Shown here piece after piece: positions 1-64,000 of a stretch of DNA of 64,000 bases. The DNA is taken from contig CAURIK010000003.1 of assembly GCA_963525145.1 (NCBI GenBank), positions 1,040 through 65,039 on the forward strand. Reading direction: 5' to 3'. Source of the DNA: an uncultured Candidatus Saccharibacteria bacterium. GTDB lineage: Bacteria; Patescibacteriota; Saccharimonadia; Saccharimonadales; Saccharimonadaceae. Numbering within the stretch: the first letter of the stretch is position 1; every line of letters starts with the position of its first letter. Made by a program: the position numbers and the translations under genes. The notes under the pieces were generated by a model, which was not told where the DNA came from, made no database searches, and saw only the letters and a program-made list of their open reading frames with translations.

Positions 1-19
1 CTTTTGATATAATAAAGAT

Positions 20-859
20 ATGGCAAGCGAGTTAAAAATCAAACAAAGTGATAGCATTTTTGAGTCTATCAAGCATGAAGATAAGCAAGGTGAGTTCTGG
101 TATGCTAGAGAGCTCCAAGGAGTTCTCGAATATGCAAAATGGGGTTCTTTCAGAAAGGTGGTTGAGCGCGCTAAGATTGCGCTCCATACAACTGGCGTAC
201 CTGTGGAAAACCATTTTTCCCATGTGGGGAAAATGGTTTCGATAGGCTATGGTAACAGCAATAATATTGGTGACATTAGATTGACAAGACTGGCGTGCTA
301 TCTTATCGCTCAAAACGGTAACCCAACCAAAAAACCTAGAGTTGCGGAAGCTCAGAATTATTTTGCAACACAAACGCGCAAACAAGAAATTGCCGAGAAG
401 TACCATCAGGATATGGATAGACTTGCGCGTCGGCGTGAATCTTCTGAGTCGGACAAGAGATTATCCTCCAGCGTTATAGAAGCAGGCATTAGCCCGAGAG
501 GGTTAGCTAGAATAAAAAACGATGGCGACAAGTCCTTCTTTGGCGGCAAAACTAATAAGCAGATGAAAGAGAAGCTGAATACCGGAAACAAACCTTGGGC
601 TAATAAAGCCCACAACGTTGTGCTGGCAGGTAAAACATTGGCGAACGAAATGACGACAGCTAATATAGAGAATTACGGGATATCATCGTATAACGCTGTG
701 CTTCATGACAATAACGATAATAATGACGCAGTTAGAACGACTATTCGCAATCAGCAAGGTATGAACCCAGAGGATTTTCCAGCAGCTGAAGATACTGAAA
801 AAATACAGCGCCGCATTGAAAACCAGAGTACACCTAAAATTGATAGCTCTAACATCTAA
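20..859 (+). CDS. dinD: DinD/Bro-N family DNA-damage-inducible protein
   Basis: 279-aa ORF with FESIKH..EFWYAREL..LEY..W..F and RLACYLIAQNG..K..VA.AQ.YFA.QTR.QE motifs typical of DinD; TGnTATAAT (5-13) 6 nt before ATG. Confidence 0.75.
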   Translation: MASELKIKQSDSIFESIKHEDKQGEFWYARELQGVLEYAKWGSFRKVVERAKIALHTTGVPVENHFSHVGKMVSIGYGNSNNIGDIRLTRLACYLIAQNGNPTKKPRVAEAQNYFATQTRKQEIAEKYHQDMDRLARRRESSESDKRLSSSVIEAGISPRGLARIKNDGDKSFFGGKTNKQMKEKLNTGNKPWANKAHNVVLAGKTLANEMTTANIENYGISSYNAVLHDNNDNNDAVRTTIRNQQGMNPEDFPAAEDTEKIQRRIENQSTPKIDSSNI

Positions 860-1007
860 TTTATAGTAATTTGGAATGTTATTTAGAGATCTGGTCTTTG
901 TGATGTATAACCTTATCGCATGAGTAAGCGAGACTCTGCTAAAGCTAATCGATAAACGACAAGGACTAGCCCTACCTATCTGTATTTTGTTCAGCAATCA
1001 ACAGGTT

Positions 1008-1026
1008 TAGAACAAATGTAGAACAT
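1008..1026 (+). repeat. 19-bp direct repeat copy 1 (TAGAACAAATGTAGAACAT; GAAC-N7-GAAC)
   Basis: Matches 1748-1766 at 18/19 positions. Confidence 0.8.
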
Positions 1027-1316
1027 TTTAATGATTCGCTCAAAAGACTCAAATGCAAAAGGTTTGGATTTTTGTAGATATAAGTCGTTACGATAAATAT
1101 ATACATAGTAAAATCTAATAAAATAAACTTAAGAAAAACTGGCATAAAGATGGCAAAACACAAACAAATACGTACACAAAGACAAAATCTCATACATACA
1201 TAAAAGGCGGGGTAAATATAAAATAGCTAAAAGTTGTAAAACAATAAATCTTCGAGATTAATCAAAAACAGTAGTAAAAGGGATGTAATCTCATTCATGT
1301 TTTACACATAGACTTA

Positions 1317-1344
1317 ACGTCGCACAATGTACGTTTTACGTCTT
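1317..1344. other. putative dif (Xer recombination) site
   Basis: ACGTCGCACAA-TGTACG-TTTTACGTCTT: 11-6-11 layout, arms 7/11 complementary, left arm and spacer resemble E. coli dif (GGTGCGCATAA-TGTATA); lies where gene orientation and GC skew converge. Confidence 0.55.
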
Positions 1345-1590
1345 ATAATCTATGTTGTCAGGATGATTAATCATACGTTCGCAAACAACGGTTTTACTTG
1401 ATACAAGCCGCAGCTTATTAATCTTGGTCTAAAATGGGGAGTCACACTACTAGAGTCATCTTTTACTTTTATATTTATTCGCTATACAAAAAATACCGCC
1501 AACCAGCAGTTCTATAGATATAAGTCCACACACTCGAAAACAAACTCGAAATTTAAATTGTAGTAATTAGCACATGTTTATAGACTTAAG

Positions 1591-1599
1591 TTATCCACA
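1591..1599 (+). promoter_or_regulatory. perfect DnaA box TTATCCACA
   Basis: Exact consensus match; single copy, function not demonstrated. Confidence 0.45.
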
Positions 1600-1747
1600 G
1601 AAAAAATCTCAGCGCTGTGAGAATAAATTTGCATTTTTTCAAAAATATTGTCCCCTACTACTTTTCCCGCCCCACCTGCTTTATTTGACTTTTTGCATTT
1701 TCAATATTTTAATATAGTTTTTTCACCTAGCCTTTTTAGCTGCTTAA

Positions 1748-1766
1748 TAGAACAAAAGTAGAACAT
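1748..1766 (+). repeat. 19-bp direct repeat copy 2 (TAGAACAAAAGTAGAACAT)
   Basis: 740 bp from copy 1, one mismatch. Confidence 0.8.
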
Positions 1767-1809
1767 GGCCCACCAGTGCAGGGGTAGCCTTCTACCTAAA
1801 GTCTCTTCC

Positions 1810-2772
1810 TCATTTATAAAAAGCCCGCCTACTCACCCGCACATCAATATACTCTGCAGTTATTCCTCTGTTCGTTAAATAGCGGGTGGCACGCACCGCG
1901 TCTTCGACTTGGCCAGCCGCTGGGCGGTCAACTGTCATTTTAATCGAGTACCCCACCCCGTCGAGACTGACTAGCACCTGGCGAGTAGTACTAGCTGGCA
2001 GAATCATTTTATTAACAGTAAGATTGTTTTCTTTGAAATGCCCCACAACCTTACCGATAAACTGCAGGAAACGGCCGCTAATTACTGAATTGCCAACGCT
2101 TGCACGAATTCCAGTTTGATCCTCGACGGCGATAACTGACGTACCGAGGATATTACGTTCAAATACTACACCTGTGCTATCAACATAAGCTTTCATGTCA
2201 CCAGATTGCCAATAAACCACTGGTGAACGCAAATTAACCGAAAAATCGGCCGACCAGAGAGCACCTTTAGCTGGCGGCGACACGCTAGACACCTCTGGGT
2301 ATCTACTTTGAACAGCTCGGCTAAGATTATTAGCATTGATGTTTACAGCCAGCCGCTCGAGCGGATTAGCAGAGAGGTAATCTTGAATTGCTGCTGCATA
2401 ATCGCGGGCGGCAGTTTGTACTTCTGAATCGTTACTAGTGCCAACAATTTGCACTTTTGGCTCGACAATGATCTGAGTAAGCAACCACCCCAAACCAGCA
2501 ATTAGCACTAATGCGCTAATCAACGCTAAGCGGATAGAGCGGCGTTTGCGCTTCAGATTGTGCGCCTGTACGCGCGGCGATTGCAAGCTAGCCGATTGCT
2601 CATTAGGACTAGGCACCGAGGAAATGAGACTTCCAGTCAAGGTACGATTACGCCGAAACAACATCCTAGATTTCGCCGCAGTACTAGGCGAGTTATCATC
2701 AACCACAGCACGGCGCCGCACAGGCTGTGCGGCGCGGCGAGATTTAGATTTTTTCGATCTCATACCAAACAT
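1810..2772 (-). CDS. FtsQ/DivIB-like cell division protein
   Basis: Basic N-terminus, one TM helix, C-terminal EYIDVRV..RAFYK typical of FtsQ/DivIB; last gene of the dcw cluster; start uncertain (2772 or 2838). Confidence 0.65.
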   Translation of the reverse strand: MFGMRSKKSKSRRAAQPVRRRAVVDDNSPSTAAKSRMLFRRNRTLTGSLISSVPSPNEQSASLQSPRVQAHNLKRKRRSIRLALISALVLIAGLGWLLTQIIVEPKVQIVGTSNDSEVQTAARDYAAAIQDYLSANPLERLAVNINANNLSRAVQSRYPEVSSVSPPAKGALWSADFSVNLRSPVVYWQSGDMKAYVDSTGVVFERNILGTSVIAVEDQTGIRASVGNSVISGRFLQFIGKVVGHFKENNLTVNKMILPASTTRQVLVSLDGVGYSIKMTVDRPAAGQVEDAVRATRYLTNRGITAEYIDVRVSRRAFYK

Positions 2773-2791
2773 GCTTGTGGTATTAATTATA

Positions 2792-3979
2792 TCATTTTGC
2801 AGCGCTATCAGGGTTCGTTCGGCGGCTATTAGCAGCATCTAGAATCATATCGGCCATATCTTTAGCAGCACCAGGATGTGCAAACGACAGAAAAGCCTGC
2901 CCCATTTGCCGTGCTTCTGCAGGATTGTCAATAAGGTTTTTTATCTCATCAACGAGCAACTGCGGCGTTTTTTCCATTTGCATTTCGTCGATGACTTTGA
3001 CAGCACCTTTGTCTTCATACACCTTAGCATTTTTAATTTGATGACCGCCAGTCAAAAAGCCGTTCGGCACCAGAATCGTCGGTTTGGCCAGCGCTGCCAA
3101 CTCGAGAATTGTGGTCGCACCAGCTCGCGCTACCACAATATCAGCCGCACCAAGCATATCAATCATGCCGTCGCTAACAAAATCATAAATTCTAACTTGA
3201 TATGTATCCTCTGGCAACCGCCGTCGAATCTCGGCATATTGGCCAGTACCAGTTATTAAAATTACGCTAGTGAACTGTGTAAGTTCGCTAATAGTATCTG
3301 CAACAGCATTATTCAACCGTTCCGCGCCCAAACCACCACCAGTAACCAGCACTAACGGCCTGTTACTTGGAAATCCTAGTTTTTCCTTAACCACGCGGCG
3401 CTGCTGCTCGCTGTACGGCTTAAATCCCTCGCGGATCGGTACGCCAACGTAACGACTAATCGCCTTGGGGTACGGATAATACTCTAGCGGAGCGCCAGTG
3501 CCAATGCGATCAGCCCAACGTGCCAATACGCGATTAGTTAACCCTGGATGAGCGTCTGAGTCGTGAATTACCAGTGGAATGCGCAGCACATGTGCCGCCA
3601 AACCGACTGGCATGCAAACGTAGCCTCCTTTTGTAAATATCACGTCTGGACGCCAGGCGATTAGTTTCACTAGACTCTGGACAAAGCCCACGCATACCTT
3701 TAGCGCATCAACAAAATTTGGCCACACAATTGTCCGTAAGCGTAGCAGCTGACGCACAACGCTAAGATTATGATAGCGGCGCAATTTGCCGCTAGCAATG
3801 ACATCTACGCGCACCGAGCTATCAAAGCTAGCCATAACATTGCGCGCTTGCTTGCTAAATTTGCGGTCAACCCAAAACCGCAGTTCTGCATCTGGCTGCT
3901 GTTTTTTAACTTCTCGCAACACGGCGACGACTGGAGTAACGTGACCCCCCGAGCCGCCGCCTACGGCTAATATCCGCAT
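2792..3979 (-). CDS. murG: MurG N-acetylglucosamine transferase
   Basis: GGGSGGHV, KGGYV, TGGGLGA, RAGATTILE and HQIKNA motifs. Confidence 0.95.
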   Translation of the reverse strand: MRILAVGGGSGGHVTPVVAVLREVKKQQPDAELRFWVDRKFSKQARNVMASFDSSVRVDVIASGKLRRYHNLSVVRQLLRLRTIVWPNFVDALKVCVGFVQSLVKLIAWRPDVIFTKGGYVCMPVGLAAHVLRIPLVIHDSDAHPGLTNRVLARWADRIGTGAPLEYYPYPKAISRYVGVPIREGFKPYSEQQRRVVKEKLGFPSNRPLVLVTGGGLGAERLNNAVADTISELTQFTSVILITGTGQYAEIRRRLPEDTYQVRIYDFVSDGMIDMLGAADIVVARAGATTILELAALAKPTILVPNGFLTGGHQIKNAKVYEDKGAVKVIDEMQMEKTPQLLVDEIKNLIDNPAEARQMGQAFLSFAHPGAAKDMADMILDAANSRRTNPDSAAK

Positions 3980-5204
3980 CTTGGCCTCCTATATCTATTG
4001 GTTTATGTGCAGTATATCGCGATAACTGGAAAACAATCCCCAAAGCCGCGCCCGAAAACAGCATACTACTGCCGCCAGCACTCAAGAACGGCAGCGTTAT
4101 ACCTGTTAACGGCGCTAAATGAATCATTGATGCAATATTCATGAAAAAGTGCGCAAATAACCAGCCAAAAATACCCGCCACTACCAATCGCCTGGTCATA
4201 TCTGGCGAGTATTCAGCAACTCGCAAAACCCGCAGCAACAAAGCTGCAAACAGAACTACTACCAACACCGTCCCGGCAAAACCAAAAATCTCGCCAATTA
4301 CAGCAAAAATCGAATCGTTAATTGCCTCTGGCAAGTAGCCTGTCGATTGAATACTCTTGCCGATACCGCGGCCAGTTAACCCGCCTGTCCCCAACGCAAT
4401 CATTGCGTTTTTGATATGATAATCGTTATCGTCTTGCGAAGCTGATTTACTCGCTCCGAAAAACGTCGTAATCCGTTCCAACCGGTGCGGCGCCGTTACT
4501 GCCGTGAGCCCCAAAAACAGCAAGCCCACTAGTGCAATTTGCATCAGAGTTTTCATTCTTATCGTACTCACCATAAATATCGACGCCGCAGCCGCTGCTA
4601 TCGCCACCCCCGAGCCCATGTCTTTTTGCAACACTACGACAATAAATAACAAAAAGCCGACCAACGCCGCTGCTGGGTAGACTGTTTCTTTCAAGTCGTT
4701 TATCTTACCCTCTTGGTAGCGTTTACCTAAAAACACCGCCATATACAAAGTCATTGCTAATTTTAGCAGCTCGGACGGCTGAAAATTAACTGGCCCCAAG
4801 TGAAACCAGCGATAAGCGCCTAGCGTGTTCTGCGCTATTGCATCAATATGCAGAATATTTCCAATCAAAAAAAGCAAAAACGATAAGCCAATTCCAATCA
4901 TCATTAACTGAAAAATATACTTCTTGAGATAATCAAACGGTACTAATACTAGCAGTACAAAGCCACTGACTGCCAGGCTAATACCCATAAGCTGTTTGAA
5001 AAAGAAATATGTACTAGAATAATCGCTGCCATAAGCACTATTCTGCAAATTAGCATACTGCGGCCCGACCGAATAAACAATTATCATTCCTACCAGCATT
5101 AACAACGCCGCACATAACACCAACCAATAATCAGGCCGGTGTTTACGCTGGATTTTGCCATCGGTAAATTGTACGTACCTGTCGCGGTGCCGAGTGCCAA
5201 TCAC
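3906..5204 (-). CDS. ftsW: FtsW/RodA SEDS family protein
   Basis: FQPSELLK, QKDMG, LPEAINDSIF and GITLPFLSAGGSS; likely GTG start at 5204 overlapping the mraY stop (GTGA). Confidence 0.9.
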   Translation of the reverse strand: MIGTRHRDRYVQFTDGKIQRKHRPDYWLVLCAALLMLVGMIIVYSVGPQYANLQNSAYGSDYSSTYFFFKQLMGISLAVSGFVLLVLVPFDYLKKYIFQLMMIGIGLSFLLFLIGNILHIDAIAQNTLGAYRWFHLGPVNFQPSELLKLAMTLYMAVFLGKRYQEGKINDLKETVYPAAALVGFLLFIVVVLQKDMGSGVAIAAAAASIFMVSTIRMKTLMQIALVGLLFLGLTAVTAPHRLERITTFFGASKSASQDDNDYHIKNAMIALGTGGLTGRGIGKSIQSTGYLPEAINDSIFAVIGEIFGFAGTVLVVVLFAALLLRVLRVAEYSPDMTRRLVVAGIFGWLFAHFFMNIASMIHLAPLTGITLPFLSAGGSSMLFSGAALGIVFQLSRYTAHKPIDIGGQDADISRRRRLGGSRYSSRRRVARS

Positions 5205-6235
5205 GGAGCAATATGCCCCCCGGTCATCGCCATCGCCATCCCCACAAACGCCGCCACGCCAGCAATCACCCAAAAACGCATCGTCACTTTAGCCTCTGGC
5301 CAGCCTGATGCCTCCAGATGATGATGAATCGGCGCCGACAGAAATATCTTGCGATGGAATAATTTCTTGCTGGTCATCTGCAACAAGCTCGACCCAGCCT
5401 CGACCACGAACAATATGCCGATAATCGGCAGCAAAAACAGCGTGTTGGTCATCATCGCTACTACACCCAAGCTCGTCCCAAAAGCAAAGCTGCCAACGTC
5501 GCCCATAAAGAACCGCGCTGGAAAGATATTGAACCACAGATAGCTCAGCAACGCGCCGACCACTGTGAAGCAGAACGCCGCTAATTTCAAATGGCCTTGC
5601 AGTAGCGCAATCACACCAAATGCCGAAAATGACATTACCAGCAAACCGCCCGCCAAACCGTCCAGGCCATCACTTATATTGACCGCGTTACCCGTCGCTA
5701 CCACCGCAAACACAAACAATCCGACAATCCACGCGCCCATTTGCCAATCGCCAACGTATGGGATATGCACCGACGAGTAGCCGAGCTTACAGAAGAAAAA
5801 CCAGCCCAGCACCAGCCCGACGCCGATAATCATGGCAAATTTCACCCAGCTACGCAAGCCAGCATCCTTGCGGTTAGAGCCAAAAACATTCAAAATATCA
5901 TCAATCAAACCAATCGCCGCGCCGCCAACCAACGCCGCCAATGGCAGCCAAGTTTGCGCTCGATCCAGATTAAAGGCCAGCGTCACCGCCATAATCGCCA
6001 CTACGGCAATTATTCCCGCCATGGTCGGAATATGCCGCTCGATTTTCTTCTTATGTAATAAGTTAAAAATCTTGAGTTTTTCACCAGTTACCGCTGCCGT
6101 ACGCTGTGTTTTCCAGAATTTATATTTGTAAGCAAAATACGTATATACTGGCGTAAGCAGCATCGCCAGTAGAAACGCCATCAAGCTCATTAGAAAAACC
6201 GAGTTCAATTCGTTTCCAAAAGTTACAATCGACAT
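5201..6235 (-). CDS. mraY: phospho-N-acetylmuramoyl-pentapeptide transferase
   Basis: PTMAG, NAVNISDGLDGLA, FMGDVGS and APIHHH motifs. Confidence 0.95.
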   Translation of the reverse strand: MSIVTFGNELNSVFLMSLMAFLLAMLLTPVYTYFAYKYKFWKTQRTAAVTGEKLKIFNLLHKKKIERHIPTMAGIIAVVAIMAVTLAFNLDRAQTWLPLAALVGGAAIGLIDDILNVFGSNRKDAGLRSWVKFAMIIGVGLVLGWFFFCKLGYSSVHIPYVGDWQMGAWIVGLFVFAVVATGNAVNISDGLDGLAGGLLVMSFSAFGVIALLQGHLKLAAFCFTVVGALLSYLWFNIFPARFFMGDVGSFAFGTSLGVVAMMTNTLFLLPIIGILFVVEAGSSLLQMTSKKLFHRKIFLSAPIHHHLEASGWPEAKVTMRFWVIAGVAAFVGMAMAMTGGHIAP

Positions 6236-6256
6236 ATTACCATTATACTCCCTACC

Positions 6257-8014
6257 CTACTCTCTCGGGGCTAATTTTAAGTATTTTATCATCCAGTTGG
6301 ATATATCGTTGAAAATAGGCTTGGCATCCGAGCCGCCGCCCATACCGCGGCCGTCTGCCGCTATCTCTACCATGATAACGTAACGCGGAATTTTGCCGTA
6401 TTCGCCGCCAAAACCCAGATAGGTACCAATCGTCTCGTTATCATCATACTTGCCGTTAACAATCACCTGCGAAGTACCGGTCTTGCCGCCGACTAGCCAG
6501 CGTTCCGAGTCGTCATGCGGCTTATATGTCGCATAATGAGCCTGATGTACCATTTCGCGCACTGTCTGCGACGAGGCTTCACTGATAGCGGGAGCACTGG
6601 CTTTTTGCGCCGCTGCCGTAAATTTGCCATTACTATCCATTGTACCGTTAATCACCGTCGGCATGTGATATGTACCGCCATTAACCACCGAACAAAAGCC
6701 GCTCGCCACCTGGATCATCGTCACATTCATACCCTGGCCAAACACCATATTACTGTAACGCACGGCATTACCTTCTTGCTGTGCTGGCGAAATAACTGTG
6801 CCGCCCGCCTCATTCGCCAGCTCAATACCAGTCAGCTGCCCCAGTCGGAAACGATTATAAAAGTAATCATAAATCGTATCGCGAGCGCCGCGAGTAATAT
6901 AAGAACCATTTCCCAGTCGCTGCGCAATCGTCACCATACCAGTATTCAGCGACCAGTTCAGCGCTGTCTGCATAGTGATGTCACCGTTCAAGAAACTATT
7001 TTTCGAAGCGTTATTAATCGTGATGTCTTCAACCTTGATTTTGCCAGTATTATTGTAAGTACTCTGCGGCGAGATAACGCCTTTGTCGATTCCGGTCGCT
7101 ACCGTGAAAGTCTTGACATCAGAGCCCGCTTCGTACGGATGTGAAATCGTATCGTTGTTAAAGACCGACACGTCAGAAGTATTGATATTCGACGGATCGT
7201 ACGTCGGCATATTAGCCATTGCCAGCACTTTGCCAGTACTTGGCTCCATGACAATAGCGCTTGCTCTGGTGGCTTTACTGCGCTTAGCACCAGCCTCAAG
7301 CGCTGATTCGACTTGTGTCTGAATATTACGATCAATCGTCAAAACAATACTCCGTCCATTTACTGCCGGCTGGCGGACATTCTTATCACCAATTGTCAGC
7401 GGTACGTCGCGAGCGTCCGTCACCGTTTTGAGCATACCGTCGCGCCCAGACAGAGTTTGGTTATTAGCTTGCTCGAAGCCATATACTCCTTTACCCTCGT
7501 GATTAACAAAACCCAAAACCTGGCTAGCCAATCGTCCTTCAGGATAGACCCGGCGCGTTCCAACTTCGAAACCGATACCCGCTAGCTTTTTCTTCTTGAT
7601 TAATTCAGCCTGAGTCCGCGTAATATATTTCGTCAAAATTTGGTAGCGGCTAGGTTTTTTGTCGATCAACGCCGCGAAACCATCAACTACGTTGCCGCCA
7701 GCGACGCTATTCAGCGTATCTACCACCGCCTGCTTGTCAGACACCTGTGTTGGATCTGCCCAAACTTTATAGACAGTCTCGTTCATCACTAGCGGCTTCG
7801 GATCACTGCCATCCATAGCATAAATCTCGCCGCGCTGCGCTTTGAGCGTGAATTTCTTGATCTGTTCATTATCGGCTTGCTTTACATAGTAATCATGCCG
7901 CACTACCTGCACTACAAAAAGCTGCACTACAAAAATGGCCGAGACGACCAACACTATACTAAACAAAAAGCCAACTCTCGAGCGTCGAATAAAACGAGTT
8001 GGCGATACGCTCAT
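6257..8014 (-). CDS. ftsI: class B penicillin-binding protein (FtsI/PBP2 family)
   Basis: N-terminal TM, RGEI, R.YP.G, SDVK (SxxK), SLN (SxN) and KTG motifs; dcw context. Confidence 0.9.
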   Translation of the reverse strand: MSVSPTRFIRRSRVGFLFSIVLVVSAIFVVQLFVVQVVRHDYYVKQADNEQIKKFTLKAQRGEIYAMDGSDPKPLVMNETVYKVWADPTQVSDKQAVVDTLNSVAGGNVVDGFAALIDKKPSRYQILTKYITRTQAELIKKKKLAGIGFEVGTRRVYPEGRLASQVLGFVNHEGKGVYGFEQANNQTLSGRDGMLKTVTDARDVPLTIGDKNVRQPAVNGRSIVLTIDRNIQTQVESALEAGAKRSKATRASAIVMEPSTGKVLAMANMPTYDPSNINTSDVSVFNNDTISHPYEAGSDVKTFTVATGIDKGVISPQSTYNNTGKIKVEDITINNASKNSFLNGDITMQTALNWSLNTGMVTIAQRLGNGSYITRGARDTIYDYFYNRFRLGQLTGIELANEAGGTVISPAQQEGNAVRYSNMVFGQGMNVTMIQVASGFCSVVNGGTYHMPTVINGTMDSNGKFTAAAQKASAPAISEASSQTVREMVHQAHYATYKPHDDSERWLVGGKTGTSQVIVNGKYDDNETIGTYLGFGGEYGKIPRYVIMVEIAADGRGMGGGSDAKPIFNDISNWMIKYLKLAPRE

Positions 8015-8027
8015 GATCTTAGAACTC

Positions 8028-8378
8028 CTATTTGCTTACATACTGAGTATCAGCCGGGGTAGCCATCCTTTGAGCAACGCTGCTGTCTTTAACTGATTGC
8101 AGAGCTGTAAGGCGAGCATTCTCAACCGCCAAATCGCTCTTCTGTTCGGTCAACGTCGAAATTTTATTACTGACGTCATTTGACTCATAATCATAGCCCG
8201 AAACACTCCCCGCTTGTGTTAAGTATAACAGACCTAGCAGCGTCAAGAGAAGCGCAATAATAATCGCATTAGAAATCGGGCCGAGTTTGATAGCCGATGC
8301 AAAAGCAACTGTATTGCGGTTGCGCCCATAATTACCTTGGCGCCGGCTATTAAATTGTGTAGTTCGTGAATATGACAT
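8028..8378 (-). CDS. ftsL: FtsL-like cell division protein
   Basis: 116 aa, single TM followed by coiled coil, between rsmH and ftsI. Confidence 0.7.
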   Translation of the reverse strand: MSYSRTTQFNSRRQGNYGRNRNTVAFASAIKLGPISNAIIIALLLTLLGLLYLTQAGSVSGYDYESNDVSNKISTLTEQKSDLAVENARLTALQSVKDSSVAQRMATPADTQYVSK

Positions 8379-8410
8379 GTGGTGGATTCGTTTTTGTTAT
8401 TTATTTTGAC

Positions 8411-8471
8411 ACTCAAAAGCCAGAGGAACGTTAGGAGAAAAACGAAAATTACGCTCCTCTGCCCTATGAGT
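8411..8471 (-). promoter_or_regulatory. hairpin (terminator/attenuator-like) between sORF and ftsL
   Basis: CAGAGGAGCGU/ACGUUCCUCUG 11-bp stem (8461-8451 with 8431-8421), outer ACUCA/UGAGU, followed by GCUUUU. Confidence 0.55.
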
Positions 8472-8485
8472 TGTGTTATTTTTGC

Positions 8486-8560
8486 CTAAGCGGCGCGGCG
8501 CACGACAGTGATGTCATGTTGAACGTCGGCTTGGACTTGTACTTGGATGCGGCGAGTCAT
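8486..8560 (-). CDS. 24-aa small ORF MTRRIQVQVQADVQHDITVVRRAA
   Basis: AGAAAGGA Shine-Dalgarno 9 nt before ATG, just after the rsmH stop; below the ORF-track cutoff. Confidence 0.55.
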   Translation of the reverse strand: MTRRIQVQVQADVQHDITVVRRAA

Positions 8561-8581
8561 GCTACATCTTCCTTTCTGTTT

Positions 8582-9472
8582 TTATATTTTCACAGCGACA
8601 CGAAGCTTAGCACTTCGCGAGCGCGGATTGTGAACATCTTTAATAGCTCCATCGACAGGATGCTTCGTAACAATACGAAGCTCCGCCTCGTAGCCGCTTT
8701 TGGCCTGTTCGGTAAAGTATTGCTTAACAATACGATCCTCCAGGCTATGAAAGCTAATTACACCGACTCGCCCGCCCTGCGACAACAGCTCGGGTAATAA
8801 TGGCATAATCGCTCGTACTTGCTCAAGCTCATCGTTTACAAAAATCCGAATCGCCTGAAAAGTACGTGTCGCCGGATGCGTTCGCTGGCGCCGTCCGACG
8901 TACGCCCTCAAGATAGCCGATGCTAAATCTTCAGTTGTCGCCAGCGGTCTAGCCTTAATAATCGCAGCAGCATAACGCCGCGCAATATTTGGCCGCTCTT
9001 CGCCGTAATCGCGAATAATCCGCTCCAGCTCGCCCTGCGAATAGGTGTTAACCACCTGCTCTGCAGTTAAAGCTTGCCGCCGATCCATCCGCATATCCAG
9101 CGGACCGCTATGCGAAAATGAAAATCCTCGCTCAGCCCTATCAAGCTGTGGTGACGACACCCCCAAATCAATCAATATCATATCAAACCGCTTACCTATA
9201 GCAATCAACTGCCGGGCAGCGCTGACAAAATCAGCGTGTATTAACTCTGCCCCTTTGCCGACAAATGCCGCTAGGTTTGCTTGTGCAAATTCATCGCGAT
9301 CAACCAAAGTCATTCCGCGATAATTATGCGTTCGTTCGACAATGGCGCCCGCGTGTCCGCCGTATCCAGCCGTCAGGTCGAGATAACTCTCGCCATCTTT
9401 AGGATTAAGCAACCGCACAACGTCATCAAGTAATACCGGAACATGAAGTGGTGGATGTTCTTTAATACTCAT
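8582..9472 (-). CDS. rsmH: 16S rRNA m4C1402 methyltransferase
   Basis: HVPVLL, D.TAGYGGH, DLGVSSPQLD, HPATRTFQAIRI, SFHSLEDRIVK and NPRSRSAKLR; start MSIKEH 6 nt after TGgTATGAT. Confidence 0.95.
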   Translation of the reverse strand: MSIKEHPPLHVPVLLDDVVRLLNPKDGESYLDLTAGYGGHAGAIVERTHNYRGMTLVDRDEFAQANLAAFVGKGAELIHADFVSAARQLIAIGKRFDMILIDLGVSSPQLDRAERGFSFSHSGPLDMRMDRRQALTAEQVVNTYSQGELERIIRDYGEERPNIARRYAAAIIKARPLATTEDLASAILRAYVGRRQRTHPATRTFQAIRIFVNDELEQVRAIMPLLPELLSQGGRVGVISFHSLEDRIVKQYFTEQAKSGYEAELRIVTKHPVDGAIKDVHNPRSRSAKLRVAVKI

Positions 9473-9504
9473 TCCCCCATCATACCACATGGTCTGATAG
9501 AGGT

Positions 9505-9967
9505 CTCGAGATCACCAATCCGATAGCGAGCTGTTTGTTTTCGCATAGGTGTGTTTGTTTTAGTTTAGTCAAGTATGCTTAAAATCAAGAGCTGTCAAAC
9601 AACTCATATCGTATTTAGCATACCTTTGAGAGACTTGTGTGTGAGGTGGAGTTTTTGGGAGGTGTTGTGTTAGAGGAAAGAACTTTCGACAATTTTAGCG
9701 TGGGTCGATATTCCACTGCTCACTATCAGGTTGTTGATCTCGAGGATGTCCAACTTCGAATTGTAAAAGTACCACAAACTATACGGCTACGCGCCCAAAG
9801 ACAGCGTCGCCCGCGATACGTAAGCATCAGGTACGCAAACCAAGACGCCCGCCCTACCGTACATAGATTGGCTAATAGCTGCGTCAGTCATGACTACCCT
9901 ACTTTCTTTTGTTATTTTACGCGGTGGTGTTTGTTTTAGCTCGAGAATTTCTCTTGCCTTTGCCACT
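9505..9967 (-). ncRNA. candidate large structured non-coding RNA (family unrecognised)
   Basis: Promoter TTGCAC-18-TATGAT upstream; long hairpin 9866-9779; 27-bp helix 9744-9718 with 9531-9505 enclosing hairpins at 9708-9686 and 9623-9573; AAAACAAACA three times. Confidence 0.5.
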
Positions 9968-9973
9968 GGCTTT

Positions 9974-10003
9974 ATCATACAACGTTTCATCATGCTTGTG
10001 CAA
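9974..10003 (-). promoter_or_regulatory. sigma70-type promoter (TTGCAC-N18-TATGAT)
   Basis: Near-consensus hexamers pointing into the non-coding region. Confidence 0.5.
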
Positions 10004-10036
10004 TACCTTTTTTACTAAAAATGATAACTTCTTTAC

Positions 10037-10058
10037 TTTTCCACAAAAACGTGGAAAA
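10037..10058. promoter_or_regulatory. inverted pair of DnaA-box-like sites
   Basis: TTTTCCAC-N6-GTGGAAAA; TTTTCCACA fits TTWTNCACA, the opposite copy has one mismatch. Confidence 0.45.
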
Positions 10059-10079
10059 CTATAGTGTTTATATAAGCAA

Positions 10080-10103
10080 ATAGACGCTATATCTAGCGTC
10101 TAT
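10080..10103 (-). terminator. palindrome after yvcK (terminator and/or NrdR-box-like operator)
   Basis: ATAGACGCTA-TATC-TAGCGTCTAT, perfect 10-bp arms. Confidence 0.5.
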
Positions 10104-10131
10104 AGAGGTCAGCAATGACAGAAAACTTCAC

Positions 10132-11136
10132 TTATGCAAAGTATATACGCATCAGCTGGCGCGCTACAGCGTCAGGATCGTGCCGGATAAAACTGCGCAC
10201 TGCGGCGATCGGGTCGCTTGATTGCGCGCCCGCCCATATATTTTTAGCTAGGATACCAGCCCCGCGAAACTCATAATGTTGGCGTTTAAGCTCGTTAATG
10301 TCATACTGTACCGTATGCTCGCCGTCATGAGCATACTTCGCCATCAACTCTCTCGATGGTTCGTCGGTATTGAAGACGACATAGTCTAGAAACTCGCTAC
10401 CAGCCAAACGCTCAATTTCGCTAGCAAAGTCCACCACGCTCAAACCATCCGTCGGGCCGGGTTTGGTTACTAGATTACAAACAAAAACACATTTCGCCCG
10501 CGTCGCTGCCAATGCTTCCTGAATTTCTCGAATCACCAGTGCTGGCGCTAAACTACCGTAGAGATTACCCGGCGCAATCACCACCATATCAGCCTCCAGA
10601 ATCGCCTGAACGGCTGCTGGGTGCGCTACTGCCTCTGGCTCTAACCATACCTTTGGCCGCTTAGCGATATCGGCATGCGCGATCTTGAATTGTCCTTTGA
10701 TCGGCTCACCAGATGCACCCTCGACACATAGCGTGATATCAGTCAGTGTCGTTGGAATCACCCTGCCCTGAATATTAAGGACTTGGCTAGCCAGCTGTAC
10801 TGCCTCGCCAAAGCTACCGGTCATTTTCTCGAGCGCTGTCAAGAATAAATTGCCAAAAGCATGCCCCTTCAAACTACCATCATCGAAACGATAATTAAAC
10901 AAATCGCGCACCCGCGGACTATCGCTCAGTGCTACTAAGCACTGCCGCACATCGCCCGGCGGCAGCACGCCCAGCTCATCGCGCAACTGCCCCGTCGACC
11001 CGCCATCATCTGCCATATTGACCAGCGCTGTCAAATCAGACACGTATTTTTTGAGACCTGTTAACAGCGTGAAACTGCCAGTGCCGCCTCCAATGACTAC
11101 AATTTTTGCTCCGCTATCGCCATGCTCTTCGCTCAT
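10132..11136 (-). CDS. yvcK: YvcK/GlmR (CofD-like, UDP-GlcNAc-binding) family protein
   Basis: IGGGTG, DDGGSTG.LR..G..PPGD.R and GH..GNL motifs, PG.LY.S, C-terminal RHD. Confidence 0.9.
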   Translation of the reverse strand: MSEEHGDSGAKIVVIGGGTGSFTLLTGLKKYVSDLTALVNMADDGGSTGQLRDELGVLPPGDVRQCLVALSDSPRVRDLFNYRFDDGSLKGHAFGNLFLTALEKMTGSFGEAVQLASQVLNIQGRVIPTTLTDITLCVEGASGEPIKGQFKIAHADIAKRPKVWLEPEAVAHPAAVQAILEADMVVIAPGNLYGSLAPALVIREIQEALAATRAKCVFVCNLVTKPGPTDGLSVVDFASEIERLAGSEFLDYVVFNTDEPSRELMAKYAHDGEHTVQYDINELKRQHYEFRGAGILAKNIWAGAQSSDPIAAVRSFIRHDPDAVARQLMRIYFA

Positions 11137-12143
11137 TATTCCCCTTCTGGCGTGCTCGCTTCGCTATCGCCGCGCAGCTCCTTCTTGCCCTTTAATTCGT
11201 ATTTGATACCAGTCATATCGCTAGTCATATAGTCATCGTTGAGCAGATTAACGAACTTCGCCGCATCCTTGGCATCCATAATAATAATCTCGCCAGTAGC
11301 ATCGTCCGTCATTAGTTCCAAGCCCATCTCATCGGCTTGCTCAATAACCTGATCCTGCGTCACCAGACCGACGTCGACTTTTTGCAGCTTAGTTACTAAC
11401 GATTTAGTATCGCGCACCAACGCATCAAAAGTCATACCTTCAGGGAACTTTAACTTAAAATTTTTCTCGATCTCAGCAATTTTTTCCTCGGCAACAGCGA
11501 ACTGCTTAGCATCGTAACCAAACAAACGGATAAATTTCGGCTCGTTAAAGGCAAAAATATCGCCGCCGGCAATCAACACTTGATTATCTGGCGTAATTTT
11601 TAGGCCGACATCAGCACTGAACGGTTGAAACGAATCGCCGTTATACATCCAAGCGGTTGCACCTTTAAGCACTTGCGACTGTGGTAAAATCTTAGCCACG
11701 AAAAACGGCTCGGCCCCCTGGCGGCTGAAACGCGCTACGATCCCCTTGACCTTCTTGAACTCATGGTCGCCTTCGCGGAACACCTCTAGCGTTTCCTCGC
11801 CGTAGCGAATCTGCTCAATCACCTCTTGCGCATGATCCACTCGGTCCAGAGTAGTCCGCTCCAACACATTATCCTCAGCAGCAGCCGCTTCAAAGTCGCG
11901 CACTGTCATGCCAGTAGCAGCACCAGTTTGCACCTGGCTAATCATGTCGTAAAGGAATAATACCTTGAGCTGTGCCTTGAGCTCCTTGGCGTAATTAGTG
12001 GCGTAGACAGTGTAGCCCTTCGTAAATAGAAATAAGTCGATTTCGAGCTCGTCCTTATGCGCATCAGCTTGGTTCGCCCAGAGGAAAATATCAGTTGGCT
12101 CTGGCGGCTGGTCATCAGCCGGTGTTGATTGGTCATTATTCAT
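11136..12143 (-). CDS. DUF4868 / Kiwa KwaB-like protein
   Basis: C-terminal F..LFGY and FVNLLNDDY..S..TG..YE pattern recalled from DUF4868; start MNNDQ 7 nt after TAGAAT. Confidence 0.6.
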   Translation of the reverse strand: MNNDQSTPADDQPPEPTDIFLWANQADAHKDELEIDLFLFTKGYTVYATNYAKELKAQLKVLFLYDMISQVQTGAATGMTVRDFEAAAAEDNVLERTTLDRVDHAQEVIEQIRYGEETLEVFREGDHEFKKVKGIVARFSRQGAEPFFVAKILPQSQVLKGATAWMYNGDSFQPFSADVGLKITPDNQVLIAGGDIFAFNEPKFIRLFGYDAKQFAVAEEKIAEIEKNFKLKFPEGMTFDALVRDTKSLVTKLQKVDVGLVTQDQVIEQADEMGLELMTDDATGEIIIMDAKDAAKFVNLLNDDYMTSDMTGIKYELKGKKELRGDSEASTPEGE

Positions 12144-12180
12144 GATATATATTCTACTACAATTATTAGACGCTATTCTA

Positions 12181-13716
12181 CTATTGCACGGCATCCTCGC
12201 CAAAATGTTTTTGCAAACGCATTTTGATTGAACCGTGATGGCGGCCGAGTTTCTGGCTCATCGCAGCAATACTTTCGCCGTTGACGAACATTTGACGCAA
12301 TTCATCGTCATCAGCCTTAATCCATGGTTTATAAGCATTAGGATAAGTCTGGCGCATTTTAGCGATTTTGGCCGACCAGTTAGAATTGGCGCTGTTCGCT
12401 TTTTTGGCGGGTTTAAGTTCGCCGGCCGCGCGTTTGTCAGCTTTTGGTTGTAAGTGTGCGAACTTTTTAGCATCATCTGCCGCCCGAGTGCGTAGCTGCT
12501 TGTCAATAGCATAGGCTTCATCGCTCATCTGCAAAGCCATGCGGTTAATACCAGTCAAATACAAATTATCAATATCACGCACCCGGCTAAGCGCCACATA
12601 GCCCATGCCCGGCACAAAGGCTTTGCGGAGGTCAATTCGTGCGCTATCCAGCGTCATGCCTTGGCTTTTGTGGACGGTAATCGCCCACGCCAAACGCAGC
12701 GGAATTTGGCTAATGCTAGCTCGTTTGCGCGTCCCATCGCGCAACTCCCAAGTATCAGGCTGCATGGTCACCGTCCGGCCATTACGAAACTCCACTACCG
12801 GATAATCCGTCGCTGGCTCGAAATCGACCACCATGCCGATACTGCCATTAGCATAACGCCGCGCCTGATCGTTTTTGACCGCCATCACTAATGCGCCTAT
12901 TTTAAGGGTCAGTACCTCTGGCGCTAGTACGCTACGCTGCAAATTATCAACGTAGTTGTTACTACCAGTAGTGTGGCGTTGATACAACACCTCGTCGCCC
13001 GGCAATTCAGCCAGCCTGGCTTGATTAATTCTATCGACGTCAACATTCACAGTATGCAATTCTGTCAGATCTGCTCCGGCTGGCGGTTGATATTCGGTCC
13101 GCCCTAACAGCTGCTCGGCGTGGCGGCGGCGCAAATCGCCAGCCCGCATCGCCGTCAAGATTTCTAGCAGCGTATCGCCGTCGCGCTGGCGAAACTGCTC
13201 GCTCAGATACAATACCGTCGGATCAAGCTCGCGCCACGCCGATGAATTCACTACGAACCCGCCATCGCGACTTTCTGACCGATTAACTGGCGGCAGCTGA
13301 AAGAAGTCGCCAGAAAGCACCACTTGGATGCCGCCGAACGGCTCGTCGACTCTCTTGCGTACTAAACGGCAAACTTCGTCAACCATGTCCAAGCGGTAAT
13401 CATGCAACATGCTAATCTCATCAATAATCAAGACATCGGTTTTTTCGATAATTTCGCGGCGGCTTTTGCTGACATGCTCGGCAAAACCATTCGGCAGGCG
13501 GTCGCTAACGCCAATCCCTGACCAGGCATGGATCGTCGCGCCGCCCAGATGCGTTGCCGCCAGCCCGGTCGTCGCTGTCACCGAGACATACTTGCCGTCA
13601 GCTTTACTCAGGTTGATGAATTGATTCAGCACGAAAGTCTTGCCCGTCCCTGCCGGGCCGGTCAGCAGTGCGCTTTCGCCGCTCAATAATATTTCTAAGG
13701 CTAAATCTTGCTTCAC
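12181..13716 (-). CDS. Pif1/RecD-like SF1B DNA helicase with C-terminal HTH-like domain
   Basis: GPAGTGKT, ATTGLAA, DEISM, GDFFQLPPV, LAWAITVHKSQGMT and YVALSR motifs. Confidence 0.9.
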   Translation of the reverse strand: MKQDLALEILLSGESALLTGPAGTGKTFVLNQFINLSKADGKYVSVTATTGLAATHLGGATIHAWSGIGVSDRLPNGFAEHVSKSRREIIEKTDVLIIDEISMLHDYRLDMVDEVCRLVRKRVDEPFGGIQVVLSGDFFQLPPVNRSESRDGGFVVNSSAWRELDPTVLYLSEQFRQRDGDTLLEILTAMRAGDLRRRHAEQLLGRTEYQPPAGADLTELHTVNVDVDRINQARLAELPGDEVLYQRHTTGSNNYVDNLQRSVLAPEVLTLKIGALVMAVKNDQARRYANGSIGMVVDFEPATDYPVVEFRNGRTVTMQPDTWELRDGTRKRASISQIPLRLAWAITVHKSQGMTLDSARIDLRKAFVPGMGYVALSRVRDIDNLYLTGINRMALQMSDEAYAIDKQLRTRAADDAKKFAHLQPKADKRAAGELKPAKKANSANSNWSAKIAKMRQTYPNAYKPWIKADDDELRQMFVNGESIAAMSQKLGRHHGSIKMRLQKHFGEDAVQ

Positions 13717-13746
13717 TACCCTTATTATACAACTTAAGACGCGGGA

Positions 13747-14742
13747 CTACTTATCCCAAGCAAAGCCGTTACCAAAATGACCGTAGCGCGCTGTTGGTTC
13801 GTATTGCGGGCGAGCCAGCTGCAACTTATCAATAATACCCGCTGGACTGAGGTCATAGCCAGCAATTGGTTGCTCAACACCGTCAACTACCGCTGTAGCC
13901 TCAATTGGTTGGTCGTGGCCGATTGCGTACGCCAAGCGCACCAACACTTCCTGAGCTGCAAACTTTTTAAGATAATCAACTGCAACCCGCCGCGCCATAT
14001 AGGCACCGCTGCGATCGACCTTAGTGGCGTCCTTGCCGCTAAACGCCCCACCGCCTAGCGGAATCCGCGGGCCGTAATTATCAACTGCTAATTTGCGCCC
14101 GGTCAAACCAGCGTCCGCCGCGAAACCGCCAATTTGCCAATCGCCTGCCGGATTTATATGCAGAGAAATGCCGTCAAAATCACCTGCCACATATTTTTGC
14201 TGCGCAAACCACTGCCGTACTGCTGCTGCCAGCTCGTCGTGCGGCGCATTCTGGAAGCTGGCGACAATCGCCGCAATCTGGCCGCCATAGGTCGTCACCT
14301 GCGTTTTGCCGTCATACGGCCATTTCTCATACAAAAAGCGGTTCAAGGCCCGCGCCAAAGCATATTCTAGCGGCAATAATTCTGGCGTCTCAGCGCAAGC
14401 ATAACCAATCATTACCCCTTGATCGCCGGCACCGCCCGCGTCCACGCCCTGAGCAATCTCTGGGCTCTGGCGTGCAATCCGCTCAATAATTTCCACGTCG
14501 TCGCCAGCCAGCCGCCGCGCAATCTGCTTGACGTCAACTAGCTCGCTCGACGATACCTCGCCGGTTAGAAACAACGCGCCATGGCCGCCGCAAGCTTCAA
14601 TCGCCACTCGGGCTTGCGGGTCTTTGGCAAGATACGCGTCCAGAATAGCGTCGCTAATCTGATCGCAAATCTTGTCCGGATGTTTCGGCGAGACACTCTC
14701 GGCTGTACGATATATTGCTTGATTATTAGATTTTACAGACAT
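13747..14742 (-). CDS. metK: S-adenosylmethionine synthetase
   Basis: ESV...HPDKICDQISD, GAGDQG, DGKTQV, GGGAFSGKD.TKVDRS motifs. Confidence 0.95.
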   Translation of the reverse strand: MSVKSNNQAIYRTAESVSPKHPDKICDQISDAILDAYLAKDPQARVAIEACGGHGALFLTGEVSSSELVDVKQIARRLAGDDVEIIERIARQSPEIAQGVDAGGAGDQGVMIGYACAETPELLPLEYALARALNRFLYEKWPYDGKTQVTTYGGQIAAIVASFQNAPHDELAAAVRQWFAQQKYVAGDFDGISLHINPAGDWQIGGFAADAGLTGRKLAVDNYGPRIPLGGGAFSGKDATKVDRSGAYMARRVAVDYLKKFAAQEVLVRLAYAIGHDQPIEATAVVDGVEQPIAGYDLSPAGIIDKLQLARPQYEPTARYGHFGNGFAWDK

Positions 14743-14747
14743 AAAAA

Positions 14748-14894
14748 CTCCTTTCTATCTGCCCCGCTTGAGGCCAAGAAAGGAGCCGCAAAGACAATAT
14801 CTCTCCTGGTCAAGCAGGCTGGAATTAGCACCTTGCTGCAAAAGCAGGTTGCCGGCGAGTCATCAGGCCAGTCCCTCGTCGCACTCTGGATATT
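14748..14894 (-). ncRNA. SAM-I riboswitch with SD-sequestering expression platform
   Basis: AAUAUCCAGAG..GAGGGACUGGCCUGAUGA..GGCAACC..GGUGCUAAUUCC..AGAUAUU aptamer (14894-14796) upstream of metK; CUCCUUUCU pairs with the SD AGAAAGGAG. Confidence 0.9.
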
Positions 14895-14971
14895 AAATTA
14901 TTAACAAGTTCATTATAGCACGCCCCACCCCGCCGAATCTAGATTGACAGCAAAAACAGCCAAGGCTGTAG

Positions 14972-15391
14972 CTATAGGCGAACGCCAGCCCGCGCTTTGT
15001 TCGCCCACTCATCCGCTAGCTCGTTCTGCTCGTGGCCGACGTGGCCGCGTACCCAAACCAGCTTCGGCTGCGTCGATTGGTAAAGCGCATACGCTTGCTG
15101 CACGAGATCAAGATTCTTAATTTCGCCGCCTTTTTTACGCCAACCTTTAGCAGCCCAGCCTGGTGCCCACTTGGTTAACACATTGATCCAAAATTCGCTA
15201 TCGCTATGAATTTCACACGGCTCATCGCCAGCTAACTCCATCGCTGCAATCAGTGCCATGCCCTCCATGCGAATATTCGTCGTCTGTCCGTCTTCGCTGC
15301 CCAAAGCTACCGGCTGGCCGTTTTCAATTACCGCGTAGCCGCCTGGGCCCGGATTTGGGCTAGCGCTGCCGTCTGTAAAAAATACTCTCAC
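14972..15391 (-). CDS. rnhA: ribonuclease HI
   Basis: FTDGS..NPGPGG, TTN.RME, SDS, KNLDL, WVRGH and NELAD; probable GTG start at 15391. Confidence 0.92.
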   Translation of the reverse strand: MRVFFTDGSASPNPGPGGYAVIENGQPVALGSEDGQTTNIRMEGMALIAAMELAGDEPCEIHSDSEFWINVLTKWAPGWAAKGWRKKGGEIKNLDLVQQAYALYQSTQPKLVWVRGHVGHEQNELADEWANKARAGVRL

Positions 15392-15405
15392 TTCTTCCCC
15401 GCTTT

Positions 15406-15996
15406 CTAGATGTCGCGGACTGGCCGCAGTAGCTTCAGCTCGTCTGGCATATACCACTTGTTGCCACGATTATCTTGTTCATATTTATACTCTATCATGT
15501 GATCAGCCTGAAAATAGTCGCCCGTACCAACAATCTTGTACTGAATATACATTTTACGCACCGAATCGCTCTGCGGCATCGGCCCGCGATACAAACGCAG
15601 CTCAAAAATCTCGCCTGGCTTGAGAAATTTATTCAAGTCGCCTCGCTGCCCTAATATCTCATATTTATCAAGCTCTACGTCAAAGCTCGCGTGGTTGCGA
15701 ATATGCGCCCACACCTCGAGGTACTTATTATCGCCCGACGGATGCGCCTCGGTGCGCTCAACCTCTATCTCGGGAATCACTTTCTGCCCGTTAGCCGAGT
15801 GATATTGATCGGGCTGAGGCTTACTGTCTGACTTCCTAGTATCTGCAGCAACCCCTGAAGTGTCTTTATCGAAGTTATTCTCGTCCCTACTGCCGCGATT
15901 ATCTTGCGGCGAGACCATATCATTATTATTAAGACGCGCCAAATATTCGTCATCACCATCCGGCTCGCCAAAAATTAAATCACGCAACCATCCCAT
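15406..15996 (-). CDS. hypothetical protein
   Basis: 196-aa ORF, TACAAT 6 nt before ATG, co-oriented with rnhA. Confidence 0.75.
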   Translation of the reverse strand: MGWLRDLIFGEPDGDDEYLARLNNNDMVSPQDNRGSRDENNFDKDTSGVAADTRKSDSKPQPDQYHSANGQKVIPEIEVERTEAHPSGDNKYLEVWAHIRNHASFDVELDKYEILGQRGDLNKFLKPGEIFELRLYRGPMPQSDSVRKMYIQYKIVGTGDYFQADHMIEYKYEQDNRGNKWYMPDELKLLRPVRDI

Positions 15997-16028
15997 ACAT
16001 CTATTGTACCGTATTTAGACAAAGCTAC

Positions 16029-16067
16029 ACATACGCTATATATAGTGCCACTATATATAGCGTATGT
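16029..16067. repeat. 39-bp perfect palindrome of two NrdR-box-like half sites
   Basis: ACATACGCTATATATAGTG-C-CACTATATATAGCGTATGT. Confidence 0.8.
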
Positions 16068-16130
16068 ACTGCCGTGGAAAAATCAGGGAAATCTTCGAGA
16101 CACACTAGACTACTGTTATTTTGCTTATGT

Positions 16131-16168
16131 TTGGCACTCTTGACACGCGAGTGCTAACCAATTACAAT
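16131..16168 (+). promoter_or_regulatory. CIRCE (HrcA operator) overlapping the hsp20 promoter
   Basis: TTGGCACTC-N9-GAGTGCTAA (16131-16157, one mismatch to consensus); TTGACA 16140-16145, 17 bp, TACAAT 16163-16168. Confidence 0.9.
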
Positions 16169-16218
16169 AGAATATAGAGCAAAAGCTCGCCAAATCATAA
16201 ACGAAAGGAGTAATACAA

Positions 16219-16659
16219 ATGAGTAAACTCGTTCGATTCGACCCGTTTGCCGAAATGGATGCCCTGCAGCGCCATTTCTTTAATGACGACAACTGGATGC
16301 CGCGCCAAGTGCGCTCGGTTGGCCTGCCTACCACTGATGTTTACATGAAAGATAACGCGCTAGTCGTCGAGGTTCACTTGCCGAAATTCGATGGAGGCGA
16401 CGTCAATATTTCTGTCGAAAACGGCAACTTGGTCATCCAAGCCCAACGGCACGAAAAAGAAGAAGATAAAGAAAAGAAGTACGTCGTACGGGAGTCGAGC
16501 AGCAGCTTCTACCGCAGCGTTCAGCTGCCAGAGCGCGCTGACGCCGATGCTATCGAAGCACACCTGGACGACGGCGTCTTGAAGGTTACCGTGCCAGTCA
16601 CGCCAGCACCAGAGCCAAAGAAAATTACCGTCAAATCACGCGGCAAGAAGAAAGAGTAA
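16219..16659 (+). CDS. Hsp20/alpha-crystallin small heat-shock protein
   Basis: FYRSVQLP and A.LDDGVL.VTVP motifs; GAAAGGAG SD; CIRCE upstream. Confidence 0.93.
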   Translation: MSKLVRFDPFAEMDALQRHFFNDDNWMPRQVRSVGLPTTDVYMKDNALVVEVHLPKFDGGDVNISVENGNLVIQAQRHEKEEDKEKKYVVRESSSSFYRSVQLPERADADAIEAHLDDGVLKVTVPVTPAPEPKKITVKSRGKKKE

Positions 16660-16684
16660 GCCTTTCTCAGCTTTGGCCGTCAAG

Positions 16685-16712
16685 AAGGCCTCGGGATTAC
16701 CCGAGGCCTTTT
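16685..16712. terminator. intrinsic terminator between convergent genes
   Basis: AAGGCCTCGGG-ATTA-CCCGAGGCCTT-TT. Confidence 0.85.
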
Positions 16713-16753
16713 GCTAATAACGAAATTCCGCAGTCTAGCTAGAAAGCGTCAAA

Positions 16754-17491
16754 CTATTCCGCGTATTTTTCAACGAACCGCCGCAATATCTTGACCGGTT
16801 CGGTCACCAATTCCGATTCGCGGTATGCTGCATCAATCAGATCTTTAGCTTCCTCTGGCGCGAAATAGCCAGCATGCTTATAAATATTAATCCGCAGCGC
16901 CAAGCCGTCAGCATCAAGCTCAGGATGAAACTGCGCCGCATAAACATTTTTCCCAGCGCGCAGCAATTGTATACAGGCCGCAGAGCGCGCTAGCACCACG
17001 CTGTTCGGCGGCGCCGTATCTGTCCCCTCTTTATGCCCGACGAAGCCGCGAAAACTAGCTGGCAAGCAAGCCAGCAGCGGATCATCCTGCGCTTCCGGCG
17101 TCAAATTTATATCCACCGCACAAACCGGCTCGCCATGGTCGAAGTCCGTCCGACCGCCCAGCGCCGTCACCAGCGCACCCACGCCCAAACAAGTGCCTAA
17201 AAACGGCTTATCCTCGGCTGCAATCCGACGAAGCAGCGGCATGATATAATCTTCAAACCGCAATTGTTCCGGCGATTTTTTCTCTGGCGGATAAGCAAAA
17301 TTAGCCGGCCCGCCGCCCATAAAAATACCGCTGTAATCATCCAAATTAACTGGCGAGAACTCGCCGCGGTCAAGCCGCAAGCGCTGCAACTGCTCCGGCT
17401 GCAAACCGCCAAATTTCAAAAAAGCTGCATATTCGTCGTCAGACGCTTCGTCCTCGGGACGGGATTGTAAAAGAAGAAAAGGTTTTGTCAT
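16754..17491 (-). CDS. class I glutamine amidotransferase (GuaA-like, stand-alone)
   Basis: GGGP, G.CLG nucleophile elbow, QFHPE; start MTKPF 7 nt after TATACT. Confidence 0.85.
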   Translation of the reverse strand: MTKPFLLLQSRPEDEASDDEYAAFLKFGGLQPEQLQRLRLDRGEFSPVNLDDYSGIFMGGGPANFAYPPEKKSPEQLRFEDYIMPLLRRIAAEDKPFLGTCLGVGALVTALGGRTDFDHGEPVCAVDINLTPEAQDDPLLACLPASFRGFVGHKEGTDTAPPNSVVLARSAACIQLLRAGKNVYAAQFHPELDADGLALRINIYKHAGYFAPEEAKDLIDAAYRESELVTEPVKILRRFVEKYAE

Positions 17492-17530
17492 GAATCTTAG
17501 TATAGCGCTTTTTAAGCTCAATGGCTACCG

Positions 17531-18091
17531 TCAAAAATCGCGAGACGTTAAATCTTCGGCCGATTCAACATCGCGAAGCCACGGAAAATACCGGAGCACG
17601 TTGTCTTGATGCAGCACTTCTGCCAAGGGTGCTGATTTAACCGTAATATCTTCGCCAGCATCAAGATGCTGCGCTGCTCGATGTAACGCTCCCGTAGCCA
17701 GAAACAAATAAGTAAACCACTCGATTTTCTTTTCCATCTGTACGACATCTAGCAGTTCCCAATTAGCAAAAGTCCAGCCTGTTTCTTCTCTCAATTCGCG
17801 CTGCGCCGCTGCTTGCACCGACTCGTCGCTAGAGTCAACCCGGCCGACTGGCAAATGGTTCTTGCGGACAATACCGCCCGGTTGCTTTTCGTCGATTACC
17901 AACGCATCACCAGCCTCATCAAGCGCAATGACCATCACAGTGTCTGGACGGCGCAGCATTTCAAAAGTTTTTACGCTACCATCGGGCATCCTTTGCGGCC
18001 ATTGATATACTTTGTAAATCTCACCTCCAAAAACACAATCTGCTTCCGAAGGAATCAGACGAGCACCTTTCGGCAAAACACGTTCGGTCAT
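17531..18091 (-). CDS. NUDIX hydrolase
   Basis: GRVDSSDESVQAAAQRELREETG Nudix box. Confidence 0.88.
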   Translation of the reverse strand: MTERVLPKGARLIPSEADCVFGGEIYKVYQWPQRMPDGSVKTFEMLRRPDTVMVIALDEAGDALVIDEKQPGGIVRKNHLPVGRVDSSDESVQAAAQRELREETGWTFANWELLDVVQMEKKIEWFTYLFLATGALHRAAQHLDAGEDITVKSAPLAEVLHQDNVLRYFPWLRDVESAEDLTSRDF

Positions 18092-18095
18092 TACA

Positions 18096-18656
18096 TTATG
18101 CCTCCAACTTTTTCATCAAAATATCATAGCCATCGGTCACCTCGTCTTGACGGCTGACGCCCAATTCCGCCATAATGCGCCACAAATCAGCGGTTATCGC
18201 GGCAGGGTCGGCGTTCTCGCCAGCTAATCGCTCTAATTCCATAAAGTCGCCCAAGCCTTCCACCGAGTCGATACATACTTCCACATCGTTCAGTTTGCCA
18301 GTCCGGCGAGTCTTCGACAAGTCCGAAAACGGCACGAAACCTAGCTCCTTGACAATAGCGATCATGACGTCTGGGTCGCCAACTTCTGTTTCGCGCTCAA
18401 TGCTATCCAACTGCCCAGTCACCGATCGTTTTAGAGTGAATAACGTCCGCTTGGTTTCATTTTCGCCTTGTCCATGCGTTTCGGTACGCACCCGCAGCCA
18501 AGGCACTGTATTGCCGTCGCCGCCAGCTTCTCCCGGCAGACCAAACACTTGATCGCGCTGATGCACTGGCTCGCCGAGAGTAACACCCTTACCCGCCAGC
18601 GCAGCCAACAGCCCTTCTTTATCTTGCAATCTAACTTTTATCTCAATTTCTCTCAT
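18096..18656 (-). CDS. CYTH domain (class IV adenylate cyclase-like) protein
   Basis: EIEIK N-terminus, LRVR, K.R and D.VEGLGDFMELE motifs. Confidence 0.85.
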   Translation of the reverse strand: MREIEIKVRLQDKEGLLAALAGKGVTLGEPVHQRDQVFGLPGEAGGDGNTVPWLRVRTETHGQGENETKRTLFTLKRSVTGQLDSIERETEVGDPDVMIAIVKELGFVPFSDLSKTRRTGKLNDVEVCIDSVEGLGDFMELERLAGENADPAAITADLWRIMAELGVSRQDEVTDGYDILMKKLEA

Positions 18657-18674
18657 ATATAAATTATATCACGT

Positions 18675-19247
18675 TTAGAGTACGTCCACTGGACCGATAA
18701 TATCCGTATTGCCAAAGTAAAAATCGGTTAAGACCTGCCGCCATGGCGTGCTGGTTGCTGCAGCATATATCATTTTGCCAATATCGCCATGGCAAGCCAA
18801 CAACACCGTTTGATCTGGGTGTTGATGCGCCATGAAATCAAGCACCCGCTGGCCGCGAGCCAATAACTCAGGAAAAGTCTCAGCGCCGTCAGGATGTAAA
18901 AAATAGGTCACGTTTTCTGCTTTGATGATGTCCGGCGCACAAATTTCCTCAATATCAGCGACCGGCTTACCGGTCATAATGCCAAAATCACGCTCGATTA
19001 AATCGTCGTGAACTATCGGCTCGGCAAGACCCAGCGCCGCCGCTACAATCGCTGCCGTCTCGAAAGCTCGACCAAGCGGCGATGCATACACCGCGTCAAA
19101 AACTAGTTCCCTATCCTTGATGTGACGCGCCAATTGCCGCGCTTGCTGACGTCCCAAATCGGTCAGCGGCAGGTCGCGATGGCCGTTCAAAATCCCGCGC
19201 ACATTGTCTTCATTCTGGCCGTGGCGAGCGATATAGATAGTAGTCAT
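18675..19247 (-). CDS. histidine phosphatase (phosphoglycerate mutase) family protein
   Basis: RHG, SPL.RA.ETA, ERDFG and CHG motifs. Confidence 0.9.
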   Translation of the reverse strand: MTTIYIARHGQNEDNVRGILNGHRDLPLTDLGRQQARQLARHIKDRELVFDAVYASPLGRAFETAAIVAAALGLAEPIVHDDLIERDFGIMTGKPVADIEEICAPDIIKAENVTYFLHPDGAETFPELLARGQRVLDFMAHQHPDQTVLLACHGDIGKMIYAAATSTPWRQVLTDFYFGNTDIIGPVDVL

Positions 19248-19323
19248 GAACCTTAGTATATCATCTCTATCAGGCGGCGAGGAACCTCGTAGAAACCCTA
19301 CTTACCACTAAAATTCCTTGTTA

Positions 19324-19716
19324 TCAAACCATCGATACGTCCCGCGAATGACGCTCCAGCCAATCAGCAATCGAATCAATATCGAAATGATCGGTCGCGG
19401 CGCGGACGGCGAAATTTTCTAGTTCGCCTCGCTGTGCTGTAAAATTATACCCATTCACCTCCAGCAAAGTCAGTCCGGCGAGCATTGCTGTACGCTTGTT
19501 ACCATCAGCGAACGGATGGTCGCCAATAATCCCGCGCATCAACGCCGCTGCCTTGGCAAATACTGTTGCATATAATTCCTCGCCAAATACTACTTGATGC
19601 TGTGTTGACACCGCAGCCTCCAGCCGTCCAACGTCACGCACGCCATCTGCACCGCCGTCTTTGACAAGCACCAGCGCATGAAGCTGCAGAATCTGCTCGA
19701 GAGTCAAACTAACCAT
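19324..19716 (-). CDS. Doc/Fic family toxin
   Basis: HPFADGNKRTA Doc-type Fic motif; start overlaps the antitoxin stop (TAATG). Confidence 0.9.
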   Translation of the reverse strand: MVSLTLEQILQLHALVLVKDGGADGVRDVGRLEAAVSTQHQVVFGEELYATVFAKAAALMRGIIGDHPFADGNKRTAMLAGLTLLEVNGYNFTAQRGELENFAVRAATDHFDIDSIADWLERHSRDVSMV

Positions 19717-19937
19717 TAGCGCTTCGCCAAGTGAGAAAAGTCCTCTTTGTATCGCCTAAGGAGCGAGTTTGCAGTTTTGAGCACTTGATTATCATCAGCC
19801 GCCTCCGAACGCTTACGTACCGTGACTTCAATCTCGTCGCCATCGCGAATCCCCAGCGCCCGCAAATCCCGCGCCGGCAGCGTCACGCCGCGGCTGGAAC
19901 CAATCTTGATAACTTTTTGAATGGTGGTGATATTCAT
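19716..19937 (-). CDS. AbrB/MazE-type antitoxin
   Basis: KIGSS.GVTLP and LGI..GDEI swapped-hairpin motif, upstream of the Doc gene. Confidence 0.85.
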   Translation of the reverse strand: MNITTIQKVIKIGSSRGVTLPARDLRALGIRDGDEIEVTVRKRSEAADDNQVLKTANSLLRRYKEDFSHLAKR

Positions 19938-19943
19938 ACAAAC

Positions 19944-19972
19944 ATTATAACAAAATTATAATTTTATTGCAA
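19944..19972 (-). promoter_or_regulatory. TA promoter with inverted-repeat operator
   Basis: TTGCAA-N17-TATAAT; ATTATAA-N5-TTATAAT (19944-19962) covers the -10. Confidence 0.65.
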
Positions 19973-19982
19973 TATACTTTCC

Positions 19983-20963
19983 CTATTGTACACCGCCAGC
20001 AAGCTTTATCAAATCCACAGTCGTATCTGAATCAATCAAGGCGTGATGGACAGTGCGTCCATTCTTTGACATAATTGACCCTAGTGCATCTGTCGTTTTC
20101 CGCGCCATAGTATCCAACCACTCATCCGTCAATATCTCGCCAGTTTGCGGCTGCTGAATATCCTTGCATGCACGCTGAATAGCCTCTTCAAAATATTGTG
20201 TTATTTCGCCGTTAAATGAGTCTCCTCCATGTTTAGACTGCCCTATATAAGCACCCAGAATACCTGCAATCTTTAGTCCATAAAGAACATCACCAGCGCC
20301 CATGCGAACCTCATCATCCTGCATAGATTTCTTGCGTAGTAATTCAACCGCCTCTTCCAGATCGTGATACTCCGAAAATCCTAAAATAAACGTATCTTGT
20401 CGATACTTTTGTATACCCTCTCTACCATATGGAATCCAAAATTTTCCATAGTCCGGACGGGCGCCTGAATTTATAAGATCTGCCGCTATCCGCAATGATG
20501 ATAAATCCGTACGGTGTAAATACAATCTGGTTGGAGGCAATTCTCCGTCCTTACTGCTTTCAAATTGGAAAGAGGGTACTAATTGCCCTAGCTTTACCCC
20601 TCCTTCTTCATAGCCAGCTTGCTCCAGAGCGTTAGCTAGATTTCTAAGCCCATCGTTAATCACTTCAATATCGTCAAAGCTAAAAGCCCTCTTGCAGCGG
20701 CCAGTCATACTATCATAAATCGCACACGCCAAATCAGTACGTCCTGCATGCTCTAGAACTATGTCGCCATTTGGCATTTCTCTCTCTGCGTCATAATCTT
20801 TACAAAGTATAAGGGGACCTTTGTATTCTACCGGATCTATTTTCGGACCCATAACCCACCCCTCTCCAGTAGATGCATCATATATTTTTCGACGACGAGT
20901 CATCACAGAGGCAACAGTTTTACCATCTGGCTCGAGGCGCCCACGGACTGCCTCCATAACCAC
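19983..20963 (-). CDS. hypothetical protein (possibly 5'-disrupted; original start may be GTG at 21044)
   Basis: 326-aa ORF; frame stays open upstream to a TAG at 21032-21030. Confidence 0.6.
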   Translation of the reverse strand: MVMEAVRGRLEPDGKTVASVMTRRRKIYDASTGEGWVMGPKIDPVEYKGPLILCKDYDAEREMPNGDIVLEHAGRTDLACAIYDSMTGRCKRAFSFDDIEVINDGLRNLANALEQAGYEEGGVKLGQLVPSFQFESSKDGELPPTRLYLHRTDLSSLRIAADLINSGARPDYGKFWIPYGREGIQKYRQDTFILGFSEYHDLEEAVELLRKKSMQDDEVRMGAGDVLYGLKIAGILGAYIGQSKHGGDSFNGEITQYFEEAIQRACKDIQQPQTGEILTDEWLDTMARKTTDALGSIMSKNGRTVHHALIDSDTTVDLIKLAGGVQ

Positions 20964-21051
20964 TCGTTTAGTCTCGTCGTTGCTTATAAATTCTGGACTA
21001 TTTGGATCGAAATCAGAATAGCCAACTTGCTACTCTCTTATCACGTTGTCA

Positions 21052-21080
21052 ATTATACTATAATTTTGCACTTGTGTCAA
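21052..21080 (-). promoter_or_regulatory. consensus sigma70 promoter TTGACA-N17-TATAAT
   Basis: Both hexamers perfect. Confidence 0.8.
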
Positions 21081-21109
21081 TCAAGTGATCCCATTACATC
21101 ACAGTAATC

Positions 21110-21586
21110 TCACGACGATAATAATTGCTGCCACTTCACATGCACCGCATACGCCCGAGCTGGCGCATCCACTTCGCTCTTCTGAAGCAATAACTCCTCA
21201 GGGTTAATAAACATCACTTCATCGCCCTCTTCACCTGGTATAAAATCAAAATTCTCCGGCCAGACACGACAGTAAAAACAGATTTGATTGGCATCAAGCC
21301 GCTCAATGTACATCTGCTCCGACGCGTCAAACAGCTGATAGCGCAAATCGCCTTTATAGCCAACTTCTTCGTACAACTCGCGTTTCAGCGATGATTCAAA
21401 ATCCTCATCGTAATCCATGCCTCCGCCCGGTAAATCCCAGTACGTCCGATTAATTTCTTTAACGACCAAAATCTGCCCAGCGTCGTTATAAATTAGCGCT
21501 TTGAGCGAAATTCGGTAGAGGTAATCGTGGCGAGTCACTCCGACTGAATCTTGCGTTACGAGATGCCCGTTGGTGAGTTTTGTCAT
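21110..21586 (-). CDS. NUDIX hydrolase (paralog A)
   Basis: WDLPGGG..E....LKRELYEEVG Nudix box. Confidence 0.88.
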   Translation of the reverse strand: MTKLTNGHLVTQDSVGVTRHDYLYRISLKALIYNDAGQILVVKEINRTYWDLPGGGMDYDEDFESSLKRELYEEVGYKGDLRYQLFDASEQMYIERLDANQICFYCRVWPENFDFIPGEEGDEVMFINPEELLLQKSEVDAPARAYAVHVKWQQLLSS

Positions 21587-21594
21587 AGGGATAA

Positions 21595-22284
21595 TTATAA
21601 CACTTCTAGCCTAAACCCAGCGTAAGTACCATCTTGCTTATACGCTTCCTCGCCAAGGAACGCCGGAATAGCCTGCAGTGTATTATTATAGACAAAGTTC
21701 TTAAGACCAGCGATATCTTGCTCTTCCTCGGGCAGAATCTTCCCTATCATCTTATAAAAAGTCCGCTCTTGGTCAACTGTCTCCTCCTCCAAATATCTTA
21801 CTATGTCGGCGCATATTTGCTCGTACAGATCATCGTTCAAATGCGAATTTGGCACTTCATAAGCCACGAAATTCGGTACCACTGTAGTGATGTCATTAAG
21901 CGGCTCAACCACCAGAACGTCTTTCACAGCGCTAGAGTTGATAAACCTCTGCACTACTTCATTATCTTTATCTGCCGTTATCAAAATATTTGGCTGCTCG
22001 GCAGTGGTCGTATGAAAATCCAATACCAACTCCGGCTTCAGTAACCGAATCCGCTCCTCAATAATCTTCGCACGCCGACCCTCATAAGTATCCAGACCAA
22101 GCCCGTAAATCCTATTTAGGTCCGATTCGGTATACCGCACATTCTTTGCGTAAGCGCGCGGATTAGCCATGATGAACTCCATATTTTCCAACAGTTTAGA
22201 CCGTTTGGCGAGCATATACGCCAGCAGATTTGGGCCTAATAATTCGTTGCCGTGGGTGGAGATTATTGCGAGTATTTTTGTCAT
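21595..22284 (-). CDS. succinylglutamate desuccinylase/aspartoacylase (M14-like) family protein
   Basis: THGNE, NPRA, DLNR and DFHTT motifs; AAGGAGG SD. Confidence 0.8.
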   Translation of the reverse strand: MTKILAIISTHGNELLGPNLLAYMLAKRSKLLENMEFIMANPRAYAKNVRYTESDLNRIYGLGLDTYEGRRAKIIEERIRLLKPELVLDFHTTTAEQPNILITADKDNEVVQRFINSSAVKDVLVVEPLNDITTVVPNFVAYEVPNSHLNDDLYEQICADIVRYLEEETVDQERTFYKMIGKILPEEEQDIAGLKNFVYNNTLQAIPAFLGEEAYKQDGTYAGFRLEVL

Positions 22285-22335
22285 AAATACCTCCTTATTT
22301 ACTACATATATTCAATATATCTTTTATTACAATGC

Positions 22336-22815
22336 TTACTGCTTACTATATAGTTTCTGCCATTTCATATGCGCCCTATACGCTCGAGCTGGCGCGTCAA
22401 CCTCGCTCTTCTGAAGCAATAATTCCTCAGGATTAATAAACATTATTTCATCACCCTCTTCGCCCGGTATAAAATCAAAATTCTCCGGCCAGACGCGACA
22501 ATAAAAACAAATTTGATTAGCATAAATCCGCTCAATATACATCTCGTCCGATGCGTCAAAAAGTTGATAACGCAAATCACCCCTGTAGCCGACTTCCTCG
22601 TACAGCTCGCGTTTCAGCGACGATTCAATCGTCTCACCAAAATCCATGCCACCACCCGGCAAGTCCCAATATGTCCGATCAATTTCCTTGACGACCAAAA
22701 TCTGCCCAGCGTCGTTGTAAATCAACGCTTTGAGCGAAATGCGATAAAGACAATCCAGACGATCCGTTCCATCTAGATTCTGCGTGATGATATGTCCGTT
22801 GGTAATTTTTGTCAT
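22336..22815 (-). CDS. NUDIX hydrolase (paralog B)
   Basis: Near-identical core to 21110-21586; start MTKIT 7 nt after TATAAT. Confidence 0.88.
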   Translation of the reverse strand: MTKITNGHIITQNLDGTDRLDCLYRISLKALIYNDAGQILVVKEIDRTYWDLPGGGMDFGETIESSLKRELYEEVGYRGDLRYQLFDASDEMYIERIYANQICFYCRVWPENFDFIPGEEGDEIMFINPEELLLQKSEVDAPARAYRAHMKWQKLYSKQ

Positions 22816-22934
22816 GAGAGTCATTATACTACACCCGAACGCCAGATAGCTGATACCATTTCACCTACAGTATATTCTGTCTTTCCAATATCCATGATTA
22901 ACTACTCATTGGGTGTTAACACGTTGGGGATTAT

Positions 22935-23552
22935 CTAATTGTGATACTCTTTTATTTTACTGGCATATTCAGTCAAAAGATTCTTTGAATAAATTTTTTC
23001 ATTTTTTGAATTTCTAACTTCTTTCCAAAGAATAGAAGCTACTTTTAATTTGTTCGAATAGTTGCGACTATTTTCGTCTGCACTAAAATCCTTTAAAAAT
23101 TGATTCCATTGACAAACCGAATTATCATACTTGGCATAATCTGATTTCCCATAATAAACTTTTAGCATATCTTGAATGGTAAAACTCAAATCATTTTCTC
23201 TCTTTACTTTTCTCCAAGCGGTAGCCATATCAGCAGTAAATTTAAATGGTGAGATACCCGTTAAAGCAGAAAAATATTCTCTGAATTTTGCGTTAAAAGA
23301 AAAACCACATTCAAGTAATGGCGTATCTAAAGTAATATTTTCAACTTGCTTTGTTTCATTTTTTATTGATGATTTTTTAATCAGGTTACCCTTAAAGTAC
23401 TGCTCAATAATGTGATTGAGTTCTTGTTTTGTACCTCTATATTCTAATCCTAATGACTTACATATCTGTGAAATTTCTTCACGATACCAATAGTATTTAT
23501 TAAACTCGTCAAACGATGTAATTTTATCAAACTCAGGTCTACTTTCTATCAA
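22935..23552 (-). CDS. SAP-like/DUF6434-type protein, very AT-rich
   Basis: YYWYREE...ICK.LG....GTKQEL SAP-like motif and QWNQFLKDF C-terminus; TTG start with AAGGAG SD. Confidence 0.75.
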   Translation of the reverse strand: MIESRPEFDKITSFDEFNKYYWYREEISQICKSLGLEYRGTKQELNHIIEQYFKGNLIKKSSIKNETKQVENITLDTPLLECGFSFNAKFREYFSALTGISPFKFTADMATAWRKVKRENDLSFTIQDMLKVYYGKSDYAKYDNSVCQWNQFLKDFSADENSRNYSNKLKVASILWKEVRNSKNEKIYSKNLLTEYASKIKEYHN

Positions 23553-23596
23553 TATTTCAGCTCCTTAAACCCAATTTACTTTTTCATGTCTAGTAT

Positions 23597-24940
23597 CTAT
23601 AGCTCCTCAACGTTCACCCGCCTCTGCTCCGTCGTATCCCGCTCGCGCACGGTGACCGTGCCGTCCTCCAATGTCTGGAAGTCGATGACTACGCAGTGCG
23701 GCGTGCCGATTTCGTCTTGGCGGCGGTAGCGTTTGCCGATGTTGCCGTTGTCGTCCCACATCACCCGGCCGGGGTTGGCTTTGGCGAGGCTCGCGTAAAC
23801 CTCGCGGGCTTTTTCTACCAATTCTGGCTTGTTTTTCAATAGTGGCGAAACGGCAAATTTAACCGGCGCGAGGTGCTCTGGTAACGCCAAATATACCCGC
23901 TTTTCACCGTTCTGCTCGTCCTCGCGGTAGGCACTCGACAGCACCGCCATTAGCGCCCGCTCCACGCCAAAGCTCGGCTCGATGACGTGCGGCACAAATT
24001 TCGTGTTCGTGCCCTTGACAGTGTATTCCATGCTCTTGCCGCTGACTCGCTGGATGTTGCCAAGGTCAAAGTCGGTGCGGTACGCCAGGCCAAACATCTC
24101 CTCGCGGCCAATCGGATAATCAAACTCAAAGTCAATCGTCCGCTTGCTGTAATGTGCCCGATCCGCCTCTGGCACCTCCAGCTCGTGCACCTTATCATCC
24201 GGCAAGCCCAGCGCCTGGCACCACTGATGCCCCAAATCGCGCCACTTCTCAAACTCCGCCTGCCAATTGGCTGGGTCAATAAAGTATTCAATCTCCATCT
24301 GCTCAAACTCGCGGCTGCGGAAGACGAAATCGCGCGGCGCAATTTCATTACGAAATGCCTTGCCCTGCTGAGCAATACCAAACGGTAAATTAGGATAAAA
24401 ACTATCGACGACGTTTTTGAAATTGGTGAAGATGCCCTGGGCGGTCTCTGGCCGGAGGTACGAAATACTGTCCTCGCTCTCAGTCGCGCCAACGTGCGTT
24501 TTGAACATCATATTAAAGGTGCGCGACTTGCTTAGCGGATTGCCATCGGGACTTTTGATGCCTTTCTCAGCAATTACCGCATCCATCTGCTCCATGGTCA
24601 TACCATCAGCGTCAACGCCATTATCTTTGAGAATATGATCGGTGCGGTAGCGTCGGTGATTGACCGTGTCTTCGCACAGCGGATCAACGAAGGTATCCAC
24701 ATGCCCACTCGCCCGCCAGACCTTCTGATTCATCAAAATCGCCGCGTCCACGCTGTACATGTCGTCACGCTCGTCAACAAACCTGCGCCACCACAAATTC
24801 ATGATATTGCGCTTCAGTTGCACGCCCAGCGGACCGTAATCCCACGTACCAGAAAGACCGCCATACACATCCGACCCCTGATAAATAAAGCCGCGGCGTT
24901 TGCACAGGCTAATAATTGCTTCCATTTTTGCTTGACTCAC
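23597..24940 (-). CDS. glyQS: glycine--tRNA ligase (homodimeric alpha2 type)
   Basis: KRRGF, DYGPLG, YLRPETAQG, FRNEI, REFEQME, IEPSFG and IGKRYRRQDEIGTP. Confidence 0.95.
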   Translation of the reverse strand: MSQAKMEAIISLCKRRGFIYQGSDVYGGLSGTWDYGPLGVQLKRNIMNLWWRRFVDERDDMYSVDAAILMNQKVWRASGHVDTFVDPLCEDTVNHRRYRTDHILKDNGVDADGMTMEQMDAVIAEKGIKSPDGNPLSKSRTFNMMFKTHVGATESEDSISYLRPETAQGIFTNFKNVVDSFYPNLPFGIAQQGKAFRNEIAPRDFVFRSREFEQMEIEYFIDPANWQAEFEKWRDLGHQWCQALGLPDDKVHELEVPEADRAHYSKRTIDFEFDYPIGREEMFGLAYRTDFDLGNIQRVSGKSMEYTVKGTNTKFVPHVIEPSFGVERALMAVLSSAYREDEQNGEKRVYLALPEHLAPVKFAVSPLLKNKPELVEKAREVYASLAKANPGRVMWDDNGNIGKRYRRQDEIGTPHCVVIDFQTLEDGTVTVRERDTTEQRRVNVEEL

Positions 24941-25055
24941 AAGAAGTCTCCTTTCTCCTCTCTGCGTTGATGAGCGCGAGTATTTAACTCTTTACGTTTT
25001 AGTATAACACGCTTTGGTTTTCAGTAGTTTCGCTATAAAGCGACCAATTCAACAA

Positions 25056-25730
25056 CTAAACGCCCGCATGTTGGCGAGCCAATAACCAGCAGCCTGGCAA
25101 TATCTGCTCAACCCCGCCAATTTGCGCCACCAGACGCAACGATTTATTCGCTGCTAAGCGCAAAAACTTAATATGATCAGCGGTAAGCTCTCCTTGTTCG
25201 CTCAGTCGCAAGCCTCGTTCAATCGAATCGTACATGTAGCGCTTTTGGCGATCAAGCGGTTGGCCAGTAACATCGTTCACTAAACTCAGCTCATAGCCGG
25301 TTAGCTCGGCGTAGCGCAAGTAAAACCATACTTGCACCAACTGCAAAGAAACCACATCACCCAAGCCTGCCAGCGTCTCGCTCAGCACTTCAAACCACTC
25401 TGGAATATCAACATCGCGGCTAGCCCGCTCGACCAGCCTGATACATTCATAACCAAATTGCAAGCGGTCATAATCCTGCAAAATCTGGCGGTAAAAACGA
25501 TCGAGCCGCGCCTGCGTAATCGTGTACAGGCTACTTTTACCGCGACGCAACACTACGTCGCTAACCGCAAACAGCTCAATACCGCCCGCCAAGCGGCTTT
25601 TCTCGCGCCGTACGCCGCGCGCTATAGCACTGCGTTGCCCTAGCGGTGTTAGTAATGTCAAAATGCGATCTGCCTCGCCGTAATTCGTCCGGCGCAGCAC
25701 TATCGCTTTAGTACGTTCAATAGCAGTCAT
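25056..25730 (-). CDS. recO: DNA repair protein RecO
   Basis: AIVLRR.NYGEADRILTLLT and ARGVRREKSRL N-terminal OB fold. Confidence 0.9.
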   Translation of the reverse strand: MTAIERTKAIVLRRTNYGEADRILTLLTPLGQRSAIARGVRREKSRLAGGIELFAVSDVVLRRGKSSLYTITQARLDRFYRQILQDYDRLQFGYECIRLVERASRDVDIPEWFEVLSETLAGLGDVVSLQLVQVWFYLRYAELTGYELSLVNDVTGQPLDRQKRYMYDSIERGLRLSEQGELTADHIKFLRLAANKSLRLVAQIGGVEQILPGCWLLARQHAGV

Positions 25731-26092
25731 ACTGCCACCTCTCGCACCGCTTTGGCAATATCATCTGGATGCATTGATACTTTATCTAATAATAATCGCA
25801 CGCCGTACGGCCGCAACTGCTCGAGAGTGATGTCATTTGCACTTGTTGTACACACGACAACAGGAATGCGGCCTAGGTCGTCATACGATTGCAACTCGTG
25901 CAGCAGCACTAAACCATTTGGGCCCGGCATGAATAAATCAAGAATAATCACCGCGGGTCGAAAACTATCTATCAAATCAAGCGCTTCTATGGCATTTGGA
26001 GCACTCTGTACTACCATACCGTTGTGCTCGAGACGCCGCGTAAACAGCTTCGCTAGCCACTCGTCATCATCAATTACTAGCACGCGCGTCAT
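25727..26092 (-). CDS. single-domain response regulator (receiver only)
   Basis: VLVIDDD, ILDLFMPG phospho-Asp, conserved T and K. Confidence 0.88.
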   Translation of the reverse strand: MTRVLVIDDDEWLAKLFTRRLEHNGMVVQSAPNAIEALDLIDSFRPAVIILDLFMPGPNGLVLLHELQSYDDLGRIPVVVCTTSANDITLEQLRPYGVRLLLDKVSMHPDDIAKAVREVAV

Positions 26093-26808
26093 AATAGCCT
26101 CAACTGTGTCGACGCTGGTACATCAACATAAAAAGTTGCGCCATCGCGGTGACGAGTAACGCCAATTCGCGCGCCAATCGCTAAAGCAAACTCATTAGCA
26201 ATAAACATACCTAGCCCGCTACTGCCTGGACGGTTATGCAGCGGCAATGGTTCGCGCAAACCCTGGCGCAACGCCCGCCAAGCTCGCGCTGGAATTGCCG
26301 GCCCAAAATCGCGTACCCCGATCCGTACCCGCTGATTGTTGTCGGTAGCCCGCACCGAGATCGCTACCGACGAATCATCAGCGCTATAGTATAGTGCGTT
26401 ATCAGCAAAGTTAGCAACGATTCGCCGCAATAGATCACGATTTGCCACCATTAGCCGCTGACGAGATTTTACCTGGGTTTTTAGAGATTTATTATGAGCA
26501 TGGTACAGCGGTTGAAGTTCGCTCATCACTTCGCTACAAAGACCAGCCGCATCAATCGCCTCTAGCGTAAATAAGGCGTTTTCTAGGCGGCGAGCTTTAG
26601 TTAAATCTGTCGTCAAGCGCAGCGCCCTTTCAGCCGTTAGTGTAATTCGCTGCGCCAAGACAGCCCGCTCAAGCGCCGTATACTCCCCTGCTTCTAGCTC
26701 AATCGCCAACTGGCGAATCAGAGCAAGCGGCGCTTTCAGCTCGTGCGCCGCCACTGTAAACGACGGTGAATCTGCCCACAAACCAGCCTGCACCTTACCC
26801 TCCTGCAT
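26089..26808 (-). CDS. histidine kinase lacking sensor/TM domains
   Basis: H-box AHELKAPL, N-box NFADNA, G1 RDFGP, G2 GLGM. Confidence 0.85.
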   Translation of the reverse strand: MQEGKVQAGLWADSPSFTVAAHELKAPLALIRQLAIELEAGEYTALERAVLAQRITLTAERALRLTTDLTKARRLENALFTLEAIDAAGLCSEVMSELQPLYHAHNKSLKTQVKSRQRLMVANRDLLRRIVANFADNALYYSADDSSVAISVRATDNNQRVRIGVRDFGPAIPARAWRALRQGLREPLPLHNRPGSSGLGMFIANEFALAIGARIGVTRHRDGATFYVDVPASTQLRLL

Positions 26809-26858
26809 ACACCTAGTTTAGCATGCTGCAACAGGCTGTTCTAGCACAAGCAAAACAC

Positions 26859-27521
26859 TTACTCGTTGAATTTGAGAGTCTTCAGCAGCTTCTCGTAGTC
26901 AGCAGTGAAAACGTCGCCGTCAGTACGCATCGTCAGTGTACGATCGCGCATCTTCAACAGTACTGCCGTACCGTAAGTGTCCTTGTCGAAATTACCGACC
27001 AGCTTGGTGCCCGTATGCTTGCCATCGTTGTAAACACTCGACTTCAGGTCGCCTCTTTTAATTAACGGATCGTAAGTAGACACAGATTTGTCATAAGTCT
27101 TTTGCTCAATCGTTATCCTCAGGGCAATCTTCGATTCTCTGGTAATTGGCGGGATTGTCACTGGGTTCAAATAGGCTTCATAAGTCACGCCGCCGCCTTT
27201 GCTGATATCGGTTGCCTGATAAGCACTCCAAGTCTTGGGATACTCAAACGTCAAGGCGCCGTAATCCGACGGCCCGTTAAACTGTCGATTCGGCTCTTTC
27301 TCGCGCTTTTCGAAGTCGCTCTCTAGCTTCTCGCTATTCTCTTTGACAGCCTGAGCTTTAGCTGTCTCGATTTTCTCGTCGACGTTCTCTTTTTGGTCGA
27401 GATATTGCATATATGACCAAATACTAAAACCGCCGAACCCCAGCACCAACACTACCAATACCGCAATAGCGACAATACTGCCAGTGATGGCGCCTTTTTC
27501 TGTATGATGCCTGCTCTTCAT
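26859..27521 (-). CDS. membrane-anchored hypothetical protein
   Basis: Basic N-terminus ending KG, TM helix, coiled coil, globular C-terminus. Confidence 0.75.
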   Translation of the reverse strand: MKSRHHTEKGAITGSIVAIAVLVVLVLGFGGFSIWSYMQYLDQKENVDEKIETAKAQAVKENSEKLESDFEKREKEPNRQFNGPSDYGALTFEYPKTWSAYQATDISKGGGVTYEAYLNPVTIPPITRESKIALRITIEQKTYDKSVSTYDPLIKRGDLKSSVYNDGKHTGTKLVGNFDKDTYGTAVLLKMRDRTLTMRTDGDVFTADYEKLLKTLKFNE

Positions 27522-27561
27522 GCTTACGATTATACTTTGTCGAGGCTAAATATGCAAAGGT

Positions 27562-28065
27562 TTAACTTTGCGACTGCAGCAAATAGAGATTATGCGCGCC
27601 CGCGGTCTTATGCAAAGTAAGCCCAGCCGCCTCGAAACCGTAGCTCAACAGCCAAATATCATGTCCAAGGCGGTTAGTCTCATGCTGTAAATATTGAACC
27701 ATCTTGGCGATATCACGACCGTCACCAAAAAGGTAAACGACTGTCGTCTCGTCTGGCAGCGGCGTACGCCAAAAATTAGCTAGCCGCACCGACACTTTCT
27801 CGTCGTGCCGCGATAACCAACGTGAAATCAGTACTAGCAGCGGTTGTAGTTCGTAACCAATCGCCCGCGCGCCGCGGCGGCTCGCTTCGCGCAGCACTAC
27901 ACCGTCGCCCGAGCCAATATCCACCAACACGTCGGTTTTTTTGAGCCGATATAGCTCGTTAAAGGCCCTTTGCAGGTCGCGGCGCCGCGACGGCACATAC
28001 GGTGCGCCCGTAAAAGCGACAAAGCCAAACAGCAGCACCACGGCCGCAATGGCGGCGAAAATCAC
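27562..28065 (-). CDS. class I SAM-dependent methyltransferase with N-terminal TM
   Basis: GAPYVP and DIGSGDG motif I, G.E. Confidence 0.8.
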   Translation of the reverse strand: MIFAAIAAVVLLFGFVAFTGAPYVPSRRRDLQRAFNELYRLKKTDVLVDIGSGDGVVLREASRRGARAIGYELQPLLVLISRWLSRHDEKVSVRLANFWRTPLPDETTVVYLFGDGRDIAKMVQYLQHETNRLGHDIWLLSYGFEAAGLTLHKTAGAHNLYLLQSQS

Positions 28066-28262
28066 GCGAATTTTTCCTTGAGGACGGTAATTTTATTGCG
28101 CAAGCTGTTCAAATCTTTTTCGATATCGCTAGCTAGTTTCTCGGCTGCCTGATAGCGCTCTATCGCCTGTTCAATATCGAAGTCATCGCTTTCAAACCAC
28201 GCCACCATCTGGCGCAGCTCTTCAATTTTTTGGTTGATAGTTTTCTCATTTTTGCTTGACAT
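28062..28262 (-). CDS. xseB: exodeoxyribonuclease VII small subunit
   Basis: 66 aa, EL..V..E....IE.A...Y pattern; follows xseA. Confidence 0.85.
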   Translation of the reverse strand: MSSKNEKTINQKIEELRQMVAWFESDDFDIEQAIERYQAAEKLASDIEKDLNSLRNKITVLKEKFA

Positions 28263-29346
28263 TTTTAACCTCCGCTTTGATAATTATTTTTTCTTCCTCG
28301 ATACTAATAATTTCGCCTATTTCGATCGAACCGCGCACAATCGCGTAACCACGCGCCAGCGCCAACTGCGGATTGTACGCCGCCAAAATCCGCTGGAATT
28401 GCTTGATTTCGCTCGTTAAAACGTCAGTTCTGCTATCTAGATATAGCAATGCGCGCTGCCGCAAGTTGTCAACCTCACTACTTAAATCGCCAATCGCTGA
28501 CTCCGTCCGATAGGCCATGCCGTCAACCAGCGCTTTTATTTCTCGCAGCAGTTCTCGCCGGTCTGGCACGATAATTTGCGCCGCGTTGCTCGGCGTAGAA
28601 GCCCGCACATCGGCAGCCAAGTCCGCCAGCGTCATATCGACCTCGTGTCCAATACCGACCAATGTCGGCACGCGGCTGGCAGCAATCGCTCTAACCAACA
28701 ATTCATCGTTAAACGTATTCAAATCGTCAGCACTACCGCCGCCACGAATGATCACCAGCACTTCGGGCGGCGTTTGACTCTCATTAAAACGATTAATTGC
28801 CGCAACAATTTGATCAGCCGCCGCCTCGCCCTGCACTTGAACATGCGCTACGTCAATCTGCAAGCCACCCCAGCGCTCATTTACGATTTTGATAAAGTCC
28901 GCGTAGCCTGCCGCCTGAGCGCTGCTTATCACGCCGATACGCGCTGGAATTTGTGGCAAAGAACGCTTGCGCTCCGTAGCAAATATTCCTTCCTTCTCGA
29001 GTTTAGCGTGCAGCAGCTGGAAACTTTTGCGCAAGCTGCCCTCGCCTAACGGACGGTAATTTTGCACGGTCACGCTGAATTTGCCCCACTTCGTTACTTT
29101 AGGCTGCGCCCGCACCACCAGTTTCATGCCGTCTTCAATCGGCGTTCGCAGTTGATAAACTGGCATAAAGCAACCGACGCTCGCTTCCTCGTCTTTCAAG
29201 TCGAAAAACACCCATTTACCTTGATTTACTTTGAAGCTGGCAACCTCGCCCTCAATCTCAACAGCGCTGCACGAAAACTCCAGCACTTGATTAATCAGCT
29301 CGACGAAACCGCTAACGCCGAACCTTGGAATCGGATTTTCGTCCAT
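28246..29346 (-). CDS. xseA: exodeoxyribonuclease VII large subunit
   Basis: OB fold, VQG, RGGGS..DL..FN, GIGHE.D, TPS.AA and LARGY. Confidence 0.93.
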   Translation of the reverse strand: MDENPIPRFGVSGFVELINQVLEFSCSAVEIEGEVASFKVNQGKWVFFDLKDEEASVGCFMPVYQLRTPIEDGMKLVVRAQPKVTKWGKFSVTVQNYRPLGEGSLRKSFQLLHAKLEKEGIFATERKRSLPQIPARIGVISSAQAAGYADFIKIVNERWGGLQIDVAHVQVQGEAAADQIVAAINRFNESQTPPEVLVIIRGGGSADDLNTFNDELLVRAIAASRVPTLVGIGHEVDMTLADLAADVRASTPSNAAQIIVPDRRELLREIKALVDGMAYRTESAIGDLSSEVDNLRQRALLYLDSRTDVLTSEIKQFQRILAAYNPQLALARGYAIVRGSIEIGEIISIEEEKIIIKAEVKNVKQK

Positions 29347-30367
29347 ATTTCACTATTGTTAGCTGGTAAAATACATAGCCTAGCAGCAGCGCCGTCAGCA
29401 GCACAATTACCCGGTAAAGCACAATCGCTGCAATCGACTGGCCGCTACCTATACCTGATAAAGCCAAAACACTAACCATAATTGCCTCGTAGGCGCCCGT
29501 TCCGCCCGGCGTTACCACAATGAATCCAGCAATTGTCGCTATGCCATAAGCAATCAAAATCGACGCCGGGTTGACACTCATTCCCAACGCCTGGAAAGTA
29601 ATCCAGATTGGCGCGATCTCGGTAGCGGTAAATAACATCGCCCACAAAAATGGCTTCAGCAGCACGCGCTTGTCACTCTTTAGCTCGTTAAAATCGTCAT
29701 GCATATCATAGAAAAACTTCTCTATCGACTCCCGCTTCAACACCACCTGCGGCCGCCGCGCAAAAAATGACGCCGTACCGTTAGTTATCATCGTAATCCT
29801 CTTGGCTAATTTTTTCATCCGGTGGACGCTATTCAAAAAGTAGGCGCCCAGCAGCGTCGCCATCACCAGCAAAAATACCAGCGTTGAGCTCATCAAAATT
29901 ATCCAGCGGTTAACACGGCCGTCAATCGTCACCATCAAAACAGAAACTACCAAAAAGACCACAATCGCCATAAACCCCACCACATAACGCACAAATTGCG
30001 CCATCGTCGCCCGTCCGATTGGCACACCGTACTTGCCTAAGCGCCAGTTAGCATACGAAATACCGCTGACACCGCCGCTAGGAAAAGCATGATTAACAAA
30101 ATTTAACTCTAGCGATATGCGTGCCAGAGTTGCCGGATTAATATTCTTCACGAAGCCTTTCTGACGCAAATACGAAAAAATCATCTCGCCAGTCGCCAAA
30201 TATCCGGCCGCAATAATTGGCAACATCCACACAAGCTTGCCAAGGTCAATTTTACCTAGCAAACCCCAAGCATATACCAGTTCGCTTCTAGCTAAAAAAA
30301 GTATCAAAGCAATCAACAGCAACGTGGCAATACTCAACCACAATCGAAAAGACAGTCTCCTTTTCAT
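29312..30367 (-). CDS. lysylphosphatidylglycerol synthase TM / flippase-like (UPF0104) protein
   Basis: Multi-TM, N...PSGG, TPGG.G..E and YR motifs; start MKRRL. Confidence 0.75.
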   Translation of the reverse strand: MKRRLSFRLWLSIATLLLIALILFLARSELVYAWGLLGKIDLGKLVWMLPIIAAGYLATGEMIFSYLRQKGFVKNINPATLARISLELNFVNHAFPSGGVSGISYANWRLGKYGVPIGRATMAQFVRYVVGFMAIVVFLVVSVLMVTIDGRVNRWIILMSSTLVFLLVMATLLGAYFLNSVHRMKKLAKRITMITNGTASFFARRPQVVLKRESIEKFFYDMHDDFNELKSDKRVLLKPFLWAMLFTATEIAPIWITFQALGMSVNPASILIAYGIATIAGFIVVTPGGTGAYEAIMVSVLALSGIGSGQSIAAIVLYRVIVLLTALLLGYVFYQLTIVKYGRKSDSKVRR

Positions 30368-30373
30368 ACAATC

Positions 30374-30383
30374 TAGTATACTA
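30374..30383. promoter_or_regulatory. bidirectional -10 element TAGTATACTA
   Basis: Palindrome gives TATACT on both strands, 6 and 7 nt from divergent ATGs at 30389 and 30367. Confidence 0.7.
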
Positions 30384-30388
30384 TATTT

Positions 30389-31573
30389 ATGCATATCACA
30401 ATACTTGGCCGCCAGCCAGCACTTGGAGTAGCCGAGCTAGAACAGCTCTACGGTGCTGACAATGTCCGATGGTTTTCGCAGCAAGCAGCGCTTGTAGATT
30501 CGCCTGATTTTGACTTCGAGACCCTCGGCGGCAGCCAAAAAGCCGGCCGGGTCGTTCTCGAACTCGACCGCGGCAATTGGCTAACCGCCAGCCGCCAAAT
30601 CGTTCAGCACTACGCCGCCAAATGGCGCGCCAGCGAGCATAAAATAACTCTTGGCATCAGCGCTTACGGCTTCAAAATCTCGCCGCGTGATGTCCAAAAA
30701 ACCGGCTTGCTTATCAAGAAAAAATTACGCGACAGCGGCACTAGCTTACGCCTTATCCCGAACCCAGAAATCGCCCTTAACACCGCTACTAGCCATCACA
30801 ACAAGCTTGGGCTATCGCCGACGAAAGTTGAGCTGCTAGTCGTCCGAGCACCAAATAACCGTCTCATTATCGCTGAAAGTGTCGGCGCCCAGAACATTAC
30901 TGCACTGGCCGCCCGCGACCAAGCTCGCCCGCGCACCGATGCTTTCGTCGGTATGCTGCCACCGAAATTAGCGCGGATGATGATAAATCTATCTGGCGAG
31001 ACAAAACCTGGCCGCCTCTGGGACCCTTTTTGCGGTACTGGCACCGTTCTCCAAGAGGCGCGGCTCAAGGGAATAGACGTCTACGGCAGCGACCTAAGCC
31101 AAAAAATGGTTGATTATGCCACAGAAAACATGCAGTGGCTCGATAATAAATACCAAATCAACCCCCAGTGGCAGATCTTCCAAGCTGACGCCACCGCTGT
31201 CAAGCTCAACGCCGTTCAAAAATCTGAAATCACCCGCATCGTCTGCGAAGCCTACCTCGGCCAGCCCTTCTCAGCCCCGCCAAAACCCGCCAAGCTCACC
31301 GCAGTCCGCGGCAATTGCAATCACATCATCAGCCAATTTTTAGTAAATATCCGCTCGCAAATTAATCTGAATACAACGCTAGTTGTCGCCGTGCCCGCCT
31401 GGCGCGACCATAGTGGTAAATTTACACATTTACCGCTTATTGATCAGTTAGCAGATTTAGGCTACCGACGCCTACATCTAAACTTAGTCAGCGACGAGCA
31501 GCTACTCTACTACCGCCAGAACCAGGTAGTGGCACGAGAAATCTTACTGCTTAAACCTCTCGATGAAAGTTAA
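30389..31573 (+). CDS. Trm11/TrmG10-like SAM-dependent RNA methyltransferase
   Basis: RP......LPPKLARMMINL, DPFCGTG and GSD motifs. Confidence 0.7.
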   Translation: MHITILGRQPALGVAELEQLYGADNVRWFSQQAALVDSPDFDFETLGGSQKAGRVVLELDRGNWLTASRQIVQHYAAKWRASEHKITLGISAYGFKISPRDVQKTGLLIKKKLRDSGTSLRLIPNPEIALNTATSHHNKLGLSPTKVELLVVRAPNNRLIIAESVGAQNITALAARDQARPRTDAFVGMLPPKLARMMINLSGETKPGRLWDPFCGTGTVLQEARLKGIDVYGSDLSQKMVDYATENMQWLDNKYQINPQWQIFQADATAVKLNAVQKSEITRIVCEAYLGQPFSAPPKPAKLTAVRGNCNHIISQFLVNIRSQINLNTTLVVAVPAWRDHSGKFTHLPLIDQLADLGYRRLHLNLVSDEQLLYYRQNQVVAREILLLKPLDES

Positions 31574-31625
31574 AAGCAGCCCGCTCACTAAGCCCGCGCC
31601 TGTTTCATTATTAATTCTCAGAAGC

Positions 31626-31654
31626 TTGACATTTCCGATAGCTTCGCGTACAAT
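31626..31654 (+). promoter_or_regulatory. rpmA promoter TTGACA-N17-TACAAT
   Basis: Near-consensus hexamers. Confidence 0.75.
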
Positions 31655-31690
31655 AGCATAGATTGTCTTATATTAAATTAAAGGAGTTTT

Positions 31691-31963
31691 ATGTCACACG
31701 TTAAAGCTGGCGGTTCGAGCGATAATACCCACAAAAGTGCTGGTAGGCGCAATGGCGTCAAGCGTTTCGGCGGGCAAAAAGTCAACCAGGGCGAGGTGCT
31801 AGTTCGCCAGACTGGCAGCACCAAAGTTGCCGGCCCAGGTACTTACATCAGCCGCAACTACACTATTCACGCAGCCAAGAGCGGCACCGTAGTTTTCAAA
31901 CATATAAAGAAGCCATCGTTCACTGGCAATACTCACCCGCGAACCCAAGTTTGCGTTGAATAA
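31691..31963 (+). CDS. rpmA: 50S ribosomal protein L27
   Basis: H.KAGGS, GVKRFGGQ.V..G..LVRQ.G; AAGGAG SD. Confidence 0.95.
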   Translation: MSHVKAGGSSDNTHKSAGRRNGVKRFGGQKVNQGEVLVRQTGSTKVAGPGTYISRNYTIHAAKSGTVVFKHIKKPSFTGNTHPRTQVCVE

Positions 31964-32008
31964 GCTAGGTTCATTAGGTGTACTACCTTGGCTAGCGAGA
32001 TACCGCTA

Positions 32009-33043
32009 CTAGCCTTGTTCGTTGTTTTCTTGGCGCTTTACTGATACGTTCATGAGTCTTTGCAGTTCTGCGATACTTTTGTTCAGCTGTAAAGCATGCT
32101 GTGAGTATTCTTCGTCACTGATACGTCTTGAAAAGCCTTGCTCAGCAACATTATTCATTACTACCAAAGAGAGTCTAACCTGGTCTATGGCATTGCCCAG
32201 GCGAGCCGCTTCGTCCTGTGGTAAATCACCGCCGACCTTCTCTACAGTAGCACTGAACCTATTAAGCGCAGTTGAGATACCTGACGTATACTCTTGTATG
32301 CGCCCAAATAGCACAGGAGCTCGCAAAGTATTTGCCGTGTTCAGCACTCTAACCAAATCCTTTGCCACGCCCGCCATATTTCGTATAGCAGACTGTGTAG
32401 TGTCCGCTTCTGCCAGCCTTTTTAGCGCCTCGGAGCCACTAGGAGACTGCTTATCTGATACTTCTGGCGATTCATTTGGATCTTGCTCATCTGAGCTCCC
32501 CGGCTCCTCTTGATTTTCTGGCGCGACAGATTCGCTTTCAGTATCGGCGACAGACGAATCGCCGTCTGCACGTTCAATCGACTCGTCTGCAGGTTCGCTG
32601 GAATCTGAACGTTCAGAATTAGATTCTGGCTCGCCAAGAGAATCGGCCGGCGGTTTACCAGTAGGATTTTCGAGCATATCAACCGCCCGAAACGCCGTAC
32701 GGCCAATACCGAGAGCGAGTCTAGTTTCGGCGGCTTGGGTTTCTAAAGATGGTATTGGAGCTTCCGGCTTTGCGTCTTCTCTAGCTTTCAAAGCTCGGCG
32801 CAAAGCCGCCAATGGGTCTTCTGGCTGATTGCTAGCCGCTGGAGCTTCTGGCCTTGAATGCTGATCAGCGGTTTCCTGCTGACCGCTGCTCTCCGAATAC
32901 TCCGACTCTGCATACTGATCAGCAGCTTCGGCCGGACTTTCTGGTTGGCTAGCCGCCAAATCTTCCGGTTTTGAACATCGATCAGCAGTTTTCTGCAAAT
33001 CTTCTAAATTTGCGCCATGTATGTTTAGTTCGTTATTTGCCAT
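32009..33043 (-). CDS. hypothetical protein with acidic low-complexity N-terminus
   Basis: 344-aa ORF; promoter TTGACA-N17-TATAAC at 33107-33079. Confidence 0.75.
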   Translation of the reverse strand: MANNELNIHGANLEDLQKTADRCSKPEDLAASQPESPAEAADQYAESEYSESSGQQETADQHSRPEAPAASNQPEDPLAALRRALKAREDAKPEAPIPSLETQAAETRLALGIGRTAFRAVDMLENPTGKPPADSLGEPESNSERSDSSEPADESIERADGDSSVADTESESVAPENQEEPGSSDEQDPNESPEVSDKQSPSGSEALKRLAEADTTQSAIRNMAGVAKDLVRVLNTANTLRAPVLFGRIQEYTSGISTALNRFSATVEKVGGDLPQDEAARLGNAIDQVRLSLVVMNNVAEQGFSRRISDEEYSQHALQLNKSIAELQRLMNVSVKRQENNEQG

Positions 33044-33206
33044 GTGTATTTTTCTGTTTTAATCTTTATACTCTTTTTGTTATAGCAAAAAATACACAAT
33101 TTGTCAATAAACTAACGCTAATCCACTCCTTTGCAGATTACAAACTAGACAGAGATCCTGAGAGGCTCTGCATAACGCGGTCTCCGCCCAAAAATAGCAG
33201 CTATTT

Positions 33207-33593
33207 CTAAGCCGCCATACCCAAATGATAGCGCACCCGCTCGACGACATCACCGATAACTACCTGCGATTTCACTAAATAATCGTCAACACCGAGTTGC
33301 TCGGCGCGCTCTTTGTCTTTGGGCTGGCTAAGCGCTGTCAGCATGATCACTCGGATGTTAGTAGTCTCCGGCGTATTACGCAAAATATCCAAAACATCAA
33401 AACCGCTAATTTTCGGCATCATAACGTCCAGCAAAATCAAGTCAGGATGCTCAGAAACTGCTAACGACAGCGCGTCCTCGCCATTATTTGCTTCACAGAC
33501 GTCAAAACCCTCCAGTTCAAGACGCGACCGATATACCGATGCTAGCGCAGTGTCATCTTCTACTAGCAAAATCTTGCGTTTGCGTGTATCCAT
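33207..33593 (-). CDS. single-domain response regulator
   Basis: ILLVEDD, LLDVMMP, MLT and YLVK. Confidence 0.9.
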   Translation of the reverse strand: MDTRKRKILLVEDDTALASVYRSRLELEGFDVCEANNGEDALSLAVSEHPDLILLDVMMPKISGFDVLDILRNTPETTNIRVIMLTALSQPKDKERAEQLGVDDYLVKSQVVIGDVVERVRYHLGMAA

Positions 33594-33632
33594 AGTTTAT
33601 ATAGTATACCAGCCTGGCGATAAGCACAAGGG

Positions 33633-34850
33633 CTATGACGCTAATTCTTTAGCGCGCGCCATTTGCGGGTCGCGCCCAGCGTTATTATCATCCGAGCTCA
33701 TCTTGACCGTCTGGTTCGGCTGAATGCCTTCTTTGGTGATGTTTCTGTCTTGCGGCGTGTACCAGCGGGCCACTGTCACCTTGAGAATGCGGTCGTCGGA
33801 TAGGTTGATCACCTTTTGCACCGTGCCTTTACCAAAGGTTTTCTCGCCAACCAAAGTAGCTGCCTGATAATCTTTCAGCGCGCCGGCCACAATCTCGCTA
33901 GCACTAGCCGAGCTGCCATTAACGAGCACGATGGTTTTCTTGCCTTTGAGCGTAGGATTGCCCGAAGCCTTAACCGTTTCGGTCACCTGGCCGCGGCTTT
34001 TCTCGGTAACGACCGTCTTGCCGTTATCTAGCCATAGACTCGCTACTTCTTGCGCTGCCGTCAAATAGCCGCCGCCGTTGTTACGCAAATCAACAATCAC
34101 ACCCTTAACACTTTTGTCAATGAACTCTTTAGCGGCTTTGCGGGCTAGCGAACCAGTATTGTCGTCAAAGCGCGAGATCGTCAAGATACCAATATCATCG
34201 CTAACCGACCAACGGACGCTAGGATCGCTAATTTGGGCCCGCGTAATCGAAAAATCTAGCGATTCGCTGCCGCGGCGCATAGTTAGCTTGACGGTCGTGC
34301 CCGCTTCGCCAGTAACCTTATCAGCCACGCCACTAGCCGTCTCGCCCGCTACTGACGTACCGTTCACAGCCACAAAGATATCGCCCGTTTTAAGGCCGGC
34401 TTTCTTGGCTGGAGAGTCATCGAGAACTCGCAGTACCGTCGGCTGCAAATTACGCACGCCGATTTCGGCACCAATGCCAGAAACTTCGCCGTTTAGACTT
34501 TTGTTAAATTCTGCCGCTTCTTCCTTATCTAGAAATGTCGTGTAGTCGTCGCCGACCGCTTTAACCATGCCGCGAGCCGCCCCGTCAGACAGCTTATTAG
34601 CGTCCAAATCACCGTCATAATTCGCCGCTAGTTGACGATAAGCTTCTTTCATCACCTCGGTATCAAGCGGCTGCTTAGCCACCTTGATGCCAAAAATCGG
34701 CGCTGCTATCTGATAGATTTCTTCGCTGCGCGTACCAGCCGCAAACGATACGATTATCGCCAAGACCAACGACGCAAAGAAAACACCCTGTGAAACCTTC
34801 CGCTGCCGAGGCTTCCGCCCCTTATTTTCAACTCCCTGTTCGTTTGCCAT
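33633..34850 (-). CDS. ctpA: S41 carboxy-terminal processing peptidase
   Basis: PDZ GIG, DLRNNGGG, SASASE and TFGKG motifs. Confidence 0.9.
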   Translation of the reverse strand: MANEQGVENKGRKPRQRKVSQGVFFASLVLAIIVSFAAGTRSEEIYQIAAPIFGIKVAKQPLDTEVMKEAYRQLAANYDGDLDANKLSDGAARGMVKAVGDDYTTFLDKEEAAEFNKSLNGEVSGIGAEIGVRNLQPTVLRVLDDSPAKKAGLKTGDIFVAVNGTSVAGETASGVADKVTGEAGTTVKLTMRRGSESLDFSITRAQISDPSVRWSVSDDIGILTISRFDDNTGSLARKAAKEFIDKSVKGVIVDLRNNGGGYLTAAQEVASLWLDNGKTVVTEKSRGQVTETVKASGNPTLKGKKTIVLVNGSSASASEIVAGALKDYQAATLVGEKTFGKGTVQKVINLSDDRILKVTVARWYTPQDRNITKEGIQPNQTVKMSSDDNNAGRDPQMARAKELAS

Positions 34851-34856
34851 AATCAT

Positions 34857-34891
34857 AATTATAGCGCACTCTGGCTGAGTACGCTATAATT
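34857..34891 (-). terminator. hairpin after the CHAP gene, containing the ctpA -10
   Basis: AATTATAGCG-c-ACTC-tggct-GAGT-a-CGCTATAATT. Confidence 0.6.
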
Positions 34892-34914
34892 TACCGCTTA
34901 TTATCTTGATCTCG

Positions 34915-36072
34915 CTAGAAATATATATAAGTTAGCCCAGCACTTGAACGCGTGTAGTAGTGATAGCGGCCCCAGCCTAAACCGTCGATATTATTGTTAT
35001 AGTCGCTAACAGTAATCGTACCATCGCCATTAACTGCTTCGACATACATAGCATGACCATAAGCACCAACATACTGGATAGCTACCGAGCCAGCTTTTGG
35101 CGTTGGGCCGTTTGCAATACCATAGCGAGACGTTGTGCTCGGCCACTGATTAGCGTTACCTGCCCCGCCAAAATGCGGTACGTAACGGCCAGTACTAGCT
35201 ACCTTCCAGGCGGTGTAGCTGACGCATTCGCGATTATAGAGGCCCCAGTTATCAACTATCGTATCTTGCTCGGCATTGGCCCAAACCGACGGATATCCGC
35301 CGCCACTAGCCGAGCCCGTACCAATATTAGTGGAGCCTGAAGCACGGGCAGCTGCAGCCATAGCAGCAGCCTGCTGAGCGCGAACACTGCTGATTTCACT
35401 ATTACGCTTGGCAACTAAGCTATTGTAAGCTGATTCTTCGCCGCGCGTGTCCGAAACTAATTTAGCCTGTTCAGCCTCTTTGGCAGCTAGCGCGGATTTT
35501 TGCGACTTCTGGTCGCGTAGTACGTTCTCGACTTGCTTTTTCTGCTTTTCGAGCTGCGCTTTGAGCGATTTAATCTGTTTAATCTTGGTGCTCAGATTGT
35601 CCTGCATTGACGAGCGGTATTCTTGCTTGTCAACGTAATCGCCGATGTTTTTGCTGCTAGCCAGCATCTCGAGCGGCGAGATTGAGCTATCAACGTACAT
35701 ATCGGCAACAATTTCGCCAAGAGCTTCTTTGTTAATCTCGATTTTCTTTTCGGTAGCAGCGATATCTTTCTCAAGCTTATCGCGCTTAGCTTGGCTAGTA
35801 TTAATTTGCGCTTGGATTTCATTTTTTTGCTTGGTTAATACATCAAGCTGCGCTTGCAGCGTTGACGCCAGCGCGCCAAGCGTCGCCGCCTGCTGCTGAT
35901 ATGAATCAGCTTCTGATTGAAGTTTTTTGACCTGTTCGTCGTACTGGTCGGCCAACACGTTTTGCGCGAAGGCAACCGGTATACTTGCGCTCATCAAAAC
36001 AGCTGCTGCGACGATTGACGACTTCGCAACGTGCCGCCTTGACGAAACTGGTGTGGTGGACCTATGTTTCAT
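34915..36072 (-). CDS. PcsB/CwlO-like coiled-coil CHAP peptidoglycan hydrolase
   Basis: Signal peptide, long coiled coil, RECVSY..W, GNA.QW and YGH..YVE; downstream of ftsX. Confidence 0.88.
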   Translation of the reverse strand: MKHRSTTPVSSRRHVAKSSIVAAAVLMSASIPVAFAQNVLADQYDEQVKKLQSEADSYQQQAATLGALASTLQAQLDVLTKQKNEIQAQINTSQAKRDKLEKDIAATEKKIEINKEALGEIVADMYVDSSISPLEMLASSKNIGDYVDKQEYRSSMQDNLSTKIKQIKSLKAQLEKQKKQVENVLRDQKSQKSALAAKEAEQAKLVSDTRGEESAYNSLVAKRNSEISSVRAQQAAAMAAAARASGSTNIGTGSASGGGYPSVWANAEQDTIVDNWGLYNRECVSYTAWKVASTGRYVPHFGGAGNANQWPSTTSRYGIANGPTPKAGSVAIQYVGAYGHAMYVEAVNGDGTITVSDYNNNIDGLGWGRYHYYTRSSAGLTYIYF

Positions 36073-36147
36073 ACCTCTAGCGTAACAAAGCATTACCGCT
36101 TTGTCAATAAAGCTACGTCGAATAAGCACCCCCTTTCGTAAATTACT

Positions 36148-37182
36148 CTACAATTTGAGATAACGCCGAGTGGCCAGTGTCGAGGAAATGATCCCAATCA
36201 ACGAGCCTAACAACATCATACTTAGCAGGACCAGCAGCAAATTATTTACCAGAAAGTGCGATGTAGCTACAGCAGCAATTCCATAAGCCTGTAATTTGCC
36301 AGAAATCGTCGCGAAAACCCCTACCCCTATAGCGGTCGCTACAACCGCAGCAATACAACCATACACCATCGCTTCTACCAAAAACGGGCCGCGAATGAAG
36401 CTTTTATCAGCACCGATAAGTTTCATCATCTCGATCTCGCTTTTACGGTTGAATATTGCCATTCTAATGGTATTAAAAACAATCAACGAAGATATTACGA
36501 CAAAGAGAACGCTCGCTGCCAAACCAGCCCGCTGCGCAAAATCTGTCCAGCGGCCGATATTTTCGATAGCGTCGCGCCGGTCGCCAGCAAACGATGGTTC
36601 GCGCTTATCATCAATAATTTTTTTGAGCGGCTTATTAGTTTTGACAAAATCACTAAGACTGTCGGTGTCATTGATATTCTCTAGATTAACGCGAATCACT
36701 GCTGGCATTTTATTAGCAGCTTGATTAAGGGCATCTAGTATATCTTGGTCGGCTTTGTTGTCTTCGGCGCTTTGTTGGCGCGCTTTTTCCGAGGAAACGA
36801 ATTCAACGCGCTCGACATTGTGCAACTTGCGCAAATCGGCAATAATCGGTTTAGCCTGCTCTTCGGTGGTGCCCGTTTTGAGATAAATTGACATATCGAC
36901 TTTTTTACTCAGCTCTGTTACCGAATCTGCCAAAATATTGCGCGCCACCACCGTAGTAAAGATAATCAGCAACGTAATCGTCATCACCGCGGTAGCCGCA
37001 ATGGTTAGCCAAGCATTACGAGTGAAGTTATTGACGCCGTAGCGGCACATTCGCACGAAAGTCAGCCATTTGCGCTGGCGGCTGCGCCTTTGTCTGGTCA
37101 AGGCGCGCGCACCGGTATTTTTTTTGTCCTCGCGGCGGCTTTTCTTTTTGGTGGCCGCTGTCTTGACTTTGTCTCGTCTCAT
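36148..37182 (-). CDS. ftsX: cell division permease FtsX
   Basis: RN.W, NTIR.AI..R..EI..MKL.GA...FIR.PF. Confidence 0.92.
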   Translation of the reverse strand: MRRDKVKTAATKKKSRREDKKNTGARALTRQRRSRQRKWLTFVRMCRYGVNNFTRNAWLTIAATAVMTITLLIIFTTVVARNILADSVTELSKKVDMSIYLKTGTTEEQAKPIIADLRKLHNVERVEFVSSEKARQQSAEDNKADQDILDALNQAANKMPAVIRVNLENINDTDSLSDFVKTNKPLKKIIDDKREPSFAGDRRDAIENIGRWTDFAQRAGLAASVLFVVISSLIVFNTIRMAIFNRKSEIEMMKLIGADKSFIRGPFLVEAMVYGCIAAVVATAIGVGVFATISGKLQAYGIAAVATSHFLVNNLLLVLLSMMLLGSLIGIISSTLATRRYLKL

Positions 37183-37865
37183 TGCCGATAACTCCCCTGC
37201 GCTTGGTCGCTAGTAATCTTACCGTGATCAACAGTGATAACGCGGCGCTTCAACCTATTGACAATCTCGACATTATGTGTTGTAAGTATAACTGTCGTGC
37301 CATACCGGTTAATCTTCTCAAGCAGGCGGACAATATCCCAACTATGCTTTGGATCGAGATTACCCGTTGGCTCGTCAGCGATTAGAATCTTTGGCTGGCG
37401 CACCACTGCCCGGGCAATCGCCACGCGCTGGCGCTCGCCACCTGATAATTGGTGCGGGAACTGCTTTTCCTTACCCTTTAGACCCACCAAGTCGATCACT
37501 TTTGGCACAGTATTTTTAATTTCGCGGTTAGTCATGCCGGCAATTTCTAGCGCAAAAGCCACATTTTCGAATACCGTCCGGTTCGGTAGTAACTTAAAAT
37601 CCTGAAAAACTACGCCAATTTTGCGGCGCAGCAACGGGATATGCTTGTCCTTGAGTTGGTCGTAATCAATACCGCCAACGACAATCTTGCCGCTAGTCGG
37701 CTTTTCTTCGCGCGTCAATAATTTGAGCAAGGTCGATTTACCAGCTCCGCTCGTCCCAACGATAATTACAAACTCATTCGGCTCGACATGCAGATTAACA
37801 CGGTCAAGCGCTGGCTTGCTGCCCTTACCGTACACCTTAGTCACTCTATCTAACAGAATCATCAC
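37179..37865 (-). CDS. ftsE: cell division ATP-binding protein FtsE
   Basis: GTSGAGKST, RR.IGVVFQDFKLL, LSGGE and DEPTGNLD. Confidence 0.93.
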   Translation of the reverse strand: MMILLDRVTKVYGKGSKPALDRVNLHVEPNEFVIIVGTSGAGKSTLLKLLTREEKPTSGKIVVGGIDYDQLKDKHIPLLRRKIGVVFQDFKLLPNRTVFENVAFALEIAGMTNREIKNTVPKVIDLVGLKGKEKQFPHQLSGGERQRVAIARAVVRQPKILIADEPTGNLDPKHSWDIVRLLEKINRYGTTVILTTHNVEIVNRLKRRVITVDHGKITSDQAQGSYRQ

Positions 37866-37904
37866 TACCTATTGTAGCATAAGCTAGTTTATAGTGATAG
37901 CCAG

Positions 37905-38990
37905 CTACTCGGTCGCTGCTTGCTGCTCGAGATATGCTTCGATAAAACCGTCAATGTCGCCATCTAGCACACCGCGGGCGTTATGCGTCTCAAATTTGGT
38001 GCGCGTATCCTTGACTAATGTGTAAGGGTGAAGCACGTAATTACGAATCTGCGCGCCCCAACTAGCCGACTCGCCTGCCCGCAGATCAGCTAGCGTTTCG
38101 GCGCGTTGTTCTAGCTGCATTTGCGCTAAGCGGCTTTTGAGGATTTTTAGCGCGGTTTCTTTGTTTTGGAGCTGGCTGCGCTCGTTTTGGATCGCCACTA
38201 CCGTACCTGTCGGCAAGTGGGTGATGCGCACTGCAGAATCAGTTGTATTGACTCCTTGCCCGCCGTTGCCGCCGCTGCGATAAATATCAATTCGCAAATC
38301 TTTGTCGTCGATTTCGACCTCGCCTGGCGCGTCCATTTCCGGCATGATTTCGACCAGTGCAAAGCTAGTCTGCCGCAAATTATCAGCGTTAAACGGACTG
38401 AGCCGCACCAGCCGGTGCACCCCATGCTCGCTGCGTAATTTGCCATAAGCGAAAGTACCGCGGATAATGTATGTCGCATTCTTGATACCGGCCTCTTCGC
38501 CTGTCGAGCACTCGACTAGCTCGGTTTGCATATCATGCTTTTCAGCCCAGCGCAGATACATTCGCTCTAGCATCTCTGCCCAATCCTGCGCATCCGTACC
38601 GCCAGCGCCAGCGCTCAACTTGAGAATCGCCGCTCGATTATCGTATTCGCCTGAGAATAGCAAATCTTTGCGACGCTCCTGGTATTCTGCCTCGAGAGCT
38701 GCCAACTGCTCGGTAAACTCTGCCAACATCGAGTCGTCGCCTAAATCCATTAGTTCAACAATATCCGAGATTTGCGAACGTAAAATCTGCCACGGCTCAA
38801 TTTGCGAACGCAAGCTCGCCGCCTGCCGCGTCAGCATCTGCGCCCGCTCGACATTCGCCCAGACGTTCGAATCGGCCAGCTGTTCATCAAGCACTGCCAG
38901 CTCTTCGGCGCGAGCGTCAATATGCAAAGCCTGGCAAGCGCTAGCTACGCGGGCGCGGAGATCTTCAGCTTGTTTTCGTAACGGCTGCAT
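37905..38990 (-). CDS. prfB: peptide chain release factor 2
   Basis: SPF specificity motif, GGQ, GAGGTDAQDW; continuous ORF. Confidence 0.95.
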   Translation of the reverse strand: MQPLRKQAEDLRARVASACQALHIDARAEELAVLDEQLADSNVWANVERAQMLTRQAASLRSQIEPWQILRSQISDIVELMDLGDDSMLAEFTEQLAALEAEYQERRKDLLFSGEYDNRAAILKLSAGAGGTDAQDWAEMLERMYLRWAEKHDMQTELVECSTGEEAGIKNATYIIRGTFAYGKLRSEHGVHRLVRLSPFNADNLRQTSFALVEIMPEMDAPGEVEIDDKDLRIDIYRSGGNGGQGVNTTDSAVRITHLPTGTVVAIQNERSQLQNKETALKILKSRLAQMQLEQRAETLADLRAGESASWGAQIRNYVLHPYTLVKDTRTKFETHNARGVLDGDIDGFIEAYLEQQAATE

Positions 38991-38995
38991 AAAAC

Positions 38996-40087
38996 CTAGG
39001 CAACAGTCTCGTCTTGATTTTGGCTGGTGTCATCTGATTTGCGGCGAGTTGATTTCTTGGTAGAGGTTGACTCTACGGTTGTCGGCTCGGTAGCAGGTTC
39101 GGATTCAACAGGTTCAGAAACATTAGACTGAGCAGCAACTGGCGCAACGCTCTGCGGCTGATTTTGCGGTTCAACCACACCCTTCCAATAGTCAATCTGG
39201 CTCAACCGGCGTACCAAAAACGGATGATCGCTGAAGGTCTGTGCAAAATGATTCATCGGGCGCTCAGCTGTGTACTGCATCCACTGGCGCGCTACCTCGT
39301 TCATACTGTCTGCCGCATCAGGTCCGACATGCACCTTGATCAGCGATTTCTTGACTAATTCGCTATCGCCCAAATACATCAAGGCTAGACGATCGGCGGT
39401 TAACTCGGCACGGCGATGCCAGAATCCAGAAATCCAACTACCCAATACGCTGATAATCGGAATCGACAAAAACGGCATCAAATACACATTAGCGTTGGCA
39501 TGGCGGTATTTGATATGTGCCATTTCATGTACGACGATCACTTTTAGCTCATCCTTGGTCAAGTAGCGAATCGATCCAGAATGCAACACGATAGAATATG
39601 GCCTAGCAAAACCAAAAGCATAAGCATTCATCACTGGATTCTGGGTGATGAAAATCTCGACTTGCGGCATCTCTAGATCAGCCGACACCTGGTTAGCCCA
39701 ATCACGCAACCACGCGTAAGCGCTATATTCAACTTGCAAGGCATTACCCAGCATTTGCTGGCGCATCATCCGCACCATGAACATGCCAATACCCAGCAGC
39801 ATACCCAATCCCATAATCATAAAAACTATCGCCAGCAATACAGCAATCACGCCATCGCTGAACGATAACTCAACGTGGTGTCCAGCATTGTCTGTTGACA
39901 TTTCCTGGAATGTTGTATAGATAAAATAGCTAGCCGCAAAGAAACAAAAGATAATGATAGTTATTGTCAGAACGACATTATCTTGCGCATTGCGAGCCCG
40001 CGCTACGGCAAGCTGGCCTTTGGTTTGCGCCTGCGATTGCGGCGGCTGCTGATACTGTTGGTATTGCTGGTACGGCTGTTGATCCAT
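38996..40087 (-). CDS. M48 (HtpX-like) membrane zinc metallopeptidase
   Basis: NAYA.G, HEMAH, E..AD and HP motifs; two N-terminal TMs. Confidence 0.85.
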   Translation of the reverse strand: MDQQPYQQYQQYQQPPQSQAQTKGQLAVARARNAQDNVVLTITIIIFCFFAASYFIYTTFQEMSTDNAGHHVELSFSDGVIAVLLAIVFMIMGLGMLLGIGMFMVRMMRQQMLGNALQVEYSAYAWLRDWANQVSADLEMPQVEIFITQNPVMNAYAFGFARPYSIVLHSGSIRYLTKDELKVIVVHEMAHIKYRHANANVYLMPFLSIPIISVLGSWISGFWHRRAELTADRLALMYLGDSELVKKSLIKVHVGPDAADSMNEVARQWMQYTAERPMNHFAQTFSDHPFLVRRLSQIDYWKGVVEPQNQPQSVAPVAAQSNVSEPVESEPATEPTTVESTSTKKSTRRKSDDTSQNQDETVA

Positions 40088-40249
40088 AAACCCTCCGATT
40101 AGATACTATCTCAAGACTCGCGCCTATTCCTGCTTATTATAGCAGTATTAACAGCAATAAGCAGCAATTTCGGCGTTTCAAATCTGCCAAAACTGCGAGC
40201 TCTGGCATTGTCGTGGATATCGTTATGGCGGTTTTGCTATACTTTTTGT

Positions 40250-40879
40250 ATGAAGATCGGCATATTTGATACAGGAACCGGCGGCGAATTGGTAGCAAAG
40301 CGATTGAAAGAATTACTGCCGCAACATTCATATATCATGGCGATTGACCGCGAGCACGCGCCGTATGGCAATCGTTCGCCAGAAGAGATTATCGCGCTAA
40401 CCAATGCCGCCATTCAGCCGCTATTATCGTGCGATATCATCATTCTGGCGTGTAATACTGCCACTACTAATGCCCTTAAACAGCTGCAGCAACTTTATCC
40501 AGATGTTCGCTTTATTGGTTTTGAACCGATGATCAAATCGGCCGCTGCCTCGACCAGATCGCATCGCATTACCCTGCTAGCGACAAATGCCACCAAACAA
40601 AGCCAGCGCCTGCGCACACTCATCAGCGATTATGCTTCTGATATTCGAATTGACGCGCCAGATACTCGCGCGTGGGCGCGTATGATTGATCAAGGTTTGG
40701 CCGGCGATATTGCGCTGGACGAGGTGTTGGCCAGTGTTGCCGGCGGCAGCGATGTTATTATTCTGGGCTGCACGCATTATCTGGCACTCGAGAAGCAATT
40801 GCAAAGCCTTTTTCCGCATTGCCGCATTCTCGAGCCCACCGCAAGCATCGCCAAGCAGATCAGCGATTTCGCTATTTAG
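40250..40879 (+). CDS. murI: glutamate racemase
   Basis: IGIFDTG.GG, PYG.R, ACNTA and LGCTHY; start MKIGI 6 nt after TATACT. Confidence 0.92.
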   Translation: MKIGIFDTGTGGELVAKRLKELLPQHSYIMAIDREHAPYGNRSPEEIIALTNAAIQPLLSCDIIILACNTATTNALKQLQQLYPDVRFIGFEPMIKSAAASTRSHRITLLATNATKQSQRLRTLISDYASDIRIDAPDTRAWARMIDQGLAGDIALDEVLASVAGGSDVIILGCTHYLALEKQLQSLFPHCRILEPTASIAKQISDFAI

Positions 40880-40960
40880 TTAACTGCTACGCCATCTAGC
40901 TTCTGCTAGCAAGACTGAAGTTTGCTTTATATTATCGTACGAGACGGAGGTTTGCCGCGA

Positions 40961-42313
40961 TTAGAGCTTTTCTACCGCCGCCACAAACTGATCGCCGCGA
41001 TCTGAGTAACTTTTGAACATATCAAAGCTGGCGGCCGCTGGGCTGAGAATCACCGCGTCGCCAGGCCGCGCTAGACCCGCTGCCGCTTCGACAACCTCTG
41101 GCATTGGCGCCATTTCCAGCTGCATAACTTGGCAAGAAACCTTATTTTTATGTAAAATTTCGATAATCTCGCTGGCGTTAGCACCGTTGACAATCACTGC
41201 CCGCATTTGCTGCCTGGCGATTTCCTGCGCTAATTCCGTATAGTCCGCACCCTTGTCAGAGCCGCCCAAAATCAAAATTTTTGGCTCCGTGAAAGCTTTT
41301 AGCGCCGCAATAGCGCTGCCCGGCGTGGTCGAAATGCTATCGTCGTAATATTTCACGCCGTTTTTCTCGGCAACGAATTTTAGGCGGTGCGGCAATCCTG
41401 TAAAACTCTCTAATCCAGCCGCGTACTGCTCATCAGTCACGGTGATTGGCAGTTTCGTCACCGCGCTCATCGCCGCACAGGCATTCTCTAGATTATGTGC
41501 GCCCGGCAAACGCAAATGGCTGGTGCTGCAAATCTGCCGATTTTGCACGCAAAAGTAGCCGTCCTGAACATAAACTTGGTCATCGTCAGGAATAGCGTAG
41601 CGCTGCGCAAAATCCAGCGTATCACCATGATTATCGCCCGTATCTAGCAGCCTATCAAGCGGCGCGGCAGCCACTTCCCGCGAATATTTATTCGTCGGGT
41701 GATATAAACAGGCATCGCCAAGATGCTGGTGGCAGCGAATGTTTTTCTTAGCATTGAGGTAGTCGGCGAAATCCGTATGAACATTCAGATGATCCGGCTC
41801 GATCATCAGCACCACCGCAATGTGCGGCGATTTTTCTAGATCCCACAGCTGGAAGCTGGACAATTCGTAAACCACAATATCGTCTTTTTTGATTTTTGGC
41901 AAAACATCCAGCGCCGGCACGCCAATGTTGCCGACCAGATGTACCGTCTGATCAGCTTGCCGTAATATCGCCGCGATTAGGCTGCACGTCGTCCCCTTGC
42001 CTTTCGTCCCTGTTACGCCGATAATCGGCGCCGGACATTTGTCGAAAAATTCATTGGTCGCCGACCAAATCTTGCCGCGAGTTTTAATATTGCGCGGCGG
42101 CAAGCTGGCCGTCCGCACCACCAAATCAGCATCGCCCAGCTGTTCGCTGAAGGCATTTTTGCCAGAAATCAACCTAACACCACTCGGAATAGCCGGCAGT
42201 TTATCCGCCGGACGTTCATCGGCCACCACAAACTCCGCATCAGGAAATTTCTGCTGGAAATATATCAGATTTGATATGCCTTCTATGCCATATCCTGCTA
42301 TGATTATTTTCAT
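40961..42313 (-). CDS. murD: UDP-MurNAc-L-Ala--D-glutamate ligase
   Basis: GVTGTKGKGTT, GNIG, ELSSFQL, HRL, DDS.ST and SPAAASFDMF. Confidence 0.95.
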   Translation of the reverse strand: MKIIIAGYGIEGISNLIYFQQKFPDAEFVVADERPADKLPAIPSGVRLISGKNAFSEQLGDADLVVRTASLPPRNIKTRGKIWSATNEFFDKCPAPIIGVTGTKGKGTTCSLIAAILRQADQTVHLVGNIGVPALDVLPKIKKDDIVVYELSSFQLWDLEKSPHIAVVLMIEPDHLNVHTDFADYLNAKKNIRCHQHLGDACLYHPTNKYSREVAAAPLDRLLDTGDNHGDTLDFAQRYAIPDDDQVYVQDGYFCVQNRQICSTSHLRLPGAHNLENACAAMSAVTKLPITVTDEQYAAGLESFTGLPHRLKFVAEKNGVKYYDDSISTTPGSAIAALKAFTEPKILILGGSDKGADYTELAQEIARQQMRAVIVNGANASEIIEILHKNKVSCQVMQLEMAPMPEVVEAAAGLARPGDAVILSPAAASFDMFKSYSDRGDQFVAAVEKL

Positions 42314-42461
42314 ATTACCCATTATAGCACGAGCGATATCTGATGACATACCAAATTTGAGTTGACTACATATTCATTTAGTGATATATATATATTAATC
42401 TTTTGCGCCGACCCGCAGGAGATAGAACGTTTCCGTCTATTAATTCAGAAGGAGGACCACC

Positions 42462-43235
42462 GTGTGGTGGTTTATTGCGGCGGTGGTTTGCACCATCGTT
42501 GGATTCTTTATCGCGACTTGCGTCGCCGTTGTCACATCTGGCGAAGGCGACGGGTTCTCTAGATTTGCAGGCATCACGGCCTTCGTCGTGATTGTGCTCT
42601 ACACGTTTGCAAACCTCGCCGTTTACGGTTGTTCTTTGCCGCACACTGAGAGAGAACGAACAGCAACCTTTGCAGAAGCCGCCTCGTTCTATGGTATGGA
42701 CAGTGGAGTTTCTTACCCACTGTCCATAGGCGACAAGTCATTAACTCTGTCGGGGAATATGACCATCAATGGAGGTCTGTTTCACGTTAGCGGCCACGCA
42801 CAGTTCCAAGGGGGTACCTCTCTGCTGGTTGACTTCCGTCGCAACGACGGAACCAGCGAAATCCTCGAGATCCCGCTGGCTAACATTGAGTTCACCGTAA
42901 TTTCTGATAGTGAAGCGTCAACCATGACGCTCAATCTCGATAACTCCTCGTGGTCCGCCACAGGCTACCAGATGAACGAGAAATTTGATCGCGACTGCCA
43001 CGCCTCATTTCGATTTGGCTGGTGGCCTGCGAAGTGCACCACAAGCTTACAAAGCTTCGTTATCACCCCCTCGGTAAATGAGGGTTTGGCGGGAGTCCTT
43101 CAGAAGGTTCTCGCCAACGGCAACGCCGGCAAGTTTGTCCTGATGAGGGTCCACAGACCCGACTATGATCGGATTGTCGGCTCTGCCAGCACCCCAGAGA
43201 CGGAGACACCAGCTCCGTCACCCACCCAGAATTGA
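42462..43235 (+). CDS. hypothetical membrane protein
   Basis: 257 aa, two N-terminal TMs, GAAGGAGG SD before GTG, own terminator. Confidence 0.75.
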   Translation: MWWFIAAVVCTIVGFFIATCVAVVTSGEGDGFSRFAGITAFVVIVLYTFANLAVYGCSLPHTERERTATFAEAASFYGMDSGVSYPLSIGDKSLTLSGNMTINGGLFHVSGHAQFQGGTSLLVDFRRNDGTSEILEIPLANIEFTVISDSEASTMTLNLDNSSWSATGYQMNEKFDRDCHASFRFGWWPAKCTTSLQSFVITPSVNEGLAGVLQKVLANGNAGKFVLMRVHRPDYDRIVGSASTPETETPAPSPTQN

Positions 43236-43236
43236 G

Positions 43237-43276
43237 AGTAAAATGCTCCGCTGGGTCGGCGGCGGAGCATTTTACT
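43237..43276. terminator. bidirectional intrinsic terminator
   Basis: AGTAAAATGCTCCGCTG/CGGCGGAGCATTTTACT 17-bp stem between convergent genes. Confidence 0.85.
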
Positions 43277-43295
43277 TTTGATTGAAATTATTATT

Positions 43296-44573
43296 CTAAA
43301 ACAGCTTTTCTAGCTTATCATTTAGCCGCGTCAGTGATTTCTGATCGCTAGCACTGACACCAGCCAGCACCCAGGTGTCCGCGCCGATAAATTCGCGCGC
43401 CGTCGCGATCATGCGTTCGCGAGTGATGTTGCGGATTGCTTCGGGCACGCGCTCATAATCCTTGACAAAACCATCGCCGAAATAGCGCCCGCTATAGAAA
43501 TTGCTAATCTGTGCGACCGTCTGCGCCCCCATCTGGTGACGCCCTAGCGCGTAGGACTGCGCTGCCGACAGTTCTTCTTCGCTAATCTGCCCGTCGAGCA
43601 CCGCTCGCACTTCGCCGGCGATAATGTCGAAAAGCCGGTCAGCGGTCTCGACATTGACCTGCCCGCCAAAATCCCAGCTACTATCATAAAAACCGGCGCT
43701 AGCTTCACTAAACATGCCGTAAGCCAAACCCTTTTTGCGAGCGGCACCGAAGATACGCGAGTGCATCGTGCCGGTCAAGATATGATTCAAACACGACATT
43801 GCTTCTAGCTCAGCGTCATTGATTTCGCGCGGCAGCGACATGCTCCAACCAAAGGTCAGATTAGTCGCTTCCTTGCGCTTAATCAGAGTCGGGTCAGCCT
43901 TTTTCAAAACATCGCGCGGTACCGTGAAACGTTCGCCGCGCGACAACTCCCAGCCCTCAAGCATACTTTTAATCTGCTCGCGCCGACCGTCGAGCTTACC
44001 AGCAATCACAAAGCGCATATTATCCGAGGTGTGAGTTTTTTGGTGGTGACGCTGAATATCCTCGAGCGTGATATTATTAATCGTCCGCAAACGCTGCCAA
44101 AACGTATAAACGTCCTCGCCCAGCAGCTGCTGAACTTTCGGCCAAAGCACGCGGCCGTGATTGTTCAAATATCCCGTTAGTTCGCTGCGAACATTGCCCT
44201 TTTCGGCCTCTAGAGATTCTTGCTGAAAGCGCGGTTGGCAAATCGCCACTTGCTGCAATTCTAAAATCCGATCCCATTCAAAATCAGCGCAGTCAGCCAC
44301 ATACACCATTGACAAGTCGCTTGTCCATGCATTATGGTACGCGCCATTTTTGGTGAATTCTGCTTCGTAAGCATGCTCGCTTGGAAACTTAGCGTTTGCA
44401 CCAAACGACATATGCTCCATCACATGAGCGGTTTCATAAATATTTTTGCGTCCAACATAGCGGTTGCCAGCGCGAAATTGAAACTGGAAGCTCATCACCG
44501 TTGCGCCAGGCACGTCAATAAGCAGCCCACGCGAACCATTGTCGAGCCGTACTTCTGTTACTGTGTGTTTCAT
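43296..44573 (-). CDS. M16 family (pitrilysin-like) peptidase
   Basis: HVMEH inverted zinc motif, NA.TS, SRIF...RKKGLAY. Confidence 0.88.
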   Translation of the reverse strand: MKHTVTEVRLDNGSRGLLIDVPGATVMSFQFQFRAGNRYVGRKNIYETAHVMEHMSFGANAKFPSEHAYEAEFTKNGAYHNAWTSDLSMVYVADCADFEWDRILELQQVAICQPRFQQESLEAEKGNVRSELTGYLNNHGRVLWPKVQQLLGEDVYTFWQRLRTINNITLEDIQRHHQKTHTSDNMRFVIAGKLDGRREQIKSMLEGWELSRGERFTVPRDVLKKADPTLIKRKEATNLTFGWSMSLPREINDAELEAMSCLNHILTGTMHSRIFGAARKKGLAYGMFSEASAGFYDSSWDFGGQVNVETADRLFDIIAGEVRAVLDGQISEEELSAAQSYALGRHQMGAQTVAQISNFYSGRYFGDGFVKDYERVPEAIRNITRERMIATAREFIGADTWVLAGVSASDQKSLTRLNDKLEKLF

Positions 44574-47207
44574 CTAGCGGCTCTTTTTTCGATTCTGGCG
44601 CTTGGCCTTTTTCTTTTTGCGGGCAACGTTGCGCCTATGATTAGTTTCGGCGGTCGAGGCAGCTCTTTTTATTGAACCGCCGAAATCGTGATCGCGATTC
44701 TCTTCGCCGCCAGTGATTTCGTTGACTCCATGCTCGACCGAGGTCTCGGCAAGCTTCGTCAATTCCGTTTGGTGATCATCGTCAATTGATTCGCGGCTAA
44801 TAGCGTCTGTGGCGCGCACATGATAAATAGCACGCAAGACTTCCTCGCGCAGTGTCGCTTGCAAGCTATCAAACAGCTTCTGCGACTCACTGCGGTATTC
44901 AACCAGCGGGTCGCGCTGGCCGACACTGCGCCAGTGAATACCTTCACGCAAATGCTGCATATTTTCGAGGTGCTGCATCCACAGCGTATCAAGTACTTGC
45001 AGATAAACTTCGCGCTCAACCCCGCGGATTAGATCGTCGCCGAGCTCTCTTTCTTTGGCTGTATACATTTTTTGTGCAGCAGCTAACGCTTTATCGCGGC
45101 GCTGACTATCTTTTTTGATCGCGCCAATTTTTTCAATTTCGTCGACCTCCAGCGGGATAATCTCTGCAAACTCTTCGACAAACTTTGGATTATTCTTGGC
45201 TGGCACCTCTGTTAATTTATTAACCATCGCCCGCAGCAAACGCTGAATTTCTGGTTTGATATTATCGCCTTCAAGGATTTTGCGGCGCACCGTGTAAACA
45301 ACTTTGCGATGGCGATTAATAACATTATCGTACTGAACAACATTTTTGCGCGTATCAAAGTTATAGCCTTCGACTCGCTTCTGCGCTGCCTCCAATGTCT
45401 TGCTGACGGCACGATTCTGGATTGCCGTTTCTTCATCGACACCTAAACGTTCTAACACATTAGCAATCCGCTCACCCTGAAAGATACGCATCAAATCGTC
45501 CTCGGTCGAAACATAAAACTGCGTATCGCCCGGGTCTCCCTGCCGGCCGCCGCGGCCGCGCAGCTGATTATCAATCCGGCGCGATTCGTGGCGCTCTGAA
45601 CCAATGACCACTAGACCGCCCAGTTCTTTGACACCCGGCCCAAGTTTAATATCGGTGCCGCGCCCAGCAATATTAGTAGCTAACGTAATCGCGCCCTTTT
45701 CGCCAGCATGCGAGATAATCTCTGCTTCGCGCTCGTTGTTCTTGGCATTTAGAATTTCGTACTTAATACCTTCGCTATCCAAATATTTGGCGATCATTTC
45801 GTTTTTAGCGATTGAACCAGAGCCAACCAACACCGGACGGCCTTCATCGTGATATTCTTTAATCGCTTGGGCCACCGCCTTCAGCTTACCTTTCTCAGTC
45901 TTGTAGATTAAGTCCTGATGGTCCTGGCGAGTAATCGGTTTGTTCGGCGGCACCACCACTACGTCAAGCGAATAAATTTGTTGAAACTCTTCAGCCTCAG
46001 TGAAAGCAGTACCGGTCATACCGCTAAGTTTTTTGTACAGTCGGAAGTAATTCTGAAAGGAAATCGTCGCTAGCGTCATGCTTTCCTGCAATACTGGTAC
46101 TCCTTCTTTGGCTTCAATCGCCTGGTGCAAACCCTCGCTATAACGATTACCTTGCTTGAGCCGACCAGTGTGCTCGTCAACGATTATCACCTCGCCGTCG
46201 TTTGTCACCACATAGTCTTTGTCGCGATGAAACAGCGTTTGCGCCCGCAAAGCTTGATCCATATGGTAAACGCTGCGCACATACTCTGGCGTGTATAAGT
46301 TTTTTATACCTAGCATTTTTTGGACTTTCTCGACGCCTTCGTCAGTAAGAGCTACCTGCTTGCGCTTCTCTTCCAAAGTATAATCCTCTGGCGTCAATTT
46401 CGCCGCAATCTTGGCAAATTGATAGTAGCTATCAGGATTTTCAGCAGCCGGCGCGCTAATAATCAGCGGCGTCCGCGCTTCATCGATCAGAATCGAGTCC
46501 ACCTCATCGACAATCGCAAAATTCAAATCGCGCTGGCGCACAAGCTCGATATCGTTAACCATGTTGTCGCGCAAATAATCAAAGCCGAATTCATTATTAG
46601 TACCATAAGTAATATCTGCCTGGTAAGCTTCTTTACGGGTGCACGGACGAAGCTTTTTCATGCGCGGATCAGTATGCGCCTCATTGTCATAATTTTCGTC
46701 GTACAAGAATGAAGCCTCATTGATGATCACGCCGGTCGATAAACCTAACGCATTATAAATTTGCCCCATCCAGCCAGCATCGCGCTGCGCCAGATAATCG
46801 TTGACAGTCACAACATGTACGCCTTTACCTTCGAGCGCATTCAAGTAGGCTGCTAGCGTCGACATCAAAGTTTTACCTTCGCCAGTTTTCAGCTCGGCCA
46901 CGCTGCCCTCATGCAGTACCATTGAACCAATCAGCTGCACATCATAATGGCGCTCGCCGATTGTTCGATCGGCCATCTCGCGCACCACCGCAAAAGCGTC
47001 TGGCAAAATCGTATCAAGCGTCACAGATTTCTTCTGCAAACGCTTGCGCAAAACATCGGTTTGGCCAGCCAATTCTTCGTCGGATAATTTCTTGTATTTC
47101 GGGCCAAGCGCATTAATTTCGTCGACTTTCTTTTGTAAACGCCGCAAAATCCGCTTCTGCGGGTCACCGAAAACCTTCGTCAGCACCTTCTGTTGTGTTA
47201 TCGCCAT
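44574..47207 (-). CDS. secA: preprotein translocase ATPase SecA
   Basis: KTGEGKT, DEVDSILIDEARTPLIIS, AGRGTDI and GR.GRQGDPG. Confidence 0.97.
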   Translation of the reverse strand: MAITQQKVLTKVFGDPQKRILRRLQKKVDEINALGPKYKKLSDEELAGQTDVLRKRLQKKSVTLDTILPDAFAVVREMADRTIGERHYDVQLIGSMVLHEGSVAELKTGEGKTLMSTLAAYLNALEGKGVHVVTVNDYLAQRDAGWMGQIYNALGLSTGVIINEASFLYDENYDNEAHTDPRMKKLRPCTRKEAYQADITYGTNNEFGFDYLRDNMVNDIELVRQRDLNFAIVDEVDSILIDEARTPLIISAPAAENPDSYYQFAKIAAKLTPEDYTLEEKRKQVALTDEGVEKVQKMLGIKNLYTPEYVRSVYHMDQALRAQTLFHRDKDYVVTNDGEVIIVDEHTGRLKQGNRYSEGLHQAIEAKEGVPVLQESMTLATISFQNYFRLYKKLSGMTGTAFTEAEEFQQIYSLDVVVVPPNKPITRQDHQDLIYKTEKGKLKAVAQAIKEYHDEGRPVLVGSGSIAKNEMIAKYLDSEGIKYEILNAKNNEREAEIISHAGEKGAITLATNIAGRGTDIKLGPGVKELGGLVVIGSERHESRRIDNQLRGRGGRQGDPGDTQFYVSTEDDLMRIFQGERIANVLERLGVDEETAIQNRAVSKTLEAAQKRVEGYNFDTRKNVVQYDNVINRHRKVVYTVRRKILEGDNIKPEIQRLLRAMVNKLTEVPAKNNPKFVEEFAEIIPLEVDEIEKIGAIKKDSQRRDKALAAAQKMYTAKERELGDDLIRGVEREVYLQVLDTLWMQHLENMQHLREGIHWRSVGQRDPLVEYRSESQKLFDSLQATLREEVLRAIYHVRATDAISRESIDDDHQTELTKLAETSVEHGVNEITGGEENRDHDFGGSIKRAASTAETNHRRNVARKKKKAKRQNRKKSR

Positions 47208-47237
47208 AACGTCAAATTTCCCTCACTTTCAGGTATT

Positions 47238-47283
47238 TTCCAAAAACTCCCCTAATTATAACTGTTTTCGGGGAGTTTTGGAA
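47238..47283 (-). terminator. hpf terminator with a secA -10 in its loop
   Basis: AAAACTCCCC/GGGGAGTTTT stem with U-run; TATAAT (47260-47255) in the loop. Confidence 0.6.
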
Positions 47284-47301
47284 GAGGCTGCTACTAAATC
47301 G

Positions 47302-47679
47302 CTACTGCGTTTCGCGGTCAAAACCGCGTTTGAACCGCGCCAGTATATCGCGCCGGCCAACATGAGCTAACAAATTTTGCTTGTACTTGCGAAGCTGCCC
47401 GGCTAGCTTGCGCTCGACGATATCAGTTGCTGCCATAACGTTCATTGTCGAATCTTTAGCTTTGATAACCTGATCCGGCACGTTAATAATCACTTCGACT
47501 TCATATTTGTTGCCGTTATCGCGATTGACTTCCTCAATCTTCACCGAAGCACTCATAGTTTTGCGAGCATGCCGCGTCACTAAGCGATCTAATCTGCCGA
47601 TTTTCTTGCTAATATATTTTTTCGTCGGTTCATCCAAAACGTAGCCGCCTACGCCAGTTATATCAATATCTGCAATCAT
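47302..47679 (-). CDS. raiA: ribosome hibernation factor HPF/RaiA
   Basis: Y...KI..L, A..D....KL..QLRKYK; upstream of secA as in Firmicutes. Confidence 0.85.
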   Translation of the reverse strand: MIADIDITGVGGYVLDEPTKKYISKKIGRLDRLVTRHARKTMSASVKIEEVNRDNGNKYEVEVIINVPDQVIKAKDSTMNVMAATDIVERKLAGQLRKYKQNLLAHVGRRDILARFKRGFDRETQ

Positions 47680-47724
47680 CTTGATCCCTTTCGTTAAACC
47701 GATAATGTATTTTAATTATAGCAT

Positions 47725-48855
47725 TTAGCCGCGGTGAGCGCTACCAATCGCCTCAGTAATATTCTGAAAGCCATCGCGGTCGAGCAACTTAACTAGGCCT
47801 TCGTTAATTTCGCCGATAACCTGCGGCCCCTCAAACATTAGCGCCGTCACCATAGCCACCAGGCTCGCACCAGCACAAATCTTCTCGTAAGCATCCTCGG
47901 CAGTAAACACGCCGCCGACACCGATAATCACAAAACGATCGCGGTATTTGGCATAAGTTTTGAAAATTAAGCCAGTAGTAAGCTCCCGCGCCGGCTGGCC
48001 GCTGAGATTTCCCCTGATCTCGTTATCCAGCAATTTTGAATTACGCAGCGCCGAGCGGTCCTTGACTAGATTGCCAATCGTTAAACCAGCAATCTCATGC
48101 CGATCAATTACTGCTAGCAGCTTCATAAATTCCGGCCACTTTTTATCTGTCGGCATCTTAACGAAAATTGGCCGCGTTAAGCGCAAGTCATCTACCGCCG
48201 TCAATAATTTATCCAGCCGTGCTGGCGTCGTAAACGGCTCGCCGCCATAAGTATTCGGACAGCTAATATTGATTTCGTACAACGGCGCGCAACCAGCTGC
48301 CTCTAGCTGGCGCAAACTTTGGCAATAGTCGGCAATCGCTTCGCCATCGCTAACATTTTCGGGATTATTGGTTTTAGCAATTGACACGCTCAACGGGAAA
48401 TCGCGCCACAGCCGCCGCGGATACCGCTTAATCCGTTGTATATTGCGAGCGACTCCGTTATTTGCCAAGCCGACGTTAACTACAATCGATTTCTCGCTCG
48501 GTAAGCGGCGAAACCACGGCCGCGGATTACCAGCGCAAACCTGCGCAGTAGTTGAGCCGCCAATTTCGAAACCTAAGCCAATCCGTTTAGCTATTGGCGG
48601 CAAGTCGAAGTTCTTGTCCAGCCCAGCTGACATTCCTAGCGGATTTTTGAATTTTAGGCCTAAAATCTCCTGCTCGAGCCGCGAATTTCGATAATTCCAG
48701 ACTCGCAAAATATTCTCGCCGCGCACTCGGTGCAGTGCTCGCGCCGCTTTGATCATACCCTCATGCGCTTTGTCTGGGTGTTGTCGAAAAAGCAACGGTT
48801 TAGCAAGTTTCTGATAGCCGCTGCGCGAAACTTGGCGCACCACTCGCTTCATCAC
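47725..48855 (-). CDS. pyrD: dihydroorotate dehydrogenase, class 2 (quinone) type
   Basis: NPLG.SAGLDKN, GNPRP..RL, NISCPN, LSG and GVGGV. Confidence 0.88.
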   Translation of the reverse strand: MMKRVVRQVSRSGYQKLAKPLLFRQHPDKAHEGMIKAARALHRVRGENILRVWNYRNSRLEQEILGLKFKNPLGMSAGLDKNFDLPPIAKRIGLGFEIGGSTTAQVCAGNPRPWFRRLPSEKSIVVNVGLANNGVARNIQRIKRYPRRLWRDFPLSVSIAKTNNPENVSDGEAIADYCQSLRQLEAAGCAPLYEINISCPNTYGGEPFTTPARLDKLLTAVDDLRLTRPIFVKMPTDKKWPEFMKLLAVIDRHEIAGLTIGNLVKDRSALRNSKLLDNEIRGNLSGQPARELTTGLIFKTYAKYRDRFVIIGVGGVFTAEDAYEKICAGASLVAMVTALMFEGPQVIGEINEGLVKLLDRDGFQNITEAIGSAHRG

Positions 48856-50099
48856 AATTCCTCGCGATTACCTAGATACGGCCGCAGTACCTCTGGTACG
48901 CGCAGTTTACCGTCATCGGTCTGGTAATTCTCGATGATTGCTACTAGCGAGCGCGCCAAGCTCACCGCTGTACCGTTAAGCGTGTGAAGTACCTGCAGCG
49001 AGCCGTCGCTGCGGCGCACGCGAATATTGAGATTACGCGCCTGAAAATCAGTACAATTCGAGCAGCTAGTCAACTCGCGATACTGGTTATCAACTGGCGA
49101 CCAGTACTCGATATCATATTTTTTGGCTGCTGGCGCACCGAGGTCGCCAGCCGCGATATTCACCACATGGTACGGCACGCCTAAGTTTTGCCAAATTTCT
49201 TCCTCGATCGACAAGATTTTTTCGTGCATCTGGACTGATTGTTCTGGTGTACAAAAGATATACATTTCCAGCTTATTGAACTGGTGCACGCGGAATAGTC
49301 CGCGACTAAACTTGCCAGCTGCACCCGCTTCTTTGCGGTAGCAAGGGCTATAGCCAGCATAGAGCAGCGGCAGATTTTTCTCGTCGATGATTTCGTCAGC
49401 ATGAAAGCCAGTCAGCGGCGCCTCGGCCGTGCCGATCAACATGACGTCTTCGCCGTCGATGAAATACTCATTGCTTTCTTTGTCGCTCTTCGGAGCAAAA
49501 CCGGAACCGCGCGCCACCCGGCCCGACACCATATGCGGTACTGTCATCGGCGTAAATCCTTTAGAAATCAACAGATTCAGCGCATACTGATAAATCGCAT
49601 TCTCTAGCAGCATCAAATCGCCCTTGATGTAGTAGAATTTCGTGCCAGCCACCTTGGCACCGCGCTCAAAATCGAGCCAGCCGCGCTGCGTCGCAAACTC
49701 AAGGTGATCTTCTGCCGATTGGCGTTTGTCTCCCCACGCCTTAACTTCGACGCTGTCTTCCTCGCCGCCTAGCGGTACGTCCTCGAGCGTTACATTCGGC
49801 ACAGCGTCCATCTGTGCTTGGAAATCCGCGTCAACATCATGCAATTCGCTTTCTAATTCTGCTAGCTTTCCCTTCAGCGACCGGCCTTTTTCGACTAATT
49901 CTGGCGCTGGTTTACCGCCATTCATCTGGCTAGCAATTTCGTTGCGCTGCGTGCGCAATTCATCAACCTGCTGCTGCAATTGCCGTCGCTGCTCATCAGT
50001 GTCTAACAAACGAGCAATCGATACGTCATTGTAGCCTTTATTTTTTGCCGATTCCTGAACGCGATCGGCGTGTTCTCGAATATAGCGAATATCTAGCAT
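48852..50099 (-). CDS. serS: serine--tRNA ligase
   Basis: MLDI, GTAE, YRKEAG, RVHQF.K.E, SCSNCTDFQAR and HTLNG. Confidence 0.96.
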   Translation of the reverse strand: MLDIRYIREHADRVQESAKNKGYNDVSIARLLDTDEQRRQLQQQVDELRTQRNEIASQMNGGKPAPELVEKGRSLKGKLAELESELHDVDADFQAQMDAVPNVTLEDVPLGGEEDSVEVKAWGDKRQSAEDHLEFATQRGWLDFERGAKVAGTKFYYIKGDLMLLENAIYQYALNLLISKGFTPMTVPHMVSGRVARGSGFAPKSDKESNEYFIDGEDVMLIGTAEAPLTGFHADEIIDEKNLPLLYAGYSPCYRKEAGAAGKFSRGLFRVHQFNKLEMYIFCTPEQSVQMHEKILSIEEEIWQNLGVPYHVVNIAAGDLGAPAAKKYDIEYWSPVDNQYRELTSCSNCTDFQARNLNIRVRRSDGSLQVLHTLNGTAVSLARSLVAIIENYQTDDGKLRVPEVLRPYLGNREEL

Positions 50100-50177
50100 A
50101 GCATTAGTATATCATCTCGTGATACCGTACGCCAACAAATCTATTAATCGTATCAAACCAACTTATTTCGCTGTAAA

Positions 50178-51545
50178 TTACTCTGTTCGCAGCGCCTCAA
50201 TCGGGTCAAGTTTCGCTGCCTTGCGGCTCGGCAGCCAGCCAGCTACAATTGCCACCAACATCAGAGACAACACTACAACGACAGCGTCTAGCGGCTGGAA
50301 AATCAGCAAATCGTGCTTACCTAGGCTCAATGCCTTGGAAATCATTGGGTTCGCTAGCGTACCAGCACCCCAAGCGCCCAGCACGCCAAGCATACCGCCC
50401 AAAAAGCCAACCCAAGCTGCTTCGTAGCGGAACAACCGCCCAATATCACGCTTCGACGCGCCCAAAGCTTTCATCAGACCAATCTGCTGCGTCCGCTCGA
50501 GCACCGAAATATACATAGTGTTAATAATCCCGAATACACTCACCACCAAAGCCAAAATACCAAAACCCATCACAATAGTTTGCAAAATATTTACGAAAGT
50601 AAAAATCATACTCTGTACATCTTTCGAAGTCATCGACGAATAGCCAGCGTCCTTCAAGCTATCGCGAACTTCCTCGGGAGTTTTACCGCCCGTGGCTGTT
50701 GCATTAGCAAAAATATACTTTTGATAAGCATCAGTTCCAGCAGTACTAAAGTCCGTTAATTCCTTAGCATCGCTCGAATCAATATACAGATTTGGCCGGC
50801 TAGCCATCTGGTCTGGCGATTTCTTGACAACTGCCGCAATTTTAAACTGTTTATTTAGCATTTTGCCGCTTAGCAACTCTTTCACGCCAGTTTCGCCTTC
50901 CTCGGCATATACCCGCTGAATTGTCGCACTATCTACCTGCTGCGGCTGCTGGCTAACGGTAATCGTTAGCATCGAACCAACCACCTCTGCCGCTGTTTTA
51001 CCTAATTTTTCAGTGTAACTCTCTGGTATGACCGCTTCGTCTGGCGCTAGTTTTGTCCCCGATTTGATCTCGCGACCAGCCGCAGTCTCTAGCTGCAAGC
51101 TATTATCGCGCATCATGACTTGAGCGACGTATTTTTTGTCACCTTTTACGCTAAAGGTCACGTATTTCGGCTGCAGTTGATAACCCGGCTCAACATTTTT
51201 GAGATCCTTGCGCTGGCGCAGCTTTTCGATATCGCTTTGGGTGAGCGTGTCGTAATCTTGGCCATAGTACGATTTTGCATTCGGATTGTACTCAGTTAGT
51301 TCATTTCTGCTGCCGGTAGCTGCGCCAGCGGTAACAACCCGCTTATCTTTGGCAATAATCAAGCCGTTCGGATCAATATTACTGCTGATTATCCGATCAA
51401 CGTACTGCCTAGCACCCTCACCAACCATCAGGCTAGCCATAATCGCGAAGCCGCCGACAGCAATAGCTACGCTTGTCAAAATTGTCCGCATTTTGGCGCG
51501 GCGCAAATTACGGCCGGCTCTAGCCACGATATCGGTAGTTTTCAT
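50178..51545 (-). CDS. MacB/FtsX-family ABC transporter permease
   Basis: RT.LT, GIINTM..SV.ERT..IG..KALGA and P..KAAKLDPIEALR. Confidence 0.9.
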   Translation of the reverse strand: MKTTDIVARAGRNLRRAKMRTILTSVAIAVGGFAIMASLMVGEGARQYVDRIISSNIDPNGLIIAKDKRVVTAGAATGSRNELTEYNPNAKSYYGQDYDTLTQSDIEKLRQRKDLKNVEPGYQLQPKYVTFSVKGDKKYVAQVMMRDNSLQLETAAGREIKSGTKLAPDEAVIPESYTEKLGKTAAEVVGSMLTITVSQQPQQVDSATIQRVYAEEGETGVKELLSGKMLNKQFKIAAVVKKSPDQMASRPNLYIDSSDAKELTDFSTAGTDAYQKYIFANATATGGKTPEEVRDSLKDAGYSSMTSKDVQSMIFTFVNILQTIVMGFGILALVVSVFGIINTMYISVLERTQQIGLMKALGASKRDIGRLFRYEAAWVGFLGGMLGVLGAWGAGTLANPMISKALSLGKHDLLIFQPLDAVVVVLSLMLVAIVAGWLPSRKAAKLDPIEALRTE

Positions 51546-52312
51546 TATTTTTCCTCCTCTGTAAATTTGCCGGTCGACTTATTTTTAGCAGCGGGTTTCT
51601 CTACTTTCTTGCTACGAGTTTTAGCAGTCGATTTCTCGGCAGCAGAATCCGATTCAATCTTGCCATCTTTGATATGAATCACCCGCTGACATTTTTGTGC
51701 TAAGTCTTCATCATGAGTCACGATAATTAGCGTAGCGTTGTTTTCTTTACAATAATTAAACAACAAATCCTCAATCACTTTTGAAGTTGCCGAGTCAAGA
51801 TTACCAGTCGGCTCATCAGCAAATAAGATTTGCGGCCGGCCGACAATCGCCCGAGCAATCGCCAAACGCTGTTTTTGCCCGCCTGAAAGGTCTTTGGCGC
51901 GCGACTTGATCTTGTCACCCAAATCAACCGCTTCCAGAGCTTCAATAATCCGTTTCTTGCGGCCGATTCTCGCCACGCCCGCCGTCTCTAACGCCAAACT
52001 GACATTATCGTAACAACTCTCGCCTCCCTCGACGAAGAAACTCTGGAAGATAAAACCCATTTCTTGAGCCCGGAATTTGTCGGTAGCCCGCGGCTTCAGC
52101 CGCAAAATGTCTTCGCCGTCAATTAGCACCTTGCCCTTTTGCGGCTTGTCTAGCCCAGAAATTGCATGCATCAGCGTCGATTTGCCGCTGCCGGATTTAC
52201 CCAGAACTGCTACGCTCGATCCCTTCTCAATATCCAAACTAACGCCATCCAGCGCCTTAAAAGCATTCTTCTTTTTGCCATATATTTTAGTAATGTTTTT
52301 GACTTCTATCAT
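51545..52312 (-). CDS. ABC transporter ATP-binding protein (LolD/MacB-like)
   Basis: [25 protein letters not shown] and VTHD. Confidence 0.92.
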
Positions 52313-52325
52313 TCAGCTTTCCTCC

Positions 52326-53162
52326 TTATATCGCTGTTATTGCGCCAGTCGTTAGCAATAATATAATTATCAACCCCAGACCGATGCGGTACCGAATAAA
52401 CAGCGAAAAGTCATTGCGGGCGACAAATTTCAGCAGCCACGCAATCGACCAATAGCCAACCGCAAAAGCCACCGCCGTCGCCAAAATTGTTGGCACCCAA
52501 CCAACGCCGCCGCCAATATATTTGTAAGCAGTCATCGCCTCTAACAAACCAGCCGCTACCAAGGCTGGAATACCCAGGAAGAAACTTAATTTCGTCACCG
52601 TTACCCGATCAAAACCGCGGAATAGCCCCACCGAAATCGTCGCTCCTGAACGCGACACGCCTGGAATCAGCGCTAAGCACTGCCCCAAACCAATCGCTAG
52701 CGTATCCCGCCAAGTTGTCTGCCGCTCGCCGCGCCGCACAGCGCTGCATTTGTCGGCTAGCCACATCACCAGGCTCCAGCCAATCAACGCAAAGGCCACA
52801 AACCATAAGCTGCGCAGCACTGTTTCGACCTCATTTTTGAGAGCATAACCGATAGCCGCAATCGGCAGCGATCCAATAATAATCGCCCAGCCATATTTGT
52901 AATCAAACTGCCGCCGCGCCCGTTTCCACCACAAGCCGCGCCACCAGGCACTCATCACCCGCCAAATATCATCTCGGAAATAAATTATCGCTGCAGCGAT
53001 AGCGCCAATTTGAATAATAGCCGTAAAAGCCGTCAAACTTGGATCGTTGATCCGCATACCCATCAACTTCTCGACAATCGTCAAATGCCCGGTCGACGAC
53101 ACTGGCAAAAACTCCGTTACTCCCTCGACAATACCCAATATGATAGCCTGCCACCATTCCAT
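52326..53162 (-). CDS. uppP: undecaprenyl-diphosphate phosphatase
   Basis: EG.TEFLPVSSTGH and PGVSRSGATI. Confidence 0.95.
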   Translation of the reverse strand: MEWWQAIILGIVEGVTEFLPVSSTGHLTIVEKLMGMRINDPSLTAFTAIIQIGAIAAAIIYFRDDIWRVMSAWWRGLWWKRARRQFDYKYGWAIIIGSLPIAAIGYALKNEVETVLRSLWFVAFALIGWSLVMWLADKCSAVRRGERQTTWRDTLAIGLGQCLALIPGVSRSGATISVGLFRGFDRVTVTKLSFFLGIPALVAAGLLEAMTAYKYIGGGVGWVPTILATAVAFAVGYWSIAWLLKFVARNDFSLFIRYRIGLGLIIILLLTTGAITAI

Positions 53163-53239
53163 AATATTTAATAGTATAGCATCTGCAGCCGCCTCGGCAA
53201 AAAAACTCAGCTATTTTTGCCCTTTTTACACTAAAAATG

Positions 53240-53268
53240 TTGACATAAGCGTGATTTTTTGCTATAAG
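53240..53268 (+). promoter_or_regulatory. promoter TTGACA-N17-TATAAG
   Basis: Upstream of the 53309 ORF. Confidence 0.65.
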
Positions 53269-53308
53269 TTGTATAGAAAGTCAGACAAAAATAAAAAGGA
53301 ATAACAAA

Positions 53309-54628
53309 ATGTGGCGAGAAAGAATGCCAACATCAACAGGTACGGCCGAACACGAAAGTCCTGGACGATCGCCTACGCCAAAAGAAATAGCTGATGTCAT
53401 AGATGGGGCCGAAGAACTCACTAGACAAGCTGCCGAGTCTGAGCAATCGCCTACATATAGCGCCGCAGCTGAAGCAGAACAATACACTGCGGAAGCCGCC
53501 GCCGAATACGAAGGTGTCGAACCCGGCCAAGAAAGCGCTGAAGACGCCGCCGAGGTACAGGCTAACGAGACACTGCGCACTGACGCTGAAATTCTAGGCA
53601 ATCGCTACCCAGTTAGTCAAATGATAAAAGGCGCTGGTAATACACTACAATGGGGCAAGGAAAGAGCTGCAGCAGCTTGGAATAATGCCATGGAGCAGCC
53701 AGGCCTCTTGATGGATAAGTTTATGCACGGCCTAGCCCAAAGCTCGTATGACCGGCGCAAGGCAAAGCTTGACGAGGTTGCTCATCTCAGCGACAATCAC
53801 CCGCTTAAAAAATTCCGTATGAGGAAGCTTCAAAAAGCTGAGGCTCGCCTGAACAAACGCAAAGCAAATCTCGAAATACGACAGAATCGGATGACTGGGC
53901 GCGTAGAAGCCGTCAAAAACGCCTATGAAGCACGCCGCGAAGCTACTATTGCTGAACTATCAAAACGTCGAGATGAGGCTCTTGCTCGCAAAGAAACTCG
54001 TAGAAAATTACGCAAACAAGGTGCAGGCTGGCTTGAGGCTCGTAAAGCTGCCAAAGAACACGTCAACTCTATACCAGAAAATCAACGCCGCCGCATCGCT
54101 AGCGCCCTTCTGAACGCCGTCGAAGCCAACAAAAACTCGCAAGATGCTAGCTGGCAAGCGCGATACGCCGAGCGAGCTTCTGCTGACGCACAAAATCGAG
54201 TTGAATCAATTGGCGGACAGCTTCAGCAGACCAGAACCGAGCTAAATAGTATGCGCCAGCAAGCTGGAGAAATCGCCAACATGGAGTCAGACCTGGTTTC
54301 GGTCAGAGAGAATGCGGCTAAGCTTCAAGAAAAAGCCGACTCGCTATCCGATGATAGCGCCAACAAATTTGCAGCAATGTACGAAGCCATCAAGGCTCAG
54401 CAACAACAAGAAAATATGGAGAAAGCAATCGCCGACTACAATAAGCGTCTAGCTGAGCTGCAGCGACAGGAGACGCAACTTGCGCAGTCGCTGATTCAAG
54501 CTCAAAAAGACGTCGAAAATACCGGTAAAGCCCTTGAAGCCAGCGCGCAAAACGAGATTGCTGCAAAGAAGAAAGCCGAAGCAACCCAGCAAGCTAGAGA
54601 CCGTAGCGTCGAAAATACCTTTGTCTAA
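53309..54628 (+). CDS. hypothetical long coiled-coil protein
   Basis: 439 aa, acidic N-terminus, basic middle, heptad-rich C-terminus; AAAGGA SD. Confidence 0.8.
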   Translation: MWRERMPTSTGTAEHESPGRSPTPKEIADVIDGAEELTRQAAESEQSPTYSAAAEAEQYTAEAAAEYEGVEPGQESAEDAAEVQANETLRTDAEILGNRYPVSQMIKGAGNTLQWGKERAAAAWNNAMEQPGLLMDKFMHGLAQSSYDRRKAKLDEVAHLSDNHPLKKFRMRKLQKAEARLNKRKANLEIRQNRMTGRVEAVKNAYEARREATIAELSKRRDEALARKETRRKLRKQGAGWLEARKAAKEHVNSIPENQRRRIASALLNAVEANKNSQDASWQARYAERASADAQNRVESIGGQLQQTRTELNSMRQQAGEIANMESDLVSVRENAAKLQEKADSLSDDSANKFAAMYEAIKAQQQQENMEKAIADYNKRLAELQRQETQLAQSLIQAQKDVENTGKALEASAQNEIAAKKKAEATQQARDRSVENTFV

Positions 54629-54657
54629 GTTAAAACAGAAAAAGAAAGGATAACATC

Positions 54658-54954
54658 ATGCCAATTTTAAGCCGTAGTCTCCTCGCAGATTTAGGAATCA
54701 ATCTATCAGACGAAGATTTCCAATCGCTTGCCGACCATTTTGAATCGACGCTAGAAGAACGCGTCATCAACGAAATCGTCCTCGAGCTATCACCAGAGCA
54801 AGCCGAAGAACTATCACACATGCAAGAAGCCAGTGACGACCAAATCGTCGATTGGGTACGCGCCAATGTACCAGACTTTGCAGATATTGTGTCTGATGAA
54901 ATCGATATCTTGCTCGGCGAGCTAGCTGAGGATAGCGAGAAAATGGCCGCCTAA
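54658..54954 (+). CDS. small acidic DUF5663-like protein
   Basis: L..LG, TLEERV...I...LS..Q..E, W...NVPD...IV..E pattern recalled from CPR DUF5663. Confidence 0.7.
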   Translation: MPILSRSLLADLGINLSDEDFQSLADHFESTLEERVINEIVLELSPEQAEELSHMQEASDDQIVDWVRANVPDFADIVSDEIDILLGELAEDSEKMAA

Positions 54955-54987
54955 GCCAAGATACCGATAGCCTCGACAGCTCAAAAG

Positions 54988-56490
54988 CTATAACTTCACT
55001 TCTGGATAAATTGCCCGCGTCGTCTCGTCAATCTCGCTTCTTAGCTGCGGGAATGGCACGCCCTCGCGGGCAGTTACACCTTCAAAAATCCAAAATACCC
55101 GCTCAGAATAACCCCAACCACAAGCTGGCGGCATACCGTATTCCAACATTTCCACGAAGTCAATATCCAGCATCATCGCCTCGTCATCGCCGGCATCGCG
55201 CATCCGCTGCTGCTCAACAAAGCGATTCAACTGATCAATCGGGTCATTCAGCTCGGAAAAACCATTGCCCAGCTCTGACCCGGCAATAATCGGCTGAAAA
55301 CGCTCCACGGTCTGCGGATTGTCAGGGTTAGTTTTGGACAGCGGACTGATGAACTTCGGCGTATTCACCAACCACACCGGCCCCGCCACATCTTTACGAA
55401 TATTCTTCCATAATTTATCAATGCCGCGCGGGATAGAGTCAGTCTTCTCCACTTCCAAACCATGCTCTTTCAACTTGGCGGCCACCTCTTCAATCGTTGT
55501 ATTATACACATCAATTCCATAGTGTTTGTTGATCACCTCAGCGTAATCCCAAACTTCCCACTCGCCGCTCATATCCACCGTGAACCGGCCCAGCTGAAAC
55601 TGCAGCGTGCCAAACGTTTCCTGCAATACATATTTATACATATCCTCCATGAAGCGCATACCAGCTCGCCAATCCCAATACGCGGCGTACCACTCCATAG
55701 CGATATGTTCTGGCAAATGCTCATCGGAATAATTCTCATTGCGAAAGCGTGGACCAAGGTCATAAACCTTCTCAAACCCAGCGCCGATCAACCGCTTGAG
55801 CGGCAGCTCGTGAGAAATACGCAAGTAGAATTGCTGATTATCCAACGCGTCCATATGCGTCACAAACGGGTTAGCATCAGCGCCACCAGTCGTATGCTCC
55901 AACACCGGCACATTCACCTCAGTAAAGCCGTGGCTGTTTAGATAATCGCGCGTCGCCTGCCAGAACTTGCTGCGGCGAATAAACCGCTGGCGCACCTCTG
56001 GATTGACATTCATATCGACATAGCGGCGACGGAAACGCTCTTCTTTGTTTTCCAATTTCTCCGGCATCGGCCGCAGCGACTTAGTCAGTAAGCGCAACTC
56101 ACGCACGCCAACCGACTTCTCGCCAGTCTGCGTCGTCGTCATCACTCCGCGCGCCTCGACAAAGTCGCCCGTATCAAGAAGCTTCAGCTGTTTCATACCC
56201 AATACGCCGCGGCCAGCGTCCAGCTCCGCCACGTCATCGCGCTGCAAGTATAGCTGCACCTCACCACTCCCGTCGCGCAGTTTAATGAAAGCTAGCTTAC
56301 CAAAACTGCGGATTGAAGCGATGCGGCCTGCCACGACCACTTCCCGGCCTGCCAGCTCATCATAATGCGCTAAAACCTCGCTGCAACCATGCGTCCGCTC
56401 CGACCGCGCCGGATACGGATCAACACCCAATTCACGCAGGGTTTCTAATTTTCGCAAACGTTCGTTTCGATAATCTTGCAGTGTAGCCAT
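54988..56490 (-). CDS. lysS: lysine--tRNA ligase (class II)
   Basis: GK..F, GGA.A.PF.T, LRIS.EL.LKRL, FRNE, ELNDP and EYGMPP. Confidence 0.96.
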   Translation of the reverse strand: MATLQDYRNERLRKLETLRELGVDPYPARSERTHGCSEVLAHYDELAGREVVVAGRIASIRSFGKLAFIKLRDGSGEVQLYLQRDDVAELDAGRGVLGMKQLKLLDTGDFVEARGVMTTTQTGEKSVGVRELRLLTKSLRPMPEKLENKEERFRRRYVDMNVNPEVRQRFIRRSKFWQATRDYLNSHGFTEVNVPVLEHTTGGADANPFVTHMDALDNQQFYLRISHELPLKRLIGAGFEKVYDLGPRFRNENYSDEHLPEHIAMEWYAAYWDWRAGMRFMEDMYKYVLQETFGTLQFQLGRFTVDMSGEWEVWDYAEVINKHYGIDVYNTTIEEVAAKLKEHGLEVEKTDSIPRGIDKLWKNIRKDVAGPVWLVNTPKFISPLSKTNPDNPQTVERFQPIIAGSELGNGFSELNDPIDQLNRFVEQQRMRDAGDDEAMMLDIDFVEMLEYGMPPACGWGYSERVFWIFEGVTAREGVPFPQLRSEIDETTRAIYPEVKL

Positions 56491-56522
56491 AATTATTTAT
56501 TATAGCACGCCCCTGTTAGTAG

Positions 56523-56978
56523 CTACGAAATTGCTTTGATTGCGTAGATAGTCTCGCCTTTGGGTGTGTTAATAGCGGCGGTATCGCCCACTACCTTATC
56601 AATTAGTGCCACGCCCAGCGGCGATTCGTCGCTAATTTTGCCATTCAGCGGATCGGCTTCAACCGGGCCAACAACCGTATATTCAAATATTTTACCGCCA
56701 GATTCAAGCGTCACTCGACTACCCAAACTAACTTTATGAGTGGTGCCGCCCTTGATATCCTCGGCGTTCTGCAAAATATCCTCAATCTCGGCAATACGCG
56801 TCTCGACTAGGCCTTGCTCTTCGCGCGCCTGATCATACTCGGCGTTCTCGCTCAAATCGCCGTAACCGCGCGCTTCAGCGATTTTCTCGGCAATCTCGCC
56901 GCGGCGACCCTTCAAGGCAGCTAGCTCTTCTTCAAGCTCTTTTCTTCCATCCTCGGTGATCTGATATGCTTTTTTCAT
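56523..56978 (-). CDS. greA: transcription elongation factor GreA
   Basis: GDLSENAEY and IS.ESPLG. Confidence 0.95.
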   Translation of the reverse strand: MKKAYQITEDGRKELEEELAALKGRRGEIAEKIAEARGYGDLSENAEYDQAREEQGLVETRIAEIEDILQNAEDIKGGTTHKVSLGSRVTLESGGKIFEYTVVGPVEADPLNGKISDESPLGVALIDKVVGDTAAINTPKGETIYAIKAIS

Positions 56979-57058
56979 GAGTTTTACTCCTTTCGTTATA
57001 CCGCCCGAAACTTTCTCTGTCTAGAGAAACCCCAGCCCTCCAATACAAAATACTCAGA

Positions 57059-58297
57059 TTAGTTCAGTGTAGCAAGCAACTCATCTGCCGTCAAGAGCCG
57101 TTGTTCGCCAGTCTGACGCGTTGACACCTCCCATTTACCATCATCAAGCAAGCGATCGCTGACCGTCACCCGATACGGAATGCCCAGCAGTTCGGCATCA
57201 GCAAATTTAACCCCTGGACGCTCGTCGCGATCGTCATAGATAGTTTCGACCCCCGCAGATTGCAACTTCTGGTAGAGTTCGTCAGCTGTAGCACGCGACT
57301 GGCTGCCAATTTGCACCAGATATACTTTAGCAGGTGCAATATTTTCCGGCCAAACCAGCCCCTTGTCATCAGCAAATTTCTCAACAATTACGCCCATCAC
57401 CCGAGTGATGCCGATACCGTAGCTGCCCATATAAGCGTACTGCTCTACGCCCTCAGCGTCAGTAAAGACCAGGCGCATTTCCTCGGACTTTTGCGTACCG
57501 AAGTTAAAGATGTTGCCAACCTCAGCAGTTTTAACCCGTTCTAACTCGCTGCGGTCAATACCCAGCTCCTTAACAGCGTCATCCAAAACTTCCTCGTTCA
57601 CGGCAATATTTTTGCCGTGATGCAGATAAATATAATCCTCGCCAGCGTCACAAATCGTCTGAAATTCGTGGCTAAATTTAGTGAAAGCTCCGCCCGAGGC
57701 AAACGTCACATATGTCTCATCGCCGATACCAAAGCGGTCGTAGCAGCGCTTGTAAGCCTCAATCGCGGCGTTATAATACTTATCCAAGTCTTCTTTGCTG
57801 GCGTGCACCGAGTACATATCTTTCATAACGAACTCGCGGCCGCGCATAATACCGCTTTTGGCGCGCAGCTCGTTGCGCAGCTTGTTCTGGAACTGGTAAA
57901 CGCTAATCGGCAAATCCTTATAGCTCTTCAAATAATTACGCAACAAATCAACAATCGGCTCTTCGTGCGTCCAGCCGAAACCGACCTCGGTGCCGTCTTG
58001 CAGATGAGACTTAAACCAAACATCGACCAGATCATCGCTCCAGCGTCCAGTCTCCTGCCATAATTCCTTGCTCTGCAGCGTGCTCATCACCAATTCTTGG
58101 CTGCCAATTTTATTCATTTCTTCGCGGACAATTTGCTTGATATTCTCAACCACCTTTAGTCCCAGCGGCAAGTATGAATAAACGCCCGCCATCGTTTTAT
58201 GCACGTAGCCAGCGCGAATCAGCAGCTGGGCATTACGCGCCACCTCGTCAGCTGGCGCCTGCTTGATAGTTCGAGTAAAATTCTTACTTAGTCTCAT
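57059..58297 (-). CDS. proS: proline--tRNA ligase (short, no insertion editing domain)
   Basis: LLIRAG, THEE, R.E.R...G..R.REF.MKD.YS, EVG.IF and MGSYGIG. Confidence 0.93.
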   Translation of the reverse strand: MRLSKNFTRTIKQAPADEVARNAQLLIRAGYVHKTMAGVYSYLPLGLKVVENIKQIVREEMNKIGSQELVMSTLQSKELWQETGRWSDDLVDVWFKSHLQDGTEVGFGWTHEEPIVDLLRNYLKSYKDLPISVYQFQNKLRNELRAKSGIMRGREFVMKDMYSVHASKEDLDKYYNAAIEAYKRCYDRFGIGDETYVTFASGGAFTKFSHEFQTICDAGEDYIYLHHGKNIAVNEEVLDDAVKELGIDRSELERVKTAEVGNIFNFGTQKSEEMRLVFTDAEGVEQYAYMGSYGIGITRVMGVIVEKFADDKGLVWPENIAPAKVYLVQIGSQSRATADELYQKLQSAGVETIYDDRDERPGVKFADAELLGIPYRVTVSDRLLDDGKWEVSTRQTGEQRLLTADELLATLN

Positions 58298-58336
58298 AAT
58301 ATCCTCATTTTACCGTGAATCACGCATATCAACAAA

Positions 58337-59092
58337 TTACCAAAACGCCGCCGCAACATAAACCGCATAAAAAGCCACGCTATTCTTGATTGCGTGCAGC
58401 AAAAAGCCAGACCAAATCGATCCAGTGTATTCGCGCAGCGTACAAAGCACCAAACTCAGCGCAAACGTATCAATACCAACATTCCACTGCCCATGCGCTA
58501 CCCCAAAAAGCAAACTAACAAAAAATACGTTAGCTGCTACTGGCAGCTTCGCCGAACGCAGTTTGCCATACAGTATACCGCGAAAAATTAACTCCTCGCA
58601 TAATGGCACCACTATCACCAGCACCACGAAAGCTATCGCTAAATCTAGCGAAAACAGCCTATCTGATACCCCAACATCTTGAGCTTGGTTTGGGTTAAAT
58701 CCTGGTATAATGGCTTGCGCAACAAATGACAAGCTCACTGTCAAAGCAATGTAAGCCACCGCGCCAACGATTGCCATACCGATATCGCGCCACTCAATCA
58801 ACCGCTGCGCGCCAGCCTGCTTGACCGATATTGATTGTTTGACACGCCAAGCCACCACGCCAATAGCAATAATCGTCAAGATATGAGCGAAACATTGCAA
58901 AATTAGATTAACCACTGATACGTTAGCTTGTGCCAACCAACCTGTCCGCAATAGCAATCGCCCAACGCCAGCTACCGCATAAGCAGCCGCTACCATCGAT
59001 ATCGCCACCAGCAGCGTCCAGCCGATCCACGATAGTATCTGCCACCGGGAAAAACGAAGCTTTTTTAGATTACCCACCCGCCAGCGTTTCAT
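58337..59092 (-). CDS. CPBP (CAAX/Abi) intramembrane protease
   Basis: EELIFRG, F...H and H...N motifs. Confidence 0.88.
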   Translation of the reverse strand: MKRWRVGNLKKLRFSRWQILSWIGWTLLVAISMVAAAYAVAGVGRLLLRTGWLAQANVSVVNLILQCFAHILTIIAIGVVAWRVKQSISVKQAGAQRLIEWRDIGMAIVGAVAYIALTVSLSFVAQAIIPGFNPNQAQDVGVSDRLFSLDLAIAFVVLVIVVPLCEELIFRGILYGKLRSAKLPVAANVFFVSLLFGVAHGQWNVGIDTFALSLVLCTLREYTGSIWSGFLLHAIKNSVAFYAVYVAAAFW

Positions 59093-60252
59093 TTGAATAG
59101 TTTCCCGACATCAGAAATCGTTACTAATATTATCAATACTATCAAAACCAAGAAGCCAGTACCATGAATTTTCTCCTCGGTATCTTTGCGGAGCGGTTTC
59201 TTTATTAAGCGGAACAAAGCCGTCACAAACCACCGCCCGCCATCAAGCGCTGGAATCGGTAATATATTCATCACTGCCAGCGACAAAGCGATTAACCCAG
59301 CAATCATCAAGACATAGCGGCCGCCAGCCTCGCCAGCCGCCGGAAACAACATGCCAAATATCGTCACTGGACCGCCAACACTATTGCCAACTGTTGCTAA
59401 TTTTTGATTAGCCTGCTGCTGCGCCTGGTCGTTCGGCACGATTTTCATAGCCAGCCCTGTCAAGCCGTCATAGACAACTTGCCCAAGCCCTTGAATAGTT
59501 ATCCCAGTCAATTGAGTAGTCAGCCCTACGCCGACAATTGGCGCCGACCAAGTCGAACGCATCAAGACCTCTTGAGATAAACTGGCACCCAGATAGCCGC
59601 GCTTGTCATCATTGCTAGACCGCAATGCTACAGGCAGCACTGCCTCTCGGCCGTTTCGCGAGTAGCGTATCTTAACTGTTTTGCCTTTGTCGCGAGCTAA
59701 TCTCTTGGTCAGCTCATCTGGAGTTTTAATCTTATCGCCATCAACCGACAGAATATCGTCGCCAGTTTTTAATCCGCTTTTTTGCGCTGGCAAGTCGTTC
59801 TCGACACCAGCTATCTTGACTTCTTTGCCTGAAGTTGTCGTGTCGCTAGCCACGGTGAATTGATTAGCGACAAGCGGCGGCATACCCCACCACGCCAAAA
59901 TCGTAAATATCAACACCGCACTCAGCCAATTCACTGCTACGCCAGCCAGCAAGATCTGTGTTTTTTGCCAAAATGTCGCTGCGCCGTAGTCGCCAGGCTG
60001 CTTATCATCGTCGTGCTCGCCTTGTAACTTAACGAAACCGCCTAGCGGCAGCCAGTTAATGCTGTAATCAACATTTTTGCCCAAAAAGCTTTTCTTGACC
60101 TTCTTCTTATAAGCTGCCGGCGGGAAGCCAATACCAAACTCCTCAACACGCACGCCGTAACGCCGCGCCACCAAAGCATGGCCTAACTCGTGCGTCACCA
60201 CTAAAATAGTCAACACAATTATACCGACAATGATACCAAAAACTAAACTCAT
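59089..60252 (-). CDS. rseP: RseP-like M50 site-2 protease with PDZ
   Basis: HELGH, F.IGF, PLGGFV and NILPIPALDGG; start MSLVF. Confidence 0.9.
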   Translation of the reverse strand: MSLVFGIIVGIIVLTILVVTHELGHALVARRYGVRVEEFGIGFPPAAYKKKVKKSFLGKNVDYSINWLPLGGFVKLQGEHDDDKQPGDYGAATFWQKTQILLAGVAVNWLSAVLIFTILAWWGMPPLVANQFTVASDTTTSGKEVKIAGVENDLPAQKSGLKTGDDILSVDGDKIKTPDELTKRLARDKGKTVKIRYSRNGREAVLPVALRSSNDDKRGYLGASLSQEVLMRSTWSAPIVGVGLTTQLTGITIQGLGQVVYDGLTGLAMKIVPNDQAQQQANQKLATVGNSVGGPVTIFGMLFPAAGEAGGRYVLMIAGLIALSLAVMNILPIPALDGGRWFVTALFRLIKKPLRKDTEEKIHGTGFLVLIVLIILVTISDVGKLFK

Positions 60253-60253
60253 T

Positions 60254-60946
60254 TCACCCTCCAAACCGCCGCGAACGTTTCGCGTACTCATTTAGTATAG
60301 CGGTTATGTCGCGTTTTGTCATATCTGGCCACGATTTTTTAACAAAAATTAGCTCGCTATAAGCACTGCGCCACAGCATAAAATTGCTTAGCCGCTGTTC
60401 GCCGCTGGTGCGCACTATCAAATCGCACGGCGGCACATCTGGCGTATACAAAAATTGCTCAAAGATTTGCGCTGTTACTTTTTTATGTGTTGAAAGTGTT
60501 TTGCGCAAGGTGTTGACTGCATCTATAATTTCCTGGTGCCCGCCATAATTAAACGACAAAATCGCCGTGCCGTGCGTCAAATCTTTGGTGGCCGCTTCGG
60601 CCTCGTCAATCGCTTTTTTGACTCGGCGGCTGAGACGCACACGCGTCCCTGCCACCCTTAGCCGTATACCGTGTTCAACGAAAATATGCAAATCGCGCGT
60701 CAACATTTGCACCACCAAATCCATCAGATGCTTAATCTCCGGGCCGCTACGATGCCAGTTCTCGGTACTAAAAATATACGCGCTAACATACGGCACGCCG
60801 CGATCGATAGTGTCGATGATAATTTCGCGCAACTTTTCATAGCCAGCGCTATGCCCTTCTTGCGCTGATAGACCCTGAGCTTTTGCCCAGCGGCGATTGC
60901 CGTCGACAATGAAGCCGACGTGTACTGGCAATACTTTCTCGCTCAT
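60254..60946 (-). CDS. uppS: undecaprenyl diphosphate synthase
   Basis: DGNRRWA, FSTENW.R, NYGG and RTSGEQRLSNF. Confidence 0.95.
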   Translation of the reverse strand: MSEKVLPVHVGFIVDGNRRWAKAQGLSAQEGHSAGYEKLREIIIDTIDRGVPYVSAYIFSTENWHRSGPEIKHLMDLVVQMLTRDLHIFVEHGIRLRVAGTRVRLSRRVKKAIDEAEAATKDLTHGTAILSFNYGGHQEIIDAVNTLRKTLSTHKKVTAQIFEQFLYTPDVPPCDLIVRTSGEQRLSNFMLWRSAYSELIFVKKSWPDMTKRDITAILNEYAKRSRRFGG

Positions 60947-61500
60947 TAGATGGTTAGAATATCCTTTTCTTTGTCCTTGAAAGCGGCCTCTAGCTTGTCT
61001 TGGAATTCATTCATCAAGCGATCAAATTCTTTTTCGATCATTTTGAGATCGTCCTCGCTCAGTTCTTTAGCTTCCTTCATTTTTTTGGCATCCTTGATGC
61101 CGTCTTGGCGAATGTTACGCAAAGCGATTCGCGCTTCTTCTAATTTCTCTGACGCCTGACGAACCAGCTGCTTGCGGCGTTCCTCGGTCAAGGCTGGCAC
61201 TGGTACGCGCACCACCCGGCCATCATCGCTCGGATTAAAACCAAGGCTCTGATCATTGCGAATCGCCGCCGCGATATTTTGCAAATTGCTCGGATCAAAA
61301 GGTGTCACCAGCAACATTTGTGCCTCGGGAGCTGTCACGTTGGCCACCTGATTGAGCGGCATGTTAGCTCCATAAGCTTCAACCATCACGCCCGCTAGCA
61401 TACCTGGATGCGCCCGGCCAGTGCGAATCTTGCGCAGCTCCTCGCCAAAGTGCTCAAATGCGCCTGTCATTTTTGCTTCATATTCATCTGTACTAAACAT
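60946..61500 (-). CDS. frr: ribosome recycling factor
   Basis: RTGRA.P, NP..DG, P.LTEERR and RNIR. Confidence 0.95.
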   Translation of the reverse strand: MFSTDEYEAKMTGAFEHFGEELRKIRTGRAHPGMLAGVMVEAYGANMPLNQVANVTAPEAQMLLVTPFDPSNLQNIAAAIRNDQSLGFNPSDDGRVVRVPVPALTEERRKQLVRQASEKLEEARIALRNIRQDGIKDAKKMKEAKELSEDDLKMIEKEFDRLMNEFQDKLEAAFKDKEKDILTI

Positions 61501-61533
61501 ATACTCTCCTTTACTCTATTGTAACATCAAACG

Positions 61534-62241
61534 CTAATTTATCTGCGCTACTCCTAGCAAACTAGCCCGCCGGTCAAATCCTCGGCGCAAGCGATACGCT
61601 TGGCGAAAATCTGGCGAGCCGTCGACTTCTTGATAGGCATTTTCGTCGAAAATCAGCCACACGTCTAGCGGATAATGCGGCCGTTCGGCTACCCGTGGCA
61701 TCACTGTATGATACAAGCGAAAAAACGCATCAGTCGTGTGATATGGCATATATGGCACGAATGCTCGCCCCAAAACTTCTGGCTCGCTGCCATCCCGGTT
61801 TAGCGGCAAGCCGCCAGTCTCGCGAATACGTTTAATAAACGCCGCCCGCCCTGTCTCGTTAGTAAATTTGCGCGATTGCAACCCGCAAACGATAATTTCT
61901 TGGTACATGAAACGATGCAAAAACACTACATCCACATAGCGCGAAATCTCGTAAGTCTTGGTGCGATTCGGCCCCATGCCAACGAAAGGATTGTCGGCAA
62001 AATCATATCTATAAGCTGGAATATCAATATGAATAATTCCGCCTGTATCTTCGCTTAGCTGGTCTCGCAAGGCAATCAGCTGATCGAGATCCTTGCTATC
62101 AATCCGCTCGTGGTCTTGAAAAACTTCGCTTTCTGGCCGCAAATCAATATCATCCAGCTCGCTCGCACGCTCGCGCTCGCCGCCGCTTGGCTTTTCGCGG
62201 TTGCTATAAAAGTCAAAACTACCAGATTCAAAATTGCGCAT
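61534..62241 (-). CDS. hypothetical protein between tsf and frr
   Basis: 235-aa ORF with no UMP-kinase motifs; 5' end ambiguous. Confidence 0.7.
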   Translation of the reverse strand: MRNFESGSFDFYSNREKPSGGERERASELDDIDLRPESEVFQDHERIDSKDLDQLIALRDQLSEDTGGIIHIDIPAYRYDFADNPFVGMGPNRTKTYEISRYVDVVFLHRFMYQEIIVCGLQSRKFTNETGRAAFIKRIRETGGLPLNRDGSEPEVLGRAFVPYMPYHTTDAFFRLYHTVMPRVAERPHYPLDVWLIFDENAYQEVDGSPDFRQAYRLRRGFDRRASLLGVAQIN

Positions 62242-62280
62242 CTACATCCCGCCGTTGATTGCTCATGCTTTTATCATACC

Positions 62281-62308
62281 AAAATAACCGCCATATTCCA
62301 GCGGTTAT
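62281..62308 (-). terminator. intrinsic terminator after tsf
   Basis: ATAACCGC-N9-GCGGTTAT followed by TTT. Confidence 0.65.
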
Positions 62309-62330
62309 ATTGGTTGTGTAAGACGTAGGC

Positions 62331-62924
62331 TTATTCGCCGCCAAGCTCGATACGCTTGAATTGGCTAACGCGCACATTCTCGCCGCGCAGTGCTACTTGC
62401 TCTTTGATCAGCTCACCGACGGTTTTGCTGTCGTCAAGTACGAAAGCCTGCTCGGACAGGACTTGTTCGGCAAAATATTTTTTGAGTTGCCCTTCGACAA
62501 TTTGCTCGCGCATATTCTCTGGCTTATCTTGCAAACTGTCGCTTGCCAAAAACTCCTGCTTTTTCGCTTCGTAAACGTCGCTCGGAATATCCTCGACCGT
62601 TGCATATTTTGGTGCCATCGCTGCGATCTGCATAGCAATTTGGTGCGCAAACTCCTTGAATTCTGGCAAGCGCGCCACGAAATCAGTTTCACAGTTGACC
62701 TCGACAACCACGCCGATACGGCCCGAGTGCACGTAACTCTCAATCAGACCTTCGCGCGTCTCGCGGTCGCCTTTTTTCTCGGCCTTGGTCAAGCCTTTCT
62801 TACGCAGTGCCTCGAGAGCTTTATCGAAGTCGCCATCGGCTTCAACTAGCGCTTTTTTGGCATCGGTCAGGCCAATGCCGCTTAATTCTTTCAGCTTTTT
62901 AATGTCTTCAATTGATACGCCCAT
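62331..62924 (-). CDS. tsf: elongation factor Ts (short form)
   Basis: KKAL, EG and EVNCETDFVA motifs. Confidence 0.95.
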   Translation of the reverse strand: MGVSIEDIKKLKELSGIGLTDAKKALVEADGDFDKALEALRKKGLTKAEKKGDRETREGLIESYVHSGRIGVVVEVNCETDFVARLPEFKEFAHQIAMQIAAMAPKYATVEDIPSDVYEAKKQEFLASDSLQDKPENMREQIVEGQLKKYFAEQVLSEQAFVLDDSKTVGELIKEQVALRGENVRVSQFKRIELGGE

Positions 62925-62925
62925 C

Positions 62926-63627
62926 CTATTTCTCCTCTTTTTTGGTCTTGCCTTCGTTCACCGCTGCTACAAAGTAGTCTAGCAACAATTGCAACCCTTT
63001 AATCGCGTCGTCGTTGCCTGGGATTGGATATTCAACTTTGCTCGGGTCGGCATTAGTATCGGCGATTGCCACCACTGGGATTCCGAGGTTTTCTGCTTCA
63101 GCAATTGCATTTTTATCAACCAGCATATCTAGCACGATTAAAGCGCCAGGCTTACCATTCAATTCCTTGATACCGCCGTATTTGAAGTTCAAGCTATCGA
63201 TTTCTTCTTGGTAGCGCTGAACTTCTAGCTTATTGTAGCGCTTCTCGAGATCGCCGTTGTCCATGCGACGCTCGAGGTCGCGCAGCTTCTTGATCTGCGC
63301 ATTAGTAGTGGTGACATTGGTTAGCATGCCGCCGATCCAACGATTCACCACAAATGGCTGGCCAGCCGACTCGGCAGCCGCTTTGACGATATCTTTGGCC
63401 TGCTTTTTGGTGCCAACAAACAAAACTTTTTTGCCGCTCGCTACCGTCTTGGTGATAAACGGTAAAGCTTTGTCTAGCGCCTCAACTGTCTTCGCTAAAT
63501 CAATAATATGGCTATCCTGGCGTTTTGAGTGAATATACGGTGCCATCTTCGGGTGCCAGCGGCTAGTTTTGTGCCCAAAATGAACACCAGCTTCAAACAA
63601 AGCTTTCATGTCTACTGCTACAGACAT
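62926..63627 (-). CDS. rpsB: 30S ribosomal protein S2
   Basis: AGVHFGH, W.PKM, FVGTK, RW.GG.LTN, DTN.DP and PGNDDA; start MSVAV with AAGGAG SD. Confidence 0.96.
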   Translation of the reverse strand: MSVAVDMKALFEAGVHFGHKTSRWHPKMAPYIHSKRQDSHIIDLAKTVEALDKALPFITKTVASGKKVLFVGTKKQAKDIVKAAAESAGQPFVVNRWIGGMLTNVTTTNAQIKKLRDLERRMDNGDLEKRYNKLEVQRYQEEIDSLNFKYGGIKELNGKPGALIVLDMLVDKNAIAEAENLGIPVVAIADTNADPSKVEYPIPGNDDAIKGLQLLLDYFVAAVNEGKTKKEEK

Positions 63628-63639
63628 CAGTTTACTCCT

Positions 63640-63682
63640 TTTCCTCGCCCGCTGCTTTTGGAGCTGCAACGGGCTGTGTCGT
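63640..63682 (-). promoter_or_regulatory. rpsB leader hairpin (putative S2 autoregulatory element)
   Basis: ACACA-GCCCGUUGC/GCAGCGGGC-GAGG, 9-bp stem directly before the SD. Confidence 0.5.
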
Positions 63683-63758
63683 TAAAATTATTACCACACT
63701 ACTATAGCACTATTACACCAAAATCACAAGCTACCGTATCTATAAGTTTTATTGAGCA

Positions 63759-64000
63759 TCAATATTCCATAGCACTCCATCCTATTTTTTTATTTCTATG
63801 TTCTTTTACGGCTGTCAAGTCTAGCACTGGTAGTGCTCCAGCAAAGACCATAGTCCTGAGCGAATCAATATTCGATACGTTGTCTGGAATGCTCCATCCC
63901 ATTCCAGATCCAAGAAAACCCGACGCTGGAGCTATTGGACCGCTCCATTCATCTTCACTACAAAATCCTGCTCTCATGCTTTCCATCGCCATTTCTTGTG
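63759..64000 (-). CDS. 3' part of a hypothetical gene truncated by the window edge
   Basis: Frame open to the end of the window. Confidence 0.45.
   Translation of the reverse strand, partial: QEMAMESMRAGFCSEDEWSGPIAPASGFLGSGMGWSIPDNVSNIDSLRTMVFAGALPVLDLTAVKEHRNKKIGWSAMEY

What the first reader, a model, noticed from the sequence alone, without database searches (positions are those of the whole stretch)
9490..10003. Candidate ~460-nt structured ncRNA in the mraZ position ahead of the dcw cluster
Seen (minus strand): a promoter TTGCAC-18-TATGAT. A ~90-nt hairpin at 9866-9779 (UACGG/CCGUA, AGGGC-G-GGCGUC/GACGCU-GUCUU, UGCGUA/UACGUA) has several G-U pairs that work only on this strand. A 27-bp long-range helix (9744-9718 with 9531-9505; 23 Watson-Crick, 2 G-U, 2 mismatches) closes a 240-nt domain containing hairpins at 9708-9686 and 9623-9573. 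Unpaired C/A-rich linkers carry AAAACAAACA three times (9532, 9552, 9928) and AAAAC..CCACC, against the local strand skew. rsmH has its own extended -10, so this unit may be separate. Established: mraZ normally sits here, and no MraZ ORF is present. Inference: an unrecognised RNA (oversized 6S-like topology or a protein sponge) whose linker motifs recur before ftsL, suggesting an RNA-based system regulating cell-division genes.
Basis: partly seen in the sequence, partly recalled or inferred. Interest (0 to 1): 0.78.

Follow-up and report, generated by a model that had tools for sequence, protein, structure and literature searches.

The report
Phage-mimicked RNA inside cell-division operon
A 240-base folded sequence that matches no catalogued RNA family sits just before the first essential cell-division genes in nearly all Saccharibacteria sampled; it is likely a stand-alone regulatory RNA whose exposed, almost unchanging core is predicted to pair with a second small RNA, and phages carry copies of exactly that core.

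Summary
The 5' half (9967-9775) is the normal dcw promoter and leader plus a short ORF where mraZ was lost in this sub-lineage; its 90-nt hairpin is no better than shuffles. The 3' half (9744-9505, 'RNA-A') is a real, conserved structured RNA: a 27-bp closing helix with strong covariation, an H-type pseudoknot, a near-invariant single-stranded C/A-rich core, a variable hairpin and two A-rich boxes, preceded by a boxA-like motif. It has no Rfam match, is single-copy (not a MITE), and is found in 144 of 151 genomes of the class, between mraZ and rsmH wherever context was read, but not convincingly in 143 other Patescibacteria. Two new links: (1) a separate sRNA behind khpA ('RNA-B') is complementary to the core's 3' end, and that site is intact in 102 of 104 genomes with RNA-B but only 15 of 42 without; (2) ten phage loci carry the whole core, the eight examined without the helix or dcw genes, some with their own promoter and terminator. 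Best reading: an RNase III-released, trans-acting docking/sponge RNA. Expression, processing and ligand are untested.

The parts
10037..10058 (.). Inverted pair of DnaA-box-like 9-mers upstream of the promoter (label from recalled consensus)
   Evidence: Sequence; similar inverted pairs by eye in relatives; not counted
9974..10003 (-). sigma-70 promoter of the dcw operon (-35 10003-9998, -10 9979-9974); predicted start near 9967
   Evidence: same position in relatives, where mraZ-bearing genomes show GTGG repeats over it and mraZ-less ones do not (by eye)
9892..9967 (-). dcw leader with A/C-rich box at 9937-9923; this is the mraZ leader of relatives
   Evidence: only the leader aligns to mraZ-bearing relatives
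9787..9891 (-). 34-codon ORF in the slot of the lost mraZ; same length and related peptide in G036/G022, unrelated 11-35-codon ORFs in other mraZ-less congeners
9759..9772 (-). boxA-like motif 5' of RNA-A, resembling the motif in the rRNA leader of relatives
   Evidence: by eye and loose regex; no enrichment statistic was obtained
9505..9744 (-). RNA-A, the conserved structured RNA (240 nt)
9718..9744 (-). P1 5' arm
   Evidence: 19 of 26 pairs with two-sided change, 92.5% of cells paired
9686..9716 (-). H-type pseudoknot: stem 1 9716-9713 with 9703-9700; stem 2 9708-9704 with 9690-9686; A-rich loop 3
   Evidence: 100% paired in 13 sequences, 3 of 5 stem-2 pairs with two-sided change; across the class
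9625..9683 (-). Single-stranded core: box 0 (9683-9677), C-rich box 1 (9666-9657), A-run, C-rich box 2 (9651-9641, the class-wide invariant part), RNA-B site (9641-9625). This is the part copied by phages
9571..9624 (-). Variable hairpin domain (about 18 to over 100 nt in relatives)
9532..9561 (-). Two A-rich boxes (9561-9552, 9541-9532), kept in all 34 aligned sequences
9505..9531 (-). P1 3' arm; in 12 of 19 loci from other orders its SD-like hexamer lies 7-10 nt before the rsmH start
9472..9489 (-). Extended -10 and start codon of rsmH (leaderless arrangement, shared by several members of this family)
8582..9472 (-). rsmH (MraW methylase family), first gene of rsmH-sORF-ftsL-ftsI-mraY-ftsW-murG-ftsQ
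   Evidence: PF01795; downstream gene names from sequence likeness and order

Best explanation
The stretch 9744-9505 is a conserved folded element between mraZ and rsmH that is likely a trans-acting regulatory RNA, predicted to be cut out of the dcw transcript at its 27-bp closing helix by RNase III and to display a single-stranded core as a docking (sponge) site. Steps: (1) shown: fold, conservation, position, single copy. (2) inferred: transcription from the dcw promoter, Nus-factor loading at the boxA-like motif to help the distant helix arms meet as in rRNA precursors (Rho is absent, so antitermination is not needed), and RNase III cleavage, which in orders where the 3' arm carries the rsmH ribosome-binding site would also free that site. 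(3) supported by comparative data, not by experiment: the sRNA RNA-B behind khpA pairs with the core's 3' end, entering by its unpaired 3' tail and opening its own short stem, and so switches RNA-A off or changes its turnover. (4) inferred: the C-rich boxes, which stay fixed even where RNA-B is lost, titrate a host factor; the likeliest is a C/A-reading RNA-binding protein such as the KH protein KhpA (about 0.3), next G-rich ribosome-binding sites of mRNAs (about 0.2). (5) inferred: phages express the bare core as a decoy to hijack this circuit.
For: Covariation of P1 (0 of 500 shuffles, slid controls 26-49% paired against 92%) and of the pseudoknot. 144 of 151 class genomes, 99 of 105 outside the own order; rsmH downstream in 58 of 59 and 20 of 20 loci read. 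Kept unchanged where mraZ is lost and where rsmH has its own leaderless promoter downstream, so it is not only a leader for either gene. RNA-B: 108 of 201 order genomes by pattern, control 2, beside khpA or trmD in 48 of 48 loci, own promoter and terminator, own covarying fold. RNA-B site intact in 102 of 104 RNA-B-positive against 15 of 42 RNA-B-negative genomes; altered forms fall in 13 families and need 6 changes for 7 rows on an RsmH tree. Other orders lack both the site and RNA-B (0 of 5). 21 cognate duplexes of -15 to -22 kcal/mol, at most 2 of 200 shuffles as good each. 10 of 120 phage loci score strongly; the 8 examined keep all boxes in order but have no mraZ/rsmH and no closing helix, lie among phage genes and L288 has an 11-of-12 promoter and a terminator around the core. 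NusB, RNase III and KhpA are encoded beside RNA-B; no Rho in 5 complete genomes.
Against: No expression or processing data. Full-length cofolding of RNA-A with RNA-B gives no net energy gain, so pairing needs a chaperone or co-transcriptional access. Cognate duplexes are not better than permuted ones (-17.25 against -17.53 kcal/mol); only one column shows a two-sided change (2 of 58, both in one genus). This genome's own clade has an altered RNA-B site yet keeps RNA-B (offset by a longer perfect duplex on the other side). Part of RNA-B's complementary stretch is already explained by its own stem. The RsmH tree is weakly resolved and kin are not independent. No terminator follows RNA-A, so without cleavage it is only part of the mRNA; in 12 of 19 other-order loci it covers the rsmH ribosome-binding site, which fits a cis role. 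The boxA match was not tested statistically. KhpA binding is pure inference, and no KhpB Jag_N domain was found in 5 genomes.
Confidence: 0.5

Rival explanations
1. RNA-A is a cis-acting element of the dcw mRNA: P1 hides the rsmH ribosome-binding site (or sets a cleavage site), and binding of a protein or of RNA-B to the inner core decides expression of rsmH-ftsL-ftsI. Phage copies titrate that regulator.
For: Fixed position; SD-like hexamer of the 3' arm 7-10 nt before the rsmH start in 12 of 19 other-order loci; no terminator; the actinomycete mraW motif at the same junction is classed as cis-regulatory (Weinberg 2010, PMC2864571, table row and supplement passages).
Against: In the own order the start lies 13-137 nt beyond the arm in most loci where it could be placed, and several family members, this genome included, give rsmH a separate leaderless promoter while the core stays invariant. 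Not exclusive with the best explanation.
Confidence: 0.22
2. RNA-A is a C-rich-seed sRNA that pairs with G-rich Shine-Dalgarno regions of many mRNAs (RsaE/RoxS or 6C style, recalled), with RNA-B as its sponge.
For: Three boxes are complementary to SD-like sequences; SD motifs are in use in this genome; a second C-rich-loop RNA beside dprA shares two of the boxes.
Against: No second site complementary to the class-invariant 13-mer in an untranslated region with a conserved role turned up in the own genome; the best extra match lies in the dprA-linked RNA, where it can pair within that RNA; many genes here are leaderless.
Confidence: 0.12
3. RNA-A is the missing RNA-polymerase-binding RNA of this class (6S or Ms1-like).
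For: Closed by a long terminal helix; no Rfam 6S match in 5 complete genomes, while tmRNA and an RNase P-like gene are present elsewhere.
Against: No 6S hit at the locus; the unpaired region is about 75 plus 35 nt with a pseudoknot, and the distal stem ranges from about 18 to over 100 nt; phages keep the single strand and drop the helices that a promoter mimic needs.
Confidence: 0.07
4. The core imitates the 16S rRNA stretch around C1402 (or the 16S 3' tail) and binds RsmH or a ribosome-maturation factor as a feedback switch.
For: Box 1 resembles the 16S stretch around the RsmH target (8 of 9 bases, numbering and 16S sequence recalled); an earlier agent proposed the same for an unrelated Acidimicrobiia element at this junction (e1-2347216, unchecked).
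Against: Box 1 is not kept outside the order; the partner strand of helix 44 is not present; low-complexity A/C sequence resembles easily; complementarity to 16S h41 and 23S H94 is not conserved.
Confidence: 0.06
5. A MITE or other mobile repeat, or a decayed mraZ.
For: Terminal inverted repeat; mraZ missing here.
Against: Single copy; G-U-rich, covarying arms; same place in the whole class with intact mraZ upstream in 17 of 20 other loci.
Confidence: 0.01

Closest known systems
UpsM and StsR of Rhodobacter sphaeroides (PMC5089854 and PMC8266604, abstracts and section lists read)
   Same: A roughly 200-nt structured RNA born from the dcw transcript, bound by a separate sRNA, linking RNA processing to cell division. 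This is what it most likely works like.
   Different: UpsM lies before mraZ, ends at its own terminator and is cut by RNase E with Hfq; RNA-A lies after mraZ, has no terminator, is closed by a long helix, has a pseudoknot and boxA-like motif, no Rfam or sequence match, and phage copies.
mraW RNA motif, RF01746 (Weinberg et al. 2010, PMC2864571; table row and supplement passages)
   Same: Structured RNA just before mraW/rsmH with a conserved pyrimidine-rich unpaired motif.
   Different: A single hairpin of about 100 nt with a 7-nt loop in Actinomycetales; no match of RF01746 to RNA-A loci; no pseudoknot or partner sRNA described.
Pre-rRNA boxA plus leader-trailer helix (Nus factors, RNase III; PMC5725501 passages; PMC4807359 and PMC10250234 seen only as search listings)
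   Same: boxA-like motif followed by one arm of a long helix that encloses the product; NusB and RNase III present.
   Different: Here the enclosed RNA is about 190 nt inside an mRNA; cleavage is not shown.
Protein-titrating sponges (CsrB/RsmZ) and C-rich sRNA with sponge pairs (RoxS/RosA, 6C) - recalled, no call
   Same: Repeated short motifs displayed unpaired; antagonist RNA.
   Different: No GGA loops; no Rfam match; ligand unknown.
6S RNA (RF00013)
   Same: Ends joined by a long helix; the family is not detected elsewhere in 5 complete genomes.
   Different: Bubble far larger, pseudoknotted, distal stem not length-conserved.

Membership tests
Any Rfam 15 family | Covariance-model score at or above gathering threshold | tested here: not met
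   best E 0.088; 10 homologous loci, none at E 0.5 or better
6S RNA | RF00013 match | tested here: not met
6S RNA | Rod with a central bubble of about 15 nt between two length-conserved stems (recalled) | tested here: not met
6S RNA | Binds RNA polymerase holoenzyme and templates pRNA | not testable with these tools
   Needs experiment
mraW RNA motif (RF01746) | Position directly 5' of mraW/rsmH | tested here: met
mraW RNA motif (RF01746) | Single hairpin with the conserved 7-nt pyrimidine loop; model match | tested here: not met
UpsM/StsR | Lies in the 5' UTR before mraZ and ends at an intrinsic terminator | tested here: not met
UpsM/StsR | A separate sRNA base-pairs with the dcw-derived RNA | tested here: inconclusive
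   Co-loss supports it; cofold and permutation do not add support
tmRNA / RNase P RNA | tRNA-like ends with tag frame, or RNase P core motifs | tested here: not met
   True tmRNA at G000:C5:48265-48660 and an RNase P-like gene at C5 about 45130; core spacers vary by non-multiples of three
MITE | Several genomic copies with target-site duplication, variable position | tested here: not met
RNase III-processed RNA | Helix of two or more turns, conserved in length; enzyme present | tested here: met
RNase III-processed RNA | Mapped rnc-dependent cleavage | not testable with these tools
   No RNA reads available

The most novel reading that the evidence does not exclude
Saccharimonadia have a lineage-defining, housekeeping-level RNA, made like a miniature rRNA (boxA, processing helix) from inside the cell-division operon, whose invariant single strand is the hub of an RNA circuit controlling division of these epibionts: a dedicated partner sRNA switches it, and phages counterfeit its active strand as a stand-alone decoy. 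No such phage-mimicked, operon-internal RNA hub was found in the searches made.
Probability: 0.35. Interest if true: 0.92.

Novelty: new variant of a known kind. Interest (0 to 1): 0.82.

Why it matters
Saccharibacteria are the only cultivable and now genetically tractable Patescibacteria (PMC10633639, passages), and a 2022 transcriptome preprint stated that no small RNAs were validated in TM7x. An RNA whose core is nearly letter-perfect across an order, whose fold is class-wide, that survives loss of mraZ, co-evolves with a second sRNA and is copied by phages is likely central to how these ultra-small epibionts regulate division. It gives concrete handles: two RNAs, a predicted duplex with testable compensatory mutants, a predicted processing helix, and natural phage mimics that mark the functional 60 nt.

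Tried and rejected
Core pairing with rRNA: a 12-nt complement in 23S H94 occurs only in G049 and is not conserved in about 30 other 23S loci; the 16S h41 complement is in 3 of 5 genomes. Other 'second sites' of the core's 3' end: 3 of the 20 fetched are not coding-region chance hits (two RNA-B loci, one 23S). Genome-wide complement scan gave no standout mRNA target. The dprA-linked RNA as a second partner: complementary 10-mer is conserved, but it can pair inside that RNA, and no syntenic equivalent on the right strand was seen in 5 distant genomes. MraZ operator reading of the core: core unchanged in 20 of 36 congeners lacking mraZ. 34-codon ORF as a mraZ remnant: no alignment beyond the leader. 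A lax pseudoknot search did not discriminate well (55 of 59 against 783 of 1180 controls); the stricter one gave 37 of 55 against 31.7% of cross pairs, with stem 1 mis-picked in many rows. Sequencing runs: no RNA holder listed; no read data were obtained. RNA-B not found in 10 phage loci. Literature searches found no description of this RNA or of RNA-B; the library lacks most subscription journals and bioRxiv supplements were closed, so motif lists in unseen supplements could hold it. boxA enrichment and likeness of P1 to the 23S processing stem remain untested.

Full report
What is there. The window's minus strand carries yvcK-like CofD-family gene, a 640-nt gap, then rsmH-ftsL-ftsI-mraY-ftsW-murG-ftsQ. 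Rfam finds nothing in the gap (only a SAM riboswitch at 14794-14896; best E 0.088). The stretch is single-copy. A DNA search hit 59 of 61 genomes of the order, the distant hits all on about 40 nt at 9666-9625 with 88-95% identity. In 58 of 59 loci rsmH follows (the 59th ends at a contig edge).

Relatives show promoter, leader, an intact mraZ, then the conserved element, then rsmH. MraZ is in 38 of 61 genomes: 22 of 24 other families, 16 of 36 congeners, not in this genome. In mraZ-less congeners the slot holds short ORFs of 11-35 codons; here a 34-codon ORF at 9891-9787 with a related peptide in G036/G022. The proposed 90-nt hairpin is matched by 99 of 300 shuffles and is not conserved. So 9967-9775 is leader plus deletion scar.

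RNA-A (9744-9505). It folds at z = -6.5. A closing duplex was found in 36 of 36 loci. On 34 aligned sequences the closing helix is 92.5% paired with two-sided changes at 19 of 26 pairs; 0 of 500 shuffles reach this and slid registers give 26-49%. An H-type pseudoknot follows: 100% paired in 13 congeners, 3 of 5 stem-2 pairs with two-sided changes; across the class stem-2 sequences differ completely yet pair (37 of 55 at 4 or more Watson-Crick pairs against 31.7% of 2970 cross-species pairs; a lax version was uninformative). Then come an unpaired core, a freely varying hairpin domain and two A-rich boxes. A boxA-like motif lies 5' of the helix and resembles the one in the rRNA leader of relatives (seen by eye, not tested statistically; E. 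coli-type consensus from PMC5725501 passages).

Range. The core pattern is in 172 of 201 order genomes. A covariance model of the 5' half hits 144 of 151 class genomes, 99 of 105 outside the order; 20 loci read all precede rsmH, 17 with mraZ detected upstream, and keep helix, pseudoknot, box 0, box 2 and A-rich boxes. In 143 genomes of other Patescibacteria only 2 weak hits appear and they look like chance; 10 rsmH upstream regions of other classes give none. This is 'not found with this model', not absence.

RNA-B. The 3' end of the core recurs, reversed, at G000:C1 about 123660-123783 (minus), between khpA and trmD in the nusB-rnc-rpsP-khpA-trmD cluster. It is a small RNA gene with its own promoter, which moves with it when it separates from khpA, and a terminator. 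It is in 108 of 201 order genomes by pattern (control 2), next to khpA or trmD in 48 of 48 loci, with a covarying fold (87% paired) and an unpaired, nearly invariant 3' tail. An earlier agent had reported this sRNA (e1-2235085); the pairing was not mentioned in the lines shown.

Does RNA-B pair with RNA-A? Of the RNA-A cores listed (26 matches were not listed; three chance second matches and one chance row were dropped), 117 have the site intact and 29 altered. RNA-B was found by pattern in 86 and 2. A model search of the pattern-negative genomes added 16 of 31 intact ones and 0 of 27 altered ones, giving 102 of 117 against 2 of 29; put the other way, the site is intact in 102 of 104 genomes with RNA-B and 15 of 42 without. 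Altered forms occur in 13 families and need 6 changes for 7 rows on an RsmH tree of 28 rows, though only 5 of 25 branches are well supported. Other orders lack the site and RNA-B (0 of 5). Isolated duplexes are -15 to -22 kcal/mol in 21 genomes. Against: full-length cofolding shows no gain, cognate pairs are no better than permuted ones because both strands hardly vary, only one column has a two-sided change (2 of 58), and this genome itself, not among the listed rows, is a further exception with an altered site and RNA-B. I put the pairing at about 0.7.

Phage copies. The model scores 8 of the first 80 and 2 of the other 40 strongly. The 8 examined keep box 0, both C-rich boxes and the start of the RNA-B site in order, but have no mraZ or rsmH and no closing helix (best duplex -11 to -19 kcal/mol against -30 to -39 in 6 host loci). 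Neighbours in two of them are endopeptidase/lysis, transglycosylase and RecE-like genes. L288 has an 11-of-12 promoter before and a terminator after the core; L295 has a 9-of-12 promoter. Two of the 8 are near-identical. None carries RNA-B within the fetched flank. Phages thus appear to express the bare single strand, which is the best evidence that the core works in trans and that the helix is packaging.

Cis or trans. In 12 of 19 other-order loci the 3' arm's SD-like hexamer lies 7-10 nt before the rsmH start, so the helix would hide the ribosome-binding site; in the own order the start is usually further off, behind A-rich tracts, and in this family rsmH often has its own leaderless promoter (leaderless starts are common here). 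The element is kept through both changes and through mraZ loss. A cut in the helix would release the inner RNA and, where relevant, free rsmH, so the two roles can coexist. NusB, RNase III and KhpA are present; Rho, KhpB Jag_N and Rfam 6S were not found in 5 complete genomes each; tmRNA and SmpB are elsewhere.

Mechanism, with odds. Real conserved structured RNA 0.97 (shown by covariation). Works in trans 0.65 (phage copies, independence from flanking genes). Released by RNase III with Nus help 0.5 (anatomy only). RNA-B pairs 0.7. Ligand of the C-rich boxes: protein such as KhpA 0.3, mRNA ribosome-binding sites 0.2, RNA polymerase 0.07, RsmH 0.06, other or unknown the rest. KH-domain preference for C/A-rich single strands is recalled knowledge; papers on KhpA and sRNAs were seen only as listings.

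Known systems. It works most like UpsM with StsR (abstracts) but fails their defining position and terminator. It shares the position of the mraW motif but not its model or fold. Earlier agents reported differently built RNAs at this junction in Acidimicrobiia (unchecked), so the junction seems to attract RNA regulators repeatedly. Ten literature searches found no account of RNA-A; the TM7x preprint passage says no small RNAs were validated, and the Cell 2023 genetics paper has no passage with mraZ, rsmH, ncRNA or small RNA. No RNA reads could be examined, so expression is open.

Verdict. A new, class-wide RNA family with a probable partner sRNA and phage mimics; a new variant of the known kind 'dcw-derived regulatory RNA with sRNA partner'. 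Interest 0.82.

Noticed in passing
window 8560-8486 (minus), between rsmH and ftsL: Conserved small ORF of about 18-25 codons, mostly with a strong SD, in the rsmH-ftsL gap of the 21 order genomes printed (alternating V/I and K/R pattern), followed by a strong hairpin and an A-rich tract before the ftsL start. Probably unannotated.
   Followed up: partly
G000:C1 about 123660-123783, minus (L070:1688-1762): RNA-B, sRNA between khpA and trmD in the rimM slot; no Rfam match; lost in several families.
   Followed up: yes
G000:C9 about 7900-8150, minus (L519), divergent from dprA: Third ncRNA of about 250 nt with promoter, terminator and C-rich loops sharing two boxes with RNA-A; 32 distinct dprA-linked metagenome loci of 68 distinct matches; no Rfam match. 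Already noted by earlier agents.
   Followed up: partly
L288, L291, L295, L303, L314, L325, L338, L356, L374, L389 (IMG/VR): Phage-borne copies of the RNA-A core; L314 also has a reversed copy of the core's 3' end about 130 nt downstream.
   Followed up: partly
window 9891-9787 (minus): 34-codon ORF replacing mraZ; equal length and related peptide in G036/G022; start and stop positions mimic those of mraZ.
   Followed up: partly
window 14896-14794 (minus): SAM-I riboswitch before metK (Rfam 70.4 bits).
   Followed up: no
whole genome G000: Many genes look leaderless: a -10 hexamer peaks 12-14 nt before the start among 441 long ORFs.
   Followed up: no
L538 (G039) and L539 (G086): Intergenic 5' hairpins just after promoter-like sites, L538 followed by a terminator; possible further small RNAs. 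A short GCGA-containing loop motif recurs in RNA-B, rRNA leaders and the dprA-linked RNA.
   Followed up: no
L450 (G245) and L458 (G255), other Patescibacteria classes: mraZ-rsmH gaps of about 200 nt with A-rich tracts or a short C-rich stretch; no model hit, possibly distant analogues.
   Followed up: no
G019:C1 255601-259163 and 286148-287888: Arrays of repeats with about 444-nt period seen as regularly spaced pattern hits; probably a repeat protein gene.
   Followed up: no
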